A DNA stretch of 64,000 nt from Escherichia phage arall: sequence record MN850584.1, one strand, 5' to 3'. Position numbers and translations under genes: made by a program. Shown one piece after another: positions 1 to 64,000 of the stretch; within the stretch, counting starts at the first letter, position 1, and each line of letters starts with the position of its first letter. The notes under the pieces are model-generated. The model did no database searches and had not been told where the DNA came from. It saw only the letters and a program-made list of their open reading frames with translations.

Positions 1-161
1 ATAATTATGGTGTAGATTATCTACTTAAAATTTATGAATATTTAACATTCGAAGATTATGTACAAGATCTTCACGTTAAAGATGCGGATATTAAACGTGG
101 TCAACAGAGAACAATAAGAGAACTGGATACGGCTATGAAAAAATTAATTCCAGATTCATAA
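1..161 (+). CDS. 3' end of an upstream gene (partial, enters from window edge); possibly tail assembly chaperone by position
   Basis: Frame 3 is open from the window start to TAA at 159-161 (…RELDTAMKKLIPDS*), directly upstream of the tape-measure gene. Confidence 0.4.
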   Translation, partial: NYGVDYLLKIYEYLTFEDYVQDLHVKDADIKRGQQRTIRELDTAMKKLIPDS

Positions 162-180
162 GTAATACGGAGGATTACCC

Positions 181-2160
181 TTGTTAGAAATTAACACTTC
201 CAAGATTAAGAATACAGTAACGTTTACTGTAGATAAAGACAGTTTAAAAAATACTAAAGACGCAATTAAAAACCTTAAAACTTTTACAGAATCTATTGAA
301 CCATCTTTAAATATGACTAAAATGCGTCGTCAGTTTAAAAGTATGGAAGAGTATGCTAAAAGAATAAGGCAGCAAATGTCAGGTCTTGGCGGCGGTAATC
401 CTCCACCAATCCCACCAACCGGAGGTTCAAGTGGTGGTGGAAAAGGAGGAAGTGGTAGAGGTGGTTCTGGATCTTCTGGAGGACGTAAGACACCGGAGGA
501 AAGAGCCGCAGAAGCCGCCGCTAAACGTGCAGCACTTGCTAATATGAAGCAAGACGATTTTAGTTTTAAAGCTATGCCTTTTACAAAAGCAGACAGCAGA
601 ATTCTAGAAAAATCTAAAAAGATTGTAGAAGAAACTCTTGAACTTTATCGTAAAGGCGTGATTACTAGCCAACAAATGAACAATACTTTGGCTAGACAGT
701 TAGAAGAACTACGCAGATCTCATAGAGAGAAGAATGCACAACTTCTTGATGAAGAGAGAGCTAGACGTAGAATTGCCCGTCTGCAAGAAGCAGAAGATAA
801 AAGAAGACAGCGTATCCGAGAAAGAGAAAGAAAGGATTTCGAACGTCAGCAAAGAAGAGAGAAAGAAGCAAGACAACGAGATAGACAACGTAAACTATCT
901 GGTGTAGGTAATGCTGCTATTGCTCTTAACCCCGCTATGTTTGGTGCTGCTCTTTTAGGTGCTGGTTTATATCAAGGTATAAGCAAAATAGCTGAAAGTA
1001 TCACAACTGCGGCAGAACGTATTAATATGGTTAGTAAAGGTGGTCAGAACGTACAGGTAAACCCTAATGCAATTTTAACAATGCGTACTTGGGGTGAGAT
1101 GAACGGTGTAGACTCTGCCAGCATTATTAAAGCCATTGACAATATTAAAGACGTTCGTGAACGTTTAGGTAATACTGTACTCCACTCTGAATTTGATGAA
1201 AAATCAGGTAAATGGAAAGGTGGAGATAGTGGTATTAATGAAATCATGAACCAATTTGGTTGGTCGAAAGAAGATGTTGCTAAATTCCAGAACAGACCTT
1301 TAGACTTTGTTCAAGCACTTGTTAATGAAGGTCAAAAAAGAGGAATGAACTCCGCGCAAATTGGTCGTTTGATGGAAAACCTTGGTGATGACTTAATGCA
1401 CTACCAACGTATGTTTTTGGATAACGGTAAAGAGTACATGAAAGTCTTGGATATGTTAAAAAATTCAGGGGCAACTCTTAACGATGAAAACATCAAAGCA
1501 GCACAAGATTTTGTTAAGCTAAGAGCACAAATTAGTGCAGCAGGAGAAGGTTTTACCAATAATTTACTTATAGGATTCATGGATGGTTTAAAATCTGCAC
1601 CAGATTTTGCAGAGAATATGAAAACTTTCCAAGAAGCTGCTCGTGGTCTTGGTGAAATGTCTGGTAGTATTGTAAGTAGCCTTGCAAAAATTGCGAAATA
1701 CTTCCTTGATTTTTCAAATAAGGTTGGGCCAAAAAACAATACTAAAGAAGCTGTAAGAGATTATTATAATGGTACGCAGTATGGGTACGATGCACAGGTT
1801 GGTGGTAATCCTTGGGCTTATTGGCCTATTGGAAGAGATCAACATAAACCTGAAAATCAACCTTTAGGTGACTTTGATAGTAGTTTCTTAACTAGTGCCT
1901 TAAACCCAAGTGCTTCTAGTATCGGTTACAATAGACCTGATTTAACAGCATCTATGCTAACACCACGCCAAGGTGTTCCAATACCGTTAAGTCTAGAGAA
2001 TACGGTTGTTATCCCAGACAACGCATTCCAGATTAATGTTATTCCAGATGGTTATGGTTTTAGTAATTACCTAGATGCGACAATGAATACCAGTTTTAGT
2101 AACTTCTCACAAGGTTTAACTCTTCAGTTAAGCAGTGGACAATCTTCTACTGGTGGTTAA
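181..2160 (+). CDS. tail tape measure protein (candidate)
   Basis: 659 aa; TTG start 6 nt after GGAGGA; Gly/Ser/Pro-rich linker (GGGNPPPIPPTGGSSGGGKGGSGRGGSGSSGG); long Arg/Glu/Gln-rich coiled coil; first gene before baseplate-like genes. Confidence 0.5.
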   Translation: MLEINTSKIKNTVTFTVDKDSLKNTKDAIKNLKTFTESIEPSLNMTKMRRQFKSMEEYAKRIRQQMSGLGGGNPPPIPPTGGSSGGGKGGSGRGGSGSSGGRKTPEERAAEAAAKRAALANMKQDDFSFKAMPFTKADSRILEKSKKIVEETLELYRKGVITSQQMNNTLARQLEELRRSHREKNAQLLDEERARRRIARLQEAEDKRRQRIRERERKDFERQQRREKEARQRDRQRKLSGVGNAAIALNPAMFGAALLGAGLYQGISKIAESITTAAERINMVSKGGQNVQVNPNAILTMRTWGEMNGVDSASIIKAIDNIKDVRERLGNTVLHSEFDEKSGKWKGGDSGINEIMNQFGWSKEDVAKFQNRPLDFVQALVNEGQKRGMNSAQIGRLMENLGDDLMHYQRMFLDNGKEYMKVLDMLKNSGATLNDENIKAAQDFVKLRAQISAAGEGFTNNLLIGFMDGLKSAPDFAENMKTFQEAARGLGEMSGSIVSSLAKIAKYFLDFSNKVGPKNNTKEAVRDYYNGTQYGYDAQVGGNPWAYWPIGRDQHKPENQPLGDFDSSFLTSALNPSASSIGYNRPDLTASMLTPRQGVPIPLSLENTVVIPDNAFQINVIPDGYGFSNYLDATMNTSFSNFSQGLTLQLSSGQSSTGG

Positions 2161-2165
2161 TGCAT

Positions 2166-2195
2166 AAAGCCTCGCTTCGGCGGGGCTTTTTATTT
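2166..2195 (+). terminator. rho-independent terminator after tape-measure gene
   Basis: 10-bp stem AAAGCCTCGC/GCGGGGCTTT (one G-U pair), TTCG loop, followed by TTTTATTT. Confidence 0.6.
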
Positions 2196-2198
2196 GTC

Positions 2199-2228
2199 TT
2201 GACAAAGAGTTGTTTTTCGTGATAAAAT
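2199..2228 (+). promoter_or_regulatory. sigma-A/sigma-70-like promoter candidate
   Basis: TTGACA (2199-2204), 17-18 nt spacer, TAAAAT; sits between terminator and the 2276 gene. Confidence 0.4.
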
Positions 2229-2275
2229 GAGTGATAAGGGAGAATGTTTCTTATCACATTAAGAGGTAAAATTAT

Positions 2276-2986
2276 ATGGCAGCAAACACTCCAGAACAAC
2301 ACGTTCAAGCGGTTTATAAAGCGGAACAAGATATAAATTCTACAAAAAACACAAATAACTCTGCCTCTACTGTGAAAGGGGAGAATGGTTTTTGTATTTT
2401 AGCAAGTGTTTACAATAGTGCAAGTGATCAATATATTCAAAACTACCAAGCTATAGTTTTTGATGCTGTTCCAAATATCGGTGTAAAACGTCAAGCAGAT
2501 GTAACTAGTTATCCTGTAGAAAATGGAGCTAATGTATCGGATCACGTTCAAGTTAAGAATAATACTTTCTCTTTATCAGGAATGATTACAGAGACACCTG
2601 TAAGGTTGATGCGAGATATGTTATATAGTGCTGGTGTTAACGGTACTCGTATTAGTCAAGCAATCACTTACTTAGATAAAATATTTGATGAAAGACAGCC
2701 TATCATTTTAATAACAGAACATAAGGTGTATGAGAATGTTATTTTGAAAGGCATATCATATGAATATCAAACAGAATATGCAATGCAATTTGATTTGGAG
2801 TTTGAACAAGTAAGATTAGTTTCTTACGGGGAAACAAATGCTATTGCGCTTAAGACACAACCAAATAAGAATACAGGTGTTAAGAACAAAAAAGGTACTA
2901 GTCCAGATGCTGATCTTGATGCAAGAACAGGGAAAGCAACTGGTACAGAACATCTTAGTGATCATAGTGCAGATGGTAAAAAATAA
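2276..2986 (+). CDS. tail/baseplate structural protein (unknown family)
   Basis: 236 aa ORF, ATG with upstream GAGG; position immediately after tape measure. Confidence 0.45.
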   Translation: MAANTPEQHVQAVYKAEQDINSTKNTNNSASTVKGENGFCILASVYNSASDQYIQNYQAIVFDAVPNIGVKRQADVTSYPVENGANVSDHVQVKNNTFSLSGMITETPVRLMRDMLYSAGVNGTRISQAITYLDKIFDERQPIILITEHKVYENVILKGISYEYQTEYAMQFDLEFEQVRLVSYGETNAIALKTQPNKNTGVKNKKGTSPDADLDARTGKATGTEHLSDHSADGKK

Positions 2987-2997
2987 GGAGAAAATTT

Positions 2998-3417
2998 TTG
3001 GCTATTTCATCTTATTCAAAGATCAGTAGAAGCACATCTAATAGTGGCTACAATGCAGTATTTATTGATCGAACTTTAGGCTACTATTCTTGGTACTTAC
3101 CTACAGAACAGTACCCAGATCAAACATATACAGTAACTCTCGATGGAGTAGATTACGATATACGTTTGAGGTGGAACACAAGAGATCAAGCGTGGCAAAT
3201 GCAATTAGGCTTATCAGGAGATAATCCTAGTGTAACTTTTAAAGTAACCAATGGCTTAGATCTTCTAGAACCCTATAAGTATATAGAATCTGTACCGGAT
3301 GGTCAACTTTATTTGGTAGATACTGTTAAAATAAACGGTAGACCTAATTACTATGACACAGGTGTAGATAAAAGATTTGCTTTGGTTTATATCGACGCTC
3401 TTCCATATCAAGCATGA
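2998..3417 (+). CDS. hypothetical structural protein
   Basis: 139 aa; TTG start 7 nt after AAGGAG; tightly packed in baseplate module. Confidence 0.45.
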   Translation: MAISSYSKISRSTSNSGYNAVFIDRTLGYYSWYLPTEQYPDQTYTVTLDGVDYDIRLRWNTRDQAWQMQLGLSGDNPSVTFKVTNGLDLLEPYKYIESVPDGQLYLVDTVKINGRPNYYDTGVDKRFALVYIDALPYQA

Positions 3418-3432
3418 TAAAAGGAGTTTTAA

Positions 3433-4443
3433 ATGGCAGAAAAAAGAGATTATACAAAAGCTCCTGCACCCAATCTAAACAGAGCATACAAACTGTTAAT
3501 AGGTACAGCTACTAATACTAAAGAAAAAAGGACAAAAAATTCCTCTTTCAAATCTACAGTAGACTTAGATACTAAACTAGGGGATGCTAAAAAATCAACC
3601 CCTAATTTGTATGTTATTACGGAGCACCAAATATCTTTCACAATAAGAAAAGATAATAATAAAGATCCTAATCAAGCTGAGATAACTATTTATAACCTAA
3701 GCGATGATACTGTTAATTATATTAACAAAGGTATTCGTAACAACTTGGCTGTTGCTTTGGCGGTAGGTTATGAAGGTCAAGAGTTAATTATGATCTTTAA
3801 GGGAACGGTGCAATGGGTGAGTGATACTTTTAACAATACAGACAGACGTACAGTGTTACATTGTCTGGATGGTGGTATTAACATCTCCGAAGCAAGGACA
3901 AGCAGAAGTTATCCGAAAGGTACAAAAGTAAGTAAAGTTGTTAAAGATTTAGTTAAAGATTTAGGTACTACAGAAGGTAATATTCACGTAGACACAGAGA
4001 AAACTTTATCATCTGCAACAGCTATGTGTGGTAACACATCACATTACTTAGAAAGTATCTGTAAAGGTATTGATCATAATGTGTCGATACAAGATGGATC
4101 TGTTTACGTGACACCAAGATCACAAATGTCTAGTGCAAGATGCGCATATATTAGTGCAGAAACAGGTTTAATTGGTAGTCCAGAACCTTTCCACAATGAT
4201 ATTAAACCAACACAAAAAGTAACTAAATCTTCTAAGAAAGCTAAAAAGCCTACAGATGGTGTTAAGTTCAGATGTGAAATGAACGGTGCTATCTTACCAG
4301 AAAAAACTGTTTGGCTCAAGAGTCATAACTATGATGGTGGTTTTAAGGTAGTATCTGTTGTTCATACAGGAGATAGGGAAGGTAAAGACTGGACAACTGA
4401 AGTAGAGTCTGTATCTGTATCTGCAATTATTAAGAAGGGCTAG
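3433..4443 (+). CDS. baseplate hub-like protein (XkdQ/gpD-like by position)
   Basis: 336 aa; AAGGAG RBS; position between tape measure and spike-like gene; no motif confirmed. Confidence 0.35.
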   Translation: MAEKRDYTKAPAPNLNRAYKLLIGTATNTKEKRTKNSSFKSTVDLDTKLGDAKKSTPNLYVITEHQISFTIRKDNNKDPNQAEITIYNLSDDTVNYINKGIRNNLAVALAVGYEGQELIMIFKGTVQWVSDTFNNTDRRTVLHCLDGGINISEARTSRSYPKGTKVSKVVKDLVKDLGTTEGNIHVDTEKTLSSATAMCGNTSHYLESICKGIDHNVSIQDGSVYVTPRSQMSSARCAYISAETGLIGSPEPFHNDIKPTQKVTKSSKKAKKPTDGVKFRCEMNGAILPEKTVWLKSHNYDGGFKVVSVVHTGDREGKDWTTEVESVSVSAIIKKG

Positions 4444-4445
4444 AA

Positions 4446-5183
4446 ATGGATGCTTTAAATTTTGTAACAGCAATCCGTGGATTAATCAACGAGCAAGTTG
4501 CGGAAGTACATACATCTTTACCTGTAAGGGTAATTGGTGTAGATTATGGATCTAAGACAGTAACTTTAGAATCTATTGTAAAAAACACCAGATCTACTGA
4601 AGATGAAATAGATTACCCAACATTCCACGATGTTCCTTTTATGGTAAATGGTGGTGGTACAGGTAGAATTTCATTTCCAATTAAAGCAGGAGATATTGGT
4701 GTTGTTGTCTTTTCAGAAAGAGATCCGTCGAATGCTTTCCAGACAGACGGAGATACAGCCAGCAGCGGAACATTAATTCAACCTTGTGGTTTGTATCCAG
4801 CCTGTTTTATTCCTAAGATAGCAACAGCTACAGATTCTTCTGAAGAAGTAGACTCTGAAAAAGTTGTTATCTCAAATAATAAGCAAACTTACGCTTCGTT
4901 TGATCCTAACGGTAATATATCTGTGTACAACACACAAGGTATGAAAATAGATATGACACCAAACAGTATCGTTCTTACTGATGCAGGAGGAGGAAAACTT
5001 ACACTGCAAGGTGGGACTATGACATATAAAGGTGGTACTGTAAATTTAAACGGTTTAACAATCACACCTGACGGTCGTATGAAAGATAGTGGTGGCATTG
5101 GTTTACACACACATACACACCCTGTACGCGGTGTTGAAACTGGTGGTAGCACTGTTACTTCCGACAAACCAAATGGAGGTTAA
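4446..5183 (+). CDS. baseplate spike / gpV-like protein (candidate)
   Basis: 245 aa; N-terminal segment with GD/G-rich strand pattern (GGGTGRISFPIKAGDIGVVVFSERD) resembling the OB-fold of gpV-type spikes; position. Confidence 0.4.
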   Translation: MDALNFVTAIRGLINEQVAEVHTSLPVRVIGVDYGSKTVTLESIVKNTRSTEDEIDYPTFHDVPFMVNGGGTGRISFPIKAGDIGVVVFSERDPSNAFQTDGDTASSGTLIQPCGLYPACFIPKIATATDSSEEVDSEKVVISNNKQTYASFDPNGNISVYNTQGMKIDMTPNSIVLTDAGGGKLTLQGGTMTYKGGTVNLNGLTITPDGRMKDSGGIGLHTHTHPVRGVETGGSTVTSDKPNGG

Positions 5184-5186
5184 CAG

Positions 5187-5822
5187 ATGGGAATACCATT
5201 TGATTTAAAACTTGATGGTTCTAATGATTTAGTGATGGTGGATGGTGATTTAACACTAACCACAACTAAAAGTGAAATTGCAGCACAGACGCTTGGAATA
5301 ACACTTAGAACTTTCCGTGGAGAATGGTTCCTCAATTCTAATTTTGGGGTTCCATATCTGCAAGAGATTATTGGTGTTGCCAAGAAGAAAGAGATTGTTG
5401 ATCGCATTTTCTTATCAACTATCGCAAGTAATGTTTATATAGATAATATTAATTCCTACACATCCTCTTATGATAGAGATGATAGGTATTACTCAATGAA
5501 CGTTACTGTTACAGTTGGTGAACAAGTTGTTAGTGCTCTATTCAGTACACAGCCGTCTGAAGAATATATCTATCCAGAAGCTGGTGACGATAATGCAGCA
5601 ATCACTTGTGAAGCATTTGAAATTGTTGAATCTGCAAATAGACTCTATCGCTTTATTAACATTGTTGGTCTTCCTAAAGATACTTATTCTACTTGGTGGA
5701 ATGAGTGGTCTAACGAGGCATTGATTGAAAAATACCTTGTTAACGAAGCCAATAAAGGTCTTGCAACCAATTACAACTATGCTATAACAGCAACAATGGG
5801 AGCTACAAATAATAATGGCTGA
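5187..5822 (+). CDS. baseplate wedge protein (XkdS/gp25/gpW-like)
   Basis: 211 aa; N-terminus DGDLTLTT…AAQTLGITLRTFRGEWFLNSNFGVPYLQEIIG matches the XkdS/DUF2634-type pattern as I recall it. Confidence 0.4.
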   Translation: MGIPFDLKLDGSNDLVMVDGDLTLTTTKSEIAAQTLGITLRTFRGEWFLNSNFGVPYLQEIIGVAKKKEIVDRIFLSTIASNVYIDNINSYTSSYDRDDRYYSMNVTVTVGEQVVSALFSTQPSEEYIYPEAGDDNAAITCEAFEIVESANRLYRFINIVGLPKDTYSTWWNEWSNEALIEKYLVNEANKGLATNYNYAITATMGATNNNG

Positions 5823-6288
5823 TTTAACTACAATCAAGGTGTCTGATCTACCTGTAACAACATCTGTTTCAGACACAGATTATTTTGTAACAGATCAATC
5901 AGGCATCACTAAGAAAACATCATTACGTGTTCTTCTTGCGGGTGCTGGTGTTACACGAAATCGTCTTTCTGCAAGGGGTACTGTCACAAATACCCTAGCT
6001 TTAGATATTAGCACGGCAGAGTATTTCTCTGCCACTTTATCTAGTCCAACTTGCAGTATTTCATTTAGTAATGTTCCAGTTACAACTAACATTGTTCAAA
6101 ACTTTACGCTATCCCTACGTCAAGGCAGTGGAGCAAATAAAGTAACGTGGCCTCAATCTGTTAAATGGAGTTTTGGTCGCGCTCCTGTTTTGAGTTATAA
6201 ACAGGGAGCTACAGATATTTTTGAATTTGTTAGTTATGATAATGGAGCTACCTGGATAGGTAGTTTAGTGATGGCAGGAGTGATTTAA
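5815..6288 (+). CDS. hypothetical structural protein
   Basis: 157 aa; start overlaps upstream stop; Thr/Ser-rich. Confidence 0.4.
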   Translation: MADLTTIKVSDLPVTTSVSDTDYFVTDQSGITKKTSLRVLLAGAGVTRNRLSARGTVTNTLALDISTAEYFSATLSSPTCSISFSNVPVTTNIVQNFTLSLRQGSGANKVTWPQSVKWSFGRAPVLSYKQGATDIFEFVSYDNGATWIGSLVMAGVI

Positions 6289-9164
6289 TGTCAAGAATTA
6301 AGCACAGAATTGACAATGTTTTTCAACTGATCGATGGACATATTCAGTTCTTAGATCGTAATACAGGTTTAACTGTAGATCCTACAGTGCAACACTATGT
6401 ATTAAACCCACAAAACGTTCTAGCTAATAACAGACACTTTATAAACTGGACTGCTCAAGAAGGGCAACCAAACGGGGATGCTACAACAGAAGGTCAATCC
6501 GTGCTTATTCTTGGTTGCGCTTATGCATACCTAGCTTCCGGCGATACAAAGTATTTAGACTCTGCTAAAAAATATTGGCAAGCCTATATAGATTACTTCT
6601 TTGGTGGTCAACCTATCCCAGATCCGCCAGCAAAGTATCGCCCTAACTGGATTATTAACGGTAAAGAACCACGTCTTGCACATTATCCTCTTACAGATGA
6701 TGGCTACCCTACACACGGAGGTTTTAAGGGTAGCTTAATGACGTGGACTAACGGTAGAACAGTTATTCCTCATGGTGCTCCACATTGGGGAGAATACCTT
6801 GACAAAGCATGGTTTGCTTTTAATGGTAATCTAGGATGGAACTCTGTAAACGCTACAGTATATGCTGTTAATGCAGATGGTACAACAGATTGGTCTAAGA
6901 AGGGAGATCAATGGGATGTTGATTGGATCATTGATCGTCTAGGACGTAAAGTTGATTGGGATGGAAATATCTTAGAAGAAGGTTTTCCAACATCTCAATA
7001 CGGAACAGTTCAACTAAAAAATACTTCTGTAAATGGTACATATAAATTTAACTACGCGACTTGTAACCCTGTTGAACACGGTGGTTATTTAATGGAGCGT
7101 AACACTATGTGGCATAACAGACCAGTTAACGTTCCGGTAGAAATGGGCTTTCAGGATAATGCGTCAGATGCCGAAACTTGGTGGTGTGATGCTAATTACC
7201 TGATGTACCAAATTACAGGGGAAAGAAAATATTGGCTATGCTGGCAGTCTTCACTGTTAGTGTGTCAAGATTATTCAAACATTGATATGTTTGATAAATT
7301 CTTCCGTAAGTCTACATATGCAACTATTCCGTTTACAGATGGCATCTCTTACGATTATTCGTATCCATCTACAGCAATACCTAAATATTCAAGAGATACT
7401 TTAGGTTATATTGTTATTAGACAAGATGTTGCTGCTCAAACAACATTAGAACAGCAATCCATTTGGTTTAAAGTTGATCAGAAATCTAAGTTACGAGTTC
7501 AGTTCCAAGGTGTAGATGATGCAGGACATGGTATTCTTTTCCGTCCAGAATTGGAGCTAAGTAAGACCAAAGATGAAAATAACACAGTAACTTACCGTTG
7601 TGGCTTACCATTAGGTACAGCTAATATGACAAGCATGGATATTCCATTATCCAGCTTTATGAGAAGTACCCCTCCAAATGGTGGAACATATATTATCGCA
7701 GATCCGCGAATTATTGTTGACTGGGGTGACAATACTGTGGTACAATTTAAGTATGTAACAGGTATTGCTGGAACTAATGATGACCAGATTGTTACTGCAT
7801 CAATGGATACGGATGGTGGTGTCACTGTTGGTTTTTGGTTAACTCCTACATCAAAAGCTAATGTTAAGTCTATTACATATAGAACATATGAGGATGACTT
7901 TAACATGACTATCACGGATGCTCAAGGTTGGAGATGGTGGGCTATGCTGACTAAAACGCAAGGAGCATGGAGTACGAAGACTTTATCAGCTTCTGATTTT
8001 CAGTTAAGTGCTTACCAGCCTAATCATCCAGATACAGATCCTAAACCTTCAGCAATAAATCTGACTGCGGTAGATCAGGTAAATTTAGTTCTGGATACGG
8101 CTCCTGTCAATGGTTTAACAGGAACAATAGATTTCTATTGTATTAACGATGTACCTGAAAGATATTCGTCATCTTCTGGTGATGATTATACAATGTACTT
8201 CCGTATTACTGTACAGGCTTCAAGTCCTCATACTGCTAAGTTAGGTGATTGTACTATTATTGACTATAAGTTAAATAGTCTTAATTACACACCAGGAATA
8301 ATTCCATTCTCTAATATCAGTGACCCAAACACTGCATTATACGATGGATGGCGTGGTATTCCATACCCAGGATACCAGTATCCTTCCTTATACTGTTTCG
8401 CAGGTAGGGATATTGATTGGACACGTTTAAACAACAGTATTGATTTCTTGTATGATGCTCAAATGTGGTTTTATAACACGTTTGATCCTGTGATGCCTGG
8501 GCCTATGGCACAAGCATATGTGTGGGATCGTTGGGATGCAAGAAAATACGGTGAACCTAATACGTTTACAATGAAACACTGGAATGAAAAAGCGTGGGAT
8601 GGTTATGAAGCTCGTGCATTCTACTGTGCTTGTCATGCTGTATACGAACTTGTACAAAGAGGAGAAACACCTCCTGAAAAACTAGTAACTGTTTGTAAAA
8701 ATTGGATCAACTACCTTAAATGGTTCCAAGACAATAATGATGGAAGAACACCAACTATCTTTAACCCAGATGGTACAGTTCTTGCGCCTATAGATGACTT
8801 TACTAGTCATATGTCTGCACTGTTTATGGCTGGTTGTTCAATCATGGGCTTGGCAGGTTATGATTCACAAATTCCAAACATTGGTATTGTAGCAGACAGA
8901 TGTTTTGATCTGATTCAGCAAAACTATATTGTGCTCTCCCCTAACCATCCAATGAATGGTTGCTGGAGTGTTGCACCGCGTCCAGATTCAGATAACGGAA
9001 TGTTCTTTGGTTTCCATGCTGGAGAACTATTACGTGGTTTTGGTTTATATGCTTTATATCGTAAACTAAATCCTCAAAACGCCTTACCAATTTTAGACAA
9101 TAGTAACATACCGACACTAACTGTTCTAACTATGAATGATATTAGTGTTGATGTAACCAAATAA
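6288..9164 (+). CDS. large baseplate-associated protein, possible glycosidase-like receptor-binding protein
   Basis: 958 aa; ATGA overlap with upstream gene; N-terminal region (ILGCAYAYLASGDTKYLDSAKKYWQAY) reminiscent of alpha/alpha-toroid glycosidases; Trp/Tyr-rich. Confidence 0.4.
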   Translation: MSRIKHRIDNVFQLIDGHIQFLDRNTGLTVDPTVQHYVLNPQNVLANNRHFINWTAQEGQPNGDATTEGQSVLILGCAYAYLASGDTKYLDSAKKYWQAYIDYFFGGQPIPDPPAKYRPNWIINGKEPRLAHYPLTDDGYPTHGGFKGSLMTWTNGRTVIPHGAPHWGEYLDKAWFAFNGNLGWNSVNATVYAVNADGTTDWSKKGDQWDVDWIIDRLGRKVDWDGNILEEGFPTSQYGTVQLKNTSVNGTYKFNYATCNPVEHGGYLMERNTMWHNRPVNVPVEMGFQDNASDAETWWCDANYLMYQITGERKYWLCWQSSLLVCQDYSNIDMFDKFFRKSTYATIPFTDGISYDYSYPSTAIPKYSRDTLGYIVIRQDVAAQTTLEQQSIWFKVDQKSKLRVQFQGVDDAGHGILFRPELELSKTKDENNTVTYRCGLPLGTANMTSMDIPLSSFMRSTPPNGGTYIIADPRIIVDWGDNTVVQFKYVTGIAGTNDDQIVTASMDTDGGVTVGFWLTPTSKANVKSITYRTYEDDFNMTITDAQGWRWWAMLTKTQGAWSTKTLSASDFQLSAYQPNHPDTDPKPSAINLTAVDQVNLVLDTAPVNGLTGTIDFYCINDVPERYSSSSGDDYTMYFRITVQASSPHTAKLGDCTIIDYKLNSLNYTPGIIPFSNISDPNTALYDGWRGIPYPGYQYPSLYCFAGRDIDWTRLNNSIDFLYDAQMWFYNTFDPVMPGPMAQAYVWDRWDARKYGEPNTFTMKHWNEKAWDGYEARAFYCACHAVYELVQRGETPPEKLVTVCKNWINYLKWFQDNNDGRTPTIFNPDGTVLAPIDDFTSHMSALFMAGCSIMGLAGYDSQIPNIGIVADRCFDLIQQNYIVLSPNHPMNGCWSVAPRPDSDNGMFFGFHAGELLRGFGLYALYRKLNPQNALPILDNSNIPTLTVLTMNDISVDVTK

Positions 9165-9172
9165 GGAAAATA

Positions 9173-11248
9173 ATGAAACAGGCTATTTTTACTGTAACTC
9201 GAAATACGAGAGTAAATGCCAGTTCATTCAGCTATAAGACCGTCGATGGAACGGCGGTCGCTGGTAGAGATTATGTAGCTAAACAGGGAACAGTAACGTT
9301 CCCTTCTGATGCAGATTCTGCTACTGTAGTGGTTGATGTATATGAACGTCCGGCAAACTCTTTAGATCTTTATTTTACTCTTGAGATTACTAGCATAAGT
9401 CAAAATAACATGATGATCAACGAAGAAATTCGTTGTGTTATTACGACTGATCAATCGAATACAACCCCGCTAACTTGGCCTGTTGTGAAGTCTAGAATGT
9501 TTGATCCTAAGTTTTGGACAATAGATTCTCAAGCAACAGAAAGTTGTTCTATTATCTCTAATGGTGATTCTTTCACAGCAAGAATGGTTAATAGGACAGT
9601 GGCTGGTCTTGCTGGGATTATTTGGTCAACTTACGATAAATATGATCACAAAGGATTAGGCTACCAAGAACATTCTGACTTAAGTAAAGAGAAACTTTGG
9701 TTTAAAATGGAACTTAGTCAAGGTGTTCCTGGATTAAAAGAAGAAAAATTAATACCATCCTTAACAGTGACACTGAAGGATGAAACAGTTCATTATGTAT
9801 CTCTAAACTTTTATGCAGAAGAAGTTTCAGAAGATGGTAAGACAGCAACAATCAAACTAGATTTCTCAAATTTAAAATCTGGGCCAGAAAATGATATTGT
9901 TGTTGACACTACACAGATAGATAATATGTTCTTCTCCTTGATCTCCACAAGGTATCAAGAAATTGAAGATATTATTCCTGTAGACAATGTGGATCTTTCC
10001 TTTAAGTTTACCATACTGGAGCCTGATACTGGTTACAGTATGATGAATATGGGTAATTTAAATGTTCCAGCACACACCATAAGAATGTGTACATCTTATG
10101 ATGATATGTATAACCTGACCCCAGAGCGAGTTATTTCTAACACCTACAGATTAGGTTATAGGGATATGATTAACCATTATAATGGTATGTCACACTATTA
10201 TCAGTTTAGTTGGGATGCTGGTTCTAATAAATGGGTTTTGAATAGAACAGAATATTTAAACCCAGCAACAGAAGCATGGTTTGATAATTTCCACGCTAAT
10301 GCAAAAGCTATGGGCTACACAGTAATGAACTCCTTAAGTTTTGAACTTATGAGTACAGTGTGTCCTGTAGAATGGGTTCAACATACTTGGAATGATGATC
10401 TGGCTGCTACAGGTTATGAGCCACCAAGTTATGTTTTATCTCCTTCAATTGATGAAGGGATGAATTATTTACAAGGTGTAATAAATAAGATAGCTTCTAT
10501 ATCCGCTGCCAATGATCTTCCTGTTATTATTCAGGTTGGTGAACCGTGGTGGTGGTATAACACAGCTACCAATCTACCGTGTATTTATGATTATACAACC
10601 AAAGTTGCATTTAATAATGAAACTGGATTATATGCACAAGATGTTGGTACAGTTAAGAATTATAAAACTGGTACACCATATGATGAATATTATGCATTCC
10701 TATCTAAAACATTAGGACTGCGTGTTGCTAAATTTGCAACAGATACTAGATTAGCATATCCTGGGGCTAAAGTTACATTATTACCATTTGTGCCATCCAT
10801 TTTAGGTAACGGTATGATGGAGTTTGTTAACTTCCCTAAAGATTATTATATCCCAGAAAACTTTGACTTTTATTGTTCAGAATGTTATGACTGGTTGTTG
10901 GAAGGTCAGATGGAAAGATCTTTCGACGCTATTAAAATACCTAATGAGCAACTAGGTTTTAGTTATGATAAGATACATTATCTTGCAGGGTTTGTTCCAG
11001 ATGCAACTCTAGCACCATTATATGGCTTTGATCCTGAATCAGACTACAGAACATATTTGTGGAAAATGATTATAGGTAATATTGTATTGAATGACCAGAA
11101 GTTTGTTGGTTTGTATCAATACATATGGGCTTATCCACAAATTATGGCAGATTCATTAACTGTTCTTAATTCAAAATCCCAAGTTTTTTATATGGGTAAC
11201 GTACCTCTGAATGTCTTTTTACAAGATACAGTATATGTTTCTTCTTAA
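9173..11248 (+). CDS. structural protein with N-terminal Calx-beta-like domain
   Basis: 691 aa; FSYKTVDGTAVAGRDYVAKQGTVTFPSDADSATVVVDV matches the Calx-beta signature (DGTA..G.DY … g.v.F). Confidence 0.45.
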   Translation: MKQAIFTVTRNTRVNASSFSYKTVDGTAVAGRDYVAKQGTVTFPSDADSATVVVDVYERPANSLDLYFTLEITSISQNNMMINEEIRCVITTDQSNTTPLTWPVVKSRMFDPKFWTIDSQATESCSIISNGDSFTARMVNRTVAGLAGIIWSTYDKYDHKGLGYQEHSDLSKEKLWFKMELSQGVPGLKEEKLIPSLTVTLKDETVHYVSLNFYAEEVSEDGKTATIKLDFSNLKSGPENDIVVDTTQIDNMFFSLISTRYQEIEDIIPVDNVDLSFKFTILEPDTGYSMMNMGNLNVPAHTIRMCTSYDDMYNLTPERVISNTYRLGYRDMINHYNGMSHYYQFSWDAGSNKWVLNRTEYLNPATEAWFDNFHANAKAMGYTVMNSLSFELMSTVCPVEWVQHTWNDDLAATGYEPPSYVLSPSIDEGMNYLQGVINKIASISAANDLPVIIQVGEPWWWYNTATNLPCIYDYTTKVAFNNETGLYAQDVGTVKNYKTGTPYDEYYAFLSKTLGLRVAKFATDTRLAYPGAKVTLLPFVPSILGNGMMEFVNFPKDYYIPENFDFYCSECYDWLLEGQMERSFDAIKIPNEQLGFSYDKIHYLAGFVPDATLAPLYGFDPESDYRTYLWKMIIGNIVLNDQKFVGLYQYIWAYPQIMADSLTVLNSKSQVFYMGNVPLNVFLQDTVYVSS

Positions 11249-11259
11249 GGATCTCTAGT

Positions 11260-11505
11260 ATGAGAAAATTTTTAATAGGTATGTTTTGTACATATCCTGA
11301 TAATAAAGTCAGTTCTACTAAAGTTTGGAATGCTATTGGTATGATTGTTATGTCCAGTATGTTTATTTATTTGGGAATTGATAAAGAAATTCCTGAATGG
11401 ATGGGCTGGGCTTTTGTTTTTATGATCACACCATCCAGACTAATGAAGAATTTAATAGATTTACGTTGGGGCAGATCACCTGCCCCTGATAAGGAGGATA
11501 ACTAA
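11260..11505 (+). CDS. small membrane protein
   Basis: 81 aa; hydrophobic segment IGMIVMSSMFIYLGI, second WMGWAFVFMITP. Confidence 0.4.
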   Translation: MRKFLIGMFCTYPDNKVSSTKVWNAIGMIVMSSMFIYLGIDKEIPEWMGWAFVFMITPSRLMKNLIDLRWGRSPAPDKEDN

Positions 11506-12992
11506 TGGCAGATTATGGTTTAACAGATGCTGGTTTTGTCATTCCAACGTTTGATGATATTCTAAATAATTATATGACAGCATTGAAAAACACTTTCGGT
11601 GCAGATACAGCTACATCTGAAGATACTGTCTTTGGTCAACTGTTTCGTATTATTGCATATACAGATTACACCCTTTGGGAAGGTATGCAAGGTGTTTACA
11701 ATACCCAAACCTTAGATGGTGCAGAAGGTATTTACCTTGATGAAATTTTCTCTAAAAGGGGTTTTTATCGTAAAGCTGCTTCTGCTGGTAGTGGTTATGC
11801 TTATGTTAAATCTAACAATAAGGCAGCTTGGACTTATGAGCTAAGTACAGATGTTTATTTTAACGCCGATAACGATTTGACATATTATGTCAGTGCACCA
11901 ACAATGTTGAATGCTAAGATTGGAGCATATACCATTTCTAAAGCAAACGCAACAGCTTCTGGTGAAACTTCTATTACTTTCTACATTCAAAGTGCTATTG
12001 ATGGTGGTCTTAACAGTAAAACACTAAGTCCTAGCAATACAAACTTTATTTTAGATCTCACGAATTTCATTAAAGCTAACGTATCAACAACAGATCGTGC
12101 TTTAGTATGGAATGATGCTAGTAATGTTTACATGGGTTATAATCCAGAAGATAATGTTAACCCAATAGGTCTAGTAACACCAGTGAAATTTTATGCATCT
12201 ATTGCAATAGGTACAAAATGGAGTGAAATTCCAGTTACGTGTTCAGACGTTGGTTATAATCCAGTAGGTACAGAAAGTATCACAGGTATTTCTTCAACGT
12301 TTACAGGCTTTTTAGATACAGGTAACTTCTATCCATTCTCTCCAGGTACAGATGTTGAAACAGATGCAGAATTCCGTTCTCGTTTCAATGATAATATGGA
12401 TGAAGCTAATGCTGCTACTCGTGCTGCTATTGTTAAAGCTCTGCTACTGACAGATGGTGTGACAAAGGTTAAGATTTATGATAACCCTACATTACATGAT
12501 CAGGAACATGCTCCAGCTATGACATTCCAGACTATTGTGTATGGTGGTACAGCAGAAGAAGTTGCACAGGTTATTTATAATACTAAGCCTATTAACACCC
12601 TAACCTATGGTACAACAGCAATTACTATCGTAACAGAAGATGGTGGTCAAGAAGTAATTCGTTTTTCTCCTGGTGACAATGCTGAATATTCACTTAAACT
12701 AGTATATCAAACTGGCAATGGTAGTGTGTTAAGTACAACAGAAAGAGAAAATATTGTTTCTGCTCTTTCAAATCTACAGGCTTATTTTGAGTTAGGGTCA
12801 ACAGTAACTAACGATCAGATAAAAGGTGTAATTTATTCTGCACTTGCGTTCGGACGCTTGACTTCTCTCCGTGTTTATGTTAAACTTAATACTGAGGATG
12901 ACAGTAAATATAATGAGGGAGATATCACTCCAGCGTACAATGTTGTACCATCCTTTGACCTTGATAATATTTCCTACGAGTACGGAGTCTAA
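11505..12992 (+). CDS. baseplate J-like wedge protein (by position)
   Basis: 495 aa; ATGA overlap with upstream gene; precedes a gpI/XkdU-like gene and the tail fiber. Confidence 0.35.
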   Translation: MADYGLTDAGFVIPTFDDILNNYMTALKNTFGADTATSEDTVFGQLFRIIAYTDYTLWEGMQGVYNTQTLDGAEGIYLDEIFSKRGFYRKAASAGSGYAYVKSNNKAAWTYELSTDVYFNADNDLTYYVSAPTMLNAKIGAYTISKANATASGETSITFYIQSAIDGGLNSKTLSPSNTNFILDLTNFIKANVSTTDRALVWNDASNVYMGYNPEDNVNPIGLVTPVKFYASIAIGTKWSEIPVTCSDVGYNPVGTESITGISSTFTGFLDTGNFYPFSPGTDVETDAEFRSRFNDNMDEANAATRAAIVKALLLTDGVTKVKIYDNPTLHDQEHAPAMTFQTIVYGGTAEEVAQVIYNTKPINTLTYGTTAITIVTEDGGQEVIRFSPGDNAEYSLKLVYQTGNGSVLSTTERENIVSALSNLQAYFELGSTVTNDQIKGVIYSALAFGRLTSLRVYVKLNTEDDSKYNEGDITPAYNVVPSFDLDNISYEYGV

Positions 12993-12994
12993 AA

Positions 12995-13624
12995 ATGGCA
13001 GTGAGTGTTGACCATGTGACAACGTGGGATAGTATCAATGAAGATGTTAAAGACCTACTGATTGAAGATTTTAAATCTTCTCCGAACATTGTCAAACTAC
13101 TCTATATCATTTCTAGCGAAAAACAAAAGATAGATCAGGCAATGATCTATCTTGCCAAACACCGCTTAATCTCTACTGCGACTGGTAAGTATTTAGATCT
13201 TATTGGTGAAGAGATGGGGATGGAAAGAAATGGTGCTACAGATGAAGAGTATCGTACAATATTAAAAATCAGGGCTTATCGTGTTGCGTCTTCTGGTACG
13301 CGAGATGATATCATTGATATGTTCGCTCGTTTTACAGGAACAGAAAAAGAAACGATTAATACATACGTTGGACTAAATAAAACATTCGACGTATTCTTTT
13401 ATAATTTGTGTCTACAATCCGATCAGGCAGTAGCACAGTTACTTAACGTTTTCCCGATCCTAAGTAGTTATCGCTTAGGTGCGAAAGCGGGTGCAGCCTT
13501 TGGTTTCACTTCCTATTATGCCACAACTCCACCTCATGGTATAGGTGGTTTAGGTTCTCTTTACACAGAGGCTGAAGGAGATGATACAGGGCGAATGACT
13601 ATGCTGATAGCTCAAATAGAATAA
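12995..13624 (+). CDS. baseplate/tail protein (gpI/XkdU-like by position)
   Basis: 209 aa; between J-like gene and tail fiber gene. Confidence 0.35.
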   Translation: MAVSVDHVTTWDSINEDVKDLLIEDFKSSPNIVKLLYIISSEKQKIDQAMIYLAKHRLISTATGKYLDLIGEEMGMERNGATDEEYRTILKIRAYRVASSGTRDDIIDMFARFTGTEKETINTYVGLNKTFDVFFYNLCLQSDQAVAQLLNVFPILSSYRLGAKAGAAFGFTSYYATTPPHGIGGLGSLYTEAEGDDTGRMTMLIAQIE

Positions 13625-13637
13625 GGAGTTACTCTTA

Positions 13638-14618
13638 ATGGCAAAGCCACAATACTACCCTGACTGGGCGACACAAACAGTAACCCTCCCAGGAACGGGA
13701 AACACAAACAAGATTAGACCAAAAGAAACCATCCGTAATGTTGGTATGGACTTTGGTCAGATTATGACTTGTGAAGAAATGAACTGGATCTTAAACAATA
13801 TTGGGTCTTGGATTCGCTATATGCAAGATGAATTCTTCCCAACATTGCCTACTACATATCTTCCTATAGTCGGTACTAAAATTACAATGGCAGGTGATGC
13901 TACAGGTGAAGTTACATGGAATGGTAATGCTGCTGTAACATTATCTATTCAAGTAGTAGATAACAGTCATAATCACTTATCAGCTAACATTACAGACGCA
14001 ACATCGAACCAAGTTGTAGGAAATGTCCTTGTTAAGCGTGATAATGGTGGTGCTATCTATGCAGGTGATATTTACACTTGTGGTACAGGTGCTACAGATC
14101 CTGCAACATTATTTTTTAGAAACTATAATGGACAAACAGTAGGTAATATGTCCTCTGAACCAGGTGCAGGTGGTCAACTCTATATTTATAGAATGAACCC
14201 ATCAACTGGAGGAACATCTTGTGCAGTCCGTTTATATGATGCAGGTTATGTTTTAATAGACAATCCTCGTTCTAATTCTGGTCAAGATACTGGCAATGGT
14301 AATGCTCTTGTAAGATTAGATTATCTTAACTCAAGACTAAACTCATTGCAAAGTACACTGCAAAATAATATTAACAACGTTAATAGCAACTTGCAAGGCC
14401 AAATTAATAACATTAACAATAGAGTTTCTTCTGTTGTGTCTTCTATCCGTCTAGGTACACGTATTAAAGCTGGTGTATCTGAATCTCCTTTCTATGCTGG
14501 TCACGTGATCACAGGTTGGGGTTTTGGTGATAAGAAAGAACTTCGTGGTGCTTGGTATTGGTCAGCCCCGCTACAATATTATATTAATGGTAGCTGGATA
14601 ACAGTAACCAACGTTTAG
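13638..14618 (+). CDS. tail fiber protein
   Basis: 326 aa; AAGGAG RBS; Gly/Thr/Asn-rich; heptad coiled coil LVRLDYLNSRLNSLQSTLQNNINNVNSNLQGQINNINNRV. Confidence 0.5.
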   Translation: MAKPQYYPDWATQTVTLPGTGNTNKIRPKETIRNVGMDFGQIMTCEEMNWILNNIGSWIRYMQDEFFPTLPTTYLPIVGTKITMAGDATGEVTWNGNAAVTLSIQVVDNSHNHLSANITDATSNQVVGNVLVKRDNGGAIYAGDIYTCGTGATDPATLFFRNYNGQTVGNMSSEPGAGGQLYIYRMNPSTGGTSCAVRLYDAGYVLIDNPRSNSGQDTGNGNALVRLDYLNSRLNSLQSTLQNNINNVNSNLQGQINNINNRVSSVVSSIRLGTRIKAGVSESPFYAGHVITGWGFGDKKELRGAWYWSAPLQYYINGSWITVTNV

Positions 14619-14630
14619 TAAGGAGAACAC

Positions 14631-15182
14631 ATGAAAAAAGATGTTATTTACACTGGCTTTGAACTATATCAACCAGAATTGACAGAAGAAAATGTCATCT
14701 ATCTTTCAATAGGTGCTGGTTTTCTTAAAGATAAAGATGGTAATGATTGGTACGAAATTCAGAAATATTTATCCAAAAATTACCCTGATGCCTATTTCTT
14801 AACTCTAGATCACAACAATGTAGTTGTTGCAGCTACGAAAGATGTTTCTACATATTTTCCCGCTGGTCTTACTGTTCTTGTAACATACAATGTTCCAGAT
14901 AAAATAGAAGAAGAAAGCAATCTAGGATCGTGGAAATATGACAATGGTAAGTTTATTTCTCATAATGGGTTTGCAATAGAAGATGCCAACCTTAAAATGG
15001 AAAAAGAATTAACTTGGGCCACAAATCAAATATCTGCAATTCAAGATTTAGAGGAATTACAAGGTTTATCTGAAGAACAAAAAGATTGGTTAGGAAAAGT
15101 TAAACTCTATCGTGCAACATTAATTCAAATTAACGTTGAAGATGCACCTAATATAACTTGGCCTACAAGACCTAAGAAATAG
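14631..15182 (+). CDS. tail fiber assembly/chaperone protein (by position)
   Basis: 183 aa; AAGGAG RBS; directly downstream of fiber gene. Confidence 0.3.
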   Translation: MKKDVIYTGFELYQPELTEENVIYLSIGAGFLKDKDGNDWYEIQKYLSKNYPDAYFLTLDHNNVVVAATKDVSTYFPAGLTVLVTYNVPDKIEEESNLGSWKYDNGKFISHNGFAIEDANLKMEKELTWATNQISAIQDLEELQGLSEEQKDWLGKVKLYRATLIQINVEDAPNITWPTRPKK

Positions 15183-15191
15183 GGGCAATGT

Positions 15192-15533
15192 ATGGAGCTA
15201 ACAGAAGTATGGGATATCGCTAAAGAGGCGATTATCCCTCTTATTGGCGTAATCTGGGTGGTCTTCAAACAGAAGATAGATGATATGGCAAGTGATTTGG
15301 ATAAAATGGAAGACAAATACCGCGAACTAGAAAAGAAGTTGGTGTTTGTTGAATCCACTTATGCTACCAAAGCAGAACTTGCTCAAATGCTTAACCAGAT
15401 CAACTCTACATTAATGGCAAATAATACTGCCTTAGAACAGAAGATTGAAAAAATAATGGATTTAAAAAATGCTCCTGTTCAATTAATGTTAGAGGAGATT
15501 ACAAAGCGCACACAAAGTAAGGACAAAAATTAA
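15192..15533 (+). CDS. membrane-anchored coiled-coil protein (possible lysis-associated XhlA-like or fiber accessory)
   Basis: 113 aa; one TM segment (AIIPLIGVIWVVF) followed by coiled coil. Confidence 0.35.
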   Translation: MELTEVWDIAKEAIIPLIGVIWVVFKQKIDDMASDLDKMEDKYRELEKKLVFVESTYATKAELAQMLNQINSTLMANNTALEQKIEKIMDLKNAPVQLMLEEITKRTQSKDKN

Positions 15534-17947
15534 TGGCGAATTTTCCAACATATCCTGCTACGACACTAGAACAAGGTGTTGATCTGGTTATATTCTCGTC
15601 TAACCAGATGCATGATGTTATTAATGGGGATGCTACAGCAACTGTAGAAACCGAAACAGGTTTAATACCTACACTGCGTAAAGCACTTGTTGATAACTTC
15701 TTCTTTAAGAGTCCTGTTGCTTGGTCAGCAGGATCAACTGAAACTGTATTTAACCAGTTACGTTATTTTGAAAACGGTATCTTGAGTGGGTACTATTATG
15801 CCCCATCTGCCACTACTGCGAACCCTGTACCTATGCAGGGCACACCTGTAGGGGACAGTAACTGGACTCTGTACGCTCTTAAAACTGAACAGTTAGCTTC
15901 AGATGTATATCCTTGGTATTTTAAAGGTGCTACAGGATATGAAACAGAAATCAGTCCTCCTTATATCTTTGATAATGCTATTGTCACCATTAACGGTGTA
16001 ATTCAGATTCAAGGTGAAGCATTTACTATCAAAGATAGTAAAATTATTCTGGCAGAACCATTAGGTTTAGATCCGTCTACTGGTCTACCTAACAAATTGT
16101 TTGCTTTTATTGGTAAAACAACAGCCTCTACTTCTTACGTAGAGAAAAACCTTTTGTCATCTACCACTGGTGCAGCAATGGTTGGTCTTCCATCTGGAGG
16201 CAACCTGTTACAAGCTCAATACTTTGTAACGCCTGAGCAGTTTGGTGCAATTGGTGATGGAGTTACCGATGATACTCAAGCAATTTTAAAAACTATCACT
16301 TTCGCTAACACGAATAACATTCAAGTACGTGCGGATAAGAATTATAGATTCACAAGCTCAATTGCTATGTCTGGTATTCGTTGGTATGGTGGTACATTCA
16401 CTGGTAACGGTGGAACAATGATTTCTACTGTGTCCTGTTGGATGGAAAACGTTCGCTTTGAAAAATGTTATGTTAAGATGTTAGGTGGCGATTGCCGATT
16501 CTATCGTAATATCTTCTCCAACGCAACATCTACAGCAGCATTCTTAATGCAAACAATGACAAGTGAAGGTACGTTGGACTTCAGTTACAACGAAATGTAT
16601 GGTTGTAAATATGCGATCCTACAACAAGGTACTGGAGAAGTAATGACCTATGGGCGTTACTCTAACAACTATATTCACGATATCAAAGGTGATGCTATTG
16701 AACTTAACGTAGTTCAAAAACACTACACTGAAGGTTTGATTATCGAGAATAACCACATTGCTAACGTAGATGCTTCTGGACAAGGGGCAAACTGGGGTAT
16801 TGGTATTGGTGTAGCAGGTAGTGGCCCATATGGTGTTGATGTTCCTGATTCACAATATGTACGTAACTTCAGTATCGTTGGGAATAGGGTTTACAATTGC
16901 CGTCAATGTTTACACGTTGAAATGGGTAAAAACTTCACGATACGTGATAATGAAGTTTATCCTAACACAGCAGTTTCAACAGGTACAGGTTTAACTACTT
17001 GTGGTGTTGCATTATACGGATGCCAAGATTTTGAAGTTGATGGTTTAACTGGTTATCTGCTTAATGATCCGTCTGTTTCAACACGCATGGTCTTTATTGA
17101 TTGGGGTGTTAACAGTGGAAGATATGCGGGGCCACCAATTAACTTTACAATTAAGAATTTGGATATTCCAGAATCTTCAATTGAGATTGCAACATCTGGA
17201 TCAGATGCTTGGGAAAACTCTACAATTGTTAGTAACATCAATTGTAATGTTTTTAAATGGCGTGGGCTACCATCTAGCTCTACTTTTAATAATATTCGTT
17301 GCCGTAGTATTGACTTTATTGGTCAACACGGAAGCGGAGAAGGAAGTGGTGGCGGTTTCTATACTCGCAGCCAATTCACGTATATGAAGTGGGTAGGATG
17401 TACAGCACTTAGCGGAGATGAAACAACAGTTTCTTTTGCTAAAATCTACACTGATCGTTGCGATCAGGTTGGAAATAACTTTGGTGTTCCAACTGCTGTT
17501 GATGGTACAGGTCATCGTGGGCCAGTTTTAACTACTATTTCTGAACAATATTTTACAGCTTATGATGAATTCCCAGGTGGGCGTGAATTCCCTACTGGAA
17601 CAGTTATTCATTGTGCAAGCGGTAAAAAACATGTTGTTACAGTAGGTGGTGCTTTCTTCAGTGCCAACGAGAAAATAAAAGCAACTGTTACAGGTCAAAC
17701 CTATCTACAGTCTAATGCTTTAAACTGGGCTAGTAATGGCTACGCTAAAGCAGCAGGTACTAAGATTGTTATTCCAGGTGCAGGTGCAAATGGCGGCGAT
17801 CTTGTGACAACTATAGCACGTGCTACATACGTGACAAATAGTTTGTACACAATAGATATTGCAGATCCAATTGTAACACCTACAGCAGAGAATACACAAA
17901 TTAAAGCTCTGAATCCTGTTACTTTTGTTACTGTCAACAATGCTTAA
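15533..17947 (+). CDS. tailspike / depolymerase-like protein
   Basis: 804 aa; Gly/Asn-rich turn-rich stretches (NNHIANVDASGQGANWGIGIGVAGSG) suggest a beta-helix; followed by a terminator. Confidence 0.45.
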   Translation: MANFPTYPATTLEQGVDLVIFSSNQMHDVINGDATATVETETGLIPTLRKALVDNFFFKSPVAWSAGSTETVFNQLRYFENGILSGYYYAPSATTANPVPMQGTPVGDSNWTLYALKTEQLASDVYPWYFKGATGYETEISPPYIFDNAIVTINGVIQIQGEAFTIKDSKIILAEPLGLDPSTGLPNKLFAFIGKTTASTSYVEKNLLSSTTGAAMVGLPSGGNLLQAQYFVTPEQFGAIGDGVTDDTQAILKTITFANTNNIQVRADKNYRFTSSIAMSGIRWYGGTFTGNGGTMISTVSCWMENVRFEKCYVKMLGGDCRFYRNIFSNATSTAAFLMQTMTSEGTLDFSYNEMYGCKYAILQQGTGEVMTYGRYSNNYIHDIKGDAIELNVVQKHYTEGLIIENNHIANVDASGQGANWGIGIGVAGSGPYGVDVPDSQYVRNFSIVGNRVYNCRQCLHVEMGKNFTIRDNEVYPNTAVSTGTGLTTCGVALYGCQDFEVDGLTGYLLNDPSVSTRMVFIDWGVNSGRYAGPPINFTIKNLDIPESSIEIATSGSDAWENSTIVSNINCNVFKWRGLPSSSTFNNIRCRSIDFIGQHGSGEGSGGGFYTRSQFTYMKWVGCTALSGDETTVSFAKIYTDRCDQVGNNFGVPTAVDGTGHRGPVLTTISEQYFTAYDEFPGGREFPTGTVIHCASGKKHVVTVGGAFFSANEKIKATVTGQTYLQSNALNWASNGYAKAAGTKIVIPGAGANGGDLVTTIARATYVTNSLYTIDIADPIVTPTAENTQIKALNPVTFVTVNNA

Positions 17948-17951
17948 TTAA

Positions 17952-17975
17952 AAAGGGGCGAAAGCCCCTTTATAA
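17952..17975 (+). terminator. rho-independent terminator
   Basis: AAAGGGGC-GAAA-GCCCCTTT hairpin followed by A/T-rich tract. Confidence 0.6.
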
Positions 17976-17988
17976 AAGGAGTAGTAAA

Positions 17989-19950
17989 GTGATTTTAACA
18001 CGTCCAAATAGTGCCATTGCAGACATGGTAGAGTCTCGCTATAGAAAGCGTAGAAGTTTTGCAAGTGGTTTTACCTTAAGAGATGCTCGTGAAGCATTGC
18101 TCTTTGAAACTGACGGTAACTACTATCAGTGGAAAGGTTCTCTACCTAAAGTTGTACCTGCTAACTCTACTCCTACATCTACTGGAGGGATTTCAGATAC
18201 AGCTTGGAAAAATGTGGGTAATGCAGATGACATTGCTCAAATAGAATCAGAATTAGATGCTATTGAAGCTGAAATTGAAGATCTTAGAGAATCCATCCCA
18301 GAAGCTGGTAAATCAGCTTACCAAATTGCCGTAGACAATGGTTTCCAAGGTACTGAGACACAGTGGTTGGCTTCTTTAAAAGGTGATCCAGGTGCTCCAT
18401 TAAAGCTACTAGGGACGCTATCTAATACCAACCAATTACCTACAACTGGAAACAATGCAGGGGATGCATGGATTGTAGGCGAGAATATGTATGCTTGGGA
18501 TGGTACTGCTTGGAGAAAAGTAAACTCACAGGGGCCAGAAGGTAAATCTGCTTATGAAGTATGGCTTGCAGCAGGAAACGAAGGTACAGAACTAGATTAT
18601 CTTGCCGCAATTAAAGGTGATAAAGGGGAGCCTGGCTCAGAGGGGCCACAAGGTGTGCCAGGTAATAATGCTAATGGTTTTGATTACCAAGGCGCAGCTA
18701 ATTCCGTTTCAGATCTTCCTTCTGCATCTCCTGGAAACACATCTCAAGCATGGAGTATTGGTACATATCTATACGTGTCAAACGGTGTAGAATGGATCAA
18801 TATGGGCGCTATAGTGGGGCCAAAAGGAGATAAAGGCGACAAAGGAGATAAGGGTAACACTGGTGATTCAGCTTATCAAGTCTGGTTAAATGCTGGTAAC
18901 GTTGGTACTATTGACGAATATATTGCCTCTCTGAAAGGAGAAAAAGGTGATAAGGGAGACAAGGGTGATCAAGGTGCACAGGGTATACAAGGCTTGACGG
19001 GGCCAACTGGTGCAGGGTTGACCATTATTGATATTCTGACTAACACTTCTGAACTACCACAAACTGGAGAAGATGGTGATGGTTATCTAATCAATAATGA
19101 ACTTTGGGTCTGGTTGCAAGGAGCCACAGAGTGGACAAATGTTGGTCGTTTAGCTGGTACTCCAATCACTGCAAAAGGACACGTTGTGTCTGCAAGTGCG
19201 CTTCCTCCTACAGCCAATTACGGTGATGCTTATCTGACGGAAGATACAGGTCATCTTTACATTTACACCTATAATGAACTAACTCAAACTGCTGAATATG
19301 TAGATATGGGTAGTTTGAAAGGTGATAAGGGTGAAAAAGGTGACGCTGGTACTAACGGTACAGACGGTGCAACTTGGATTGTTAAAACAACAGATCCAAT
19401 CTCTAGTGATGGTAAACAAGGTGATTATGCCTTTAATATCTCCACTGGCGAGGTGTTCTTAAAAACATCTGCAACTATCTGGATTTCTCAAGGTACACTA
19501 CCTAGTATCACAGATGCACCTAGTGATGGTAAGACTTATGCTCGTAAAGATGGAGCATGGGAAGAACTCACTAATTCTGTAGATGGTCAAGATATAGTTC
19601 CAACAAAAGTAACAACTAATTTTATAGAGGTTACAGCATATACTAACAATTCTGTTACAGGGGACTGGACACCTCCAGGAACACATAACATGAATGTGTT
19701 GAATCTTACTGGTAACTCTACTATAAAAGCATGGCCTGGTGTCGAAGATAGCACAAAACCTAAACCATTCTCTGCAATAGTTTATCTTATCCAAGATGCC
19801 ACTGGAGGTCGTACTGTTACTTTAGATCCATCTTACAAAGTAATTGGTTCCAGTGATATTAATACAAATCCTAACGGAGTAACAATACTACAACTAACAT
19901 ATTGTGGTGTTGGCGATTACGTGGATGCTATTGTTGCTAAACGCACATAA
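17989..19950 (+). CDS. tail fiber protein with collagen-like repeats
   Basis: 653 aa; GTG start after AAGGAG; G-X-Y runs (GPKGDKGDKGDKGNTG, GEKGDKGDKGDQGAQGIQGLTGPTGAG, GDKGEKGDAGTNGTDG) interleaved with three copies of a ~30-aa SAYQ…LKG module. Confidence 0.55.
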   Translation: MILTRPNSAIADMVESRYRKRRSFASGFTLRDAREALLFETDGNYYQWKGSLPKVVPANSTPTSTGGISDTAWKNVGNADDIAQIESELDAIEAEIEDLRESIPEAGKSAYQIAVDNGFQGTETQWLASLKGDPGAPLKLLGTLSNTNQLPTTGNNAGDAWIVGENMYAWDGTAWRKVNSQGPEGKSAYEVWLAAGNEGTELDYLAAIKGDKGEPGSEGPQGVPGNNANGFDYQGAANSVSDLPSASPGNTSQAWSIGTYLYVSNGVEWINMGAIVGPKGDKGDKGDKGNTGDSAYQVWLNAGNVGTIDEYIASLKGEKGDKGDKGDQGAQGIQGLTGPTGAGLTIIDILTNTSELPQTGEDGDGYLINNELWVWLQGATEWTNVGRLAGTPITAKGHVVSASALPPTANYGDAYLTEDTGHLYIYTYNELTQTAEYVDMGSLKGDKGEKGDAGTNGTDGATWIVKTTDPISSDGKQGDYAFNISTGEVFLKTSATIWISQGTLPSITDAPSDGKTYARKDGAWEELTNSVDGQDIVPTKVTTNFIEVTAYTNNSVTGDWTPPGTHNMNVLNLTGNSTIKAWPGVEDSTKPKPFSAIVYLIQDATGGRTVTLDPSYKVIGSSDINTNPNGVTILQLTYCGVGDYVDAIVAKRT

Positions 19951-19952
19951 TC

Positions 19953-19978
19953 AAAGCCCCTTCGGGGGCTTATTATTT
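19953..19978 (+). terminator. rho-independent terminator
   Basis: AAAGCCCC-TTCG-GGGGCTT hairpin followed by ATTATTT. Confidence 0.6.
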
Positions 19979-19989
19979 AAGGAGATTAA

Positions 19990-21876
19990 ATGTATCCTAT
20001 TCCTTTATTTATGTCAACAACATCAGCTTCAGTAGTAACAGCTACATCTATAACTACTTCCTCTATTGGTATTGCAATAGTTGGTGGTAAAAAACAACTG
20101 ACATACACAGTTACACCGGAAGATGGTGCATTATTTGATATAGCTTTTTCATCTTCAGATAATACCAAAATGGTTATAGATAATAGTGGTATGATGGAGT
20201 TTGTTGCCGAAGGTAGTTTTGATGCAATAATGACAGCTAAAAATAATTTAGGTGCTGTCTTAACTGATCAATCTGGTGGTTATGCTTCAGAATTAAGTGT
20301 GTACACTGAAAGTCTATCGGCTATGGATGTAGGCACTACTCAACAGTTGGTTGCTACAATCAGTCCAGAAGGTGCTAAAGACCTTCCAGATATGGTAATT
20401 ACATACACCACAACAGATCCAGAAGTAGCTACTGTAAGCCCTACAGGGTTAATAACTGCTCTTAAAGATGGCGGTTGCCGTATAGGTTGTACTGCAACGT
20501 ATCAAGGAACAGTTGTGGCCTCTGATAGGTCTTATTTAGGTGTTAATGCTATTCCTGTTATTTCTAATGTAACAGCCGTGGCAAACAGTTATGGAGACGT
20601 TCGTGTTGCTTGGGATGTAACTGATTCGCTAGACGGTGATACTTATACTGTAGAAGTATTAGATTTAAGTAATAATAGTGTTCAGTGGACTACAACAACC
20701 ACGAATACTCATGCTTACTTTGATATCTCTGACTCTATTCCTCTTTATGGGTTTGCTCCAACATACCTTAAAATTAGCGTTAAGAGCACCAAAGCAGCAG
20801 CCGTTATCTTTAATAACTCAATAGCTACAGATGATTCGTTCATTAAAGAAGTTATTGTCTTTGCTGGACAAGATAACGTAAATGCACACTTTACAGAACT
20901 ATCTGGTGCAAATAAAGCAGCAATGAGTAGCACAACAGCCCGTAATGCATATGCTACGCAACGTGGTTTAGCAAATGCTGAAGTTCTTCCGTTAAATACA
21001 GCTTCTGGATCATCAGCAGCAGATAAATATGCTGACGATAAAGCTGGAACAGGTACACCAGACAACTACTGGTATGATCTGGATAACACAGCAGATGGGC
21101 CATGCTTAACTAATTTTATCACTAAAGTCACACCTTATGCAAGTAAGGTTAAAGCGATTATTTGGGGACAAGGTGAAAATGATGCTGTATCAGCATCTTC
21201 AACTGTTGCAGGTAGGTACAGTAACACTACACGTTACCATGATGCTACGATAGCCATCTTTGATAAGATGCGTACAATAGTTCCTGCTTCTCAAGCAAAA
21301 ATTGTTTGGCAGATCCTAGGACGTTCTTATTTATATGGTGTAGAAGTTAATGGTGTGGATTGGCAGAAGTACAGAAATGTACAAAGAACCATCTCTACAG
21401 CACGTGATGATGTTATCATTGGTTCTTGGGTAGATGGTGCTGAACGTTACAGTGGTTATGTTTATGAAGAAGGTATTGATGGTCGTATCCATTATATTTC
21501 TTCTGTATACCAAACAGCAGCTACAAAACTTGCTAAATCGGCAGCAGACGGTACAGACTTAACATCAGCGTCACCTGTTTGGGTTGATATGTCTGTTCCA
21601 ACAGGAGGAGCCGCTGTAAGACAAGCTAACCAAGATGCAATTATCTCTTGGGAACCAGCAGGATATACTAAACATTACTTCCGAAATGTAAACGTCCTCA
21701 CAGCAGCAACTCTTACAGAACAAACCCTGGATACTAACACTTACACATTTACTTATGCAGATCAGGTTGAACAATATGGATTTGCAGCAGGTACAACAGC
21801 GTTTGATGTTGCACACTATGATGCTGATAATGACGTGTTATCACCTCTTGTCAGATTTACAGTCAATGTTACATAA
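19990..21876 (+). CDS. receptor-binding/tail protein with putative carbohydrate-esterase (SASA/DUF303-like) domain
   Basis: 628 aa; AAGGAG RBS; N-terminal Thr/Ser-rich Ig-like region; VFAGQDNVNAHF and IIWGQGENDA resemble the GQSN / WxQGE blocks of sialate O-acetylesterase-like domains. Confidence 0.45.
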   Translation: MYPIPLFMSTTSASVVTATSITTSSIGIAIVGGKKQLTYTVTPEDGALFDIAFSSSDNTKMVIDNSGMMEFVAEGSFDAIMTAKNNLGAVLTDQSGGYASELSVYTESLSAMDVGTTQQLVATISPEGAKDLPDMVITYTTTDPEVATVSPTGLITALKDGGCRIGCTATYQGTVVASDRSYLGVNAIPVISNVTAVANSYGDVRVAWDVTDSLDGDTYTVEVLDLSNNSVQWTTTTTNTHAYFDISDSIPLYGFAPTYLKISVKSTKAAAVIFNNSIATDDSFIKEVIVFAGQDNVNAHFTELSGANKAAMSSTTARNAYATQRGLANAEVLPLNTASGSSAADKYADDKAGTGTPDNYWYDLDNTADGPCLTNFITKVTPYASKVKAIIWGQGENDAVSASSTVAGRYSNTTRYHDATIAIFDKMRTIVPASQAKIVWQILGRSYLYGVEVNGVDWQKYRNVQRTISTARDDVIIGSWVDGAERYSGYVYEEGIDGRIHYISSVYQTAATKLAKSAADGTDLTSASPVWVDMSVPTGGAAVRQANQDAIISWEPAGYTKHYFRNVNVLTAATLTEQTLDTNTYTFTYADQVEQYGFAAGTTAFDVAHYDADNDVLSPLVRFTVNVT

Positions 21877-21881
21877 ACAAA

Positions 21882-21909
21882 AAGGAGCCAATAGGCTCCT
21901 TTTCTTTTA
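21882..21909. terminator. bidirectional terminator at convergent gene junction
   Basis: AAAGGAGCC-AATA-GGCTCCTTT hairpin with T-tracts on both sides; + gene ends 21876, - gene ends 21912. Confidence 0.6.
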
Positions 21910-21911
21910 TC

Positions 21912-22343
21912 TTAATCAGTGAAAATTACGCTTACATCTTCTTTAGAGAAGAGTTTATGATCTTCACCTTTTGTCTCAAGAGTTTCATACAGGTTAAGAA
22001 GTTCTGAAACATCTTTCTCTACCAGTTTCTTCAATGTTGCAATTTTCTGTTTGCGACTCTTAATACGTTCAGCTACAACCTTACGCTGGTATCCGGCAGT
22101 ACGATAACCTGAGAAAGTTACACCAGTGAGACTTGCAGTTACAGGATCGTAGTGACGTTCAATCTGAAATTTATTAAAAGGTACAGCGTCATCACGAATA
22201 ATCTTACCGCCATTACTTACTTGACGAAGACCAGTAACTTGTTCCAGTCGTGCCATAGAAATCTTTGGAGACAGACCAGAGTCCAGGTTCATACCGTTGT
22301 TAATCAGTGCTTTCAGGGTGATTTTGCTGTTCAGTGTACTCAT
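21912..22343 (-). CDS. hypothetical protein
   Basis: 143 aa; GGAGG 9 nt upstream of ATG; start lies inside the 3' end of the methyltransferase gene (44-nt overlap). Confidence 0.45.
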   Translation of the reverse strand: MSTLNSKITLKALINNGMNLDSGLSPKISMARLEQVTGLRQVSNGGKIIRDDAVPFNKFQIERHYDPVTASLTGVTFSGYRTAGYQRKVVAERIKSRKQKIATLKKLVEKDVSELLNLYETLETKGEDHKLFSKEDVSVIFTD

Positions 22344-23031
22344 TTAGTCGTTCCTCCGCTTGCTTAAAAATATTTACATCGGCTTCACAGCCTAAGTATT
22401 CTCTACCTGTTAAAAGTGCCGCAACTTGTGTTGTTGCACTTCCAGAGAAGAAGTCTAAGACTACATCTCCTTCGTTGGTGTGTATATTAATAAGGTCACA
22501 AAACAAAGTCAAGTGTTTTTGTGTTGGATGAAAACGATCTGCTCCTTGATAGATAGGATACTCAAACACACCCTTATGGTAGGAAGCATTGAAGGTTGGC
22601 TTCGAACCTTTAACACAAACAATAGCCATCTCTTTAGCGTTACTAAGATAGTTAACACCGCTGTTGATGGGTACAGGGTTTGTTTTAATCCATTCAATAG
22701 TACGGAACATACGAAAACCAAGCGGTTCAAGGATTTCACGTAGCTCCTGGATCTTCCAGATATCATACCAAACTATGCAAGTACCACCTTTTCTAAGCAC
22801 CCTATAGGCTTCTTTGAATACTTCTTTAAAGTAAGGAATATCTACAACATCCCAATCACCAAAGTTGTAAGATACACGGAATCTATCCGTATCTTTTCCA
22901 GTCGGCTCTCCAGATTGAAAATTTGTGTCACGAGAAATAGCATATGGTGGGTCAGTAAGAATCAAATCTACACTATTGCTTTCGAGGGTTTGCAGGTAGT
23001 TTAATGCGGTGTTGTTTACAAATTCGCTCAT
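22300..23031 (-). CDS. DNA methyltransferase (beta-class N6-adenine or N4-cytosine)
   Basis: 243 aa; motif IV LILTDPPYAIS (DPPY) precedes motif I VLDFFSGSATT, the beta-class order. Confidence 0.75.
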   Translation of the reverse strand: MSEFVNNTALNYLQTLESNSVDLILTDPPYAISRDTNFQSGEPTGKDTDRFRVSYNFGDWDVVDIPYFKEVFKEAYRVLRKGGTCIVWYDIWKIQELREILEPLGFRMFRTIEWIKTNPVPINSGVNYLSNAKEMAIVCVKGSKPTFNASYHKGVFEYPIYQGADRFHPTQKHLTLFCDLINIHTNEGDVVLDFFSGSATTQVAALLTGREYLGCEADVNIFKQAEERLNEYTEQQNHPESTD

Positions 23032-23040
23032 TATATCTCC

Positions 23041-23069
23041 TTCAAAGAAAAGGAGCCGTTAGGCTCCTT
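23041..23069 (-). terminator. rho-independent terminator
   Basis: AAGGAGCC-N4-GGCTCCTT hairpin, T-rich on - strand; near-identical to the hairpin at 21882. Confidence 0.55.
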
Positions 23070-23091
23070 ATATTCACACAATATTTAACTA

Positions 23092-24039
23092 TTAGAAACA
23101 GTGCAGGAAGTTTCGACCATACTGCAAACCGATAGGAGCAAATGGGATATCATCATCGAAATCTTGAATAACAGGTTCTGGTTCTTTCGGTGCTGGCTCT
23201 TTCTTCTCTACTTTTTTAGTTTCTTTCTTAACTTCTTGTACTGGGGTAGACATTCCACGGATAGCAGCAGCCACTTTATCAGACAAAGCAAGAACTTCAC
23301 GAGCAGCTTCAATAATCTCTTCTGCCGTTACAGTTTTACCTGTATGATCACGACAAGCGTTAAGAATTGCGTGTCCAACTGAAGCACCAAGATCATAGTC
23401 AGTCACATCAACGCCACGATCTTTAGCAATTTCAGCTTTCAGAGTAACAGTTGCAGATTGTACCACACCAGCCAAGTCGAAAGCATCACCTTTCACACCA
23501 GCACGTAGAAGCTCCAGAGCGCCGTTTACAGCGTGTCCTGTTTCGATCCCTACGGTATCACGTTTTTTGTAGTTAGGCTTGCTACCGTCATTATTAGATG
23601 GCTTATTTCCACCTTTTGAAGAGGATTGTGCTTGCTGAACACCTTCTGTTGAAAGAATAGTGATTTTACCTTTAGAGGAGTTGTAGTATGTTTTGCCATT
23701 CCATTCAGAAGGTTTAACATCCATAGTTAGTTCTACACCTTTTTCGATAGTAACCCACTTATCACCATCTTTAACTTGCAGGTTTTCATGTTCTGGGTGC
23801 AGTTTAACTTCACCTAGGCTAACCCAAACACCTTTATCATCAGCACCAGCACCTTTCTCTTTAATAAGCAGAGATGCTTTGTGAGTTGATTCAATTTTCT
23901 TATCTGGCTGACCTGCAACCTTAATATAAGAGACTTTCATTTCATCAAACTTATCTAGTTTGACATATTCAACAATACCTTCAGCCCAGAATGCTTCTTT
24001 TTTAGTACGACGGTCGATTTCAGAATTAATTACTGGCAT
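23092..24039 (-). CDS. ssDNA-binding-like protein carrying an SSB C-terminal-type acidic motif
   Basis: 315 aa; …QDFDDDIPF matches the bacterial SSB tip (DFDDDIPF) but is followed by 15 more residues (APIGLQYGRNFLHCF); OB-fold not verified. Confidence 0.4.
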   Translation of the reverse strand: MPVINSEIDRRTKKEAFWAEGIVEYVKLDKFDEMKVSYIKVAGQPDKKIESTHKASLLIKEKGAGADDKGVWVSLGEVKLHPEHENLQVKDGDKWVTIEKGVELTMDVKPSEWNGKTYYNSSKGKITILSTEGVQQAQSSSKGGNKPSNNDGSKPNYKKRDTVGIETGHAVNGALELLRAGVKGDAFDLAGVVQSATVTLKAEIAKDRGVDVTDYDLGASVGHAILNACRDHTGKTVTAEEIIEAAREVLALSDKVAAAIRGMSTPVQEVKKETKKVEKKEPAPKEPEPVIQDFDDDIPFAPIGLQYGRNFLHCF

Positions 24040-24055
24040 AAATTCTCCTCTATAA

Positions 24056-24454
24056 TTACATTACTTTAACACAAAACTCTCGTAAAAGAGTAGCGTCAGT
24101 TTCTTCCAACAGGTATTTACCAAGACCAATACCAAATCCTATTTCACCACTTTCAAAATGGAGGATTTGTATCTTTTCTCCACCAAGGTTAATTACTTTT
24201 GCTTTTCCAGGATTATCCAAAACATCTCGTATTGTATCCTGTAGTAACATTAGTTCACGTTTTGTGATAGTGGTTTCAGATATCTCTTTGTCTTCTACCC
24301 GCACTGTTAAACGGTTGTATCCACCAAAGAGACATAGTATTTGAATAAAAAAGGTATTATCTTGAGGTTCAACATCTTTTTTAGTTAGTTCAAGACGATT
24401 AGTTTCTCTACTGTAGAACGTCTCGACTAAGATTTTAGAACGATTGTCTGTCAT
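24056..24454 (-). CDS. hypothetical protein
   Basis: 132 aa ORF with GAGGA RBS. Confidence 0.45.
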   Translation of the reverse strand: MTDNRSKILVETFYSRETNRLELTKKDVEPQDNTFFIQILCLFGGYNRLTVRVEDKEISETTITKRELMLLQDTIRDVLDNPGKAKVINLGGEKIQILHFESGEIGFGIGLGKYLLEETDATLLREFCVKVM

Positions 24455-24509
24455 TCAAGTCCTCATAATAACACATAATTGTAAGGTTTGTCAACACTTA
24501 AATCTTAAA

Positions 24510-25112
24510 TTATTCGTTGTTAAATGAATCCAGTGTACGTACTTCTGGTTCTTTGGGAATGAAAACGTCTTTTACAAAGCGGAACATAGGGAAACGTTCT
24601 GCCATTTTACGGACGTGTGCTTCTTTACCTGTGTATCGGTGATTAATAGTGCAAATATTAGTTTTCAATGCAAATTCAAAATCTGGATGATATACATAAT
24701 TTTGACCATCCCAGTAACACAGGCAAATAGCTACGTCAAAGTTCCATACGATTTCACTGCGTACACCCTCTTCCATGATCATAAAGTTAAACTTAAGATC
24801 TTTATAGTATGCTTCAAATACCCATTTCAAATGTGGTAGTTCGGCATAAGTGTGTTCTGTTTGCTTAGTGAGTTGTTTAACATTACGTGCACCAACACCC
24901 AACATCAAAAACTTCTCTACTAGCACGAGTGTATTATGGTTAGGCATACGCAAGTAAATGTCAATGTCTTGTGCAGGTTTCTCTAATCGCCAATCACGTA
25001 CAGCGCCGCCAGCTACAATTGCAAACGGATCTACCAGTTGGCACATACGTAATACTTCTAAAGCGCGTACTTTTTGATCTTCAATATTCATATTTTCTCC
25101 TATCGTGTCCAC
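24510..25112 (-). CDS. pol-beta superfamily nucleotidyltransferase, CCA-adding/poly(A) polymerase head-domain-like
   Basis: 200 aa; IVAGGAVRDWRLEKPAQDIDIY matches the GGxVRD…DxD motif of the CCA/PAP head domain. Confidence 0.5.
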   Translation of the reverse strand: MDTIGENMNIEDQKVRALEVLRMCQLVDPFAIVAGGAVRDWRLEKPAQDIDIYLRMPNHNTLVLVEKFLMLGVGARNVKQLTKQTEHTYAELPHLKWVFEAYYKDLKFNFMIMEEGVRSEIVWNFDVAICLCYWDGQNYVYHPDFEFALKTNICTINHRYTGKEAHVRKMAERFPMFRFVKDVFIPKEPEVRTLDSFNNE

Positions 25113-25696
25113 TCTTTATGTTGTTCTACATGCTCAAGCATTTCATTATACAGTGCTTTAAGATGTGGAACAACTCTTTCATCTTCAGTTTCAAAGAATT
25201 TTGTAAGCTGCTCTGCCTTAGCTTTCAACCAGCAAAGATGCGCTTCAATTTCAGTATTAAAACGTCCCAGCGTTTTCATGCGATCATCTACTTTTATATT
25301 GGCTTTGTATTTATTACGATCTTTTTCGTAACTACAGCCTACCATAGTTCCATGAGATCTTTTACTTACTCTATAAGCTAAGAACTTATTAAGATCTCCT
25401 GTTACTAAAAGACAGGTATCGGGAGAGTAAACCCTCCCTCCTATAATATCTTTATCAAGTTCTAAGTTTTCCCAGTTTTCCCAAGTTTGCAACCAGGAGT
25501 AGAAATTTGAGAACAGTTTCCATTCTTCACAAACCGTCACCCCCTTATAACAAGGATCACGTTCTTGTTGGCAAGGGGAGTAACACCTCCCCAGCATAGC
25601 CATCCATTTCATATAATGCGGCGTTAGTTTCTTACTACCAGGTAGCGTACTCTCGCCTTGCAAATCATTAATACCTTCACCATATACGGTAAGCAT
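25100..25696 (-). CDS. free-standing homing endonuclease-like protein (AP2 DNA-binding domain type)
   Basis: 198 aa; N-terminal MKWMAMLGRCYSP…YKGVTVCEEWKLFSNFYSW and C-terminal GCSYEKDRNKYKANIKVDDRMKTLGRFNTEIEA (AP2-like) typical of phage HNH/AP2 endonucleases; abuts polymerase gene. Confidence 0.5.
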   Translation of the reverse strand: MLTVYGEGINDLQGESTLPGSKKLTPHYMKWMAMLGRCYSPCQQERDPCYKGVTVCEEWKLFSNFYSWLQTWENWENLELDKDIIGGRVYSPDTCLLVTGDLNKFLAYRVSKRSHGTMVGCSYEKDRNKYKANIKVDDRMKTLGRFNTEIEAHLCWLKAKAEQLTKFFETEDERVVPHLKALYNEMLEHVEQHKEWTR

Positions 25697-25723
25697 AAAA
25701 ACTCCTTTAAAATCAAAGAGATG

Positions 25724-28303
25724 TCAGTGACAACTGGCCCATGAGTTACCAACATCGTAACCAGCAGTGAGAGGTACATTAAGATTGTAATACTCACCAG
25801 CTTTATTAACAGCGATAGATGCTAATTCTCCAGCACGACTGTAGGCTGTAAACCAACCACCTTTCGGAGATTCATGTACGTTAGCCCAAATCTTGCCAGT
25901 ACGTTTCTCTTCCTCTTCTTTCCAGGCATTAACTTTATCCAAACATTCTTTATCAATTTTCTTTTGTTCTTCTGGATCATCAACTTGAGTCCAACCTAAA
26001 GATTCTTTAGAGAACCATTTAAAATGCACCAGATCACGAGTTACTTCAAGCTGTGCTTCATCGTGATATGCAATCATTTGTTGAACGAATGACTTATTTT
26101 TCCAGTCATCAACAAAAAAGTCAACAGCTAATCCTTCTTCTTCGATAAGATCGTCGTAGATAACCATTGCTCTTTTTGCACAAATAACACCACCACTCTG
26201 GAACAGAGAGTTAAGTATTGCGTGTGCAGATCGTGTAGGTACTTTCCTACCATCAATACCCAGAATGTATTTCTTACCTGTTTTAACCCAGAAATCATGC
26301 AGACGTTCTTTAAGAAGTGCAAGAGGTTTTGCAGCTTCCCAGAAAGCATCGTATACAAGCTGTCCTGTATACATATCACTACCAATAGTTTTTGCTACTT
26401 TTGCAGCTTGAGCACCATAAGTAATGCCATACTTAACAGATTTAGCAGGGCTTCGTTCAAACTTGCGACCAATAGTGTCAGAAATACGTCGAGCCATCAT
26501 TGTATGAACATCATTAGGTTTTTCCAACAATAGAGCATTACAATATTCGTGTGGTTCCTGCTCGTACCGCCAACAGTAGTGTGATTCTATTTTTGCCTCA
26601 AGAGAATCAAAGTCATAACCAATTTGGAAGTATTTTGGAACTTCTACACCAAATAAGTTACGCATTTCATATCCGTACAGAGATGTTACACGTGGGATAT
26701 TTGCTACTAACCTATGTTTCATACGAGACGTAGCTGCATCACACGTTGCAGCAGGAGTTGGTATACGACCATCAGCCCTTACTGCCGCCAGATAACCTTT
26801 ATCGTAATCCTCTTCATCTTCTTCCCAATCAGCACCACCACCTAGAATAGAGTTTCTACGATGTTTATACGTAAGATACTGCACAATCTGCGTAGCATAA
26901 GGAAACTTTTCACCCAGTGCTTCCAGGTTAGGACAAATATCTTTCTCTTGCCCTTTTGTAAAGGAAGGGTTAGTAAGCACTTTAACACCACGACCTTTAG
27001 CTTTAGCAATACGATCTCTTAGTTTCCATTCCAAAGTTTCTGGTGTGCACTCCAGATGATCACATCTATCCTGGCAGAAGTTAGATGCTAATGTTTGATC
27101 AACATAGTCACGAATAGCTTTCTCCATTTGTGCTTCATCTTTCTTAATCTTAGTGCCAGATTTAAGAGTGATATCTTTATCTTTATATTCAGATGGACTC
27201 CAACCTAAACCAACTAACCAATTTTTAATATGTGTAGTGTCGTCTAAAGTAGCAGGTACTGTAGGATCACAAATAGGTTCTTCTGCTGGAATAGGGAGTT
27301 TAAACTCTTTACCTAATGCAAATAACCACCAACCATCTTCTTTTTGTACAAGTTCACCAGAATGTTTCTCTGCAAACTTTATCATGTTACTTGAAGGTTC
27401 ACCATTCTTTTTAAACTGTAGTTTAGGTGGAATGAATGATTTCAAATAACCTTTAGTAGCAGGTTTAGGAGGTAGCACAGGTTCTGCCTCTAAACGACAT
27501 GCTTCCATTCGAGCATCCAGATCACGAATATTATCTTCTGCTTGTTTCATATTGAAAGCAAAGCCACGGTGTTCTTGACGTGTAATAATATCAGCTACAC
27601 GTTGTTCTAAGTTAAATGGTTCAGACCACTTATTATAATCACCCCACTCTTCCATCAAATAACGGAACACTGCGGTGTTAGCTTTGTTATCGTAAATACA
27701 GTAATACAGCATATCTGCTGCAAATGTTCTAAATCTTTCAGCTTCAGGAATGTTTTTTCTAAAATCAATTTTAACATCCCCTCCAGCTTTCTTAGATAAC
27801 TCTGCCAGACTATGACCACCGAAGCGATCAGGGTTTAGTGTCTTACTTAAGATCATAGTATCACAAATTTCAATGTTACTATTACCCCAAGTATTGTACT
27901 TGATACTGTAGTTGAGTTTAAAAAATAATTTAATTGCCAGTAAGTCGAAGTTAATGATGTTGTGTCCAACTACTTTGGTAATTTTATAGTTTGAATTACC
28001 TTTAAATTTACCTGTTCCATTTACAAAATCAGGAAAATCTTTAAGAGGGAAATGGGTATATTCTAAATGCTCATATTCCTCCAGTCGGTATTCATACTTT
28101 CCGTCAGTCTCAATATACGGACGACCATCGAAAAGATATTTATCACCATCATGGAAAGCAATAATCTCTCCAGTATCATGACTTTCGCACACAATACAGT
28201 GCATTGCAAAACTATCTTTTAAACGATATGGACTTGCCAAGTAATCTACACTTTCGTCATTAAGCAAGTTGTTACTTTCAATGTCGAAAGTAAAAGCTCC
28301 CAT
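25724..28303 (-). CDS. DNA polymerase, family A, with 3'-5' exonuclease domain
   Basis: 859 aa; Exo I FDIESNN near N-terminus; motif B-like RSPAKSVKYGITYGA; motif C YHDEAQLEV. Confidence 0.8.
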   Translation of the reverse strand: MGAFTFDIESNNLLNDESVDYLASPYRLKDSFAMHCIVCESHDTGEIIAFHDGDKYLFDGRPYIETDGKYEYRLEEYEHLEYTHFPLKDFPDFVNGTGKFKGNSNYKITKVVGHNIINFDLLAIKLFFKLNYSIKYNTWGNSNIEICDTMILSKTLNPDRFGGHSLAELSKKAGGDVKIDFRKNIPEAERFRTFAADMLYYCIYDNKANTAVFRYLMEEWGDYNKWSEPFNLEQRVADIITRQEHRGFAFNMKQAEDNIRDLDARMEACRLEAEPVLPPKPATKGYLKSFIPPKLQFKKNGEPSSNMIKFAEKHSGELVQKEDGWWLFALGKEFKLPIPAEEPICDPTVPATLDDTTHIKNWLVGLGWSPSEYKDKDITLKSGTKIKKDEAQMEKAIRDYVDQTLASNFCQDRCDHLECTPETLEWKLRDRIAKAKGRGVKVLTNPSFTKGQEKDICPNLEALGEKFPYATQIVQYLTYKHRRNSILGGGADWEEDEEDYDKGYLAAVRADGRIPTPAATCDAATSRMKHRLVANIPRVTSLYGYEMRNLFGVEVPKYFQIGYDFDSLEAKIESHYCWRYEQEPHEYCNALLLEKPNDVHTMMARRISDTIGRKFERSPAKSVKYGITYGAQAAKVAKTIGSDMYTGQLVYDAFWEAAKPLALLKERLHDFWVKTGKKYILGIDGRKVPTRSAHAILNSLFQSGGVICAKRAMVIYDDLIEEEGLAVDFFVDDWKNKSFVQQMIAYHDEAQLEVTRDLVHFKWFSKESLGWTQVDDPEEQKKIDKECLDKVNAWKEEEEKRTGKIWANVHESPKGGWFTAYSRAGELASIAVNKAGEYYNLNVPLTAGYDVGNSWASCH

Positions 28304-28361
28304 TCTCCCTCCTTAAAATATTTCTAAAGTCTTAATTTGTTAATACTGTACCATAAATTAA

Positions 28362-28390
28362 TTGTTTTGTAAAGGGGCTTTCGCCCCTTC
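28362..28390 (-). terminator. rho-independent terminator
   Basis: AAGGGGC-GAAA-GCCCCTT hairpin on - strand between 28394 gene and polymerase start. Confidence 0.5.
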
Positions 28391-28393
28391 TTG

Positions 28394-28789
28394 TTATTTA
28401 TTGTCAGCACTTAATTGTACTTTAATAAGGCAATTAGGGACACCATTGGTATTTCTCAAGCCTACACGTTCAATTTTAACAGTGCCTGTCAAACCATTAA
28501 AAGTGGAAACAATGTTATTAATGTTTTCATCCTTACTAGTGATATCAAGAATAACTTTATCACTAACATTTTTCAACATACGATCTACAAGCTCTCCCAC
28601 AAAACCACTGGTAGTTTGAATGAGAAGGTATAGACAACCATCCTCAAACCACAAATGTTCACCATAAGCATAACCGTATGGTTTTAATTCTGATCCGTCT
28701 TGAAATTTAAACTTAGCAATAGTTTTCGTATAATCATACGCTAAAGCAGAAGGGCATACCCCATAGAGGATATTTTCGTTGTCTTTCAT
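28394..28789 (-). CDS. hypothetical protein
   Basis: 132 aa; start moved to internal ATG at 28789 (MKDNENILYG) which has AGGAGAG RBS; the longer ORF would overlap the primase-helicase. Confidence 0.45.
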   Translation of the reverse strand: MKDNENILYGVCPSALAYDYTKTIAKFKFQDGSELKPYGYAYGEHLWFEDGCLYLLIQTTSGFVGELVDRMLKNVSDKVILDITSKDENINNIVSTFNGLTGTVKIERVGLRNTNGVPNCLIKVQLSADNK

Positions 28790-28799
28790 ATTTCTCTCC

Positions 28800-30572
28800 T
28801 TAATAAGAACCATCAGGAATATTCTCTGGGTTACTTGTGTATTGATCGTAATCGTGAAGTGTCGCTGTTTTAATCTCATAGAAGAAACTACCTGCTGCAC
28901 CAGTCTCTGAGAACTCACGGTTCTTTAGAATGTAGCAATATGTGCGGTTACGTTCCATAGGATCTTCAGCTTGTTTATCACGCTCCAGCGCAATTGTGAT
29001 ACCAGCACCTTTAGCAAGGAAGCTACTACCCATTGCATCATCTTCTACAATATGTTCATTACTATTGTTAGAAGACTTTTTAACGTGTGAAATTACAACA
29101 ATGGTAATTGCATACTCTTTCATAATGCGTTTCAGCCACGTCGCAAGTTCCTCTTGTTGTGACACGTCCATACCAGAAAGCAAATCAGAATAAGGGTCGA
29201 TAACAAGAATGGTTACTCCGAAATAAATAATCATTTCCAGAACCTTCTCTTTAATCACATCTACGTTAGCTCCACGATCATCACAAACATAGAAACGTGG
29301 TGTTCCATCTTCTCGTTCGTAAAAATCACGAATCTTTTCTTCATTATCTTTTAAAATCTTTTCCTTCTCTTCTTTTGTTTTACGGTGAAGAGGGATGTGC
29401 AAGAATGAAGACAGTAAGTTACGAGAATACTTCTTATACGTTGCCTCCAAAGATAAAATACCAAGAGTATGTTCTGGGTGTGCAAGAATAATGTGCTTCG
29501 TAATCTCGTTAACCAACAGTGTCTTACCAATACTTGTTTTTGCAAGTATAACAGTAATTTCTTCTTCTACCAAGCCTCCACCTAACATATTAGAAGCAAC
29601 ACGCATGAATGGAGGAAGGGTGATCATTTTAGCTTCCAGGCATTCCAAGGCTGCTTCATACAGTACGTTAGAAGCATAAACACCAGCAGGTGTGTACAGT
29701 TTAGCTTTGAAAAAGCGATCAAGAAAGTGATCAATTTTTCCTTCTACTAATGCCTGGTTAGGATCTTTAACATCAGTTAGTTCCATCACGTAAACTTTAT
29801 TACGTGGTAAGATTTTAACACATTTCTCAACTGCTGCACGTCCAGCTTCATCATTATCCATACATAGAACAATCTTTTTAAATTGATCTAAGAATTTATA
29901 ACGATGTTGAAGCTGCTTATGCAGAGATGTTTCGCCACAAGTACCAGATACTACAGCAGGAACAGGATATTTACCACCCTTGTTATAATCTTTTAGCATC
30001 TGTGTTGCAGCCAGCATATCGTGTTCACCACCAACGATTAGAATAGTACCGCTGTGGTTACGATATTTAAACTCCCCAAAAAGATCACAATCCTTTCCTG
30101 TTTCACCGATAGGATGTGAGAAATCTTTTGGATCGATACGTTGTTTATACCCAGCAATATTGTAATCTTTAGTTGTAGGGTATAGTGTTGAAATTACTTC
30201 GCCAGTAGCTTCATCGTACATATAACGTACACCGAAAGGCTTAGAGATATCTTCACGAATACCGCGATAACCTTTTGGATTAGTTCCAGTGCTGGCTTTT
30301 AGTTTATCATGTACTTCAGGATTAAACTCACTACCCAAGATATCCTCCTCTTCAATTTCTTCGCCGTGTGCATTTAACCATTTTTGATCAGGGATAGTAA
30401 AGCCACAAGAAAAACAATGTGCTCCTCGATGGTCTTCATCGGCATCTAAGCCATATACCATCAAATTGTTTTGTGATCGATCACGCCCTCCTTTCATACA
30501 ACGAGGACACCCAGTATGTCCTTCTTGACTTAGATCAATGTTATACCCATATTTATTTACAACATAAGACAC
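28800..30572 (-). CDS. bifunctional DNA primase-helicase (T7 gp4-like)
   Basis: 590 aa; Zn ribbon CPRC…CFSC; TOPRIM acidic motifs (GGEHD, MDNDEAG); DnaB-type Walker A AKTSIGKT and Walker B VLVIDPYSD. Confidence 0.8.
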   Translation of the reverse strand: MSYVVNKYGYNIDLSQEGHTGCPRCMKGGRDRSQNNLMVYGLDADEDHRGAHCFSCGFTIPDQKWLNAHGEEIEEEDILGSEFNPEVHDKLKASTGTNPKGYRGIREDISKPFGVRYMYDEATGEVISTLYPTTKDYNIAGYKQRIDPKDFSHPIGETGKDCDLFGEFKYRNHSGTILIVGGEHDMLAATQMLKDYNKGGKYPVPAVVSGTCGETSLHKQLQHRYKFLDQFKKIVLCMDNDEAGRAAVEKCVKILPRNKVYVMELTDVKDPNQALVEGKIDHFLDRFFKAKLYTPAGVYASNVLYEAALECLEAKMITLPPFMRVASNMLGGGLVEEEITVILAKTSIGKTLLVNEITKHIILAHPEHTLGILSLEATYKKYSRNLLSSFLHIPLHRKTKEEKEKILKDNEEKIRDFYEREDGTPRFYVCDDRGANVDVIKEKVLEMIIYFGVTILVIDPYSDLLSGMDVSQQEELATWLKRIMKEYAITIVVISHVKKSSNNSNEHIVEDDAMGSSFLAKGAGITIALERDKQAEDPMERNRTYCYILKNREFSETGAAGSFFYEIKTATLHDYDQYTSNPENIPDGSY

Positions 30573-30584
30573 ATGATTCTCCTA

Positions 30585-30854
30585 CTAAAATGATTCGTTT
30601 GTCTCCATAATATATTGCATTTCCAAATCTTCCATATGTTTCTTAAATTGGTAAACAATTTCCGATGGGGAAATATCTATATCAAAAAGTTCTTTTGTAC
30701 CAGAATAAAATCTAATACCATCAACAATAAGACCACCATAATAATCCCAATCACTTTCTCGTGAGAAAGGGTTAGGTTCTTCATAATAGTAATCTACTTC
30801 AACAATAATAGGTTCTTTATTATCTTGTTTATACTCAAAATCAAAAGTGTTCAT
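30585..30854 (-). CDS. hypothetical protein
   Basis: 89 aa acidic ORF; ATGA overlap with downstream gene. Confidence 0.4.
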   Translation of the reverse strand: MNTFDFEYKQDNKEPIIVEVDYYYEEPNPFSRESDWDYYGGLIVDGIRFYSGTKELFDIDISPSEIVYQFKKHMEDLEMQYIMETNESF

Positions 30855-31798
30855 TATAAATCCTCGATAAGCAGTTTGCGGGTTTCATTTAAATCATCAA
30901 TATTGTAGTTATCTCTTACATACTTAGCAAGAGCTAATCCTTTCTCAATACAAACATCAGGAGATTCGATTAAGTATTCTACAATATCTTTCCACTCTTT
31001 AACTGAATCAGCAAAGAAGATTAGATCTTTAAATTCTTCAGTATAGTAGTTCTCTCGTGGCGAACAAACGAGTGGCAAACCTTTAGCACCAGCTTCAAGA
31101 ATTTTTAAATTACTTTTGGCATTATTAAAATGATTATTTACTAATGGAGCTATGGAGATTTGATGACCATCGTATGCTTCCATATAACACTCATAAGGAC
31201 GAATACCTTCATAAACACAATCTGGTTGAATATCTTCTTTAATTTGCAACCATTGAGCACTACTTAACTCTTCGTGATCTCTACGAAATCCACATAAAGT
31301 TAAATCTTTACCAAAATCAGGAAGAATTGCTAAATCATGTTTATGGGTTTCACTTCCCGCCCAAACCAGTGGACTTTTAGAATAACGATCTTTAGTAAGA
31401 ACAAACTGTCCTTCATCAAAAGGTAGTCCGTTAGGCACAATATGTACATTATCATTGTATTGGCTTAATTCAACCTTTAACGCCGGAGTTGTTGTAGTTA
31501 CAAGATCGCTTCTTTCAAGGAACCATTTTAGATCATCTCGGATTTGATTTTCAAATAATCCTTCAAGCATATGCCCTTCAGGAATAATTAAAGAATCATC
31601 CAGATCCATTACCAATTTAAACCCAAGTTGTTTAAGAGCCAGGAAACCTGGCTTTCCACGTGTTGGTACTCCATTGAACACAAAAATATTATGCTTAGGA
31701 TTAATGGTCAGTTTGCGTTTATATGGCAAAATGATTCTATGAAAATCACATACACTATACTTTTCATTTCCGCGTGTGTCAAGAATAATATTAGGCAT
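30854..31798 (-). CDS. glycosyltransferase-like protein (GT-B-like), paralog A
   Basis: 314 aa; C-terminal ISIAPLVNNHFNNAKSNLKILEAGAKGLPLVCSP; paralogous to 31810-32784. Confidence 0.4.
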   Translation of the reverse strand: MPNIILDTRGNEKYSVCDFHRIILPYKRKLTINPKHNIFVFNGVPTRGKPGFLALKQLGFKLVMDLDDSLIIPEGHMLEGLFENQIRDDLKWFLERSDLVTTTTPALKVELSQYNDNVHIVPNGLPFDEGQFVLTKDRYSKSPLVWAGSETHKHDLAILPDFGKDLTLCGFRRDHEELSSAQWLQIKEDIQPDCVYEGIRPYECYMEAYDGHQISIAPLVNNHFNNAKSNLKILEAGAKGLPLVCSPRENYYTEEFKDLIFFADSVKEWKDIVEYLIESPDVCIEKGLALAKYVRDNYNIDDLNETRKLLIEDL

Positions 31799-31809
31799 AT
31801 ATCTCCTTG

Positions 31810-32784
31810 TTAAAGACTTTCAATAACTTGACGACGCAGTTCATTGGCATCTGCAAGATTATAATTAAGACGAACGTGTTCTGCAAGCATCATACCACGA
31901 TCTTCTGTGTATCTAGGGTTCCTCATTAGCTTGACAACTTCATAATGCCAAGATGCTTTAGAGTCTGCATAGATAACAACCTTTGCATCTACCGGATTGA
32001 AGTACGGCAGCACAGGAGAACAGATAATAGGAAGACCCTTTGCACCTGCTTCCAAAATCTTCAAATTGCTTTTACAGTTGTTGAAGTCATTATCTACTAG
32101 GGGAGCAATTGCAATACTGTGACCGTCATACACAGACATATACTCACCTAAATTTTTAATAGCTGGTTTATACTGTGCATTTGGAATTTTACGTTTTATT
32201 TTAACCCACTCCGCAGTAGTTAGATACTGACTATTATTTCCAACAGGTGCAGAAGGATACACTTCATACCCTGCAATTGTCAATAGTGTATCATCAAATG
32301 TATTAGCTACAAGAGATAAATCAGGCTCATGGCTTGCTCCTCCAGCCCAGATAATAGGTGTGTCAGAACTACGGTCTTTTGTCAAAGTAAATTGACCTTC
32401 GTCGTAAGGTAGTGCGTTTCTAATAACGACAACATTACGATTTAAATGACGAATTTTGTAAGCTAGGTATTCTGTTGTTACAGTAACCACATCTGCTAAC
32501 TTAATCATCTCTACAATAGTCTTTGAGTGATTAGTAAATACGCCAGCCATATAATGTTCAGGATTAAGCGAATAAAAATCATCTAAATCAACAATAATCT
32601 TAACACCTTGTGCCTTCAGGCGTTTAACTTCGTCTGATCCACGAGAATACACTCTATTAAAAACTAAAACGTCTTTCTTAGGTTTAAACGTATTTCCAGC
32701 AAATGGCATTACAATACGATGGTAATCACAACCACTGCCTAACTTATTATCACACTTAAGTACAGGAGTATTAGGATTTACCAT
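31810..32784 (-). CDS. glycosyltransferase-like protein (GT-B-like), paralog B
   Basis: 324 aa from internal ATG (MVNPNTPVLK) with GAGGAGG RBS; IAIAPLVDNDFNNCKSNLKILEAGAKGLPIICSP aligns with paralog A. Confidence 0.4.
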   Translation of the reverse strand: MVNPNTPVLKCDNKLGSGCDYHRIVMPFAGNTFKPKKDVLVFNRVYSRGSDEVKRLKAQGVKIIVDLDDFYSLNPEHYMAGVFTNHSKTIVEMIKLADVVTVTTEYLAYKIRHLNRNVVVIRNALPYDEGQFTLTKDRSSDTPIIWAGGASHEPDLSLVANTFDDTLLTIAGYEVYPSAPVGNNSQYLTTAEWVKIKRKIPNAQYKPAIKNLGEYMSVYDGHSIAIAPLVDNDFNNCKSNLKILEAGAKGLPIICSPVLPYFNPVDAKVVIYADSKASWHYEVVKLMRNPRYTEDRGMMLAEHVRLNYNLADANELRRQVIESL

Positions 32785-33457
32785 ATTTTTGAGCCTCCTC
32801 ATAAGAGATAAAAGTTTTACCATTGCGAAGATCCTCCAGTGATTGTTTATATTGTTCCCAGTTTACACCAATCCCCTGTTCTTTCTCTTCTTTTGACAGA
32901 TTCGCAAAAGGTAAAGGATTATCTCCAAACACATCGTCAGGATGGATAAACGCCATAATTCGAATAGGACATGGTACACCGAGAATGCCTCGGTTCAAAC
33001 CTGCCAGTGGAACGCGCTGAATCCACTCTGCATCTTCATATCCATAACCGTGGGTGTATGAGCGGAAATAGCCAGCTTTCTCAATAACTGCACGGGAATA
33101 CATACCAAACTGGCACATACCTAGTTCCCAAATAACCACCTCCCCTTCAATACCTTTTACTTTATCTTTAAAGTATTCAGGCATACCAAAGAAATCCCAA
33201 CCATTTTCCTTTGCCTGTTTTACAAAATATGTTTCCCACCCTGGAACAACAGGATAGCAATCATCATCAAAAATAAACCAGTAGTCATACCCTTCATCAT
33301 AAAACTTTTTCATCAGTTCATTACGGGCATATGCAACACCTTTTCGTTCACGATCATACTGTACAACAAAAGTAGCATTAGGATCAGTCACAAGATAATC
33401 TTTAAGAGGACGCTTACCTACAGTAATAACACCAACACCAATTTTTGTATTTTCCAA
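32771..33457 (-). CDS. glycosyltransferase, GT-A fold (DxD type)
   Basis: 228 aa; WFIFDDDCYP (DxD) and YGYEDAEW acidic motif. Confidence 0.45.
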   Translation of the reverse strand: MENTKIGVGVITVGKRPLKDYLVTDPNATFVVQYDRERKGVAYARNELMKKFYDEGYDYWFIFDDDCYPVVPGWETYFVKQAKENGWDFFGMPEYFKDKVKGIEGEVVIWELGMCQFGMYSRAVIEKAGYFRSYTHGYGYEDAEWIQRVPLAGLNRGILGVPCPIRIMAFIHPDDVFGDNPLPFANLSKEEKEQGIGVNWEQYKQSLEDLRNGKTFISYEEAQKYGKS

Positions 33458-33466
33458 AATAACTCC

Positions 33467-34030
33467 TTAAATAATTTTATTCATGTCTTGACAATGTAAA
33501 AGGTGTGAAACAGCTTTTCTAGGATCATCATTACCTAAACGGTAGGTGTGAAATAAATATAACCCACGTAATAAACCTAGCCTTTTGTTGTTAGCATGTA
33601 ATGCTTTAGAGAAAATTATATCAAACTGTATTGATCTTTCCTCAAAAGGAATTTCATTCCACAGACTCTTACGAAAGAGAAGAAAGAATCCTGCTAAGAT
33701 AGCATCTGTAGGTACTTCCTCTATTGAGTTTCCCCATTCTAGATGTGCTCTTTTTGCAATCTCAATGTGGTGTAATATATTCGGATCTTCACTTCTTTCA
33801 TTATTAAATAATTGATATGTTGATCCCAATCTGTTACAAGATGCACCAAGAACATCAAAATCAGGATTTGAACGGACAATTGATTCCAGCCAAGCAGGTT
33901 GTTCTGGAAGAAGAAACATTGTATCAATGTCTCTTAGGCAAATCCAACTATCTTCTGGTAAGACACTTATTGTGTCATTGATACCTTTTCCAATATCTCC
34001 AGAAAGATAGGGAGTTATGTGAAATATCAT
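33467..34030 (-). CDS. hypothetical protein, possible nucleotide-sugar transferase-like
   Basis: 187 aa; ICLRDIDTMF acidic motif; GGAGGGAG RBS; adjacent to three glycosyltransferase-like genes. Confidence 0.3.
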   Translation of the reverse strand: MIFHITPYLSGDIGKGINDTISVLPEDSWICLRDIDTMFLLPEQPAWLESIVRSNPDFDVLGASCNRLGSTYQLFNNERSEDPNILHHIEIAKRAHLEWGNSIEEVPTDAILAGFFLLFRKSLWNEIPFEERSIQFDIIFSKALHANNKRLGLLRGLYLFHTYRLGNDDPRKAVSHLLHCQDMNKII

Positions 34031-34087
34031 ACTCCCTCCGTATTATTACTTTAGCATTTTTAGACTAAAAAGTCCAAATGGTTTTAC

Positions 34088-34282
34088 CTATTGATTACGT
34101 TTTGCGAGTTCCATTTGGATAGCTAAACTGTGATCTCGTGCTTCCATATACTCTTTATATGTTTCATTAAGATGATCACGACAAACATCACGCAGTTTAA
34201 TCAGTTTATCTGTAGGGATACCACTAAGATCATCCCAAGATTTTACAACTTCACCAGTATCATTGATCCCAATGGTTTTCAT
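34088..34282 (-). CDS. hypothetical protein
   Basis: 64 aa ORF; overlaps the start region of neighbour. Confidence 0.35.
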   Translation of the reverse strand: MKTIGINDTGEVVKSWDDLSGIPTDKLIKLRDVCRDHLNETYKEYMEARDHSLAIQMELAKRNQ

Positions 34283-34490
34283 CTACAACCTCCTTAATTG
34301 CTACAGCACAGTTTTTGCAGATACACTGCCCTTTACCTTTAGAAATCTGGATGTAAGGTTCATTTTCATTTTCGCCCTTACGTGAGTCATATATTACAGT
34401 ATTGAAGCACACAACGCAAATATTTTTTAAGATTGTATACTTATCAACTTTCTTTTTTGTTTTAAAGTTAACTTCAATAACATCAGCCAT
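34260..34490 (-). CDS. small Cys-rich protein (possible zinc ribbon)
   Basis: 76 aa from ATG at 34490 (TGATG overlap with upstream stop); CVVC…CICKNC. Confidence 0.4.
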   Translation of the reverse strand: MADVIEVNFKTKKKVDKYTILKNICVVCFNTVIYDSRKGENENEPYIQISKGKGQCICKNCAVAIKEVVDENHWDQ

Positions 34491-34768
34491 CAGTGTAACA
34501 CTCCCAGTATGTTGTTTTGTGACATAACCATAGAACATTCAACATTATCGTGACTACGTGAAAAACGTTCCCAAACATCTTCATCGACTCGTAAAGCTAT
34601 ACAAGGATAGACGTTATCATTGATCATTTCAATTGAATAAACATCCACATTGTCTTCGTCTTCGATGAACATCATTGCAAACTGTTCTAAATGTTTCCTA
34701 ATGTAATGTACATCCTCTTCTGTAAGACCAATAACAAGATAACTTGCAACGATAACGCCATCTTTCAT
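34490..34768 (-). CDS. hypothetical protein
   Basis: 92 aa ORF, AAGGAGATATAG upstream. Confidence 0.4.
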   Translation of the reverse strand: MKDGVIVASYLVIGLTEEDVHYIRKHLEQFAMMFIEDEDNVDVYSIEMINDNVYPCIALRVDEDVWERFSRSHDNVECSMVMSQNNILGVLH

Positions 34769-34778
34769 CTATATCTCC

Positions 34779-35288
34779 TTAGCGATAGAATTGATGTTCT
34801 TTGTAGCGGTACACTAGAACCATATCTTTTTCCCAGTGTGCTCTTATTGTAGATTTTTTAAAGTATAATGCTCCTTTTGTAATATCTAATGCAATTCGTA
34901 ATTCTGGAAAATGGTTATCGAGATAAAGTAGACGTTCTGCTATAGCTTTAGCGTCTTTCCACTTATCGTGTTCCATAACGTTGAATGTCTTTGTGTAAGA
35001 GAATTGTCCTTTCTGAAACAAAACTTCTTTTATAGTATCAGGGAAATATGAATCTTTAGCCCTATTCAATACTACATTACCAACAGCAGACATACCGCGC
35101 TTTCCTTGATTACGACTTTCTGCATAGATTGCACAAGCTAATAGATTTTCTTTACTATCACGCTTTGTACACTTGTGAACTACTTTAGCAGTTTTTACGT
35201 TTGCAGCTTCGGCTTGCGCCACAACAGGTGTAAATGTAAAAGCAGTTAAGGATAGTAACGCAATTGCGACAAAGGTTTTTATTGACAA
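34779..35288 (-). CDS. secreted cell-wall hydrolase, SleB/Hydrolase_2-like (endolysin candidate)
   Basis: 169 aa; N-terminal Sec signal peptide (MSIKTFVAIALLSLTAFTFTPVVAQA/EA); CAIYAESRNQGKRGMSAVGNVVLNRAKD matches the SleB-type catalytic region; AGGAGG RBS. Confidence 0.55.
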   Translation of the reverse strand: MSIKTFVAIALLSLTAFTFTPVVAQAEAANVKTAKVVHKCTKRDSKENLLACAIYAESRNQGKRGMSAVGNVVLNRAKDSYFPDTIKEVLFQKGQFSYTKTFNVMEHDKWKDAKAIAERLLYLDNHFPELRIALDITKGALYFKKSTIRAHWEKDMVLVYRYKEHQFYR

Positions 35289-35380
35289 ACTTGCCTCCTA
35301 TTTTGTTAAACGAACTTTTATTGTAACACAGAAGAGGCTATTTTGCAAGTGGAGGGGGACTATCCCCCTCTTACACTCTG

Positions 35381-35983
35381 TTAGATATTGTAAACCTTTG
35401 TATGAGTTACTACACCATCTTCTACAAAATCAATACGTTCTTGATCCGTGACTAGTGCAGACAACACTTTAAATTTAATTTTTACACGTTCAAAAGCTGG
35501 TTGACCATCTTTAAGATAATTATGTTCGGTTGTCACTGTCTTGTTTACAAAATCAACTTTTGCTTTACCGTTTTCGCGTAGGTGGAATGTTTTTCCTGCT
35601 TTATACACAATTTCAACATTACCTTCGAGAGTAATTCCTTCAAAAAGTTCACCCTCTTCTTCATTTTCTTCGCTTTTGAACAGACGACGAAACTCTTCCA
35701 TATCAAGATAAACAACATCTTCAGAATAACTATCAGTAAGGTATGTCTTACCATCCATTAACCCGAAATATTGCCAGATCGCAGAATAAACATCACTAGT
35801 TGATCCAAGGGTATCTCTGAGTTTAGTTCCACGGATTACTTCATAAACTTCAAAATTGAAACCAGACTGCAAAGCATCAAACAGCACATCACTAACTTCT
35901 AAAGCATAATCTTCATTGTTGTCAATATCTACAAGAAAATTGCCGCTACGAATAAGTTTTTGACCTTCTAAAGTAATACTCAT
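35381..35983 (-). CDS. hypothetical protein
   Basis: 200 aa; GAGGAGA RBS; first gene of the Ter-type island. Confidence 0.45.
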   Translation of the reverse strand: MSITLEGQKLIRSGNFLVDIDNNEDYALEVSDVLFDALQSGFNFEVYEVIRGTKLRDTLGSTSDVYSAIWQYFGLMDGKTYLTDSYSEDVVYLDMEEFRRLFKSEENEEEGELFEGITLEGNVEIVYKAGKTFHLRENGKAKVDFVNKTVTTEHNYLKDGQPAFERVKIKFKVLSALVTDQERIDFVEDGVVTHTKVYNI

Positions 35984-36035
35984 TGTTTTCTCCTCTTCTA
36001 TTTAAAATATGCGCCCCGAAGGGCACTATGATTTA

Positions 36036-36632
36036 TTACTCGAACCAATCGTCGCCAGCGCCAAACGCTTTAACTACATCATAAATGTCAAGTCCAGCTT
36101 TACCTACACCATATGCTTTCAGTTTCCATTCACTATCTTCCCGCACCAGGGAGGCAACGTGGCAAATGGTATTACCTGCAAGTTCTGGAGCCAAGAAGTC
36201 AAAATCCAGCAGTTCAACGTTACGTTCATCATCGAAGATTTTAAGGAAACCTTCGGTAGCGTGACCAAGGCGTTTCTTACCCGTTTCGTCATCAATAGTA
36301 ATTACGAATGCAATTTCCTGTGCTTCAGCAGAGATATTATCCAGTGTAACATCAATCTGCTCCATTTGTCCTACACCGTCACGAACATCTTCACCTGCAA
36401 AAGTAGAACGTTCAGGGTCAAATTTCTGTGCGTAGCATACCAGGTGGCGAGGAGACAACAGTTCCGGCAGACCAGATGCATTGTGTCGGCAAATCAGAGC
36501 ACTAACATCCAGATCCAGTTTTTCGTTAGATTTCCAAGAGAATTCCAGACGAATGCGTTTCAGTGCTGGTGCAATCTTTTTCAGAGAAACTTTTTCGCTA
36601 GAACCTTTTTTCAGGGAAATTTTCTGAGTCAT
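36036..36632 (-). CDS. terD: TerD-family stress protein
   Basis: 198 aa; ISLKKGSSEKVSLKK, LDLDVSALIC, AGEDVRDGVGQMEQIDVTL, IAFVITIDDE, SEWKLKAYGVG align block by block with YceD/TerD proteins as I recall them. Confidence 0.65.
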   Translation of the reverse strand: MTQKISLKKGSSEKVSLKKIAPALKRIRLEFSWKSNEKLDLDVSALICRHNASGLPELLSPRHLVCYAQKFDPERSTFAGEDVRDGVGQMEQIDVTLDNISAEAQEIAFVITIDDETGKKRLGHATEGFLKIFDDERNVELLDFDFLAPELAGNTICHVASLVREDSEWKLKAYGVGKAGLDIYDVVKAFGAGDDWFE

Positions 36633-36704
36633 AATTTATTATCTCCTTTGTTGTTAATTTACGTTATCTATTTTACTAATCTTTTCTACAAAGTCAAGCG
36701 TTTT

Positions 36705-37499
36705 TTACGCTTTTGCTCCGAATTTTTTAACCCACTCGCCAAACTCTTCGGATAGCAGTTTATCGTAAAGTTCTTCGTCAGACAAGGACAAATCTGCAAT
36801 ACCGATAAAGTCAACGTTATCGTATTCTTTTGCCAAGTCTTTCAGGAATTTAAAGTTTGCATTACCTACACCAACCATAAACCAGTAAACAGGAGTGTTG
36901 CGGTGTTTGTTCAGCAAACTACGTACTGCTGAAGTATCCATGTTCTCCCCGTCAGTTTGGAAGAAAATCATTGCAGGAGTACGATCAACTTGTGCATCAG
37001 TATCTACAACCTGTTCTACAACAGTACGTGTAACTTCTACAAGTTCTTTTTTACCAGTTAGTTTAGCAAGGAAACCCTTAGCCGGAACTTCTTCATACTC
37101 AACGACTTCGCGTGTAATATTTTTCATAGGTACACTACCGAAGTATGTATCATAGATCTCTTGCATTACTGGAGCATAAGCTGTACCACCATTGATGCAA
37201 ACGTTAGACATACAAGAGCCGACATAATCATCATATACATCAGCCGTAGCAGGAGGCAGTTCAAAAGAAGAACTATTGAAAGCCCACATGTCAATCTGTG
37301 CATTATCATCAAACTTCATACCAAACGGCAGCAGCTTACCTACAAAATCACTAACAGTGCCATCACGATACAGCTCACACATACTACCCGAAATATCTAA
37401 GGCGCTACCGACACGAAGAACAACATCGTTAATCTTTTTCTTACGCAGAGATACGGTAAGAGTTTCTTGACGTTTTTTAAGACTGATTTTATTGGACAT
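36705..37499 (-). CDS. vWA-domain protein, TerF/TerY-like
   Basis: 264 aa; TerD-like N-terminal stretch (ISLKKRQETLTVSL) then vWA MIDAS motif DISGSM. Confidence 0.5.
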   Translation of the reverse strand: MSNKISLKKRQETLTVSLRKKKINDVVLRVGSALDISGSMCELYRDGTVSDFVGKLLPFGMKFDDNAQIDMWAFNSSSFELPPATADVYDDYVGSCMSNVCINGGTAYAPVMQEIYDTYFGSVPMKNITREVVEYEEVPAKGFLAKLTGKKELVEVTRTVVEQVVDTDAQVDRTPAMIFFQTDGENMDTSAVRSLLNKHRNTPVYWFMVGVGNANFKFLKDLAKEYDNVDFIGIADLSLSDEELYDKLLSEEFGEWVKKFGAKA

Positions 37500-37500
37500 A

Positions 37501-37770
37501 TTATTTCTCCTTTCTGAGTGTAATGTTAGTAACTTCTAAATCCACTTCTACCATTTCTGTATCATACGAAATACAGCTAAGTTGACCTCTTTGCGAACCG
37601 TTCAGACACATTGCTTGGTTTGTATTAACTTTAATAAACACTAAGTTTCTGAATGTATCTAAACCAGAATCTTGATAGGCAACATAATATACAAATGTAT
37701 CACCTGCGTCAAGTTCTCCAAAACATTTAGGTTCATCTGATTTGTCGTCTTTGATATTAAATTTAAGCAC
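37501..37770 (-). CDS. hypothetical protein
   Basis: 89 aa ORF; stop abuts the vWA gene start. Confidence 0.4.
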   Translation of the reverse strand: MLKFNIKDDKSDEPKCFGELDAGDTFVYYVAYQDSGLDTFRNLVFIKVNTNQAMCLNGSQRGQLSCISYDTEMVEVDLEVTNITLRKEK

Positions 37771-38326
37771 TGTCTTCTCCTTTACCTGCTCTCAAGCCTA
37801 AATAGAAAGCCTCTCTGGTGATCTTTTGCAACTCGTTTAAAGAGATAGTTACAACTAAATCATCTTCAATTTCTAGCTTTGAGTCTTCTTCTGTCTCAAT
37901 GCAAGTATTATGCACTTTGTGGTAAGGATTGTCAACACGTTTAAATTTATTATTTTCAGTGCTGAAGAAGCAATCTGGATCTTCTTCCCCATCACCCCAA
38001 CCCTGGTTAGGATCTTCTTCAGATCTTTCTGTTGGGATCTCGCCTGTAAAGTGCTCTTCTAATACCAGAGCAATCCCATCTCCAAGATCGGAAGAGAACA
38101 TCAAATTACAAACTTCTTCCCAAGGCATAGACCACTTAAATCTTTTACGATTGCCATGTTTATCTTCTTCGTTAGAGAAAACACTACCATAACTATCATA
38201 ATTCCCATACATCTCTTCGACAACCTTACCACCTTTCAAAAGAAATAGGTAGCAAGGAGAGCCATCGAAAGAGGTAGAAAGAGCAGCATTACCAGACTCT
38301 TTGCACAAGAAACTAAAACACCCCAT
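37763..38326 (-). CDS. hypothetical protein
   Basis: 187 aa; acidic C-terminal half; overlaps neighbour by 8 nt. Confidence 0.4.
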   Translation of the reverse strand: MGCFSFLCKESGNAALSTSFDGSPCYLFLLKGGKVVEEMYGNYDSYGSVFSNEEDKHGNRKRFKWSMPWEEVCNLMFSSDLGDGIALVLEEHFTGEIPTERSEEDPNQGWGDGEEDPDCFFSTENNKFKRVDNPYHKVHNTCIETEEDSKLEIEDDLVVTISLNELQKITREAFYLGLRAGKGEDSA

Positions 38327-38526
38327 TATACACCAGCCTTAAGATCAATTAAAGCCAAAGTTGTTTCAGAGTGTGTTTGCTCGTCTACAGGTGCAGTCAT
38401 ATGATAATACAAAAAATCTTCGGCATCATACCAATCTGATTCTTGACCTTGTTTCCAACCATCAATGAAAGCATCTTCCATAATGGTTTGCAATTCTTCA
38501 CGAGTTAAGTGAATATCTTTACTCAT
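38326..38526 (-). CDS. hypothetical protein
   Basis: 66 aa acidic ORF; ATGA overlap. Confidence 0.35.
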   Translation of the reverse strand: MSKDIHLTREELQTIMEDAFIDGWKQGQESDWYDAEDFLYYHMTAPVDEQTHSETTLALIDLKAGV

Positions 38527-38759
38527 TACACATTCTCCTCTTTTACCAATTCCATCGTTGAATTGTCAAAACCATCTTTAGAAGAATAGGTATAGACAGA
38601 ACGTAGTTCTCGCAGGACAGTGAATACATTAGGATCATCTAACCAAGCATCCTGGAGGAGAACATAACGATCTTCATTGTCATACTGAACAGCAATCATA
38701 GAACCAGACAGTTTGTAAATTTTAATATTCATAATATATTTCTCCTTAAAGTAGACCAC
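38526..38759 (-). CDS. hypothetical protein
   Basis: 77 aa ORF; true start may be the internal MNIKIYKL. Confidence 0.35.
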   Translation of the reverse strand: MVYFKEKYIMNIKIYKLSGSMIAVQYDNEDRYVLLQDAWLDDPNVFTVLRELRSVYTYSSKDGFDNSTMELVKEENV

Positions 38760-39849
38760 GTTTAACAGTTTGAATCATACCATCTTCAAGAGATTGCACT
38801 TCTTGAATGTAATCAATACGAGCAGCACGGGCTTCAGTGTTGATTCGGTTAGTTTCTTCCAACATTTTAACTAAGTTTTCTTGATCACGACGCAATGTTT
38901 CAATATCCAATACTTGACGATTAGCAAGTTGTGTAGCTTCAATCTGGTTTTGTGCAGCCAGATCACTACCCATTGCAATAGCAGCATTAAATTCATTCAG
39001 TACGTTGTTCTGTGTATCGGCTGCTTTCTTCTGGCGTAGACTTTCAATATACATAGAAAAGTTTGCAGAGTAAGCAGGAATAACATTATTCACAATATTA
39101 CGGGCTGATCGCATCAAACTTGCAGATACTTTCTGCATACTTTGTACACGTGGCCCCATCTGAACACATAGTAAGCGTAGGGCTTTCAGGTCTGCAATAC
39201 GAATTTCAAGCAGATCCATAGTATCACGAGTACGTTGACGCTCTTCTACCTCATTTTCAGGTAGTGTATTAAGGCGAATTTCTTCTTTTTCATAAGTAGC
39301 TGTTAGAAGCTCTATATCCCTGTTTAAGCTAAGGGCATATTTTGCAATAGCCTCTTCTAAACGTTGCAGATATCGTAAAGAATCTTCTTCTTTTTTCAAG
39401 TCTGTTTGGAGTGTCTTTACCAAACCTTCAATACGGTTATTGATGGTGTCAAATTCTCCAAACAAATCTTCTTTCATACCTAAAACTTTCTTAACTAGTT
39501 TACCTAAACCTTTAGATTGTTTAATAGAGTTAGGATCAAGTTGCTTTGCTTGCTTAATAAGTGCAGTTAAACGTTCACTCATTTCATCTCCCTGAGATGA
39601 ACGCTGGTGTTTAAGCACTTCAGCATTAAGGTTACGAAGAGTAAGTCCTGCATCAGCACCAACCTGTTCAATCTCTTCACGAGACATTGGAGGCAGCATT
39701 TGTACAGGGCGTGCAACAGCAGGGGCATATACAGGGCTTGCATCCATAGCACTTGGAGCAAACAAAGACTTACTTTTTTCTGTTGTTGCCGTGAATACAC
39801 TCATTTCAGACGGTTTGCTTTTTACGGCACTGATAAAAGGACTGGACAT
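38746..39849 (-). CDS. helical protein, TelA-like (toxic anion resistance family) candidate
   Basis: 367 aa; GGAGGA RBS; predicted all-helical with coiled-coil heptads; size and position between TerD and TerC as in yce-type operons; no motif confirmed. Confidence 0.35.
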   Translation of the reverse strand: MSSPFISAVKSKPSEMSVFTATTEKSKSLFAPSAMDASPVYAPAVARPVQMLPPMSREEIEQVGADAGLTLRNLNAEVLKHQRSSQGDEMSERLTALIKQAKQLDPNSIKQSKGLGKLVKKVLGMKEDLFGEFDTINNRIEGLVKTLQTDLKKEEDSLRYLQRLEEAIAKYALSLNRDIELLTATYEKEEIRLNTLPENEVEERQRTRDTMDLLEIRIADLKALRLLCVQMGPRVQSMQKVSASLMRSARNIVNNVIPAYSANFSMYIESLRQKKAADTQNNVLNEFNAAIAMGSDLAAQNQIEATQLANRQVLDIETLRRDQENLVKMLEETNRINTEARAARIDYIQEVQSLEDGMIQTVKRGLL

Positions 39850-39917
39850 TCAATTTCCTCCATATTCTTTAGTAGATGGTGATACCTCTGTACCACCATC
39901 ATAACACAAATTAAGTA

Positions 39918-40769
39918 TTAAACAAACATATCTAAATAATTTGTAGTAATAAATGCTCCATCTGCTTCCAGATTAACATAACCCGTGGTATTAGCAGTTA
40001 AGAAATCCAGATCGAAGGACTCTTTAACACCCCGTACCTCAACACGAGAGATATCGAATACAGGTAGTGTAACAGCCTCTTCGTGCAATACCGTACCTTT
40101 GTAGGTTGCCTTAATGATAAACTTGATATTACCTGTTCCAGCATCATATAAAACACTTTCAAACCCTTTGAGAGTATATTTATCACCAGAAGTGAAGTGC
40201 AAAGTTGCTTTGTTTACAGTACGTTTCTTACGAGGAGTTCCTTTCACACATTTATGATCACTACGTTTTTTGTATTTAGGAATGAATACAAACGATACAC
40301 TCTCAAGAAAGGTATCAACATCAAGGATTTTAATATCCTCTGTTGCAGCAAATTTTGAAGTCGTTGCATCAAAATGCTTTTCCCTGCGATCATACATAAA
40401 GATATCAAACCGATCTTCTAAATCAAACAAATTATGTATTTTAATTTCAGAATGCTTGCGCATTGCAGCAACCTTGAACTCTTCAAAACGTGGGTGTTCT
40501 ACAAGTTCTTCAAGTTTTACACCAAAGATAGTATATTGCTTCGAAGTCTTTTCTGGTGTTGGCATTACAGAAGCATAGTCCCCGATTGCGCTCTTAAAGC
40601 AAAATTGTTCTTGACCTGTATTTTTACCAACGAATTTACAGTATTCGTCATCGTGCATACTTTCCTTGGTAGTACCAACAAACTCAAAACCATCTTTATT
40701 CTTCTCAAGGATTTCTTGATTAAAGATCCAACCTTCCAGGCGATATACTTTACCAACTTCTAGTTTCAT
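39918..40769 (-). CDS. hypothetical protein
   Basis: 283 aa; GGAGAAACAG upstream. Confidence 0.45.
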   Translation of the reverse strand: MKLEVGKVYRLEGWIFNQEILEKNKDGFEFVGTTKESMHDDEYCKFVGKNTGQEQFCFKSAIGDYASVMPTPEKTSKQYTIFGVKLEELVEHPRFEEFKVAAMRKHSEIKIHNLFDLEDRFDIFMYDRREKHFDATTSKFAATEDIKILDVDTFLESVSFVFIPKYKKRSDHKCVKGTPRKKRTVNKATLHFTSGDKYTLKGFESVLYDAGTGNIKFIIKATYKGTVLHEEAVTLPVFDISRVEVRGVKESFDLDFLTANTTGYVNLEADGAFITTNYLDMFV

Positions 40770-40804
40770 CTGTTTCTCCTTCTTATTTAATCTGTATTAA
40801 ATTA

Positions 40805-41395
40805 TTAACGACGACGTGAGCTACTAAAACTACGTTTCGACGAAGAATAACTTTTCGAAGACTTACTATAAGAGCTAATAGGGCTTGAGTAAGACTTACG
40901 AGCAGAGTAATCACTATTCACTTTTGTTGTTGACGGGCGTGAATACGTTTGTACACTTTGCTGCTTAATTGTGTTTTGTTTAGTGGTTGTATATGTATTT
41001 CCTTGTTTATCATAAAAACTATGCTTTTGTGTTGTATATGCTTTACTGTTAGTTGTAGGAGCAGCGTTGTTATTAATAATTGTTGTGCTGCTACCACCAT
41101 CTCTATAACCGCCACCGCCACTATTACCACTCAACATATGACCAAGAAGCATACCTGTAGCAAACTCACCTACACCAGACGAACCACTGCCGCCTCCTTG
41201 CACAACAACTGTTGAAGGTTGTGCAGGTGCTGCTTGAACAACTTGAGGTGCAGGCTGGTTTACATATTGTTCATCTACCATCTGATTTGGTGTTTGTTGG
41301 TAACGTTGATTTTGTACATTTTCAGAATCATCACAACCTACCAGCAATGCACTACCTAAAACAACTGCAACAATAAAAGATTTAATGTTTTTCAT
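40805..41395 (-). CDS. lipoprotein with low-complexity Ser/Tyr/Lys-rich tail
   Basis: 196 aa from ATG at 41395 (GAGAGGG RBS); signal peptide with lipobox LVGC (MKNIKSFIVAVVLGSALLVGC); C-terminus YSSPISSYSKSSKSYSSSKRSFSSSRRR. Confidence 0.55.
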   Translation of the reverse strand: MKNIKSFIVAVVLGSALLVGCDDSENVQNQRYQQTPNQMVDEQYVNQPAPQVVQAAPAQPSTVVVQGGGSGSSGVGEFATGMLLGHMLSGNSGGGGYRDGGSSTTIINNNAAPTTNSKAYTTQKHSFYDKQGNTYTTTKQNTIKQQSVQTYSRPSTTKVNSDYSARKSYSSPISSYSKSSKSYSSSKRSFSSSRRR

Positions 41396-41588
41396 TTGTA
41401 ACCCTCTCATTTAAAGTCTCAACACAATTTTTAAAATCCCTAGAGAAACAATACATCTGTTCTCCGTTCCTGTTGATAGTAATTGTATGGTTATCAATAT
41501 ATGTTGTCAAGATAAAAATCAAACAAAACAACCCTAGAGCAAAACAAATATTTTCAAACAGAATCCAAAGAACACGTAAAACCACCAT
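41382..41588 (-). CDS. small membrane protein (candidate)
   Basis: 68 aa; GAGGTGA RBS; one hydrophobic helix (FALGLFCLIFILTTY); overlaps lipoprotein start by 14 nt. Confidence 0.3.
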   Translation of the reverse strand: MVVLRVLWILFENICFALGLFCLIFILTTYIDNHTITINRNGEQMYCFSRDFKNCVETLNERVTNEKH

Positions 41589-41599
41589 CAGATCACCTC

Positions 41600-41623
41600 A
41601 ACAAAGCCCCCCGAAGGGGCTTA
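41600..41623 (-). terminator. terminator-like hairpin after terC
   Basis: AAGCCCC-TTCGG-GGGGCTT on - strand; weak T-tract. Confidence 0.4.
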
Positions 41624-41628
41624 ATGAA

Positions 41629-42606
41629 TTAAGCAACAGTCTGGTCTTCTTTTTCAGGGAAGATTAAACTTGCAAGAACACCCAGCCCAAGAGTACCTAA
41701 CACAATATACATACTGATCGTCGGGTCAATGTGTGCTGGCAGGAAACTCATTTTTGCGTGCAGAGTTTCTGCAAACGGATGATACATCAGTTTTACACCA
41801 ACAAATACCAGGACTACGATAACTGCTTTCTCCAGATGAACCAAATACTTCAGTGCAACACTAAGAACAAAGAACAGAGCACGTAAACCTAAGATTGCAC
41901 AGAGCATCGAAGAGAACACCAGCAGAGGTTCTTGTGTCACTGCAATTACTGCTGGAACAGAGTCTACTGCAAAGATTACGTCAACCATTTCCATTACAAA
42001 CACACAAACCAGAGCCGGAGTTGCTACACGAACACCATTTTTTATTGTGAAGAACTTCTCACCATTCATCTGATCAGATACAGGGAACAGCTTACGAACA
42101 ATGCGAGTAGCCCAGTGTTTAGAGTAATCAACTTCTGCATCATCATCCCCAGCGAATACCATTTTAGCCGCACAGAAAAGGATGACAGCACCGAAGAAGA
42201 TATTAACATACCAGCCCAAACTCAACAAGTAAGTACCTACTGCTACAAACACACCTCGGAAGACAATCGCACCTGCAATACCCCAAAGTAGAATTTTGTG
42301 CTGCAAGTGTGTGCTTTTAATACCAAAACTTGCGAAGACTGCCACAAATACTACTAAGTTATCTACAGAAAGAGATTTCTCCAACACATACCCACTCAAG
42401 AACAAGCTCGCAAAATCAGCACCGTGTTGGAAGTATACAAAACCATAGTAGGCTAATGATACCCCAATCCAGAAAATTGACCAGCCAATTGCAGATTTAA
42501 ATGAAATTTCTTTGTTTTCTCTGTGTCCAAAGAAGTCAATACAAATCGACAAGACTAAAATACCCACTAAAACAACCACATCAATAATTGGGAAACCCAG
42601 TTGCAT
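41629..42606 (-). CDS. terC: TerC-family integral membrane protein
   Basis: 325 aa; multiple TM helices; hallmark YVLEKSLSVDNLVVFVAVF (E-x-SLSVDN); AGGAGA RBS. Confidence 0.7.
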   Translation of the reverse strand: MQLGFPIIDVVVLVGILVLSICIDFFGHRENKEISFKSAIGWSIFWIGVSLAYYGFVYFQHGADFASLFLSGYVLEKSLSVDNLVVFVAVFASFGIKSTHLQHKILLWGIAGAIVFRGVFVAVGTYLLSLGWYVNIFFGAVILFCAAKMVFAGDDDAEVDYSKHWATRIVRKLFPVSDQMNGEKFFTIKNGVRVATPALVCVFVMEMVDVIFAVDSVPAVIAVTQEPLLVFSSMLCAILGLRALFFVLSVALKYLVHLEKAVIVVLVFVGVKLMYHPFAETLHAKMSFLPAHIDPTISMYIVLGTLGLGVLASLIFPEKEDQTVA

Positions 42607-42683
42607 TCTTTTCTCCTCTTTAATGCGGAGGACAATCCTCCGCTCTATGTCTTATACTATAAACTGTTTTTAAAGAAAGTCAA

Positions 42684-42932
42684 CTAGTTCAGTTCTGTAA
42701 TTTTAAGTTTATCTTCTTTGTTAATGATAGGGAAAGCTACAGCATCACCTACGTCATCAATAAAGCAAATAGCAAGACCACCTTCCACTTTGCTAATCTG
42801 ACCATTAAAGGCGTGATACGGGGCAGGAACTTGATCTCCATCTTCAAGGAGAATAGCCTCGTAAACCTTGCCGATAGTACAATCACGAGTGTTTCTAAAT
42901 TTTTCAAGCACTTCAACATTTACTTTACGCAT
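42684..42932 (-). CDS. hypothetical protein
   Basis: 82 aa ORF with GAGAGGA RBS. Confidence 0.4.
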   Translation of the reverse strand: MRKVNVEVLEKFRNTRDCTIGKVYEAILLEDGDQVPAPYHAFNGQISKVEGGLAICFIDDVGDAVAFPIINKEDKLKITELN

Positions 42933-42946
42933 ATAAAAATCCTCTC

Positions 42947-43153
42947 TTATTTGTTAGATTGAAAGATACCACGGAGTACCGCAAGAATGAACGTCACACA
43001 GACTACACTCCAAAACGTTACAGGAACATGATGCCAGTCTAAGCCGATAATGTCAATCATATAGTTGTATGCTAAAAGCAGTAGCCAACTAGGGATTAAC
43101 ACAATCAAAAACACAACAATAAAACAACCTAATACTGCTAAAACACCTGCCAT
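42947..43153 (-). CDS. small two-TM membrane protein
   Basis: 68 aa; two hydrophobic helices; GGAGAAAG RBS. Confidence 0.4.
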   Translation of the reverse strand: MAGVLAVLGCFIVVFLIVLIPSWLLLLAYNYMIDIIGLDWHHVPVTFWSVVCVTFILAVLRGIFQSNK

Positions 43154-43162
43154 ACTTTCTCC

Positions 43163-43879
43163 TTATTTCAGTTTGTAAACAATTACATTTAAACCTTTGT
43201 TTACTAGAGTTTCTTCGATCATAAGTTTTACAATATTCCAAGAACCTCCAGCCAAACCACAACCAAGCATTGGTAAACCTACAATTTTACCGCCTGAAGA
43301 TACAACATCGTCTCCCATACTATCTAACGCATTGTAGATAGCTTCATAATTCAGGTCACGCTTACCTTCCTCACGACGACTATAACCATATTGTCCATAT
43401 AAATTATAAATTGTCAAATTGTTTTCTGTATACTTAGTAAACGTACCTAATTTTTTATAATCACCACGTTTAGTGGCACAATCTGCTTTAAACGCACCAG
43501 GCCACTTGCTTTTAATTTTTGGTGCAATACCACTACCCATAGTGCAAAAACAGTTACAGCAGTGTGCTATAGCGTCTATATCGCCTCTCTCGGCTGCTGC
43601 TAAAAGATCACCGTATACCTCAATGATACCTGCTAGATAACTTGTTACAATTTCATCTTCCCAGTACATTTGCTCTACACCACCGATCAGTGCAAAGTTT
43701 TGTGTAAGGCGATCATCAATATAGTTAAGACCTGAAACATACACAGCATATTCATCCTGTGCTGTAATACCTTGTACACGAATTCTTAAGACACCATCTT
43801 TATCTGTTGCTACACGCCCAAAATCTTTTTCTGTAATATTGGTGATAGGATCTCCGAAAGTCATTACTTTATTAGACAT
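43163..43879 (-). CDS. macro-domain protein (TARG1/Poa1p/DarG-like) with N-terminal extension
   Basis: 238 aa from ATG at 43879 (longer ORF would overlap upstream gene by 125 nt); AIAHCCNCFCTMGSGIA and VGLPMLGCGLAGGSWNIV parallel the two signature blocks of TARG1-type macro domains. Confidence 0.5.
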   Translation of the reverse strand: MSNKVMTFGDPITNITEKDFGRVATDKDGVLRIRVQGITAQDEYAVYVSGLNYIDDRLTQNFALIGGVEQMYWEDEIVTSYLAGIIEVYGDLLAAAERGDIDAIAHCCNCFCTMGSGIAPKIKSKWPGAFKADCATKRGDYKKLGTFTKYTENNLTIYNLYGQYGYSRREEGKRDLNYEAIYNALDSMGDDVVSSGGKIVGLPMLGCGLAGGSWNIVKLMIEETLVNKGLNVIVYKLK

Positions 43880-44729
43880 AATAATCCCCTTTAACATTAG
43901 ATTTGTTGATAATGTTGCTTTCAAAAAATTGACGTAGGAAATCAAAGTTCTCTTTATATTTTTCAATGTTATTGTAGCCTTCTGCAAGGCAACCAAAGAA
44001 CAGTTGTTCTACATAATACAAAGGAAGCTGTGAAAGTGCAATTTTAAAATCAACTTCGCTTTGACTCATTAGATACTTAATAGGACGAACCAAACATTTA
44101 GCATCAGTTTCTTGCTTAATCATTTTAATAAAAGCTGCCAGGTTATTGATATAGTTGAAGTTAAGTGCAGCTTCGGTATTGGCTTCTGTACCTTCATACT
44201 TTGCAAAGTACAGGAAAAACGTATCGTTTTCAACACCTTCTTTGTCTAAAATTTCAATAAGTTTTTCTTCGTGCGTTCCTGTAATATTAACATCATCAAT
44301 GAAAATCAGAGTTTTATTACCCCAGAAATCACGATTGATAGAGAAAGTGTCACCATCGATCAAAGCCTTACGATCTTCTTTGCTAAGAAATCCATAATCA
44401 TTGATATAGCTCACTTTACGATGAACGATATCCCACTCCACTGCTTTACCTCCTTTGATAGAGATTAGGTAGTTGAGGTGATCTACAAAATGTTCAGATA
44501 ACACTGTAGCTGCATTTTTCACATAGTTATATGGAGATGGAATAACAACAAAACTTTCATTTACCAGTCGTTCTTCATACTTGGAAAAGAAACTTTCAGC
44601 CAGAATGCGTCCCATTCTTTTTGCTGCTTGGTTACTACCAAACTTTAGTTTGGAATAATCTGCAATGTTAAATTTTGCTTCCTTCAGGTTAGTAAAAGTA
44701 TTAGCAAAATGTTGAATTTGATTACGCAT
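43872..44729 (-). CDS. phosphoribosyltransferase-like protein (type I PRT fold candidate)
   Basis: 285 aa; TLIFIDDVNITGTHEE resembles the PRPP-binding loop (hhhhDDhxxTGxT) of PRTases/PRPP synthetases; 8-nt overlap with HAD gene. Confidence 0.35.
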   Translation of the reverse strand: MRNQIQHFANTFTNLKEAKFNIADYSKLKFGSNQAAKRMGRILAESFFSKYEERLVNESFVVIPSPYNYVKNAATVLSEHFVDHLNYLISIKGGKAVEWDIVHRKVSYINDYGFLSKEDRKALIDGDTFSINRDFWGNKTLIFIDDVNITGTHEEKLIEILDKEGVENDTFFLYFAKYEGTEANTEAALNFNYINNLAAFIKMIKQETDAKCLVRPIKYLMSQSEVDFKIALSQLPLYYVEQLFFGCLAEGYNNIEKYKENFDFLRQFFESNIINKSNVKGDYYV

Positions 44730-45378
44730 TAATAAGTTCCTCTTTTTTAAGTTTAGCCAACAAGTCTTCTGGATTAATAATATGACAGAACTTCATCCCT
44801 ATGTCAACAGCTTTTCCATCATAAATCAAACTATCCCCAACGTGTAAAATCTCCTCTGGTGCGAGATCAAACGTTACCATTTCATCAAAAGAGAGTTTAA
44901 AAAACCTAGGATCTGGTTTACACAAGCAAAACTCATCAGAAAAATGCATAAAGTCAAATGGTAATTTTGTCAAGCCAGAATATACAGCTAAGAAACTACC
45001 AGGTACAAAATTGGTATTGCTTTTAATACTCAAAGAATAGGTTGAACTTAGCTCTTCCAACTTCTTGCAAAGTTCAGGGTTTAATATTGGAGGATGTTTT
45101 ATAAACATTGCTAAACAGTCTCTTTTTAACCCATCTACTTTATCAAGATCAATGTTCAAATGAGCAGAAAGTGTTTCCCAAGCATTTCTAGATGTTCCAC
45201 AAATGCCTTTTTCTGCTCTTAAATCCAGGAGAGTTTTTACTTCTTTATATACGGTAGCTGCTTCTACCTCAGAACAAGAGGCATACTCGGCAATAACCTT
45301 GTTGCGTTCTTCTGCATACAAAGGATTAGCAGTAATAAGAGTATTCCATACATCAAAAGAAATATGCTTAACAGTCAT
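44722..45378 (-). CDS. HAD-superfamily hydrolase (phosphatase candidate)
   Basis: 218 aa from ATG at 45378 (GGAGG RBS); motif I-like SFDVWNTLI and motif IV HVGDSLIYDG. Confidence 0.5.
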   Translation of the reverse strand: MTVKHISFDVWNTLITANPLYAEERNKVIAEYASCSEVEAATVYKEVKTLLDLRAEKGICGTSRNAWETLSAHLNIDLDKVDGLKRDCLAMFIKHPPILNPELCKKLEELSSTYSLSIKSNTNFVPGSFLAVYSGLTKLPFDFMHFSDEFCLCKPDPRFFKLSFDEMVTFDLAPEEILHVGDSLIYDGKAVDIGMKFCHIINPEDLLAKLKKEELINA

Positions 45379-45380
45379 TT

Positions 45381-45536
45381 TTAATCCTCCGTCCAAAAGA
45401 ATATCATCTGCTTAATTTTATTGATCTCTTGATGTAGTAACTTTCCAGCATGTGATTGATCTTTAATATTGACAGCAAGAATTTCAAGCTCCGTTAGTTT
45501 TTCTTGGATAGCTTTATATTCATCATCTGTAAGCAT
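45381..45536 (-). CDS. small coiled-coil protein (below ORF-track size cutoff)
   Basis: 51 aa; AAAGGGGA RBS; stop overlaps HAD start (ATGA-type coupling). Confidence 0.3.
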   Translation of the reverse strand: MLTDDEYKAIQEKLTELEILAVNIKDQSHAGKLLHQEINKIKQMIFFWTED

Positions 45537-45547
45537 TTTCTTCCCCT

Positions 45548-45739
45548 TTAGAATGGTAATCTTTGTATGTCACTTATCCCCACACCAAGAAGTCTAGCAA
45601 TATCCTTATCTAAAAGCAACTCTTTTTGTTCTAAAATGTTAATCAGATCTCCTAATACTTCTTTAATGTCACGATCATTTTTAGCAACGTGACCACCTGC
45701 GGTATCAACTTTATCTTTAAAAACAAAATAATGATCCAT
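45548..45739 (-). CDS. hypothetical protein
   Basis: 63 aa from internal ATG (MDHYFVF) with GGAGGG RBS; the longer start lies inside the terminator hairpin. Confidence 0.35.
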   Translation of the reverse strand: MDHYFVFKDKVDTAGGHVAKNDRDIKEVLGDLINILEQKELLLDKDIARLLGVGISDIQRLPF

Positions 45740-45749
45740 AATACCCTCC

Positions 45750-45780
45750 ATATAAATAAAGGAGGCTTTCGCCTCCTTTT
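45750..45780 (-). terminator. rho-independent terminator after AAA ATPase gene
   Basis: AAAGGAGGC-GAAA-GCCTCCTTT hairpin followed by ATTTATAT on - strand. Confidence 0.55.
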
Positions 45781-45785
45781 ATCAC

Positions 45786-46946
45786 TTAGTAAGAACGACC
45801 ACCAAACACATACTCTGTGTAGTTTTTACGTTCTTTGTTTTTAATAACAACTTCAATGTTGTTACCTTTATCATCGGTGAACATAAAGTGATAGCCGTCA
45901 CCACCCATTGTACGAATGTGTTTTTCATCATACGTTAGCAAGATACGGTCTACACCCCAGTAGTAGTCACCTTCTTCATCTTTATCTTCTACGGTAACAA
46001 TCCCTTCCATTTCAGGAAGATGCTCTTCACCTAGTTTATGGTCTACAGCTACAACATAACGATTACCGCTAAACAAACCTTGTGCTGTCATACCGTCAAT
46101 ATCGGTATCTGACGAAACATCTCCTGTACGATCTACACCGTTAACTTTCAGAAGTTTAACCTCTTTTGCAGCATAGCGGTGTTCAGTAATACTGATACCC
46201 ATCAATGCAAGTGCATCAGAGAATTTGTCATTAGGGTAACGGTTAAGTTCTTCTACTAATGACTGAACAATATCAAAGTTCAAATCCACGGAGAGATTAT
46301 AAAGCGTTTCAAAATCTGGTAAGAAGGCTTTGTTCTCCAGATTTTTAGCCAGATAATCATCCATAGTAGCTTTAGGTAGTTTCTTATAGCTAAAACTGTA
46401 GAAAATACGGCTAGGACGATTACGCAAAAATTCTGATACATAACCATCATTTTTAGTCAATACAAACAGTTTGTCGTAGCCACCAACACCATCCAGCAGG
46501 GTAAGCAAACCATCTTGTGCATCTTTTTCAGCATACAGTTTATCAAATTCATCGATCATAATCATCACAGGTTGTGTGATTTTAGACATAAAATTGATAA
46601 AGCCTTCACCATTAAAAGCACTACCGATAGAAATAGTAGGAATACCCATTTCACGAAGAGCAGAAGACAGCATTTTAGCTTGCAAAGTTTTACCGCTACC
46701 TTTCGTACCTTCAAGGAGAACACCTGTGTTTTTACCTTTGCGGCTAAGGAACGTTTTGATAATACGTTCTGATTTATCATCAGTATCACCGTATGTTACT
46801 GAAGGGACTTCCATATCGTTTTTAGGATACAGGAAGAACTCACCACTTTGAGTAACACCTACACCAAAAGTTCCTGCTGGAATTTCTTCAATATCTGTAC
46901 CAGATTTCTGACGCAGAAAGATTTGATTGCCGAATACTGTAAACAT
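45786..46946 (-). CDS. classic-clade AAA ATPase, copy 1
   Basis: 386 aa; Walker A GTKGSGKT, Walker B MIMIDEFDK, sensor-1 TKN, SRH-like EFLRNRPSRIF; paralog of 62965->64000. Confidence 0.6.
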   Translation of the reverse strand: MFTVFGNQIFLRQKSGTDIEEIPAGTFGVGVTQSGEFFLYPKNDMEVPSVTYGDTDDKSERIIKTFLSRKGKNTGVLLEGTKGSGKTLQAKMLSSALREMGIPTISIGSAFNGEGFINFMSKITQPVMIMIDEFDKLYAEKDAQDGLLTLLDGVGGYDKLFVLTKNDGYVSEFLRNRPSRIFYSFSYKKLPKATMDDYLAKNLENKAFLPDFETLYNLSVDLNFDIVQSLVEELNRYPNDKFSDALALMGISITEHRYAAKEVKLLKVNGVDRTGDVSSDTDIDGMTAQGLFSGNRYVVAVDHKLGEEHLPEMEGIVTVEDKDEEGDYYWGVDRILLTYDEKHIRTMGGDGYHFMFTDDKGNNIEVVIKNKERKNYTEYVFGGRSY

Positions 46947-46966
46947 AGTTTTCTCCTCTATTTAAT

Positions 46967-47437
46967 TTAGTCAGATTCCCAAATGTTGTCTTTCTTAACC
47001 CACATTCGTTGATTATCTGAACCTCTATAACGTTTCGTTGTTGGTTGATTCATATCATACTTACCATCTATCACTATGTCAACCAGTTTTTTAATTTTCT
47101 CTGGAATTTCTTCAAAAAGATATCCTGTATATAAGACAATATCTTTTTTGTTTCCAAAACAATCTCTTACCTTCTCAAGAACATACTCTACAGTGTCAAT
47201 GTTCTCTTTGTCAAGAGGTTCACCACCTAAAACTGTTAATCCTTTAATGAAAGGTCGAGATAAATCTTCCAAGATAAGATCTAATGTTTCAGCAGTGAAC
47301 TCTTGTCCGTAGTTATACGACCAGGCTTTCTGGTTAAAGCAGCCACGGCAACCGTGGCTACAACCGCTCACCCACAAAGAGCATCTTACACCGTCACCGT
47401 TGAGCATGTCAACAGGTTCATATCCGGCGTAATTCAA
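46967..47437 (-). CDS. nrdG: anaerobic ribonucleotide reductase activating protein
   Basis: 156 aa; radical-SAM cluster motif CSHGCRGC (CxxxCxxC); overlaps nrdD stop. Confidence 0.75.
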   Translation of the reverse strand: MNYAGYEPVDMLNGDGVRCSLWVSGCSHGCRGCFNQKAWSYNYGQEFTAETLDLILEDLSRPFIKGLTVLGGEPLDKENIDTVEYVLEKVRDCFGNKKDIVLYTGYLFEEIPEKIKKLVDIVIDGKYDMNQPTTKRYRGSDNQRMWVKKDNIWESD

Positions 47438-48375
47438 AAGTGTTTCTCCCTTTCTAGTACCTCTTGCATTTTACCTTTATTATAAGGGCGAGAGTTAGGG
47501 GCAGAAAGGTATCCTGACACTCTTCTGATCACAGATATGGATTCTTCTTCGTGATTACCGCAACTTGGACACTCGAAGCCTTTAGCTGTTGCCTTAAATT
47601 CACCATGAAAACCACATTTGAAACACTGATCTACAGGTTGGTTCACGCCAAAATAAGGGATTTTGTTGTAGGCATAATCTACAAGAGTTTCCAGTGCTTG
47701 CAAGTTATTTTTAAGGTTCGGTGTTTCTACATAACCTATGTTCCCACCATTACTAATTTGTGCAAAACCTTCCTCATAATCCCACTTTTGGAACGGGGTA
47801 GTGTGCATCCATACAGGTTGATGGAAAGAGTTTGTCAAGTAGTCACGATCAATAGAGCCAGGATAGCGATCATTTAACGCTTTGGCAAATTTATAGCACA
47901 AGGATTCTGCTGGTGTTCCATACAAACTAAAAGCTAAACCAGAACGTTCTTTAAATGTGCAACAGATATCCTTCATATATTGAAGGATGTTTTTACCCAT
48001 TGCTTTTGGATTGGTGTTACCTGGGTATAAAATCTCCATAGCTTCTGCTAAACCTACATAACCGATACTAATAGAGGCATAACCACCTTCGAATAGCTTA
48101 CCAATCTCTTCATTAGCTTCTAGTCGAGCTAAAGCCCCTTCCATAAACAATGTAGGGTTTTGAGATGCTTTGGTATGTCTAATACGGTTAACACGTAGCA
48201 TATGTGCCTTATACGCCATCTCCATATGTTGTTCCAACAGTTCAGTAAATAAGATGCCCTTTTCACGGGACTCTGCTGCAATGATAGGTAAGTTTAAAGA
48301 AACTACGCCTAAGTTGAAACGACCATCATATTTTTCACCTTGCTCTGTTGCATAGTATGACAAGAAACTTCTACA
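47434..48375 (-). CDS. nrdD: anaerobic ribonucleoside-triphosphate reductase, exon 2
   Basis: Begins CRSFLSYYATEQGEKYDGRFNLGVVSLNLP; C-terminal glycyl-radical region RRVSGYL and Zn ribbon CFKC…CPSC; the ORF-track start (GTG at 48405) is intron read-through; junction approximate. Confidence 0.7.
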   Translation of the reverse strand, partial: CRSFLSYYATEQGEKYDGRFNLGVVSLNLPIIAAESREKGILFTELLEQHMEMAYKAHMLRVNRIRHTKASQNPTLFMEGALARLEANEEIGKLFEGGYASISIGYVGLAEAMEILYPGNTNPKAMGKNILQYMKDICCTFKERSGLAFSLYGTPAESLCYKFAKALNDRYPGSIDRDYLTNSFHQPVWMHTTPFQKWDYEEGFAQISNGGNIGYVETPNLKNNLQALETLVDYAYNKIPYFGVNQPVDQCFKCGFHGEFKATAKGFECPSCGNHEEESISVIRRVSGYLSAPNSRPYNKGKMQEVLEREKHF

Positions 48376-49144
48376 CATTATGTTCAAAGTGGCTCGCAAG
48401 GCCACTCCCGCACCATTACGTGCTGCTGCATGTCACCATGCAGATCAGACTATATCTTCATGCTTAAAGCATGTCTACCATTTGGGGTGTCATAGGCTTA
48501 CACCCTACGCTGCTACATTCATCACAGCTAGTCGTTAGGCATTTCGTAACAGAACTCATAATCATAATTATTTGGTGCTCCGCGCTTTAAGATTGCAGAT
48601 ATTCTTTTTCTGTCCAACCCTAAAGCGTCAGCACAACATCTCAGACTTTTAAAGTAAAAAACTTCACCAGTAGCCTTATGAGTAGCTTTTACACTGTGAC
48701 ACCTTGTGTAGAAAGCATAACAGTTATTATCGTAACCCTCTTGCGTGTTGTCTGGACAAGATCCCCACTCAAGATTGTATACACTGTTGTCTTTCCTATT
48801 GTCACCTTTATGCTTCACATAAGGTAAATTGTCTGGATTGGGTAAAAACGCTTCAGCTACAAGTCTGTGCACCCGAAAGCAAACAGTTTTCTTGTTTTTA
48901 CGTATTCTGACAAGTTGGTATCCTGTGTTTATTTCTTCCCACGAGCGAAGGATTCTTTCATCCTTATACCTGGTACAATAAACATTTCCAAGCTCGTCAA
49001 TTTCATACCCTTCAAAATCACGAATTTGTTTTCTCATACCAGTACCCCCTTCTTCTGTGTTGGGAGTTCTGTTACGTTTAGCACGGGATTGTCTCGTTGA
49101 GAGTTCCCCCGTTTAGGCAGATTTTACATGAGCAGTTATAGTTT
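48376..49144 (-). mobile_element. group I intron interrupting nrdD
   Basis: 769 nt between …ATGGGT (exon ends in U) and TGT…; ends in G; contains P/Q-like pair (CUAAACGGGGGAAC / AAUCCCGUGC) 5' of the endonuclease ORF and R/S-like elements (CCUAACGACUAGC / GAAGAUAUAGUC) 3' of it. Confidence 0.65.
48528..49037 (-). CDS. intron-encoded HNH homing endonuclease
   Basis: 169 aa; FEGYEIDELGNVYCTRYKD…YQLVRI…VHRLVAEAF…KHKGDNRKDNSVYNLEW typical of HNH_3-type homing endonucleases; stop codon falls inside the R element. Confidence 0.65.
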   Translation of the reverse strand: MRKQIRDFEGYEIDELGNVYCTRYKDERILRSWEEINTGYQLVRIRKNKKTVCFRVHRLVAEAFLPNPDNLPYVKHKGDNRKDNSVYNLEWGSCPDNTQEGYDNNCYAFYTRCHSVKATHKATGEVFYFKSLRCCADALGLDRKRISAILKRGAPNNYDYEFCYEMPND

Positions 49145-50002
49145 ACCCATGCTTGTGACGCGACCATCTGAAGATCCTGTAACTTCTTTGTTTAAAGGTA
49201 CAGAGATAAAATCAGGATAAATGCGTTCAGCACAACACTCCATTGCCAGTTGCTTCAAATCATAGTTTGGATCGCCAGCTTTCATGTTAACACCATCTTC
49301 CAAGAAGAAGATAACTTTAGGAAACACAGGAGTTACCCTATCTTTTCCTAATCCTTGTTTGTGCACCATTAGGTAGTTTTTAGTGATCATTCTACCAAAA
49401 GCAGAGGTATCCAAACCTAAACTAATTGTTATAAAAGGTGACTGACCATTTACACTCATTAGAGTGTTCACCTGGTAGATTAAAGTTTGCATTGCATCAT
49501 AGACCTGTTTATCTACCATACGCATAGCAATATCATAATCGCCAACATCGGCATATATTTTATTAAAACTTGCTTTAACGTATTGACTAAGCCCAGTATC
49601 AACATGTGCACAAGTTTGTCCACCATATTGGCTAGAAGCTACTGCTTGAATAATTTGAGTTAGGACAGTAGTCGCTACACCGATAGATTTTGGTTTTTCA
49701 ATATGTGCATTACCAATACGGAAACCGTTCTCAAGCATATCTTGGTAATTTACCAGGCAACAATTAGTTAAAGGTGAGAGTAAATAATCTAAATCGTGAA
49801 TGTGACCATACCCACTTTTATGCCATTCTGCCAGATCTTCCGGTAAAATATGGGTCATTGCCATGTGCTTGCTTAGGATACCTGCTAGTAAGTCTCGGTG
49901 AGTATTAACAATCATTGCAGGTTTGTTTGCATTTTCACGAGTAAATTCTTCGGATGTTTGTTCGAGGAATCCGATTACATCCTCATATAGTTTTTGGGTC
50001 AT
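49145..50002 (-). CDS. nrdD: anaerobic ribonucleoside-triphosphate reductase, exon 1
   Basis: N-terminal NrdD portion ending …DGRVTSMG; the last two ORF-track codons (KL*) are intron-derived; GGAGG RBS. Confidence 0.7.
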
Positions 50003-50011
50003 TAATCCTCC

Positions 50012-50044
50012 GTGGAAAATAAAAGCCAGCTTAATGCTGGCTTT
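50012..50044 (-). terminator. rho-independent terminator upstream of nrdD
   Basis: AAAGCCAGC-ATTAA-GCTGGCTTT hairpin followed by TATTTTCC on - strand. Confidence 0.55.
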
Positions 50045-50091
50045 AGGGTGGATCTTTATTTTAAATCTTTTTCGTAAGATTGTCCTTGATC

Positions 50092-51042
50092 TTAGTCAAG
50101 GTTTTTGGTAATACGTGTACAACCGTCAGAAGTCAAACCGTCAACTTGAGTTTCCCAAGTGCCATGAATATTTCGGAACAATGTTGTTACACCTTTTGGT
50201 TCATTAATAATGATTGCCATAACAAGTTTAGGATCGATAACAGACATAATCTTTTCCTCAATACCCTCTGTAATAACATTATTGCGCACAATATTAATTG
50301 CATCTTCTTGTACAGTAAGAGCACTTACATTCTTAAGAGTATATACCTGCTGTGTAGTGTAAATGATACGAACATAGCTTACAGAACGAGTAGGCACAGG
50401 TTTACGCGGTCGGCGAAAACGTGGTTTTGGTGAAGATTCAGTCTTACTTTCATTTTTTGAATAATACTCCTCAAACAGTTTAGTAAATGTTTTTACATCA
50501 ACTACAAACCGATCTTTCCTATATGGAGAATTCTTATGTGCACCATTAATACCACTGTTTTCATCGAAGAAAGTAATGTTTTCTTCAGTTGAATACATTA
50601 GATAATGATCTGCATTTTTCCAATGTGGTTGTGGACAACGAGGATTACAAACGGAAAGCAGATAACTAATATCTTCTTCCGTGGCATCAGTATCCAGGAA
50701 ACACGTATTATGCACAGTCAGTTGTACTTTTTCAGCCATATCTTTTTCTTTATCCTCTTTAGCAAGATATTCAGTACGAATAATCTCCAGAAAACCTTCA
50801 GGTGTTACTTCCATAAATTTATATTCAGGATGAAGCTCCATATATTCAAATCCACAACCATCTAATTGCTGTAGGAAGTTAGGGTAGAAGAACAAATCAT
50901 TAACACTGTGAATCAGATCATTGATTTCTGCTTCAGTTGTGTAACCAAAACTCTTGTGAATTGCTTCGTTAAGAATATGCAGGATACCCATCTCTTCTGC
51001 TGCTTTTTTAACTTCCAGTTTATTAGCGTAAAATGCAATCAT
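50092..51042 (-). CDS. hypothetical protein
   Basis: 316 aa; basic Pro-rich linker (PKPRFRRPRKPVPTR) between two domains. Confidence 0.45.
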   Translation of the reverse strand: MIAFYANKLEVKKAAEEMGILHILNEAIHKSFGYTTEAEINDLIHSVNDLFFYPNFLQQLDGCGFEYMELHPEYKFMEVTPEGFLEIIRTEYLAKEDKEKDMAEKVQLTVHNTCFLDTDATEEDISYLLSVCNPRCPQPHWKNADHYLMYSTEENITFFDENSGINGAHKNSPYRKDRFVVDVKTFTKLFEEYYSKNESKTESSPKPRFRRPRKPVPTRSVSYVRIIYTTQQVYTLKNVSALTVQEDAINIVRNNVITEGIEEKIMSVIDPKLVMAIIINEPKGVTTLFRNIHGTWETQVDGLTSDGCTRITKNLD

Positions 51043-51059
51043 TATGTTCTCCTTCTAAA

Positions 51060-51494
51060 TTAGTTTAAAATTTCTTTGGCAATGGTAGAAGCAAGTTTTC
51101 CATCATATTGATTAGGATACTCTGCTTTAAGGTGTTTCATCATATCTGGCATTTTCTTGCCTGTCAAGGCAAATTCTTCAGCAATCGCTCGAAGGTCATC
51201 TTCAGATAGCATTTCTGGTAAATATTTTTCCAGGGTGGTGATATCCCGCATAGCTCGCTCACATTTGCTAATGGAGGCATTAACTTTCTTAAGCGAGTCT
51301 AGTTCCTCTTTAGCGTGTGCAATACCAATCTTAACAATGTTAATCATAATATCATCTTCTGATTTATTCAGATTTGCCTTTTGAGTACGAGCAAGGTCAA
51401 ACTCACCAATAATATTAGTTAACAAAGCAAAAGCACCCTTATCGGTTGTACGTGCTAAGATACGATCTGCTTTCATTTGTGTCACAATAGACAT
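51060..51494 (-). CDS. GatB/YqeY-domain protein
   Basis: 144 aa; C-terminal KYLPEMLSEDDLRAIAEEFA…KKMPDMMKHLKAEYPNQYDGKLASTIAKEIL fits the YqeY pattern. Confidence 0.5.
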   Translation of the reverse strand: MSIVTQMKADRILARTTDKGAFALLTNIIGEFDLARTQKANLNKSEDDIMINIVKIGIAHAKEELDSLKKVNASISKCERAMRDITTLEKYLPEMLSEDDLRAIAEEFALTGKKMPDMMKHLKAEYPNQYDGKLASTIAKEILN

Positions 51495-51506
51495 TCTATT
51501 CTCCTC

Positions 51507-52079
51507 TTATTTGCCAATGCTTTGAATCTTATTTACAACACGGTTTATTGCCAGTGAAGCCCTAGGCTCCGCAATACCTGTTGCATAGATATAAGGATGA
51601 CCTTTTGGAGACTCCCTCATACCGAATGAACCTAATTCTAAACCATATTCATCCTCTACGTCAACCCCAATATTAGTGGGTACTAAATATGTTTTAACTC
51701 CATAATAAGTAGAGAAGAAACAGCGCATAGAGTTAGCATACTCTTCAATTGTAGCATCAGGGTAGAACTCAATCAACTCCAATTTCAAGAAAATATTAAA
51801 ATGGGTATCATCTAAATTTTCTTCTGTACGGTAACATGGCGTTAGTGCCATATACGGATTACCTGCTGCAAATTCAAAACCATCCTTCTCCATTTGCAGG
51901 AAAGATTGTTCTGCACTAGCTACATAGTATTTACCGTTAGGATGCCCTAATGGGCGATCCTCTTTATTTTCTGGTAGTGTGTACGCCAGTATATCAGCAT
52001 CCACGAGATATGGAACTTCTAACATTTGTGCAAATCGACCATAGTACTCAATAGCTTGAGCTATTACTGCAACATTCAT
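51507..52079 (-). CDS. hypothetical protein (enzyme-like, unassigned)
   Basis: 190 aa; no motif recognised. Confidence 0.45.
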   Translation of the reverse strand: MNVAVIAQAIEYYGRFAQMLEVPYLVDADILAYTLPENKEDRPLGHPNGKYYVASAEQSFLQMEKDGFEFAAGNPYMALTPCYRTEENLDDTHFNIFLKLELIEFYPDATIEEYANSMRCFFSTYYGVKTYLVPTNIGVDVEDEYGLELGSFGMRESPKGHPYIYATGIAEPRASLAINRVVNKIQSIGK

Positions 52080-52327
52080 GATCGACCTCCATTGCGGAAT
52101 GCACGTTTAGTAATGTTTGACATAGTGATCAAATCTTGAAGCGTCATATCAGGAAAATGCTGTTCAAGAACACCTTCAACAGCGCCTACAATATCTGATA
52201 ACTCAATAAGTTGCATCAGCTTGCAATCTTGATCAATAGCATCTTGAAGTTCATAAAGCTCTTCTTGAATCTTAGCAACAGAACCATATTCCTCTTTGCT
52301 AATCTCCTTCAAATGATACCCTGCCAC
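52076..52327 (-). CDS. small MazG/HisE-like all-alpha NTP pyrophosphohydrolase (candidate)
   Basis: 83 aa; EELYELQDAI…LIELSDIVGAVE resembles the EExxE…ELxD metal-binding helices. Confidence 0.3.
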   Translation of the reverse strand: MAGYHLKEISKEEYGSVAKIQEELYELQDAIDQDCKLMQLIELSDIVGAVEGVLEQHFPDMTLQDLITMSNITKRAFRNGGRS

Positions 52328-52337
52328 TTTAACCCCC

Positions 52338-55112
52338 TTAGTTTACCAGTTTATTTATATCTGGTAAAAGATTTATTTCACCTAAGAAATCACCTTCACC
52401 TTCCTCTAGCCAACTCTCATATGCTTGTGCATGATTATAGTTACCATCAAAAGAATCTGCAACAAATTTTTCTACAGTTTTTCGAGATGTGCCAGCGCCA
52501 AATACACCAAGTTTAATACCATTGATCGGTAAAGTGGTGCTTGTGGGTACTTTCTCTGTTGCAACACGGTTGATATCTATAATCTCCTGTACGGTTGTAT
52601 TCCATTGTAAGCATTTAACACAACGGGTGTGCGCTACATACAGTAGGTTTCGCTCTGCCTCTTCCAGTCCTACCCATTCACCAGTCTTTTTATCATAGTT
52701 GGAAGGAAAATCATTAGCAACAATAACCTGATCCCACTCCAAACCTTTAGACTTGTGTGCTGTAGTAAGTGTGACTTTTGCTGTAGGAGAATTTCTATGC
52801 GTTCTAAGTGTATGTGCTATAGTGTTTGCCTTACCAGAAACTACGATGTTTAACAAGCGTTTAGCATCTGGATCAGCCTCTGCACACTCAACAAATTCAT
52901 CCCAGTCTGCGTAAGGTAATACAGTTTCATGTTTTACTTTCTCAATATCTCCTCTCCGAAGAGCATTAACACTATCTACCATAGAGATAAAATCCCTGGT
53001 ATCTACGTTAATAATAATTTCTTCCCCATCTGCAATACGATCCATTGCCTCCATAAGCAAGGTTAAATTCTTGCGAAAGATGATAGTGTAAGGTTTTGTA
53101 TAGTCTACAACATCTGATTTGTAGCTACCTACTACAGTATCAAAGCCTTTACCAACCAAAGGGTGACGCAAAGGTTCTTTATCGCTTAAAATCATATTGG
53201 CAATGTTTGCCACTTTGGGGCCAAAACGGAAGCAAGCAGTTAATGGAAGCTCTGCCCCATACTTAGCTGTTTCAATCATCATATTAGAGCTACCTCTAAA
53301 TTGATAAATGCAGTTGTGGCTAAGAATTTCATTGCCAAAGAAGTTAGCAGTATCCTCTACTTCAATATCATAATAGATACCCTCACTATCTACAATGTCC
53401 ACAATCTCTTCTGCCGTTACAGTATCACCATCTTTTACCAACACAGACATGCCTTTAAACAAACCCGCTGCCGGAATTAAGTTATATTTGGCACTGTTCA
53501 CAGAGGACATGCATTCTTTTAAAGATGCAAACGGAACTATTTCAAGGATCTTTTGTGCAAAACTCAATGCTTCACGATAAGAATTGAAATATTTACGTAC
53601 ACGGTAACGACCTTCCAATTTAGCAGCACTTACGCTTACACCTGCTTTAATCAGTGAAGAATAGATCGGCATTTCACTTTCTGTCCACTCAAAACTAACT
53701 TGTGTTCCTTTACAACTTTGTGCTCGCAAAGTCACTGTTAGCATTTTTCTTTCATCTACTGCACAATTGATGCTGTGCCAGTGTGGATAAGCAAAATGAT
53801 AATCTTTATCCTCTAAAAGTTTAAAACCATTTTGTCCGAATTGTTCAAAGATGTTATTGATCCTTTCTTGATTAATGCCGCGTGAACTTGCTTCAAATAC
53901 ACAAGTAGGAATGCCATATTGTAAACTGTATGCCATTTCTTTTTCCATAGCAGCTTCACGGTTTTCAACAATATCCAACACCCATAATTTCTGTGCTTTT
54001 TCAGAACGTGTACGTTGCCCCAGTTTAGAAAAACCTTCTTTATCATCGAATTTGTTAGTGATCCCTACTCGGAAACCTAAATCTTTCCTCCACATTAGGT
54101 ATACCACCATCTGATCATCTTTCAGAACATAGGATGAAGCCCAAATACGATGGTTATGTGTCATATCTAAAGTTTTACCTGTGGCAGTAATAATATTCCT
54201 ACCTTTTGTACGTGTAGATAAAGTCTTATTTGTTACTTTTCTAAATGTAACTTTACCATTAGAGTAAGACTCTACCTTATCACCGATTTGCAGGTCTTTC
54301 ATTGTAACCTGACCATTCTCGGTATTAAGTACCGTGTTTTCCGACACACATTGGAATTCATCGCCCACTACCACAATTTGTTTTGCAGATTTAGCATTTC
54401 GCAGAATAGACAAGAATGCAGGGTTAACATCCTGGAATTCATCACCAAAAATAATATCATAACCAAGATCAGCACCAGACAATTCAAACAATTTTACATA
54501 GGTGTCATGCGTCATCAAAGTATCTGTATTAGGATCAATGCGCTCTCGCCACAATTGTTTTGCATACTTAACTACTTCTGTAATTAGTTTGTGTTCGTTA
54601 ATACCTTTTCTTTTAATATCTGCAAGATGTACACTAGGAAAATGTTTACGGCTGATAAAAGGATCATCCGAAAATTCAAACTTACCTACGGTTTGTTTGA
54701 TCATTAAACCAATCATAGCACGAGTTAACAGTGTTTTCCCTCGTTTATCAATAAGATTATTAATCTTAAATTTCTTTGCTATCTCGCTACCTGTACCTGC
54801 AACGTTAACATACTGTCCTTCTGGTCGTGACAGTTTTGCACGTAAACGATGATCCAGGAATTGATAGCAAATAGAATGCAATGTACGGCATTCTACATTT
54901 AGTGGCATCTTACGTCGTGCTTCTTCTGCCATGCTTTTATTGAAAGCTAAGTAAAGAATGCGATCTTCTGTACTGTTAGCCAGCAAATAAAGTGTTGACG
55001 TTTTGCCTGATCCAGATTTAGCTTGGATAGTTAAAAAGCGATGGTCTGGAAAAGCCTCCTTAATAGCTGTTTGCTCTTCTGTTGGAGTGAAGCTCAACTC
55101 TTTCTTAGCCAT
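52338..55112 (-). CDS. SF1 (UvrD/Rep-like) DNA helicase, intein-containing
   Basis: Start set at MAKKELSF (GAGG RBS); Walker A AKSGSGKT, motif II FGDEFQD, motif III VVVGDEFQ/CIYQFRGSS split by the intein, motif VI-like TAHKSKGLEWDQV. Confidence 0.7.
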   Translation of the reverse strand: MAKKELSFTPTEEQTAIKEAFPDHRFLTIQAKSGSGKTSTLYLLANSTEDRILYLAFNKSMAEEARRKMPLNVECRTLHSICYQFLDHRLRAKLSRPEGQYVNVAGTGSEIAKKFKINNLIDKRGKTLLTRAMIGLMIKQTVGKFEFSDDPFISRKHFPSVHLADIKRKGINEHKLITEVVKYAKQLWRERIDPNTDTLMTHDTYVKLFELSGADLGYDIIFGDEFQDVNPAFLSILRNAKSAKQIVVVGDEFQCVSENTVLNTENGQVTMKDLQIGDKVESYSNGKVTFRKVTNKTLSTRTKGRNIITATGKTLDMTHNHRIWASSYVLKDDQMVVYLMWRKDLGFRVGITNKFDDKEGFSKLGQRTRSEKAQKLWVLDIVENREAAMEKEMAYSLQYGIPTCVFEASSRGINQERINNIFEQFGQNGFKLLEDKDYHFAYPHWHSINCAVDERKMLTVTLRAQSCKGTQVSFEWTESEMPIYSSLIKAGVSVSAAKLEGRYRVRKYFNSYREALSFAQKILEIVPFASLKECMSSVNSAKYNLIPAAGLFKGMSVLVKDGDTVTAEEIVDIVDSEGIYYDIEVEDTANFFGNEILSHNCIYQFRGSSNMMIETAKYGAELPLTACFRFGPKVANIANMILSDKEPLRHPLVGKGFDTVVGSYKSDVVDYTKPYTIIFRKNLTLLMEAMDRIADGEEIIINVDTRDFISMVDSVNALRRGDIEKVKHETVLPYADWDEFVECAEADPDAKRLLNIVVSGKANTIAHTLRTHRNSPTAKVTLTTAHKSKGLEWDQVIVANDFPSNYDKKTGEWVGLEEAERNLLYVAHTRCVKCLQWNTTVQEIIDINRVATEKVPTSTTLPINGIKLGVFGAGTSRKTVEKFVADSFDGNYNHAQAYESWLEEGEGDFLGEINLLPDINKLVN
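53313..54350 (-). mobile_element. intein (346 aa) inserted in helicase motif III
   Basis: N-terminal CVSENTVLNTENG, block B-like MTHNH, C-terminal …EILSHN followed by extein Cys; removing it restores VVVGDEFQ-CIYQFRGSS. Confidence 0.6.
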
Positions 55113-55113
55113 T

Positions 55114-55590
55114 TCAACCTCTCTTAATTTGTTTAACAAGCATAGGAACAAAATCTCGTTTTAAAATTTGTTCAATAATATGATCAGGTAGCTGTTGGAA
55201 ATTATAATTAAAAGCTACTGTCTCACCTTTAGGTGTTTCTACCCGCACATATAACATGTTACGAAGTTTATCCACTTGTGCTGTGTATTCTAAACCATGT
55301 AATTGATGCATTGCAAACATCAAATCATCAGTTTCAGTTTGGAATCTATCATTTGCTTGCATTAAGGACAAGGTAAAAGGTAGATTTTCCCTAAGAGCCA
55401 CCTTCTTAGGAACTAGTGAAGGAAAATACTCACCAATAACTTCCTGTGTAAGCTGGATACACTCTTTTTCAAGTTGGTTTTGTTCCTTAAGTTCACAAAC
55501 ACTTTTTTGTAAAGTGTTAACCTCTTTTTGCAAAGCTGCTAGTTGAGCACTTAACTTTCTTTTTTGATTACGACCAAAACGTTTAGACAT
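55114..55590 (-). CDS. hypothetical protein
   Basis: 158 aa; basic N-terminus with coiled coil. Confidence 0.45.
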   Translation of the reverse strand: MSKRFGRNQKRKLSAQLAALQKEVNTLQKSVCELKEQNQLEKECIQLTQEVIGEYFPSLVPKKVALRENLPFTLSLMQANDRFQTETDDLMFAMHQLHGLEYTAQVDKLRNMLYVRVETPKGETVAFNYNFQQLPDHIIEQILKRDFVPMLVKQIKRG

Positions 55591-55598
55591 ATTTCCCC

Positions 55599-56114
55599 CT
55601 AGTAAAACCCTTTAACAATCTGTATTAACTCGGCACAACGGTTGACCAACTTTTCCTCATACAATACACGTTGTGGCATATGTTGTATAATATACTCCAT
55701 TTGCTCATGCCATGTCCACTTTTCTTTTTTGTCCGGGATAACATCACTAGCACGAGAATTATCTTTTAATGTTTGTATAATCCAATTGCTTGGAAAGTGC
55801 TCTCCACCTTTCTTAAATGGTTTATAGTGGCCTAGAGTGAATTGAGAATCCCCTGTTAGAGCACCCAATTTATTTAGATGGATAATCAAACTACGAAACA
55901 CATAGTATTCATAGATGTTATCCACCGTATAGCAAGCATAATATTTCAAGATGCCCTTATCTCGCGGATACTTACCAACATCCAGATTGCACCAGTTGAC
56001 ATTTTCTGGATCATAGTGGTGTTCCTTAAGCCATATTTCTCTTTCATCAAAGTCTGGATATATTACCGCTCTGCTTACAGAGTCAACAAGTGGAGATTGA
56101 GCATCAAAAAACAT
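55599..56114 (-). CDS. hypothetical protein
   Basis: 171 aa ORF. Confidence 0.45.
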   Translation of the reverse strand: MFFDAQSPLVDSVSRAVIYPDFDEREIWLKEHHYDPENVNWCNLDVGKYPRDKGILKYYACYTVDNIYEYYVFRSLIIHLNKLGALTGDSQFTLGHYKPFKKGGEHFPSNWIIQTLKDNSRASDVIPDKKEKWTWHEQMEYIIQHMPQRVLYEEKLVNRCAELIQIVKGFY

Positions 56115-56135
56115 TATATTTTCCTTATTGGTTTG

Positions 56136-56501
56136 TTAAACGTTTTCTAAATCTTTTAAGGCATTACCCAACGTTAGAACAATAACATCGTTTGCTGCCT
56201 CTTCCCCATTGATATTGGTGAAATTTGGTGTGACAAAAGTAACCATATAAAACTCGTCCACCTGGAAGATAGCAATAACACCATCCATCTTAACATCTTG
56301 ACGAAAGGAAAAACCAAGCATCTTCTCTTGCAAAGGCATATCCCCTTCCTTCATTACTGCCAGGGAGTTTTCAGGAATGTTATATTTATCTGCTCCGATG
56401 TAGATGTACGTAATGTTATCTTTATCGTGATGATACAGGGTTGCTTTTTCCATATCTAAACCTGACAGATCAAATACGTTAATTTCTTGTGTAGTCTTCA
56501 T
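56136..56501 (-). CDS. hypothetical protein
   Basis: 122 aa from ATG at 56501 (MKTTQEINVF) with GGGAGGA RBS. Confidence 0.45.
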   Translation of the reverse strand: MKTTQEINVFDLSGLDMEKATLYHHDKDNITYIYIGADKYNIPENSLAVMKEGDMPLQEKMLGFSFRQDVKMDGVIAIFQVDEFYMVTFVTPNFTNINGEEAANDVIVLTLGNALKDLENV

Positions 56502-56889
56502 AAATATCCTCCCAAATCCAATAATCATCTGTGTAAGTAGGATGCCTTTTATCCCACTCTGTTCTAGCCCAAGCAACCGCTGCTACCAACACATCACCAT
56601 GACAAGGTTGAGGTGCGCAGAAGCAAACTAAGTCTTTCCCTTCTAATTCTAACAAATCCTCAAGAGTGATTTTACCACAACGAATTTGTTCCCACAACCA
56701 CTCTTTATATCTTTGTATAGTTGATCCTCGTGGTTCATCATCCTTTAACTTAAAAGGATTTGCAAACTTTGAGGCTTTTAACCCCATATGAGGCATAGCT
56801 CTGCCAATGTAAACTGCACCTTCAGGTATTACTTTACCTAAGTGGTAAAAATTTAATACTTTCATATTAACCCAAACACATCTGTGCAA
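56479..56889 (-). CDS. hypothetical protein with conserved GNPF-like and Cys/His motifs
   Basis: 136 aa; SKFANPF … LVCFCAPQPCHGDVL; family not confirmed. Confidence 0.4.
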   Translation of the reverse strand: MHRCVWVNMKVLNFYHLGKVIPEGAVYIGRAMPHMGLKASKFANPFKLKDDEPRGSTIQRYKEWLWEQIRCGKITLEDLLELEGKDLVCFCAPQPCHGDVLVAAVAWARTEWDKRHPTYTDDYWIWEDIYEDYTRN

Positions 56890-57217
56890 TCAAGCCCTGT
56901 ATAAATTTATTAGCTTCTTTACTGTCGTAGTCAGTCTCTTCTGGATATCCATCTTCATCGTACACAACTGTACCTTCAATATACCCTGCCTCAATTAAGG
57001 CGCGGATCATATCAAATTGCCAGCATGAGTTACCAAATGGACGTTTACCATTAAAACACTCTTCTTCTCTCCATAACGTAGAGAGTAGTTGTCGGAAATA
57101 TTCCCGTACAGTGACAGTACCAAGATCTGAATCCTCAAACATAACATCCAGGGCATCAGGATTGCTTTTCTCTACATAAGGGATATATTTAACACCGTTA
57201 ATAGTTACATCAAGCAT
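56867..57217 (-). CDS. hypothetical protein
   Basis: 116 aa acidic ORF. Confidence 0.4.
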   Translation of the reverse strand: MLDVTINGVKYIPYVEKSNPDALDVMFEDSDLGTVTVREYFRQLLSTLWREEECFNGKRPFGNSCWQFDMIRALIEAGYIEGTVVYDEDGYPEETDYDSKEANKFIQGLIAQMCLG

Positions 57218-57580
57218 TTATTTCTCCTTATCATCATATTCTAAGAACATATCTGCACGATATGCTTTACGCTCTTCAAACTTAGCAGGATCTACAACAA
57301 TAAGCAATACAAGGTTAATATCTAAATACTTCTTAACAAATAGAAATAAATCTTTTCCACAGTTAAAACCTACACCAGTATAGGCATCCCCATATTGATC
57401 TACTGATTTAATCTTCTTACTAACCGTACACTCTATGCTATTCTTTTCTTCTTGGTATAAGGCTTTCCCACCCCAATATGTAAAGAATTTAGTACCGTCA
57501 GCACCAAGTTTAAAACCCTCTGTTGCATGTCCCGCAAATGAAAGTAAGCATAACCAAGTGATCATCAGGTACTTTAGCAT
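57218..57580 (-). CDS. secreted/periplasmic protein
   Basis: 120 aa from ATG at 57580; signal peptide MLKYLMITWLCLLSFAGHA. Confidence 0.4.
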   Translation of the reverse strand: MLKYLMITWLCLLSFAGHATEGFKLGADGTKFFTYWGGKALYQEEKNSIECTVSKKIKSVDQYGDAYTGVGFNCGKDLFLFVKKYLDINLVLLIVVDPAKFEERKAYRADMFLEYDDKEK

Positions 57581-57581
57581 T

Positions 57582-58064
57582 TTAACCACCCAATTGCAAA
57601 TGTTTAGAAAGAACAATATCCCACTGATCACCACAACCGTTATCTATGCGGAACATAATGTACGTATCATCTTCTTCTACGACATATAATACCTCATAGG
57701 AATTACAACAGCCTTCCCAATTTTTAACAGCTTCTGGTGTATCATGTGTAAAAATTTCATTACCATCATATGACCAAAACAAAGGGGTAAGGTTTTCGAA
57801 GGTCAGTGAAGTAGGGTTTACTTCATCTTTAACTGCTTCCTCATATTCTTTATGCGTTTGTACTGCTTTAGTTAGTGTACTCATGTCTATCTCCTTTTCT
57901 CCTTCTTGACTATGGAGGATAGCAAACTCTCTAAACTCCACTTCACGCCATGTTTTCAGGTAGTGCTTTATAATTTTATCAACATCTGCCTGTTCAACAT
58001 TACTTTTCAAGCAATAGTAATCATGGTCTTCGCCCATTCTACCCCATATGCTATACATTGTCAT
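57582..58064 (-). CDS. hypothetical protein
   Basis: 160 aa acidic ORF. Confidence 0.45.
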   Translation of the reverse strand: MTMYSIWGRMGEDHDYYCLKSNVEQADVDKIIKHYLKTWREVEFREFAILHSQEGEKEIDMSTLTKAVQTHKEYEEAVKDEVNPTSLTFENLTPLFWSYDGNEIFTHDTPEAVKNWEGCCNSYEVLYVVEEDDTYIMFRIDNGCGDQWDIVLSKHLQLGG

Positions 58065-58332
58065 CTGATTGATCCTTTACATTGTTCTTGGCATACACAG
58101 GAATAACATCGTCGTGATCTTTATTACTTTCATCTGTTAAAGCCCAAAACAATTTACCTGCTGGATGTTTAAAGATGTAAGCAATAGGTTCCTCTTCCTG
58201 GGCTTCTTTGCTACGGATACCATCCCGCCAGGCAAGCCAAGTGTAGATCATCACTTCTTGACGTTCTTCTTCGTTAGGCCACATATGTGGTGGAAAGTTT
58301 TTATCAAACCATTGCTTAAATTCTTCAGTCAT
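58051..58332 (-). CDS. hypothetical protein
   Basis: 93 aa; AGGAG RBS. Confidence 0.45.
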   Translation of the reverse strand: MTEEFKQWFDKNFPPHMWPNEEERQEVMIYTWLAWRDGIRSKEAQEEEPIAYIFKHPAGKLFWALTDESNKDHDDVIPVYAKNNVKDQSDDNV

Positions 58333-58342
58333 AGTCTACTCC

Positions 58343-58507
58343 TTAACGTACAAAGTTAACCTCTGCTTCTTTCAGCTTTGACACTTCTACATAACCACCA
58401 TGATCATCTTTAATCCATTCTTTTCCTTTACGGATGATAACAGGATATGTAGAGTGAGTAAGTTTAGGTACAGATCTTTTTGTTTTAGTGATAGAAATGT
58501 TTTGCAT
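58343..58507 (-). CDS. small basic protein (below ORF-track size cutoff)
   Basis: 54 aa (MQNISITKTKRSVPKL…); AAGGAG RBS 7 nt upstream; fills an otherwise 235-nt gap. Confidence 0.35.
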   Translation of the reverse strand: MQNISITKTKRSVPKLTHSTYPVIIRKGKEWIKDDHGGYVEVSKLKEAEVNFVR

Positions 58508-58567
58508 AGTAGTCTCCTTAGTAAATTTTACAAAGAGTCTAGATTATTTAGTAGATAGAGTCAATAA

Positions 58568-58834
58568 CTAATTACTGTTAGATCTGTATTCTGTCTTCCA
58601 TTCACAATGGTAAACTTCAACAGGTTCTAACTTCCAATGTTCAGGAACTAATTCAGGACAATATCTACAAAAGAGAAATAGATAGATAACTAAGACAGGT
58701 ATTAAATAGTAAAATGGTATACGATCATAACCATACTTACGAGATAACATGTAGACGTATAGATAGGGTATAACAATTAATCCTATAACTATAAGTAAGA
58801 AGAGAAGTATAAACCTTAGTGTAGTAACATCCAT
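58568..58834 (-). CDS. small two-TM membrane protein
   Basis: 88 aa; AGGAGA RBS; two hydrophobic helices. Confidence 0.45.
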   Translation of the reverse strand: MDVTTLRFILLFLLIVIGLIVIPYLYVYMLSRKYGYDRIPFYYLIPVLVIYLFLFCRYCPELVPEHWKLEPVEVYHCEWKTEYRSNSN

Positions 58835-58998
58835 AGTATTCTCCTATACAGTAATATACTCTGTTCCTGCCCCTCCATGAGTGACAGGAACAATATCTAT
58901 AGAGAATACTAACTCGCTTCGCTCGTCACCTTTCAGGTTTAGGGTAGCATGTTTTTCTGAAAAAGTCAATACTCTCCACAAAACTTTACAAAATACTT

Positions 58999-59271
58999 TT
59001 ACATAGGTACAACAGAGTCTGTTTTGAAGTCGTACATATGATTTACACCTGTGATTTTTGACATAGAGATTGCACGTTTAGCACCTGCAATTACCTGGTC
59101 TGTCTTCTTAATCTCTTCACGGAACTTACGTACAGTTAAAGAGAAGAAACGATGATCCATCCATTGACGATTCACACGATCACGCTTGAAGTGACGGAAA
59201 TCTTCAATCTGTTTATTGCGCAATCGGCGCAGTACATGCAATAGTTGATAGTAAGGGTGTTTATTTTTCAT
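58999..59271 (-). CDS. hypothetical basic protein
   Basis: 90 aa; Arg/Lys-rich. Confidence 0.4.
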   Translation of the reverse strand: MKNKHPYYQLLHVLRRLRNKQIEDFRHFKRDRVNRQWMDHRFFSLTVRKFREEIKKTDQVIAGAKRAISMSKITGVNHMYDFKTDSVVPM

Positions 59272-59274
59272 AAA

Positions 59275-59703
59275 TTATTCTCCAAATCGAAAATCGTCAA
59301 TATCATCAAACCATACACAATGGCGAGTCCTTTCTTTTTCTGTTGCAGACATTGTTTCAACAGCTTTAGGACTAAGCACAACAGGAATGTAACGAACAGG
59401 TCGTTCATAATAGTAGCCATACTTTTCTGTATTAGCTGCCTCAAAGACTTTACGGCGTTCTTCAAGATCTTCTATGGTGAATCCTACCATATAACCATCA
59501 TGTTTGCTACCCCATCCTTCCTCACTTTCAACAATCGGGATATAAAAGCCGTTACGAGTCCCTGACACTGGTTTTTCTTGAGCCTGAAGGCAAGCCTCCC
59601 ATCCTGCTTTAAAGACGTTATAGAGCGATTTACGCACATTATGAGTGCCGCTTTCGCTTGCTGGATATAGTTCATTAAATTTGTCTTGAATTTGTTGTGT
59701 CAT
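59275..59703 (-). CDS. hypothetical protein
   Basis: 142 aa; GGGGCGAG upstream. Confidence 0.45.
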   Translation of the reverse strand: MTQQIQDKFNELYPASESGTHNVRKSLYNVFKAGWEACLQAQEKPVSGTRNGFYIPIVESEEGWGSKHDGYMVGFTIEDLEERRKVFEAANTEKYGYYYERPVRYIPVVLSPKAVETMSATEKERTRHCVWFDDIDDFRFGE

Positions 59704-59846
59704 ACTCGCCCCTTAGTGATTATTTGACCAGCTAAACAAATAGCTTGTAGTACAATAAAGAAGTAGCCTAATTTTACACTACCCAATACCCAAAATGCAA
59801 TGTTTGCAAACAAACAAAAAGCAATATTAAGTCTAAAGAATAACAT

Positions 59847-60047
59847 TTAATCCCCTTCATATTTAGGTAAAGGCATATATGCCACAATAGGAGGGTAATC
59901 AAAGTGAAAATGATGGTTCACCACAATAATCTTACCAGACATACTTTTATGCACTTCACAATACCCTTTTTCACCATCTTCCATTACCACCACATACTCA
60001 CCTAGTGGGATATCGTATGGATCTTCTACTTTTACCCATTCTGTCAT
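59847..60047 (-). CDS. hypothetical protein
   Basis: 66 aa ORF. Confidence 0.4.
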   Translation of the reverse strand: MTEWVKVEDPYDIPLGEYVVVMEDGEKGYCEVHKSMSGKIIVVNHHFHFDYPPIVAYMPLPKYEGD

Positions 60048-60058
60048 TTTGGAAACAC

Positions 60059-60313
60059 CTATTGTCCATCTTCATGCATTTGTAGTAAAGTTTCACAGAT
60101 TTCATACACATCTTGGTATGTTACAACTGAGAGATCAGAGTCTTGATCTTCGACAAGCATAGCACAAAGAGCTTTAATATCAATACCTTTACAATGTTCC
60201 GTAGCTATACGGTACATTTCACCATCCTCCCAAACAATTGGTTGCGGAAGCAAAACGTCTGTACCATCTTCACAAGTTACAATGTAATCTGCAATATTAT
60301 CACGAATTTTCAT
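60059..60313 (-). CDS. hypothetical protein
   Basis: 84 aa acidic ORF; overlaps neighbour stop. Confidence 0.4.
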   Translation of the reverse strand: MKIRDNIADYIVTCEDGTDVLLPQPIVWEDGEMYRIATEHCKGIDIKALCAMLVEDQDSDLSVVTYQDVYEICETLLQMHEDGQ

Positions 60314-60567
60314 TGTACTACCCCCTTAAATCCAGATGTGCTGCCAGTTTTAACTTTTGCTTTAAGATGTTCCAACTCTACCATAGGTGTTGCTACTTGT
60401 ATAGGATTTTCCTCAACCTTATGAATATAATATTCATAATAAGCATACTTACCAATAGAGTGCAGATACTTAATTGCATGTTCAGGCGAATCTGCTTCGA
60501 CATACCCTAAATCTTTTGTGGTACGACCTTCGCAATCACCTTCGGTAGTTACATGATAAAGTGTCAT
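60310..60567 (-). CDS. hypothetical protein
   Basis: 85 aa; GAGGAGG RBS. Confidence 0.45.
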   Translation of the reverse strand: MTLYHVTTEGDCEGRTTKDLGYVEADSPEHAIKYLHSIGKYAYYEYYIHKVEENPIQVATPMVELEHLKAKVKTGSTSGFKGVVQ

Positions 60568-60716
60568 AAAACCTCCTCATAGTAAGGTAAAGCCTTGATC
60601 AGTTGTTCTGAAGTGCCATTTTGCACCCACGTAACCCCGTTGTCAACAGAAACATACCCTTTTTTGTCAATAAATTTACGCAGACAGCCAGTGAACTTAT
60701 TTTTGTAGATAACCAT
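60564..60716 (-). CDS. small protein (below ORF-track size cutoff)
   Basis: 50 aa (MVIYKNKFTGCLRKF…); AAGGAG RBS; stop overlaps next start (ATGA). Confidence 0.3.
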   Translation of the reverse strand: MVIYKNKFTGCLRKFIDKKGYVSVDNGVTWVQNGTSEQLIKALPYYEEVL

Positions 60717-60728
60717 GTTCACTCCTTG

Positions 60729-61082
60729 TTACATCCACAGATTATGAAAATACTTAGCAAACAAAATGCGACCTTCTAAACGATCTTGCCGCTGTTTTTC
60801 ATTAACCTCTTCTGGTGGAGTTGAGTCCTTAAAAGAAGACTCCATTTTTTCAAGAATTTCTAACCAGTGTTCTGCTGCTCGTTCTTCCATATAAGGTAGA
60901 TAGTCACCTTTAGCGTGTGGGTACATCCGACGAAGTAACCCACTAGGAATTTTAACATTGTTTGTGGCTATCACTTTTGCACGATATGCAGAAAGTGCAT
61001 TGTAGATCAGTTTACTTAGTGTCACATCTAGATCAAGAAGATCACTCTCTTCAAATTGAATTTCATCGTGTACAATTTTCAT
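60729..61082 (-). CDS. hypothetical protein
   Basis: 117 aa; AAGGAGAG RBS. Confidence 0.45.
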   Translation of the reverse strand: MKIVHDEIQFEESDLLDLDVTLSKLIYNALSAYRAKVIATNNVKIPSGLLRRMYPHAKGDYLPYMEERAAEHWLEILEKMESSFKDSTPPEEVNEKQRQDRLEGRILFAKYFHNLWM

Positions 61083-61093
61083 ATCACTCTCCT

Positions 61094-61384
61094 TTATAGT
61101 AAAACACGTTTTGCACTGCTTGGTGCATTGTCGAACATGTTTATCACTTTGTCAAGTTTGTGTATTAACTCGTTCGTAATGTTCCACTCTTTGTATGATC
61201 TCCATTGTTTCTTATTCTCACCTACCTGGTGTAAAACTTTGATGGGTGCATTCAAACGTACATTGCGTTCTTTGTCCTCTTCAAAAGAGGCTAACCATTT
61301 TTCGTTATGCCCATGAACAGCAATAATAATGCCAAAACCATCAAAAGTTTCTGTAATATTCTTAGTTGCTAGTGTGATGTTCAT
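61094..61384 (-). CDS. hypothetical protein (first gene of the - strand block)
   Basis: 96 aa; AAGAGG RBS; upstream is the divergent intergenic region. Confidence 0.45.
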   Translation of the reverse strand: MNITLATKNITETFDGFGIIIAVHGHNEKWLASFEEDKERNVRLNAPIKVLHQVGENKKQWRSYKEWNITNELIHKLDKVINMFDNAPSSAKRVLL

Positions 61385-61442
61385 ATCTAACCTCTTTTGT
61401 TACGATGCACACAGAGTACCAGAAATTAATTTCAGATCAAGT

Positions 61443-61470
61443 ATTGACATACTGTTTTATTGTGCTAATC
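61443..61470 (+). promoter_or_regulatory. sigma-A/sigma-70-like promoter with extended -10
   Basis: TTGACA (61443-61448), 16-nt spacer ending in TGc, TAATCT; 34 nt upstream of the 61504 start. Confidence 0.4.
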
Positions 61471-61503
61471 TTAATGCATACACAAATGAGAGGAGATAAA
61501 CGA

Positions 61504-62055
61504 ATGCAAAACACCAATCTGACTTGGATAGAAGCCAAAGAAGCAATGTTAAAAGGCAAACGCGTTAAACATAAATACTTTTGCGAAGGAGAATGGTTTG
61601 AAATGCGTAACCGATCCCTTGTAGATGAAAAAGGGAATGACATGGAACAATGGTTCAAAAATGAAATTTGGCAGGGGACAGGTTGGTCTATAGTTGAAGA
61701 GCAGCCTAGCCCAAGCGCACTGTTTAGCCCTATTATGTATCGCGTTATCGGTGCTTTAGTTGTTGATCACGGAATTGCAGTGGAAAAAGAATGCTGGGAA
61801 AAGGTATCTTTTTTCAACCTGGCTTCTTATGCAAAAAGCCATATGCACTTGTTTGAAGAAGGGGATGAATTTGTTCTTCGTATGCGATATGGCAAAGAAT
61901 TCAGATTACCACTTGATAATGATGTAGACACTGTTGTAAAATGGTTAGCAGAGCATTACGCTTACGATGCAATTTGTGGTCGCAGCTTCGGCAACGAACG
62001 CTGGGACATGATTTGTGAAAAATATGATTTTGAGCCAGAGTACGGAGTTTTATAA
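61504..62055 (+). CDS. hypothetical protein
   Basis: 183 aa from ATG at 61504 (GAGAGGAG RBS); the longer ORF-track start would precede the promoter. Confidence 0.45.
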   Translation: MQNTNLTWIEAKEAMLKGKRVKHKYFCEGEWFEMRNRSLVDEKGNDMEQWFKNEIWQGTGWSIVEEQPSPSALFSPIMYRVIGALVVDHGIAVEKECWEKVSFFNLASYAKSHMHLFEEGDEFVLRMRYGKEFRLPLDNDVDTVVKWLAEHYAYDAICGRSFGNERWDMICEKYDFEPEYGVL

Positions 62056-62306
62056 TGTTAAGTATCAAACCTAAAATGATAACAGAAGACGAAGCAGACT
62101 TTATTTTCAAATGTGGACGTGTATGGAGAGAATTCACAAAAGGGAATGAAGTGGTTGTTGTTGTCGAACACAAGATATCTATCCAGGATCTGTTTGGACA
62201 ATATGTTGATGTTATTAAATTAGGTATTGACAAGGGTTTAGTTGAGGTGTTAACATTAGATCAAGTTGAAGCAGAGCACCTCGATAAAGTGGTGGTTGAA
62301 TTTTAA
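62055..62306 (+). CDS. hypothetical protein
   Basis: 83 aa acidic ORF; ATGA-type overlap. Confidence 0.4.
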   Translation: MLSIKPKMITEDEADFIFKCGRVWREFTKGNEVVVVVEHKISIQDLFGQYVDVIKLGIDKGLVEVLTLDQVEAEHLDKVVVEF

Positions 62307-62326
62307 AATACAGACGGGAGAAAGGT

Positions 62327-62500
62327 ATGAGTTTCTTTGTTACAGTATTTATGGCTATCTGGATTGTAGTCTCACTCGTTCTTTTCCTGGTGGGTTGTCT
62401 GGAAGAGATTAAGAAAGCGGTTATTTGCGGTTTCTTTGGCTTTATTATCTCTCCTGCCTGGATGTGGTTCTTCATTATGATTGGTTTCCTTAAAAGGTAA
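62327..62500 (+). CDS. small two-TM membrane protein (below ORF-track size cutoff)
   Basis: 57 aa (MSFFVTVFMAIWIVVSLVLFLVGC…); GGGAGAAAGG RBS. Confidence 0.4.
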   Translation: MSFFVTVFMAIWIVVSLVLFLVGCLEEIKKAVICGFFGFIISPAWMWFFIMIGFLKR

Positions 62501-62514
62501 GTGAGGAATAAAGA

Positions 62515-62952
62515 ATGAGTAAAACAAACGCAATCGCAGATAAAGCAACGGATGTACTTCTGAACATGGTTAACGTCACTATTCAAACAATGAGTGATGT
62601 TGTGGAGTTTGGAAAACAACAAATTCCAGAAGTAATCCATCAATTATTAGTGTGGAAAGCAGTATCCGCAGGTTTATGGCAACTTTTTAGTATTTGCTTT
62701 ATGTTTATTACTTTTATTGCTGTGCGGAACCTCGTAAAAGCAATTAAAGATAAAGAATGCCTGTGGTCACGAGATCGCTATGGTGAAGTATCTGCTTTAC
62801 CTATTGTTGGTCTTGTTGTCTGTGCTTTCTTTTTCTTTTTAGGATTTGTTATTTTCTTTTCGAATTTTGATTGGCTAAAAATTATTATTGCACCAAAAGT
62901 GTATCTGATTGAATTTGCTGCTGATTTAATTCGTTCATCTCAACAAAGATAA
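62515..62952 (+). CDS. membrane protein
   Basis: 145 aa; GAGGAA RBS; two long hydrophobic helices. Confidence 0.45.
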   Translation: MSKTNAIADKATDVLLNMVNVTIQTMSDVVEFGKQQIPEVIHQLLVWKAVSAGLWQLFSICFMFITFIAVRNLVKAIKDKECLWSRDRYGEVSALPIVGLVVCAFFFFLGFVIFFSNFDWLKIIIAPKVYLIEFAADLIRSSQQR

Positions 62953-62964
62953 AAGGGGGTTAAA

Positions 62965-64000
62965 ATGAAATACACGATTTATGGTGATATTGTAAGTGTA
63001 AATAAAGATATGGGCGTGGAATCTAACTATCTTCCACCTGGATTCTATACTGTTAGTCGTGATCCCCTTGGCAATTACTTTTTAAGCCGTGGTAATCTAA
63101 CAGGTGTACCGGATGTTCTGTATGGTGAAACAGAAAAACGAGCAAATCACGTTATTCGTACATTCCATCGCCGGAGTGCACAAGGTAAAAATACAGGTTT
63201 GCTCCTGACAGGAACTAAGGGCAGTGGTAAAACTATGTTAGCCAAACTCATTAGTCGTGACCTTGTAGAAGAAGGTATTCCAACTATTATGGTTACTCAA
63301 GCCTACAGTGATGCTAATTTCATTGAACTTATTAGCAAGATCACAGACAAAGCAGTCATTATTTTTGACGAGTTTGATAAAGTATATGAGAAGAAACAAG
63401 ATCAAGAAGCACTTCTCACTTTGTTAGATGGTACTGGCAGTGGTAATAAACTGTTTATTCTGACTAAAAACAGTGGTTTTATCTCTGAATTCTTTTTAAA
63501 TCGTCCTAGTCGTGTGTTTTATAATTTTAATTATGATAAAATCTCACTAGAAACTATGATTGACTATTTAGATAAAAACCTGGATAACAAAGCACACTTT
63601 GATAATTTCCAAAGACTTTGGGATGTAAGTTTAGAGTTGTCCTTTGATGTGATCCAAGGTATAGTAGAAGAACTTAATTTCTATCCTGATTTATCCTTTA
63701 AAGAATGCATCTCTATGATGGGCGTTTCTTTGGGTGGTGGTAATAAATGGGATATCAGCAGCGTTGTTATTAATGGAAAACTTCAGAAAGTTAGCTGGGT
63801 ATCTAGTTGGCATAACTTCACACCTGCAATCTTTTTAGGTGGTTCGTGCACACTAGACGTGTACTTGTCATCTCCAAGTGATGCAGACTCTAAAGAAGCC
63901 CTTGCTAATAGCTCTTACGTGGTTTTTGATGATGAAGGCGATGCTCGAATTCCATTGAATGCGACAAAAATGAAAGCAGATCTTATTACAGGCGGTAAAA
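62965..64000 (+). CDS. classic-clade AAA ATPase, copy 2 (partial, runs off window end)
   Basis: ATG at 62965 after AAGGGGG; Walker A GTKGSGKT, Walker B IIFDEFDK, TKN sensor, FLNRPSRVF; aligns along its length with 45786-46946. Confidence 0.6.
   Translation, partial: MKYTIYGDIVSVNKDMGVESNYLPPGFYTVSRDPLGNYFLSRGNLTGVPDVLYGETEKRANHVIRTFHRRSAQGKNTGLLLTGTKGSGKTMLAKLISRDLVEEGIPTIMVTQAYSDANFIELISKITDKAVIIFDEFDKVYEKKQDQEALLTLLDGTGSGNKLFILTKNSGFISEFFLNRPSRVFYNFNYDKISLETMIDYLDKNLDNKAHFDNFQRLWDVSLELSFDVIQGIVEELNFYPDLSFKECISMMGVSLGGGNKWDISSVVINGKLQKVSWVSSWHNFTPAIFLGGSCTLDVYLSSPSDADSKEALANSSYVVFDDEGDARIPLNATKMKADLITGGK

Follow-up and report, generated by a model that had tools for sequence, protein, structure and literature searches.

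Two near-identical hairpins bracket a DNA methyltransferase gene and a small overlapping gene in this phage, and the locus raises the question of whether such matching hairpins are simply two similar terminators or instead mark a cassette that was acquired as a unit, and what the two genes between them may do together. The window, that is, the whole 64-kb stretch of DNA that was analysed, shows ~98.5% identity to phage phi92, identifying its source as a phi92-like phage of E. coli. We consider it probable that the two hairpins are ordinary terminators and that the two genes, gp155 and gp154 in phi92, form one accessory module that arrived by a single insertion, is expressed by read-through and encodes an accessory factor as the partner of the methyltransferase.

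Layout of the locus and the two hairpins

Exactly two minus-strand genes, the counterparts of phi92 gp155 and gp154, lie between the left hairpin, H1, and the right hairpin, H2. This is the arrangement that the original prediction described, since both hairpins are present within 1-2 nt of the positions claimed and the ORF list gives two minus-strand ORFs between them. The upstream gene (22300..23031, minus strand) encodes a beta-class DNA methyltransferase of 243 aa with a PF01555 match, and its ribosome-binding site, AGGAG, is at 23037-23041. The downstream partner gene (21912..22343, minus strand; ORF list) encodes a 143-aa protein of the gp154 family; it is read in the +1 frame relative to the methyltransferase, has a Shine-Dalgarno sequence, GGAGG, at 22353-22357, and starts inside the methyltransferase 3' end, where the predicted overlap of 44 nt is found at 22300-22343. 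On the left, the gene of a 628-aa tail protein (19990..21876, plus strand; an ORF with a Big_2 domain, assigned to the phrog_32204 tail protein and equivalent to the phi92 gp153 region) is convergent with the methyltransferase operon, and its transcript would end at H1. On the right lies gp156 (23092..24039, minus strand; 315 aa, phrog_4477), which has an SSB-type acidic tip (...DFDDDIPF), a weak match to an SSB phrog and an SSB annotation in several relatives, and whose transcript runs into H2 from upstream. A remnant of an HNH-type homing endonuclease gene (23085..23120, minus strand; MVETSCTVSNS followed by a stop), recognized by its translation and by alignment with intact homologues, sits between gp156 and H2 and overlaps a 15-aa extension of gp156. 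Intact homologues of this remnant occur in nieznany (L010 5905-6399) and in L007 (418-846).

H1 (21880..21903, both strands) has the sequence AAAAGGAGCC-AATA-GGCTCCTTTT, with a core AAAGGAGCC-AATA-GGCTCCTT at 21881-21901 and the full stem AAAAGGAGCC/GGCTCCTTTT at 21880-21903. Its stem is 10-11 bp long and a T-tract is present on either strand, TTTTCTTTT on the plus strand and TTTTTGTTT on the minus strand; it lies 4 nt past the tail-gene stop and 8 nt past the gp154 stop. H2 (23042..23069, minus strand; the hairpin itself at about 23050-23069) reads AAAGGAGCC-GTTA-GGCTCCTT on the plus strand at 23049-23069 and, on the minus strand, AAGGAGCC-TAAC-GGCTCCTT followed by the tract TTTTCTTT. Its stem is 8 bp, and it is located 22 nt past the gp156 stop and 17 nt upstream of the methyltransferase ATG.

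Both hairpins show the features expected of intrinsic terminators: a stable, GC-rich stem-loop with a U-rich tract directly after it, located where a transcription unit ends. They were the top-ranked terminator-like sites of the terminator scan, with H1 matched on both strands, and their RNA folding energies are -20.3 kcal/mol (H1, minus strand), -16.3 kcal/mol (H1, plus strand) and -13.6 kcal/mol (H2, z-score -3.9), the z-scores against shuffled sequence ranging from -3.9 to -7.1 across the H1 and H2 folds. The annotation of phage Paula likewise places a terminator at both hairpins. All of these results agree with the plainer of the two readings first offered, that of two similar terminators. 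A search of Rfam with positions 21600-23300 gave no meaningful match, the best E-values being 0.11-0.9 with all scores far under the gathering thresholds. Like the bidirectional intrinsic terminators at convergent operon junctions, H1 has a GC-rich perfect stem, a 4-nt loop, an A-tract before it and a T-tract after it, and because of this upstream A-tract and downstream T-tract it would work on both strands. H2, in contrast, carries a T-tract on the coding strand only and would be an intrinsic terminator or attenuator. Both hairpins, with perfect stems of 8-11 bp and 4-nt loops, are placed exactly at gene ends, and the sole oddity compared with such terminators is a 6-bp core common to two neighbouring ones. 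Judged from sequence and predicted folding, H1 and H2 appear to be ordinary Rho-independent terminators and not mobility sites.

The methyltransferase and its partner protein

The assignment of the upstream gene to the DPPY-type DNA methyltransferases was well founded. The protein carries DPPY at residues 27-30 and matches PF01555 (N6_N4_Mtase) over profile positions 1-221 of 221 with an E-value of 1.9e-30 (106.9 bits against a cut-off of 26.7); it also falls in phrog_67 and matches the PADLOC profiles MTase_II (E 1.5e-46) and oMTase (2.2e-24). Its motifs follow the beta permutation, DPPY being followed by DFFSGSATT near residue 195, in which the last Gly of the FxGxG-type motif is replaced by Ala. 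The best solved relatives are the M1.HpyAVI/'DpnA' adenine methyltransferase 5HEK (E 1e-28) and CcrM (E 1e-16), and N4-cytosine enzymes matched no better than E 1e-8. We regard gp155 as a predicted beta-class DNA adenine methyltransferase that is DpnA/M1.HpyAVI-like. It resembles the stand-alone N6-adenine enzymes of this class (M1.HpyAVI/DpnA and CcrM; PF01555) in its motif order, with DPPY first and the SAM-binding motif last, and in its size of ~240 aa, although its identity to them is only moderate. Gp155 belongs to a tight subfamily (53-86% identity) in which a gp154-family gene always comes next, and we know of no description of such a pairing for DpnA, M1.HpyAVI or CcrM. No partner was found beside the nearest methyltransferases outside the subfamily (LR745206, 47% identity; Staphylococcus and Vibrio phages, ~32%), and an HMM search revealed no partner paralogues beside the other phi92 methyltransferases, gp043 and gp056. 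A 135-aa ORF that follows the LR745206 methyltransferase was considered as a partner homologue and proved to be unrelated.

The partner gene had been described as one without assigned function, and this description still applies: its family is small, and Pfam, NCBIfam, PADLOC and PHROGs give no annotation for it. Sequence searches of the PDB and Pfam with gp154 returned coiled-coil noise only, and a search with close-relative patterns found no homologues in bacterial or archaeal genomes. The protein (143 aa, pI 9.5) has a conserved RQxSNGxxIIRxD motif in an N-terminal alpha/beta domain, a long basic helix at residues 83-125 and an acidic C-terminus; its structure model reached a pLDDT of 95 from a 29-sequence alignment and of 53 from a 4-sequence alignment. 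Of 13 genomic contexts, 12 have a DNA methyltransferase gene directly before that of the partner, in phage surroundings that are unrelated; ten of these methyltransferases are of the PF01555 type and two of the unrelated phrog_799/NPPF type. The exception is a family member in Pseudoalteromonas phage J2-1, which has no adjacent methyltransferase. In 11/12 loci the reading frame of the partner is offset by +1 from that of the methyltransferase; the two genes overlap by 8-44 nt in ten of them and are separated by 1 nt in the other. The divergence of the two proteins is correlated (r = 0.89). None of the 13 partner contexts contains a restriction gene.

We infer that gp154 is a putative DNA-binding, probably dimeric, accessory or regulatory factor that acts with the methyltransferase. 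In being small, probably dimeric, probably DNA-binding and tied to a methyltransferase gene, it recalls the controller (C) proteins and the N-terminal HTH autoregulatory domains of restriction-modification systems (for example C.PvuII and M.SsoII). However, gp154 does not qualify as a C protein: it has no XRE-type HTH and matches no HTH family or Pfam entry, and whereas C proteins are encoded upstream of a restriction gene, gp154 is encoded downstream of a methyltransferase with no restriction gene, C-box or promoter visible. As a tentative and more specific proposal, the gp154 family (~135 aa, with the RQxSNGxxIIRxD motif and a basic coiled-coil helix) could be a dedicated partner of phage adenine methyltransferases, taken up by two or more methyltransferase families that are unrelated to each other. 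It would serve either as a subunit that provides DNA targeting or activation, or as a protein that reads the methyl mark or shields it, from methylation-dependent restriction for instance.

Another explanation, which we find rather doubtful, is that the module is an anti-restriction device that methylates the phage DNA against a host type II/III enzyme, the partner being incidental or countering type IV restriction of the new mark. Such a role is in keeping with a stand-alone methyltransferase that has type II-like profiles and beside which family searches detected no nuclease; the occurrence of the partner with two different methyltransferase families would also agree with a function linked to the methyl mark and not to any single enzyme fold. 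However, the partner is basic, unlike the acidic DNA mimics Ocr or ArdA, and phi92-like phages have been found to lack effective protection against the RM systems tested and to be exceptionally susceptible to them (PMC8594841).

Origin, expression and the matching stems

Comparison of relatives at the same junction, as the original prediction had proposed, reveals that the methyltransferase and its partner are present in 55/55 Justusliebigvirus records but are not universal, as both genes are absent from the sister genus Phapecoctavirus and from the outgroup Mydovirus. At this empty site the gp156 homologue is followed directly by a single bidirectional terminator, beyond which lies the convergent tail gene. 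The terminator is AAAGGAGCC-ATTT-GGCTCCTTTTCTT in tuntematon and a GGCTCCC/GGGAGCC hairpin in Mydo, both with the GG(G)AGCC/GGCTCC(C) stem of H1, and GGGAGCC or GGGAACC variants are found at the H1 position in L003, L004, L005 and nieznany. H1 appears from these alignments to be the ancestral terminator, the positional orthologue of the single hairpin at the Phapecoctavirus and Mydovirus empty site. The cassette-bearing lineages are 83-88% identical to one another in DNA polymerase, compared with 75-80% to tuntematon, and their nucleotidyltransferases are likewise closer mutually than to that of tuntematon. The presence of the pair in all 55 close relatives together with its absence from the two other genera fits a single gain. 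Loss in Phapecoctavirus through H2 x H1 recombination was considered and rejected, as the tuntematon hairpin matches H1 in its left flank, not H2; this left flank and the emptiness of the outgroup site favour gain. The pair is also found in unrelated phage contexts, and the two genes are a real, conserved and transferable unit. The idea of a cassette acquired as a unit is thus upheld as far as the distribution of the gene pair is concerned, but not in taking the hairpins for its mark. A synteny break at H2 was also examined as a sign of a moving cassette: L005 and L007 have the module in common and differ in the genes upstream of it. This break is not evidence of module mobility, because the only difference between the two is whether an HNH homing endonuclease gene separates gp156 from H2.

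In the explanation that we prefer, H1 would be an old bidirectional terminator at the junction of the leftward replication operon (pol ... gp157-gp156) and the rightward tail-fibre operon. The module would have inserted once, upstream of this resident terminator, in an ancestor of the clade on the phi92 side, to which Justusliebigvirus and the metagenomic lineages L003, L004 and L005 belong, and would have been inherited vertically since. H2 would then be an internal terminator or attenuator between the SSB-like gp156 and the methyltransferase-partner genes. A sigma-70 consensus scan, which would miss phage-specific promoters, found no promoter-like site between gp156 and the methyltransferase and, on either strand, none at H1 or H2 or next to them. 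The strongest sigma-70-like match of the region, and the sole strong one, is upstream of gp157 (24465..24494, minus strand; TTGACA-18-TATTAT, 11/12, with TG) and is a consensus match only. Going by these consensus scans, expression of the module most likely starts at the promoter upstream of gp157 and reaches the two genes by read-through at H2, probably at a reduced level, on a transcript running gp157-gp156-H2-methyltransferase-partner-H1, with the partner translated from its overlapping, Shine-Dalgarno-preceded start. Like the morons of lambdoid and HK97-type phages, which are flanked by a promoter and a terminator, the module would be a dispensable accessory unit between two conserved genes that is followed by a terminator. 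It differs from them in lying in the replication operon of a lytic myovirus and in being old and vertically inherited in its clade instead of sporadic. Of the earlier designation as a moron, presence or absence at the gp156/tail-gene junction and the terminator H1 are retained, whereas a promoter of its own was not found in the sigma-70-like scan.

The likeness of the two stems still calls for an explanation. The exact GGAGCC-N4-GGCTCC pattern occurs at only two sites in the 64-kb window, H1 and H2, and three sites are found against 0.44 expected when up to two mismatches are allowed; in a complete 148.9-kb relative the exact GGAGCC stem is likewise confined to the H1 and H2 positions. As to whether this hairpin recurs at many unrelated terminators, the answer is divided: recurrence throughout the genome is rejected by the count of two copies, but AAGGAGCC-N4-GGCTCCTTTT is present in >120 unrelated viral contigs. 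Among the ~24 perfect-stem terminators of the 148.9-kb relative, three other stems are found 4, 3 and 3 times, always with the same loop. Furthermore, L003, L004 and L005 carry the gene pair between hairpins that do not match each other, and because of these and because H1 is already in place at the empty site, a cassette cannot be deduced from hairpin identity. Matching stems appear to be neither a mark nor a required feature of the cassette; they would reflect a small terminator 'vocabulary', with H2 possibly descended from the resident terminator. H2 together with the ribosome-binding site is identical (33/33 nt) between the window and L004 at the same position, despite a protein identity of 78% between the two methyltransferases, which hints at sequence-level constraint or recent exchange.

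It is unlikely, in our opinion, that cassette exchange left the matching hairpins behind or was brought about by them, whether through duplication of the terminator at insertion or through stem-loop recombination of the kind seen in PeSL shuffling. Exchange would account for one hairpin at the empty site and two at the filled site, all with the GGAGCC stem that occurs nowhere else in the genome, for the conservation of H2 in L004 beside diverged coding sequence, and for the extent of the likeness, which is best extended as an inverted repeat of 26 nt at 88% that includes the T-tract (21882-21907 versus 23044-23069). Recombination between inverted repeats, however, inverts a segment rather than excising it, and the repeats here are inverted. 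The left flank of the tuntematon hairpin, being that of H1, also means that this hairpin is not a simple H2 x H1 deletion product, and the non-matching flanks of three other cassette-bearing lineages and the generic nature of the terminator sequence further argue against exchange. PeSL-mediated shuffling of small gene cassettes has been documented in T4-type phages (Arbiol et al. 2010, PMC2839356; Comeau et al. 2014, PMC4122927). The present locus resembles these promoter-early stem-loops in having similar stem-loop terminators around a small non-essential unit that is present or absent among relatives, but neither the joined promoter nor the many dispersed copies of PeSL elements are found. 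The promoter half is absent, with no sigma-70 promoter on the stem-loops and only 17 nt between H2 and the methyltransferase ATG, and the only two copies found in 148.9 kb align best when one of them is inverted. PeSL copies, moreover, coincide with indel boundaries between close relatives, whereas here all 55 close relatives carry the unit and distant carriers have non-matching hairpins.

Highly improbable is a miniature restriction-modification or toxin-like system, in which the 143-aa protein would be a very small nuclease that is held in check by the co-translated methyltransferase and degrades unmethylated host or competitor DNA. The M-then-R order with overlapping ORFs, a common arrangement among type II systems, would suit it, as would the mobility of the module between phages and the residues E34, R50 and D52 of the partner, which are acidic or basic and invariant. 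But the partner has no PD-(D/E)xK, HNH or GIY-YIG pattern, its invariant residues include neither His nor Lys, it matches no nuclease by family or by fold, and its globular domain of ~80 residues is below the size of known restriction enzymes; one family member, moreover, lacks a methyltransferase, which would be lethal for a restriction enzyme.

Implications for phage methyltransferases

In phages, 'orphan' methyltransferases are usually regarded as anti-restriction devices made up of one gene. The hairpins H1 and H2 show that comparative evidence is needed before look-alike terminators are taken for the boundaries of a cassette. What is useful in this analysis is the gene pair itself, a methyltransferase subfamily that is always followed by a small basic unannotated protein, usually with an overlapping start, and a gp154 family that also follows a second, unrelated methyltransferase type. 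If gp154 is indeed a dedicated partner, such 'orphan' phage methyltransferases would be two-component systems. If the partner modulates, targets or complements methylation, this would change the annotation of phage methyltransferases and the prediction of their specificity, as well as the understanding of how sensitive therapeutic phages with a broad host range, phi92 among them, are to restriction.

Gene layout and terminators around the methyltransferase

The region 21000-24500 of the window matches Escherichia phage phi92 at 98.5% identity (NC_023693 92106-95606), and 54 other Justusliebigvirus records are similarly close. All coding between the two hairpins, H1 and H2, lies on the minus strand and comprises the two genes originally predicted there, a 243-aa methyltransferase ORF with DPPY at residues 27-30 (22300-23031) and a 143-aa ORF (21912-22343), which the phi92 annotation lists as gp155, a methyltransferase, and gp154, a hypothetical protein. 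The 44-nt overlap claimed for them is seen in the sequence (22300-22343), and the gp154 start is preceded by a GGAGG Shine-Dalgarno (22353-22357). The hairpins, H1 on both strands (AAAAGGAGCC-AATA-GGCTCCTTTT, 21880-21903) and H2 on the minus strand (AAGGAGCC-GTTA-GGCTCCTT as read in the window, 23050-23069), are real, the positions predicted for them being off by only 1-2 nt. H1 (both strands) and H2 (minus strand) are the top three terminator-like sites of a 15-kb scan, and RNA folding gives -20.3 kcal/mol for H1 minus, -16.3 for H1 plus and -13.6 for H2 minus, which none of 200 shuffles matches. Both are also marked as terminators by the annotators of phage Paula, a close relative. In sequence and predicted folding, H1 and H2 are textbook intrinsic terminators, as one of the original readings held; an Rfam search returned nothing meaningful. 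H1 is predicted to be bidirectional, because gp154 and the plus-strand gene of a 628-aa tail protein (19990-21876) converge on it. This tail protein carries Big_2 domains and a weak SASA-type sialate O-acetylesterase match; its gene differs in length among close relatives, being about 930 bp longer in the alia/Paula group, and the phi92 annotation shows only a 295-aa ORF there, flagged 'no RBS identified'.

H2 is located 3' of the gp156 stop codon, and 17 nt separate its end from the ATG of the methyltransferase. Upstream of gp157 lies the strongest promoter match of the region (minus strand, 24494-24465; TTGACA-18-TATTAT with TG), and the consensus scan found no sigma-70-like promoter between gp156 and the methyltransferase. 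From these scans we infer a single operon, gp157-gp156-(H2)-methyltransferase-gp154-(H1), in which the last two genes would be expressed by read-through from the candidate gp157 promoter and H2 would act as an attenuator lowering their expression. Translation of the methyltransferase and gp154 is probably coupled.

Likeness of the two hairpins

The exact GGAGCC-N4-GGCTCC occurs only at H1 and H2, both in the window and in a complete 148.9-kb relative, so that the genome-wide recurrence of the hairpin at many terminators, which would have spoken against a cassette, was not found. The likeness is longest as an inverted repeat (21882-21907 vs 23044-23069, 26 nt, 88%), because both hairpins have the tail TTTTCTTT directed into the cassette. 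Several controls nevertheless say that the shared stem is not meaningful. Perfect-stem terminators are scarce, the window having 7 and the whole genome about 24, and they draw on a small vocabulary: in the whole genome of a relative (OZ035773, L023-L025), AAAGGGGC-TTTC-GCCCCTTT is used four times with an identical loop (32366, 43521, 116120 and 129208), an AAACCCGC-type stem three times (78750, 104084 and 108467) and a GGGCGC-type stem three times (86502, 90231 and 90713, two of these copies only about 480 bp apart). Window equivalents of these recurring families include 17952 and 28372. Furthermore, AAGGAGCC-N4-GGCTCCTTTT is present in at least 120 unrelated IMG/VR contigs.

The same two genes occupy the same junction in three diverged lineages, L003 (a 151-kb metagenomic phage), L004 and L005/L007, which have terminators at both positions, yet the stems differ between the two sides: the upstream ones are GGGGC-type, or GGAGCC in L004, and the downstream ones GGGAGCC(TC) or GGGAACC(TC). 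A matched pair around the module is found only in the phi92 group. The exact shared stem that was proposed to mark the cassette is real, but the other carriers do not have it on both sides. An origin of the matching hairpins by recombination or duplication would fit the 33/33-nt identity of H2 plus its ribosome-binding site in L004 and the restriction of the GGAGCC stem to H1 and H2 in the genome; against these controls, we consider it improbable. The hairpin observation is real but ordinary.

History of the two-gene unit and a homing endonuclease scar

Both gp154 and gp155 are present in 55 of the 55 close relatives, defined as records whose gp156 is at least 95% identical, and both are missing from the sister genus Phapecoctavirus. 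In the Phapecoctavirus tuntematon, the convergent tail gene lies 56 nt after the gp156 homologue with one intergenic hairpin, AAAGGAGCC-ATTT-GGCTCCTTTTCTT, whose stem and A-rich left flank are as in H1, while nieznany of the same genus has at this junction an HNH-type endonuclease gene followed by a GGGAACC hairpin. The outgroup Proteus phage Mydo (Vequintavirinae) has the empty arrangement, with an annotated bidirectional terminator, GGCTCCC/GGGAGCC. The unit is present in all the close relatives and absent from Phapecoctavirus and Mydo, and its acquisition as a unit is supported by this comparison, while the hairpins give the idea no support. DNA polymerases of the window, L003 and L005 are mutually 83-88% identical and each 75-80% identical to that of tuntematon, and the nucleotidyltransferase follows the same pattern. 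Among the lineages the module is 78-86% identical for the methyltransferase and 55-65% for gp154, in the range of neighbouring genes (54-77%), which supports as the simplest history a single insertion upstream of the resident terminator H1, probably in the ancestor from which the phi92-side clade has since inherited it vertically. H2 could have arrived with the module, been duplicated from H1 or arisen as a new terminator.

L005 and L007 have identical modules and unlike upstream genes, with identity beginning at H2. This break is no sign of module mobility: what sets the two apart is the insertion, between gp156 and H2, of a 142-aa HNH-type homing endonuclease homologous (56% identity) to the nieznany gene. 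The window has a remnant of that gene at 23120-23085 (minus strand), MVETSCTVSNS* compared with MVETSCIASKVCFKCG... in nieznany, where the intact gene is at L010 5905-6399; L007 has a homologue at 418-846. A stretch of about 25 nt immediately ahead of H2 is similar to the endonuclease gene's 3' end in L004. The scar overlaps the 3' end of gp156 (23092-24039, minus strand; 315 aa) and accounts for the 15 residues, APIGLQYGRNFLHCF, appended past its bacterial-SSB-like acidic ...DFDDDIPF motif; in tuntematon, L003 and L005 the protein truly ends with the DDDIPF tip. No Pfam or NCBIfam match was obtained for gp156, its sole match being a PHROG of unknown function; in some relatives the annotation is single-stranded DNA-binding protein. 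One possibility is a divergent SSB in which the extension left by the endonuclease gene masks the tip. Elsewhere, the nucleotidyltransferase and DNA polymerase genes flank a 207-aa stop-to-stop open frame without a Pfam match (25103-25723, minus strand), in an area where phi92 is annotated with a single long polymerase CDS; either an unrecognised mobile endonuclease or a difference in annotation could explain the frame.

The methyltransferase and its partner

By its sequence, gp155 is a regular PF01555 member (106.9 bits; phrog_67; PADLOC MTase_II 1.5e-46) with the motif order of the beta permutation, DPPY first and DFFSGSATT last. Its nearest solved structures are the adenine methyltransferases M1.HpyAVI/'DpnA' (5HEK, 1e-28) and CcrM (1e-16), compared with about 1e-8 at best for N4-cytosine enzymes, suggesting an N6-adenine methyltransferase. 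Published phenotyping found phi92-like phages 'exceptionally susceptible' to RM systems (PMC8594841), and broad anti-restriction is therefore unlikely. Outside the window, phi92 has two further annotated DNA methyltransferases, gp043 (NC_023693 14463-15452) and gp056 (20660-21169), and an HMM search found no gp154-family gene next to either; in tuntematon, a different N6-adenine methyltransferase is encoded directly upstream of the DNA polymerase gene. The cassette has similarities to a moron and, at first sight, to the PeSL-bounded modules of T4-type phages (PMC2839356, PMC4122927), from which it differs by the lack of a sigma-70-like promoter in the scan, by its only two hairpin copies and by flanks that do not match in other carriers.

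The partner gp154 fits no described family. Pfam, NCBIfam and PADLOC give no match for it, PHROGs only phrog_20244, of unknown function, and our literature search found no mention of it. A word-indexed search of 5.8 billion proteins gave only four clusters, and a full HMM search of 1.84 billion representatives gave 32 family members of about 125-143 aa, with G23, S25, R50, D52, F77 and G79 invariant and E34, N44, G45 and F59 nearly so. Searches of the rest of the phi92-type genome and, with close patterns, of bacterial genomes gave no further homologue. The AlphaFold2 model built on the family alignment is confident (pLDDT 95, pTM 0.73) and predicts two N-terminal helices, a conserved non-helical RQxSNGxxIIRxD segment, a beta-hairpin (59-80), a 43-residue helix (83-125) and a short C-terminal helix. 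With a pI of 9.5 the protein is basic; it has eleven Lys/Arg within 81-110 and an acidic tail, and is possibly a DNA-binding dimer. A C protein was ruled out by the absent HTH, the wrong position and the lack of a nearby restriction gene.

Inspection of 13 genomic contexts of the gp154 family shows that its adjacency to DNA methyltransferases is near-obligate. A PF01555 methyltransferase is directly upstream in ten (the window, L003, L004, L005, L011, L012, L013, L016, L019 and L020), in wider neighbourhoods that are otherwise unrelated (ThyX/NT5C, PhoH/ClpP, T7-like gp5.9/DUF3310, DHFR/Dam and ribonucleotide reductase among them), and in L015 and L018 the upstream gene is a different small methyltransferase (phrog_799 'DNA methyltransferase', E 1e-29 to 1e-32) with an NPPF motif and no PF01555 match. 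Only Pseudoalteromonas phage J2-1 (1/13) has no adjacent methyltransferase; its partner gene (L008, MF988720, 3980-4393) follows an HNH endonuclease gene and precedes thymidylate synthase, DHFR and RNR genes. The PF01555 enzymes that have the partner are a single tight subfamily (53-86% identity), and the next-nearest methyltransferases (47% and about 32%) have no partner. Pairwise divergences of methyltransferase and partner correlate at r = 0.89, a descriptive value owing to the non-independence of the pairs. Relative to the methyltransferase, the partner occupies the +1 frame in 11 of 12 loci, phrog_799-type ones included, and in ten of these 11 it overlaps the methyltransferase by 8-44 nt (8, 17, 26, 29, 32, 41 or 44 nt, each 2 mod 3; L003-L005, L011, L012, L016, L018-L020 and window 22300-22343). 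The two genes thus constitute a conserved overlapping pair, present or absent at a conserved junction.

That the pair is a mini restriction-modification system with the partner as its nuclease is unlikely, since the partner has no catalytic motifs or nuclease folds and its J2-1 member exists without a methyltransferase. The partner may bind DNA, dimerise and act jointly with the methyltransferase, and its association with two methyltransferase families suggests that its role is linked with methylation as a function or with the methyl mark, and not with the structure of one enzyme. It could serve as a targeting factor or activator, regulate expression, or read or shield methylated DNA. The module joins a phage methyltransferase to a second, conserved component, and this unannotated family accompanying phage DNA methyltransferases is worth following.

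What the first reader, a model, noticed from the sequence alone, without database searches (positions are those of the whole stretch)
23092..24039. SSB-tip motif DFDDDIPF embedded before a 15-residue C-terminal extension
The protein contains the near-exact bacterial SSB C-terminal tip but continues APIGLQYGRNFLHCF. In bacterial SSB the free C-terminal Phe is needed to recruit partner proteins, so either this is a phage SSB with an extended or masked tip, a frameshift or sequencing artefact just after the motif, or a mimic that titrates host SSB-interacting proteins.
Basis: seen in the sequence. Interest (0 to 1): 0.5.

Follow-up and report, generated by a model that had tools for sequence, protein, structure and literature searches.

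The report
Mobile tail extension on phage SSB
A phage DNA-replication protein carries the usual bacterial "SSB tip" docking peptide, but the tip is buried under a conserved 15-residue add-on that also occurs in hundreds of other phages and plasmids and spreads together with a selfish endonuclease gene, so the accepted rule that the tip must sit at the free end of the protein may not hold for these phages.

Summary
ORF 23092-24039 (-) encodes 315 aa ending DFDDDIPF-APIGLQYGRNFLHCF*.

It is not an artefact. About 69 phi92-like (Justusliebigvirus) genomes carry the same extension, with synonymous polymorphism.

The protein is an SSB-like replication protein with an OB fold, a 4-helix domain and a disordered linker. 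It is a homolog of Bas52_0087, the 2026-described trigger of the DRT10 defence system.

Most family members (78 of 99) end exactly at DDDIPF. The extension appears patchily, with at least 15 gains or losses.

In two genera, near-identical gene pairs differ by one insert placed exactly after the Phe codon (fully resolved in one pair). It consists of the 45-nt extension plus an overlapping zinc-finger/HNH homing endonuclease gene. One relative keeps the extension beside a decayed endonuclease stub, as the window may.

The same motif, AP[IV]GLQY-x2-3-hh-x-[CVA]-h-COOH, follows the tip in canonical and other unrelated SSBs and in a primase/helicase. It often occurs there with no endonuclease.

Synonymous sites are saturated while the peptide is conserved, so selection acts on the peptide.

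The likely function, a second docking or partner-switching element, is inferred only. I found no prior description.

The parts
23092..24039 (-). Gene for the 315-aa SSB-like replication protein (phrog_4477 family; phi92 gp156 ortholog)
   Evidence: ORF. phrog_4477 match E=4e-101. 99% identical to Justusliebigvirus genomes, including phi92 gp156. Homolog of Bas52_0087.
23647..24039 (-). N-terminal OB-fold-like beta domain (residues 1-131)
23560..23646 (-). Disordered linker 1 (residues 132-160)
   Evidence: pLDDT 49-70.
23254..23559 (-). Conserved four-helix domain (residues 161-262). It contains the near-invariant D161-xx-G-x-E-T-G-H-A-x-N motif. D161 aligns with D252 of Bas52_0087, a DRT10 escape site.
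   Evidence: Helices 163-179, 186-208, 215-231 and 239-260 at pLDDT >90. Near-invariant columns. Residue alignment. Escape mutants reported in 10.64898/2026.04.29.721553.
23164..23253 (-). K/E/P-rich intrinsically disordered linker (residues 263-292)
   Evidence: pLDDT 50-65. Highly variable across homologs.
23140..23163 (-). SSB-tip motif DFDDDIPF (residues 293-300), here internal rather than C-terminal
   Evidence: P299 and F300 are invariant and the D positions near-invariant in the family. The only PDB sequence similarity of the family is to SSB C-termini.
23095..23139 (-). 15-residue extension APIGLQYGRNFLHCF (residues 301-315), followed by stop 23092-23094
   Evidence: Same motif in 235 phage records. 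7 synonymous and 0 non-synonymous differences against phage nieznany.
23102..23120 (-). ATGGTCGAAACTTCCTGCA. In phage nieznany this is the start codon and first codons (+1 frame) of the overlapping homing endonuclease. Here it opens only an 11-codon relic ORF (MVETSCTVSNS*).
   Evidence: These 19 nt are identical to nieznany, while 5 of the 6 codons just upstream differ synonymously.
23044..23069 (-). Intrinsic terminator hairpin AAGGAGCC-TAAC-GGCTCCTT plus T tract, ending the SSB transcription unit
   Evidence: A similar GGAGCC...GGCTCC hairpin follows the gene in ukendt, PVPSE1 and L076.
24465..24494 (-). Sigma-70-like promoter (TTGACA-18-TATTAT, 11/12, extended -10 TG) upstream of the two-gene unit
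   Evidence: This is a consensus match only. The number of sites found does not exceed the shuffled expectation.
24056..24454 (-). Upstream, probably co-transcribed 132-aa gene (phrog_16560, unknown function). It precedes the SSB-like gene in all Stephanstirmvirinae relatives examined.
22300..23031 (-). Context: an N6/N4 DNA methyltransferase gene occupies the slot just downstream. Relatives have either nothing there or the homing endonuclease.
   Evidence: PF01555 E=1.9e-30. Synteny comparison.

Best explanation
The gene encodes the replicative SSB-like protein of a phi92-like phage. Its layout is an OB fold, a conserved helical domain, a disordered linker and the bacterial-type SSB tip DFDDDIPF.

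The 15 residues after the tip are a real, heritable short linear motif: AP[IV]GLQY, then 2-3 variable residues, then hydrophobic-hydrophobic-x-small-hydrophobic-COOH.

The motif is a mobile module. It travels as the 5' part of a cassette whose other part is a free-standing homing endonuclease gene (N-terminal CxxCG zinc finger plus an HNH or EndoVII-like nuclease). The cassette inserts immediately after the tip's Phe codon; in the pair where both ends are resolved, it replaces only the stop codon. The cassette then supplies the SSB gene's new stop codon, which lies inside the endonuclease's own N-terminal codons.

The conserved tip-coding DNA is the only sequence shared between unrelated SSB genes. 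I infer that it serves as the left recombination anchor. That would explain how the module has landed on unrelated SSB scaffolds and on a primase/helicase that also ends in a tip.

In the window's lineage the endonuclease ORF is absent, either lost or never present. The extension remains and is kept by purifying selection on the peptide.

Functionally (inferred, not shown), the extension converts the free-carboxylate tip into an internal motif and adds a second aromatic/hydrophobic docking element with a new hydrophobic C-terminus. This most likely changes which partners the tail recruits. It may weaken pockets that need the Phe carboxylate, such as ExoI-type sites, and add or retain another partner. 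It is unlikely simply to inactivate the tip.
For: Identity of the protein:
- phrog_4477 match.
- AF2 model with pLDDT 84.8 showing an OB domain and a 4-helix domain.
- It lies in a replication module with primase/helicase, DNA polymerase and a nucleotidyltransferase.
- BLASTP E=2e-15 to Bas52_0087, reported as an SSB-like DRT10 trigger with a C-tip.

Not an artefact: about 69 phi92-like genomes share the extension.

Ancestral state:
- 78 of 99 family members end at DDDIPF and 21 carry an extension.
- Fitch parsimony on an NJ tree gives at least 15 changes, with a tip-only root.

Cassette:
- Bas49 equals Bas52 plus a 638-nt insert (45-nt extension plus endonuclease gene) between the Phe codon and the stop. 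Homology resumes immediately after the insert.
- Mismatches cluster at the junction: 7 in the last 24 nt, against 1-3 per 60 nt elsewhere.
- In nieznany versus ukendt the left junction is at the same position.
- In 9 endonuclease-positive alleles from different phage groups, the SSB stop TAA lies in an xxT-AAR (Lys) codon of the endonuclease, two codons before the first Cys of CxxCG.
- Of 14 extension-bearing family alleles examined, 7 carry the endonuclease. None of 7 tip-only alleles does.
- L072 keeps the extension plus decayed 5' and 3' stubs of the endonuclease gene.

Selection on the peptide:
- Window versus nieznany: 7 synonymous and 0 non-synonymous differences. Across 8 tails, pS is 0.5-1.2 and pN is 0-0.4.
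- The part after LQY was not constrained by my search patterns. It is 7-9 residues long in 49 of 49 non-redundant tails and shows a position-specific hydrophobic pattern. Its pN/pS is about 0.5 at saturated pS.

Independence from the endonuclease: a 14-aa variant (APIGLQYPALLMCM and similar) is common on canonical SSBs with unrelated downstream genes.

Context dependence:
- A scan for FAPIGLQY without requiring the tip returned only C-terminal tails preceded by [DENQK][IVT]PF.
- The Vequintavirus primase/helicase ends in EDDETPF*, while its Mydovirus ortholog ends DDDTPF-APIGLQYAKHAIYVI*.
Against: - No binding partner was identified. Neighbouring genes of extension-bearing SSBs are heterogeneous (Erf, RecT, RdgC-like, methyltransferases).
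- AF2 leaves the tail disordered (pLDDT about 50) and predicts no intramolecular docking.
- Close relatives with a plain tip (ukendt, Bas52) are viable phages, so the extension is dispensable.
- It can be acquired with few other differences in the flanking DNA I compared. It may therefore be merely tolerated rather than useful.
- The second half of the extension is only moderately constrained (pN/pS about 0.5).
- Many tails were found by pattern or similarity searches, which bias towards conserved sequences. The dN/dS estimates rest on 15 codons.
- In the window itself there is no endonuclease gene, and only an ambiguous 19-nt relic that is also extension coding sequence. Origin from a cassette in this lineage is inferred from relatives.
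- Whether the endonuclease-free 14-aa variant is ancestral to the endonuclease-linked one, or derived from it, is unresolved.
Confidence: 0.6

Rival explanations
1. Neutral scar. The extension is only read-through sequence left by endonuclease insertion and later loss. It has no function of its own and looks conserved only because all copies descend recently from one cassette.
For: - Within the family, the endonuclease gene occurs only in extension-bearing alleles (7 of 14 examined, versus 0 of 7 tip-only alleles).
- L072 shows endonuclease decay that leaves the extension behind.
- Tip-only relatives are viable.
- A single nonsense mutation cannot restore a clean tip, so a neutral extension could persist.
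Against: - Synonymous sites are near saturation (pS 0.5-1.2) while amino acids are kept. Window versus nieznany shows 7 synonymous and 0 non-synonymous differences, including the 6 codons that do not overlap the endonuclease ORF.
- Tail length after LQY is fixed at 7-9 residues in 49 of 49 tails.
- The motif is common on canonical SSBs with no endonuclease nearby.
- It is invariant in about 69 phi92-like genomes despite synonymous polymorphism.
Confidence: 0.15
2. Device for endonuclease expression. The extension exists so that ribosomes translating the abundant SSB mRNA run across the endonuclease start region and terminate inside it. This couples low-level endonuclease translation to SSB translation. 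The peptide itself is irrelevant.
For: - The SSB stop codon is always embedded in the endonuclease's N-terminal codons, at a fixed distance from the first zinc-finger Cys.
- Endonuclease start codons lie 8-29 nt upstream of that stop.
Against: - This explains the overlap geometry but not amino-acid conservation with freely varying third positions.
- It does not explain the many endonuclease-free carriers.
- It does not explain retention in the window's lineage, which has no endonuclease.
- It may be true in addition to the main explanation for endonuclease-positive alleles.
Confidence: 0.1
3. Degradation or processing tag. The new hydrophobic C-terminus (…IHAL, …IYAL, …HAIHAI, …LMCM, …LHCF) is recognised by a cytoplasmic protease such as ClpXP or ClpAP, or is clipped to unmask the tip. 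This would give timed control of SSB level or tip exposure.
For: - The last five positions follow the pattern hydrophobic-hydrophobic-x-small-hydrophobic-COOH.
- From my own knowledge, this resembles C-terminal degrons such as ssrA (…YALAA) and MuA (…RRKKAI).
Against: - The resemblance is from memory only and was not tested.
- The most conserved part is APIGLQY, not the extreme C-terminus.
- There is no obvious reason for a replicative SSB and a primase/helicase to share a degron.
Confidence: 0.08
4. Assembly or frameshift artefact that hides a stop codon right after DDDIPF.
For: Most homologs end exactly at DDDIPF.
Against: - The identical extension is in about 69 independently sequenced phi92-like genomes and in IMG/VR contigs.
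- The insert is 45 nt and in frame.
- The same motif is found in more than 200 phage records, about 100 plasmids and 8 bacterial genomes.
Confidence: 0.01

Closest known systems
E. coli SSB C-terminal tip (SSB-Ct, ...MDFDDDIPF-COOH), the hub for ExoI, chi, PriA, RecQ, RecO, DnaG and others
   Same: - The octapeptide DFDDDIPF is identical.
- It is preceded by a disordered linker.
- It is carried by an OB-fold ssDNA-binding-type protein in a replication module.
   Different: - The Phe is not C-terminal. Fifteen more residues follow, so the alpha-carboxylate is absent. From my own knowledge of the solved SSB-Ct complexes, that carboxylate pairs with a basic residue of the partner.
- The OB domain has no Pfam SSB match.
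- A conserved 4-helix domain lies between the OB domain and the tail.
Bas52_0087 of Vequintavirus RudolfGeigy (bioRxiv 10.64898/2026.04.29.721553): an SSB-like protein with a C-tip, trigger of the DRT10/UG17 reverse-transcriptase defence system
   Same: - Homologous in the OB and helical domains (32-41% identity).
- Same genomic slot.
- Same tip.
- Escape residue D252 aligns with the near-invariant D161 of the window protein.
   Different: - Bas52_0087 ends exactly at SFDDDIPF*.
- It has an extra roughly 100-aa insert, reported as a second OB fold.
- As far as my term searches of that paper showed, it does not mention the extension or the endonuclease-bearing alleles such as Bas49_0089.
T7 gp2.5 (SSB) and gp4 (primase-helicase) acidic C-terminal tails ending in Phe, both docking on the T7 DNA polymerase
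   Same: In Vequintavirinae, both the SSB-like protein and the primase/helicase end in an acidic ...[DE]xPF tail. This suggests a shared docking site, as in T7 (the T7 comparison is from my own knowledge).
   Different: - There is no sequence homology to the T7 proteins.
- The partner here is unknown.
- From my own knowledge, the T7 tails need the terminal Phe. Here a conserved extension follows it in many lineages.
Free-standing homing endonuclease genes of T4-like phages (seg and mob genes) and their co-conversion of flanking markers (reviewed in PMC2988022)
   Same: - Presence/absence polymorphism between near-identical phages.
- Insertion at a precise site next to a highly conserved coding sequence.
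- Substitutions clustered at the junction.
   Different: - This cassette carries a piece of coding sequence that is translated as part of the neighbouring host gene. That piece is conserved at the peptide level, and it overlaps the endonuclease's own start.
- Endonuclease activity and homing were not tested.

Membership tests
Bacterial-type SSB C-terminal tip (SSB-Ct) | Acidic run followed by I/L-P-F | tested here: met
   DFDDDIPF at residues 293-300. A family profile matches the C-termini of PDB SSB chains.
Bacterial-type SSB C-terminal tip (SSB-Ct) | The Phe is the last residue, with a free alpha-carboxylate | tested here: not met
   Fifteen residues follow F300 before the stop.
Bacterial-type SSB C-terminal tip (SSB-Ct) | Tethered by an intrinsically disordered linker | tested here: met
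   pLDDT is 50-65 for residues 262-315. The linker has a low-complexity K/E/P composition and varies across homologs.
Bacterial-type SSB C-terminal tip (SSB-Ct) | Binds host SSB-interacting proteins (ExoI, chi, PriA and others) | not testable with these tools
   Needs peptide-binding assays or complex prediction.
Canonical SSB family (Pfam PF00436) | Sequence match to the SSB OB-domain profile | tested here: not met
   No Pfam family at E<=1.
Canonical SSB family (Pfam PF00436) | OB fold | tested here: met
Canonical SSB family (Pfam PF00436) | Binds ssDNA | not testable with these tools
   Inferred only from fold, tip and replication-module context.
phrog_4477 / Bas52_0087-like phage SSB-like proteins | Sequence homology over the OB and helical domains | tested here: met
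   phrog_4477 E=4e-101. 100 homologs found. BLASTP to Bas52_0087 gives E=2e-15 and 3e-14.
phrog_4477 / Bas52_0087-like phage SSB-like proteins | Position in the replication module of Stephanstirmvirinae/Vequintavirinae genomes | tested here: met
   Synteny with nieznany, ukendt, pEC-M2929 and Bas52. Module genes identified.
Free-standing homing-endonuclease cassette | An endonuclease ORF is present at the locus | tested here: not met
   The window has only a 19-nt start relic (23102-23120) and then a terminator. The ORF is present in relatives: nieznany, Bas49, L060, L068, L069, L070 and L073.
Free-standing homing-endonuclease cassette | Precise presence/absence polymorphism between near-identical genomes, with junction-proximal substitutions | tested here: met
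   Bas49 versus Bas52 shows a 638-nt insert at Phe|stop, with mismatches clustered at both junctions. Nieznany versus ukendt shows the same left junction. This was shown in relatives, not in the window.
Free-standing homing-endonuclease cassette | The endonuclease cuts the cassette-free allele and drives its own inheritance | not testable with these tools
   Needs cleavage assays and mixed infections.
Beta-clamp-binding motif (QL[SD]LF / QLxLxL) | Q followed by L at +1 and L/F at +3/+4 | tested here: not met
   By inspection, LQYGRNFL and LQYPALLM do not fit the consensus. The consensus is from my own knowledge. This was considered only as a lead.

The most novel reading that the evidence does not exclude
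A homing-endonuclease cassette carries a functional protein-coding 'exon', a 14-17-residue interaction motif. It grafts this motif onto the C-terminus of any replication protein that ends in the conserved SSB tip, using the tip's codons as the recombination anchor. Selfish-element spread would then rewire which host or phage partners the SSB hub recruits (for example evading ExoI-type nucleases or defence sensors). It would also show that the 'free C-terminal Phe' rule for SSB tips is not universal.
Probability: 0.35. Interest if true: 0.78.

Novelty: new variant of a known kind. Interest (0 to 1): 0.62.

Why it matters
The SSB tip is the central docking peptide of bacterial genome maintenance. 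Its terminal Phe carboxylate is considered essential for partner binding.

A conserved, selected extension that buries this Phe occurs in hundreds of phages and plasmids of Gammaproteobacteria. One of the following must therefore be true:
- some partners read the tip as an internal motif;
- the extension recruits a new partner;
- phages deliberately mask the tip from host nucleases or defence sensors.

This protein family was recently shown to trigger the DRT10 defence system, which is linked to the tip-binding nuclease SbcB/ExoI.

The link to a homing endonuclease gives a rare example of a selfish element that moves a piece of functional coding sequence between unrelated genes.

Natural isogenic pairs already exist (Bas49/Bas52, nieznany/ukendt), so the question is directly testable.

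Tried and rejected
- **Artefact or frameshift:** rejected. I saw no slippery heptamer at the IPF codons (inspection).
- **Pfam:** gave nothing for the protein or for the endonucleases. PHROGs was needed.
- **The search for related loci:** with alignment A1 it failed because no block was conserved enough. Single-protein scans of IMG/VR returned only 1 and 2 loci.
- **The search of protein representatives:** with the 30-aa tail it returned only 3 hits, because the query is too short for E-values at that database size.
- **Profile search with 42-aa tails:** returned almost only short SSB fragments and gave no view of non-SSB carriers.
- **Literature:** full-text searches for APIGLQY, IPFAPIG, IPFAPVG and DDIPFAP found no papers. 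A search for homing endonuclease plus ssb found nothing relevant. The HK620 SSB paper and the Hna paper were read and do not bear on the extension.
- **A specific partner encoded next to extension-bearing SSBs:** not found. Neighbours are Erf-like, RecT-like, RdgC-like, methyltransferases and DnaQ-like exonucleases, with no consistent partner.
- **Beta-clamp motif, PIP box and ClpX/Lon degrons:** considered from memory. None fits well enough to claim.
- **AF2:** gives no docking of the tail onto the protein's own domains.
- **Endonuclease remnant in the window's 22-nt spacer between stop and terminator:** similarity to both the endonuclease 5' end and the native spacer of tip-only relatives is too weak to decide.
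Full report
**1. Observation**

The minus-strand ORF 23092..24039 encodes 315 aa. Translation of 23095-23163(-) is DFDDDIPFAPIGLQYGRNFLHCF.
- The tip DFDDDIPF is residues 293-300.
- The extension is residues 301-315.
- The stop is TAA at 23092-23094.

An 8-bp GC-rich hairpin with a T tract follows at 23069-23044. A sigma-70-like site lies at 24494-24465, upstream of a 132-aa ORF that precedes the gene.

**2. What the protein is**

The window is a phi92-like phage (Justusliebigvirus, Stephanstirmvirinae). The protein is 97.5-99.7% identical to homologs in 55 GenBank phage records, including phi92 gp156.

Pfam finds nothing. PHROGs places it in phrog_4477, function unknown (E=4e-101).

An AF2 model built on 75 homologs has mean pLDDT 84.8. 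It shows:
- an all-beta domain (residues 1-131, pLDDT >90);
- a disordered stretch (132-160);
- a four-helix domain (163-260, pLDDT >90);
- a disordered tail (262-315, pLDDT about 50-56).

The gene sits in a replication module:
- primase/helicase, 28800-30572;
- DNA polymerase, 25724-28303;
- an HNH gene, 25100-25696;
- a nucleotidyltransferase, 24510-25112.

A 2026 preprint (10.64898/2026.04.29.721553) identified Bas52_0087 of a Vequintavirus as an SSB-like protein with a FDDDIPF C-tip that is required to trigger the DRT10/UG17 defence system. Defence strength there is modulated by ExoI/SbcB. I fetched that gene (L064 7982-9208). It is a homolog of the window protein (BLASTP E=2e-15 and 3e-14). 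It ends exactly at ...SFDDDIPF*. Its escape residue D252 aligns with the near-invariant D161 of the window protein.

**3. The extension is real but derived**

Of 99 family members (98 database homologs plus the window protein), 78 end exactly at the tip and 21 carry an extension of 14-17 residues. A neighbour-joining tree of the protein bodies with Fitch parsimony needs at least 15 gains or losses, and the root state is tip-only.

The cause, however, is not an artefact:
- All phi92-like genomes share the extension.
- Phi92-like contigs differ from the window only at synonymous sites within it.

**4. Link to a homing endonuclease**

Two natural near-isogenic pairs define a cassette.

*Vequintavirus.* Bas49 (L004) equals Bas52 (L064) plus a 638-nt insert. 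Homology runs to the Phe codon, then come the 45-nt extension and an overlapping 207-aa endonuclease gene. Homology resumes right after the endonuclease stop, at the position of the original stop codon. Mismatches cluster at the junctions: 7 in the last 24 nt of the gene against 1-3 per 60 nt elsewhere, and 4 in the first 8 nt downstream.

*Phapecoctavirus.* Nieznany (extension plus a 164-aa HNH endonuclease) and ukendt (plain tip) are nearly identical up to the IPF codons and then diverge.

The endonucleases belong to phrog_2340 (HNH) or phrog_1035 (EndoVII-like). They share an N-terminal CxxCG...EFYKH...CKEC zinc-finger module.

In 9 endonuclease-positive alleles from different phage groups, the SSB stop TAA is embedded in an xxT-AAR (Lys) codon two codons before the first Cys of the finger. 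Annotated or longest-ORF start codons lie mostly 8-29 nt upstream of that stop.

Counts among alleles I examined:
- Extension-bearing family alleles with the endonuclease: 7 (nieznany, Bas49, L060, L068, L069, L070, L073).
- Extension-bearing family alleles without it: 7 (window, PVPSE1, K54lambda, L071, L072, L074, L075).
- Tip-only alleles with it: 0 of 7 (ukendt, Bas52, L065, L066, L067, L076, L077).

L072 keeps the extension followed by a decayed 5' stub (TAGGCTCATCAAGTGTG, compared with GAGGTGCATCAAGTGCG in Bas49) and the 3' end of the endonuclease gene. This shows that endonuclease loss can leave the extension behind.

In the window, the 19 nt ATGGTCGAAACTTCCTGCA (23120-23102) are identical to the nieznany endonuclease start. 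Five of the six codons just upstream differ synonymously. No endonuclease ORF remains. A DNA methyltransferase gene (22300-23031, PF01555) lies beyond the terminator.

**5. The motif is far wider than this family**

tblastn of the tail hits 235 phage records and about 100 plasmid records that include the extension.

Back-translated DNA patterns found 32 and 44 IMG/VR stretches. They found only 8 of about 185,000 species-representative bacterial genomes. Seven of those are Gammaproteobacteria, and in the 7 whose ORF I recovered the motif ends an SSB gene.

Carriers include:
- canonical SSBs (MASRGVNKVILVG...);
- several other OB-type SSBs;
- the Mydovirus 691-aa primase/helicase.

When the tip was not required in the search (FAPIGLQY only), every true hit was still preceded by [DENQK][IVT]PF and was C-terminal.

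The Vequintavirus primase/helicase ends ...EDDETPF*. Its Mydovirus ortholog (55% identical) ends ...DDDTPF-APIGLQYAKHAIYVI*. The same graft has therefore happened on a second tip-bearing replisome protein.

Two sub-types exist:
- A 15-17-aa type (LQY[GA][KR]xxhHxh), often with the endonuclease.
- A 14-aa type (LQYPALLMCM and similar) on canonical SSBs of marine and enteric phages. Its downstream genes are unrelated (MT-A70-like methyltransferase, RdgC-like, DnaQ-like exonuclease) and there is no endonuclease.

**6. Selection acts on the peptide**

Pairwise Nei-Gojobori counts over the 15 extension codons give pS 0.5-1.2 and pN 0-0.4. Window versus nieznany shows 7 synonymous and 0 non-synonymous differences.

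The residues after LQY were not constrained by my search patterns. They are 7 (36 tails), 8 (10) or 9 (3) residues long in 49 non-redundant tails. They follow the pattern x2-3-[LI][LI]-x-[CVA]-[MIL]-COOH. Their pN/pS is about 0.5 at saturated pS.

Third positions vary freely, so a DNA- or RNA-level signal cannot explain the conservation. The peptide, read in the SSB frame, is what is kept.

**7. Mechanism**

*Shown:*
- The architecture of the protein.
- The insertion site and composition of the cassette in relatives.
- Patchy distribution of the extension.
- Peptide-level constraint.

*Inferred:*
- The tip-coding DNA, the only sequence common to unrelated SSB genes, serves as the left recombination anchor.
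- The window's extension came from such a cassette, and the endonuclease was later lost.
- The extension is a second docking element that changes partner selectivity of the tail.

From my own knowledge, solved SSB-Ct complexes pair the Phe alpha-carboxylate with a basic residue of the partner, and C-terminal fusions to SSB are non-functional. A random extension should therefore be harmful. This fits selection for one particular 'compatible' peptide.

The partner is unknown. Neighbouring genes give no consistent candidate, and AF2 predicts no self-docking.

Rival explanations are a neutral scar, a translational-coupling device for the endonuclease, and a degron or pro-peptide. The coupling idea may hold in addition to the main explanation for endonuclease-positive alleles. 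The artefact reading is excluded.

**8. Novelty**

The family's SSB-like nature and its tip were published in 2026.

I found no description of the extension motif. There were no full-text hits for the motif strings. I also found no description of an endonuclease cassette at the 3' end of ssb genes.

I rate this a new variant of a known kind. It is a known docking peptide with a conserved, mobile add-on that breaks the peptide's defining 'free C-terminus' feature.

Noticed in passing
L064 1-1691 (Bas52_0075) and L052/L055/L063/L009 (Mydovirus primase/helicase): The Vequintavirus primase/helicase ends in an SSB-tip-like acidic tail, ...GFEDDETPF*. This resembles the T7 situation, where both SSB and helicase-primase carry acidic Phe-ending tails. 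The Mydovirus ortholog has the same tail plus the extension APIGLQYAKHAIYVI.
   Followed up: partly
window 25100-25696 (-): A 198-aa HNH endonuclease gene (phrog_953, E=8e-74) sits between the DNA polymerase gene and the nucleotidyltransferase gene. It overlaps the latter's start by 13 nt. It is a second, unrelated mobile-type endonuclease in the same replication module.
   Followed up: partly
window 21912-23031 (-): An N6/N4 DNA methyltransferase (PF01555) and a 143-aa phrog_20244 gene lie between the SSB terminator and the tail-fibre genes. In Phapecoctavirus this slot is empty (ukendt) or holds the homing endonuclease (nieznany). The slot is an insertion hot spot.
   Followed up: partly
window 24510-25112 (-); L068 896-1534; L069 940-1515; L076 1404-2036: The nucleotidyltransferase-like gene two genes upstream of the SSB hits the PolyA_pol head domain only weakly here. 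The gene at the same position in relatives carries precomputed hits to PF26128 (Gad2, an anti-Gabija family), marked weak or faint in two of the three. This gene may be an anti-defence protein.
   Followed up: no
window 30854-31798 and 31810-32823 (-): Two tandem paralogous glycosyltransferase genes (both phrog_7162, E about 1e-145) lie just beyond the primase/helicase gene.
   Followed up: no
L014, L016, L019, L022, L024, L026, L030, L038, L042, L048: In marine and enteric phage contigs, canonical SSBs with the 14-aa extension variant are very often flanked by an RdgC-like gene (MLFKNA.IY... / MFF.N...) and, in several, an MT-A70-like methyltransferase starting 10 nt after the SSB stop. The RdgC assignment is by N-terminal sequence resemblance only and was not checked against a profile.
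   Followed up: no
L072 3255-3382: A Vequintavirus-like metagenomic contig shows an internally deleted homing endonuclease. About 17 nt of its 5' end and its last codons remain, between the extended SSB gene and the native terminator.
   Followed up: yes
L005 (OY979426.1) annotation: The GenBank annotation of this Klebsiella phage region has frame errors: the CDS labelled 'exonuclease' (2896-4020) translates with many stops. The real SSB-like ORF ends at locus position 3721 with ...DIPFAPIGLPYGRNFIHCI*.
   Followed up: partly

Follow-up and report, generated by a model that had tools for sequence, protein, structure and literature searches.

The window, a 64,000-nucleotide stretch of Escherichia phage arall (MN850584.1), comes from an E. 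coli phage of the genus Justusliebigvirus (phi92-like, Stephanstirmvirinae). Over bases 23000-27000 it shares 98.6% identity with phages W22 and PHB05. One strand carries, in this order, genes for a primase-helicase, a DNA polymerase, an HNH endonuclease, a small nucleotidyltransferase (NTase), a gp150-like protein, the SSB-tail protein gp149, and a methyltransferase (Table 1). The HNH gene is missing from the locus map of L004, a relative with 99% identity. Within the clade (10 loci), the gp150-like gene always lies 3' of the NTase gene. Searches of Pfam and the PDB with gp149 and gp150 returned no match, and no tRNA genes were found within the window.

Table 1. Genes and sequence elements at the NTase locus; NTase residue numbers are counted from the ATG (193-residue form)
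Feature	Position	Strand	Basis and remarks
Primase-helicase, T7-type	28800..30572	minus	Cluster C1
Family-A (T7-type) DNA polymerase	25724..28303	minus	Cluster C2; upstream of NTase, same direction
HNH homing endonuclease	25100..25696	minus	PHROG 953, E=8e-74; between DNA polymerase and NTase genes
AGGAGA ribosome-binding site	25096..25101	minus	Read from sequence; 5' of NTase ATG
NTase coding sequence	24510..25091	minus	ATG start, 193 aa, TAA stop 24510-24512; PHROG 1614, E=3.4e-34; model pLDDT 92.5
Motif A, first part: G28-G29-A-V-R32-D33, then invariant W34	24993..25010	minus	R32 and D33 at least 90% in 120 relatives
Motif A, second part: D42-I-D44-I	24957..24968	minus	Two predicted catalytic carboxylates; D42 and D44 invariant
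Y82, near-invariant Tyr (151/153)	24846..24848	minus	Alignment; lies within an extra stretch of about 10 residues, peculiar to the family, that separates beta3 from beta4 (strands from model)
beta4-turn-beta5 hairpin with E93 (24813-24815) and N102 (24786-24788)	24786..24815	minus	Alignment, model
N117-F118-D119 at motif B (RRD) position	24735..24743	minus	Correspondence inferred from secondary-structure order
Helix 156-167 (KEAHVRKMAERF) at motif D (EDxxR) position	24591..24626	minus	Alignment; helix from model
C-terminal tail, residues 176-193 (...RTLDSFNNE)	24513..24566	minus	Probably disordered (pLDDT about 50-58); 4 residues shorter than relatives
gp150-like protein, 132 aa, function unknown	24056..24454	minus	PHROG 16560; cluster c7
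gp149-like protein, 315 aa, candidate phage SSB	23092..24039	minus	DFDDDIPF at 293-300; cluster c8
DNA methyltransferase	22300-23031	minus	Gene order table

The first-pass annotation had assigned the NTase the whole open reading frame at 24510..25112, 200 codons from a GTG. That frame is present on the minus strand, but a start at the ATG at 25091, giving a protein of 193 residues, is more likely. The ATG is preferred because a GGAGA ribosome-binding site precedes it, and because the RefSeq start of the PHB05 counterpart (gp151, annotated "nucleotidyltransferase") and the N-termini of homologues agree with it. The AGGAGA sequence overlaps the stop codon of the upstream HNH gene (25100-25102). 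At the other end of the gene, a GAA>TAA change has cost the window allele its last four residues (EFKI) relative to PHB05 and two IMG/VR relatives. No strong promoter was found in the window sequence between the polymerase and NTase genes; a sigma-70-like promoter (11/12 match, extended -10) lies directly past the NTase stop, at 24494-24465. Judged from this arrangement, the NTase gene appears to be co-transcribed with that for the T7-type DNA polymerase.

What drew attention to the protein was a GGAVRD…DIDI signature. It is indeed there, as residues 28-33 and 42-45, and lies far beyond chance given the PHROG match, the invariant residues, and the structural model. In a profile search, PHROG 1614 ("nucleotidyltransferase") matches residues 7-192 (E=3.4e-34). 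A word-indexed homologue search returned only two clusters, so an exhaustive profile search was used instead. It recovered at least 995 clusters (50% identity) at E<=1e-3, 280 of them at E<=1e-10, nearly all being stand-alone proteins of 175-230 residues. Pfam PF26128 is precomputed on P0001, which is 99% identical, and on many relatives. The family is therefore no newcomer to the databases: it is already catalogued as PHROG 1614 and PF26128 and carries labels in both RefSeq and GenBank. In GenBank the label is often 'tRNA nucleotidyltransferase' or "tRNA nucleotidyl transferase/poly(A) polymerase". A literature search found no functional study of any PHROG 1614/PF26128 member. Some relatives bear extra N-terminal domains; a Pfam search of these was empty and one matches a PHROG of unknown function, so the fusions yield no functional hint.

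Across 120 aligned relatives, G28, G29, W34, D42, and D44 are invariant, and Q6, A10, A27, A30, R32, D33, Y82, and K162 are at least 90% conserved. Two of these features are the family's own: W34, and the insertion of about 10 residues that bears Y82. Scanning 185,579 species genomes yielded only 12 family loci, every one on a MAG contig. The family therefore appears to be restricted to phages. BFVD holds many uncharacterised look-alikes of 167-224 residues, from phages and giant viruses.

The first-pass annotation had pointed to structure prediction as a check of its nucleotidyltransferase assignment, and prediction bears that assignment out. An AlphaFold model built from three sequences was poor (pLDDT 56.6) and was discarded in favour of one built from the 120-sequence alignment (pLDDT 92.5). 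When this model was compared to the PDB with Foldseek, each of the top 44 matches was either a class II enzyme that adds CCA, CC, or A, or else poly(A) polymerase I of E. coli. The predicted structure has the head-domain fold seen in CCA-adding enzymes of class II, with secondary-structure elements that match the Bacillus enzyme's head and first neck helix one-to-one. The supposed lack of body and tail domains was confirmed as well: the whole NTase aligns over about 175-200 columns to targets of 350-520 residues. As modelled, then, the protein is a minimal, phage-restricted class II nucleotidyltransferase of the Pol-beta fold, comprising the head and only the first half of the neck. This truncation also sets it apart from bacterial poly(A) polymerase I, an identity rejected since only the head-neck core is present and the C-terminal RNA-binding region is missing.

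Sequence comparisons reach less far. Pfam PolyA_pol, the head-domain model, scores weakly (19.2 bits; cut-off 23), and the NCBIfam CCA equivalogs score 15 bits where 290 are required; the NTase thus falls below the thresholds of all these curated models. Alignments from phmmer and profile searches of the PDB are confined to motif A (E=0.0035-0.5). With hhalign, the family profile gave no trustworthy alignment past motif A, either to E. coli Cca or to a four-sequence class II alignment (probability 10%). Because profiles align motif A only, the placement of motif B, motif D, and the third carboxylate rests on secondary-structure order and on the alignment to a family member from Klebsiella phage fHe-Kpn01, Gp22. 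For N102 and F118 in particular, the correspondence to E79 and RRD was drawn from secondary-structure order, hairpin register, and MAFFT/hhalign alignment, not from superposed coordinates.

Two other kinds of nucleotidyltransferase were also considered. A grouping with antitoxin-type enzymes, which the first-pass annotation had held open, is rejected: the closest fold neighbours are class II enzymes, not MNTs with an adjacent HEPN toxin gene. MenT/AbiEii toxins and MntA (MNT) antitoxins score below class II enzymes against the NTase and have different motifs. Nor does the NTase have a cognate partner gene, and its family is absent from bacterial chromosomes and from PADLOC. The MenT/AbiEii identity, which would require a bacterial genome or mobile element to carry a toxin-antitoxin pair, was accordingly set aside, as was membership in a defence system.

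Motif A is complete in the NTase: it has the GGxVRD...DxD pattern with two catalytic carboxylates, and D42 and D44 align with D40 and D42 of the Bacillus stearothermophilus (Bst) CCA enzyme. The third position is another matter. CCA enzymes carry an acidic residue on strand beta5; the NTase has N102 there. The counterpart in the B. stearothermophilus enzyme is Glu79, which we take to be its third carboxylate; work by Li and colleagues in 2002 reportedly describes the role of this residue. Among 153 family sequences, position 102 is Gln in 127, Asn in 19, and Asp in 5; about 95% of the family lack the canonical third carboxylate. Its cross-strand neighbour, position 93, is Glu in 90, Asp in 16, and Asn in 20. 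The two positions covary (E/Q, E/N, or D/Q versus K/D or R/D): members with D102 have Lys, Arg, or Gly at 93, and those with Gln or Asn at 102 mostly have Glu or Asp. In the window NTase it is plausible, from this pattern, that the third acidic residue has been relocated to Glu93 on the neighbouring strand. Conservation of the catalytic carboxylates, on which the initial reading was to stand or fall, thus holds for D42 and D44; it fails at the third position, where Glu93 may compensate.

An acidic residue is found at neither 93 nor 102 in 28% of the family, and therefore the chemistry may differ from classical two-metal polymerisation. Together with the missing third carboxylate, this could also be taken to mean that the protein has no catalytic activity and serves the replisome as a subunit that binds nucleotide or acts as a scaffold. 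Such a pseudo-enzyme is very improbable, however: GG and DxD are strictly invariant across at least 150 diverse family sequences, which is unusual in pseudo-enzymes, and Gln and Asn are still able to ligate Mg2+.

The elements that make a class II enzyme CCA-specific are well described. Such enzymes contain motifs A-E, of which the EDxxR motif (D) templates CTP and ATP, its Asp and Arg being irreplaceable in CCA enzymes; motif B (RRD) recognises the ribose; and a flexible loop between motifs A and B is required for A-addition and the C-to-A switch (PMC11784652). In the NTase every CCA- or tRNA-specific element tested for is lost. At the motif B position the family consensus is x-F-[P/D/S], lacking a conserved Arg; residue 118 is Phe in 133 of 152 sequences and Met in 17. 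At the motif D position K162 and [KR]166-F167 are conserved, and the templating Asp and Arg are not: taking R166-F167 as the anchor, I/V160 falls where the template Arg would be, and only about 50% of the family have an acidic residue where the Asp would be. In the model, about five residues (107-111) separate beta5 from the next helix where the Bst sequence has about 20 for the flexible loop. The body and tail domains, which bind the tRNA elbow, have no counterpart in a protein that ends at residue 193. Lacking an amino-acid template for C and A as well as the tRNA-measuring domain, the protein would therefore be a template-independent transferase, not a CCA-adding enzyme. Because no CCA- or tRNA-specific element survives, the common "tRNA nucleotidyltransferase" annotation is probably misleading; to judge by sequence, the label is not justified.

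Comparison with characterised enzymes underscores these differences. Class II tRNA nucleotidyltransferases of known structure (1MIV, 4WBY, 3H37, 6QY6) have about 370-520 residues; the phage protein has 193 and is without body and tail, without RRD and EDxxR, with a 5-residue link at the flexible-loop site, and with Asn or Gln in place of the third carboxylate. It has instead the near-invariant Y82 insertion and the invariant W34, and it resembles these enzymes in sequence only at motif A (E=0.0035). With poly(A) polymerase I of E. coli (PcnB; 3AQL) the NTase shares 15% identity; relative to that enzyme, it lacks the C-terminal RNA-binding domains and does not conserve the pocket. A further comparison is PDB 2LA3, a 191-aa 'CCA-adding enzyme head domain' (NP_344798.1 of Streptococcus pneumoniae), which is bacterial, only 9% identical, and missed by the NTase family profile; to our knowledge, it has no link to replication genes. 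The phage NTase is a variant of the class II nucleotidyltransferase kind, new relative to characterised enzymes.

Gene neighbourhoods offer a different line of evidence. They were compared at 80 IMG/VR loci, where NTase relatives share 21-99% identity with the window protein (best tblastn segment). A T7-type primase-helicase is present in 62 of the 80 and Pol A in 59, on the same strand and, at the median, about 2 kb away. The order of the genes varies: helicase-NT-polymerase; helicase-polymerase-NT; NT-helicase-polymerase; and polymerase-NT...helicase. Among 52 contigs of at least 30 kb, a helicase or polymerase gene lies within 3 kb of the NTase in 31, as against 8-13 expected at random placement. 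About a quarter of NTase loci have no replisome gene nearby. The fHe-Kpn01 homologue and the 3' end of the gene for DNA polymerase share 4 bp. The gene key of published Pectobacterium phage maps places a homologue beside DNA polymerase (PMC7693777). The linkage is no more than suggestive of a role in replication.

Linkage to tRNA genes is sparse: they occur within 8 kb of the NTase in just 8 of 56 loci. In PHB05 a cluster of 16 tRNA genes lies at 51.3-54.2 kb and a cassette for RNA ligase and phosphoesterase at 43.4-44.9 kb, both 43-52 kb away from the NTase gene. All 16 of these tRNA genes encode CCA, and maturation of phage tRNAs by the NTase was rejected on that ground. The examined 17 kb of fHe-Kpn01 holds no annotated tRNA gene.

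These observations bear on the function first proposed for the protein: a minimal CCA-adding enzyme that repairs tRNA 3' ends and so counters host nucleases that attack them. There are reasons to take the idea seriously. The nearest solved structures are CCA-, A-, or CC-adding enzymes, GenBank labels for relatives often say as much, the phage group has the tRNA genes and RNA-repair cassette just described, and published hypotheses give full-length phage CCA enzymes a part in tRNA-end repair (PMC7824862). They must be set against the missing motifs B and D, flexible loop, body, and tail; Asn at the third-carboxylate position; a location in a replication operon; the distance from tRNA genes, which already encode CCA in PHB05; and the many carriers that are T7-like phages. 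The host, moreover, already supplies Cca. Since the tRNA and CCA determinants are missing and the gene is linked to DNA-replication genes, tRNA repair is unlikely, markedly so in our estimation.

A further hint of a replication role comes from C-termini. Among 152 NTase representatives, 32 end in Phe, Trp, or Tyr, compared with 8.4% of neighbouring open reading frames (p about 1e-6). About ten end like the SSB tip (PDDIPW, QDDIPW, NDIPW, KPIPF, EIPF), and others end like the tails of T7 gp2.5 and gp4 (SDDDF, WDEEF). SSB-like tails occur in a minority of the family; the closest relatives of the window NTase are among the bearers of SSB- or gp2.5-like ends. Of 57 primase-helicases, 39 end in Phe or Tyr. 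The gp149-like protein encoded at the same locus in sister genera has ...PPMDFDDDIPF as its C-terminus, which is the tip of E. coli SSB; in the window's genus the octapeptide DFDDDIPF, the C-terminus of E. coli SSB, is followed by 15 more residues. The window NTase itself has a truncated tail (...LDSFNNE) that is not SSB-like, and therefore the tail evidence concerns the family, not the window allele.

The reading that we favour, tentatively and as a possibility more than a conviction, is that the NTase is a minimal but active nucleotidyltransferase that needs no template, is produced along with the T7-type replisome, and acts on some nucleic-acid 3' end other than the CCA end of tRNA. Its acceptor, its nucleotide, and its docking partner are the parts of this model that we infer; its fold, the conserved active site, the missing CCA and tRNA determinants, the confinement to phages, and the gene linkage are results of the analysis. 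D42 and D44, with Glu93 and Asn102, would bind the metal-nucleotide complex, and, with an NTP or dNTP as donor, the enzyme would place a nucleotidyl group on a 3'-OH. It may be a terminal transferase whose substrate, a nucleic-acid end such as a DNA 3' end or a primer, is generated at the replication fork or close to it. In many relatives the disordered acidic/aromatic tail (DDIPW, DDDF, DEEF) could dock the enzyme on a protein that reads SSB tails: the phage polymerase, the phage helicase, or a partner of host SSB.

Taken to its furthest point, this model predicts a new class of replisome-tethered terminal (deoxy)nucleotidyltransferases. An SSB- or gp2.5-like tail would bring them to the T7-type polymerase or helicase, and they would add nucleotides to DNA 3' ends or primers without a template. 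The near-invariant Phe118, in place of RRD, would then serve as a steric gate that favours dNTPs. Such untemplated addition might, for example, shield forks or help them restart, or hide ends from the nucleases of the host. This fuller version is speculative, and we consider it unlikely to hold in all its parts.

A distant relative with a reported phenotype invites two other readings. Gp22 of fHe-Kpn01 is toxic in E. coli (PMC7291057). Like the window NTase it belongs to PHROG 1614 (1.3e-39, compared with E=3.4e-34), is of the same size, and adjoins DNA polymerase; the 'tRNA nucleotidyltransferases' of Pectobacterium Autographiviridae fall in the same PHROG 1614/PF26128 family. The similarity between the Gp22-type and window subgroup profiles is moderate (hhalign probability 77%). 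In Gp22-type members the third position is still Asp and faces a Lys, whereas the window NTase has Asn102 with Glu93. The residue concerned is D114 of Gp22, which aligns on N102 (MAFFT/hhalign) and lies in the h[DE]h motif that the fHe-Kpn01 authors identified there. For family members other than Gp22, no phenotype was found in the literature.

The toxicity of Gp22 (PMC7291057) and the similarity to poly(A) polymerase I would both fit an enzyme that tails the 3' ends of host (or phage) RNA, marking it for 3' exonucleolytic decay and so speeding the turnover of host RNA and the recycling of nucleotides while replication proceeds. The NTase, though, has no counterpart of the C-terminal RNA-binding region of poly(A) polymerase I, and the pocket residues that select ATP (EDxxR) are unconserved. 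RNA tailing also leaves unexplained the SSB-like tails and why the gene stays so tightly linked to those for polymerase and helicase through repeated rearrangement. It is the less probable account and, on balance, an unlikely one.

Alternatively, the enzyme might not polymerise at all; it could nucleotidylylate a protein or a small molecule, or else produce or use up a nucleotide signal, in a host-takeover or anti-defence role that is expressed together with the replication genes. Y82, W34, and K162, together with Gln or Asn at the third-ligand position, form a pocket unlike that of polymerising class II enzymes, and a patchy, phage-only distribution is typical of accessory and counter-defence genes. 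The toxicity of a distant member (PMC7291057) would also fit, as would the location: genes for host takeover and anti-defence occupy the slot between genes 4 and 6 of T7-like phages, according to a published map legend (PMC7693777). Against this, neither a partner gene nor homology to a defence system was found for the NTase. We know of no class II-type enzyme that acts on proteins or small molecules, which further counts against a non-polymerising enzyme; it seems a clearly unlikely choice.

Small NTase genes of this kind are annotated in hundreds of phage genomes, among them therapeutic coliphage, Klebsiella, Acinetobacter, and Pectobacterium phages. Given the lost CCA- and tRNA-specific elements, the phage-only distribution, and the link to the T7-type replisome, a routine annotation becomes a concrete biochemical question: what is the job of a 190-residue template-independent transferase beside a DNA polymerase? 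Were the protein an RNA-tailing or tRNA enzyme after all, no active member of its class would be smaller, and it could serve enzyme engineering. If instead it acts at the fork, or if its tail mimics that of SSB, it would represent a new accessory activity of the replisome, and would account for the toxicity of one family member.

Relative to the related phage PHB05 and the IMG/VR relatives L003 and L004, a GAA-to-TAA change in the arall nucleotidyltransferase (NTase) gene shortens the carboxyl-terminal tail of its product from ...NNEEFKI to ...NNE. Some family members contain an amino-terminal domain of about 90 residues (MKxRVxSPxHSxxxQxxLFxxGYxW...), in one or two copies: representative proteins P0060, P0075, and P0036, and viral loci L021, L029, L030, L038, L041, L042, and L047. 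This domain matches PHROG 17589 (labelled function unknown) and no Pfam family; at three loci (L049, L050, and L063) it sits in a separate 202-residue ORF upstream of the NTase gene. Representatives P0097, P0050, and P0029 have small, unrelated amino-terminal extensions that matched no family. The Vibrio phage ICP1 homologue spans just residues 3-126, and a small, separate ORF comes after it, so that a split or truncated gene is possible in this phage.

The HNH homing endonuclease gene adjoining the NTase gene is absent from L004, a 99%-identical relative. In other relatives, the polymerase gene itself is intein-containing or enlarged (the L003 ORF encodes 1104 residues; SD2, by annotation). 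Together, these differences identify the polymerase region as a mobile-element hotspot. Past the primase-helicase gene, the run of glycosyltransferase genes, in a genome that also encodes several DNA methyltransferases, raises the possibility that this module functions in DNA or surface-glycan modification.

Several PHB05 genes lie outside the window. All 16 genes in its tRNA cluster encode the 3' CCA; the cluster is without annotation in the portion of the RefSeq feature table examined. An ATPase, RNA ligase, and phosphoesterase cassette is a candidate RNA-repair module, and a ribose-phosphate pyrophosphokinase and nicotinamide phosphoribosyltransferase pair comprises candidate genes for NAD+ reconstitution.

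Coordinates of features in the window and in related viral loci (L097 and L099, PHB05 stretches; L044, ICP1-like contig)
Feature	Sequence	Coordinates	Strand	Remarks
gp149	window	23092-24039	minus	SSB-like octapeptide DFDDDIPF at residues 293-300
Sigma-70-like promoter, near-consensus	window	24465-24494	minus	TTGACA, 18-nt spacer, TATTAT, extended -10 TG
NTase stop codon	window	24510-24512		GAA>TAA
HNH homing endonuclease	window	25100-25696	minus	between DNA polymerase and NTase
Four consecutive glycosyltransferase genes (PHB05 gp157-160)	window	30854-34030	minus	directly past primase-helicase
ICP1-type NTase homologue	L044	8001-8369		BFVD F1D1P7 = ICP1 ORF223, 137 aa
Sir2-like gene	L097	12317-13129
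ATPase/RNA ligase/phosphoesterase cassette and pyrophosphokinase/phosphoribosyltransferase pair	L097	43050-44940 and 47832-50530
16-tRNA cluster	L099	1278-4159		PHB05 about 51.3-54.2 kb; ARAGORN

The gp149 octapeptide is identical to the final eight residues of Escherichia coli SSB. In this genus it is internal, with 15 further residues (APIGLQYGRNFLHCF) before the ORF ends; in sister genera, the orthologue terminates precisely at ...DFDDDIPF. The gp149 sequence had no match in Pfam or the PDB, and no other gene was seen with an SSB annotation in PHB05. Together with the octapeptide, these observations make gp149 a candidate phage SSB. Finally, the near-consensus promoter occupies the 55-bp gap that separates the NTase stop codon from gp150. 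Its position suggests that gp150 and gp149 can be transcribed apart from the polymerase-HNH-NTase unit.
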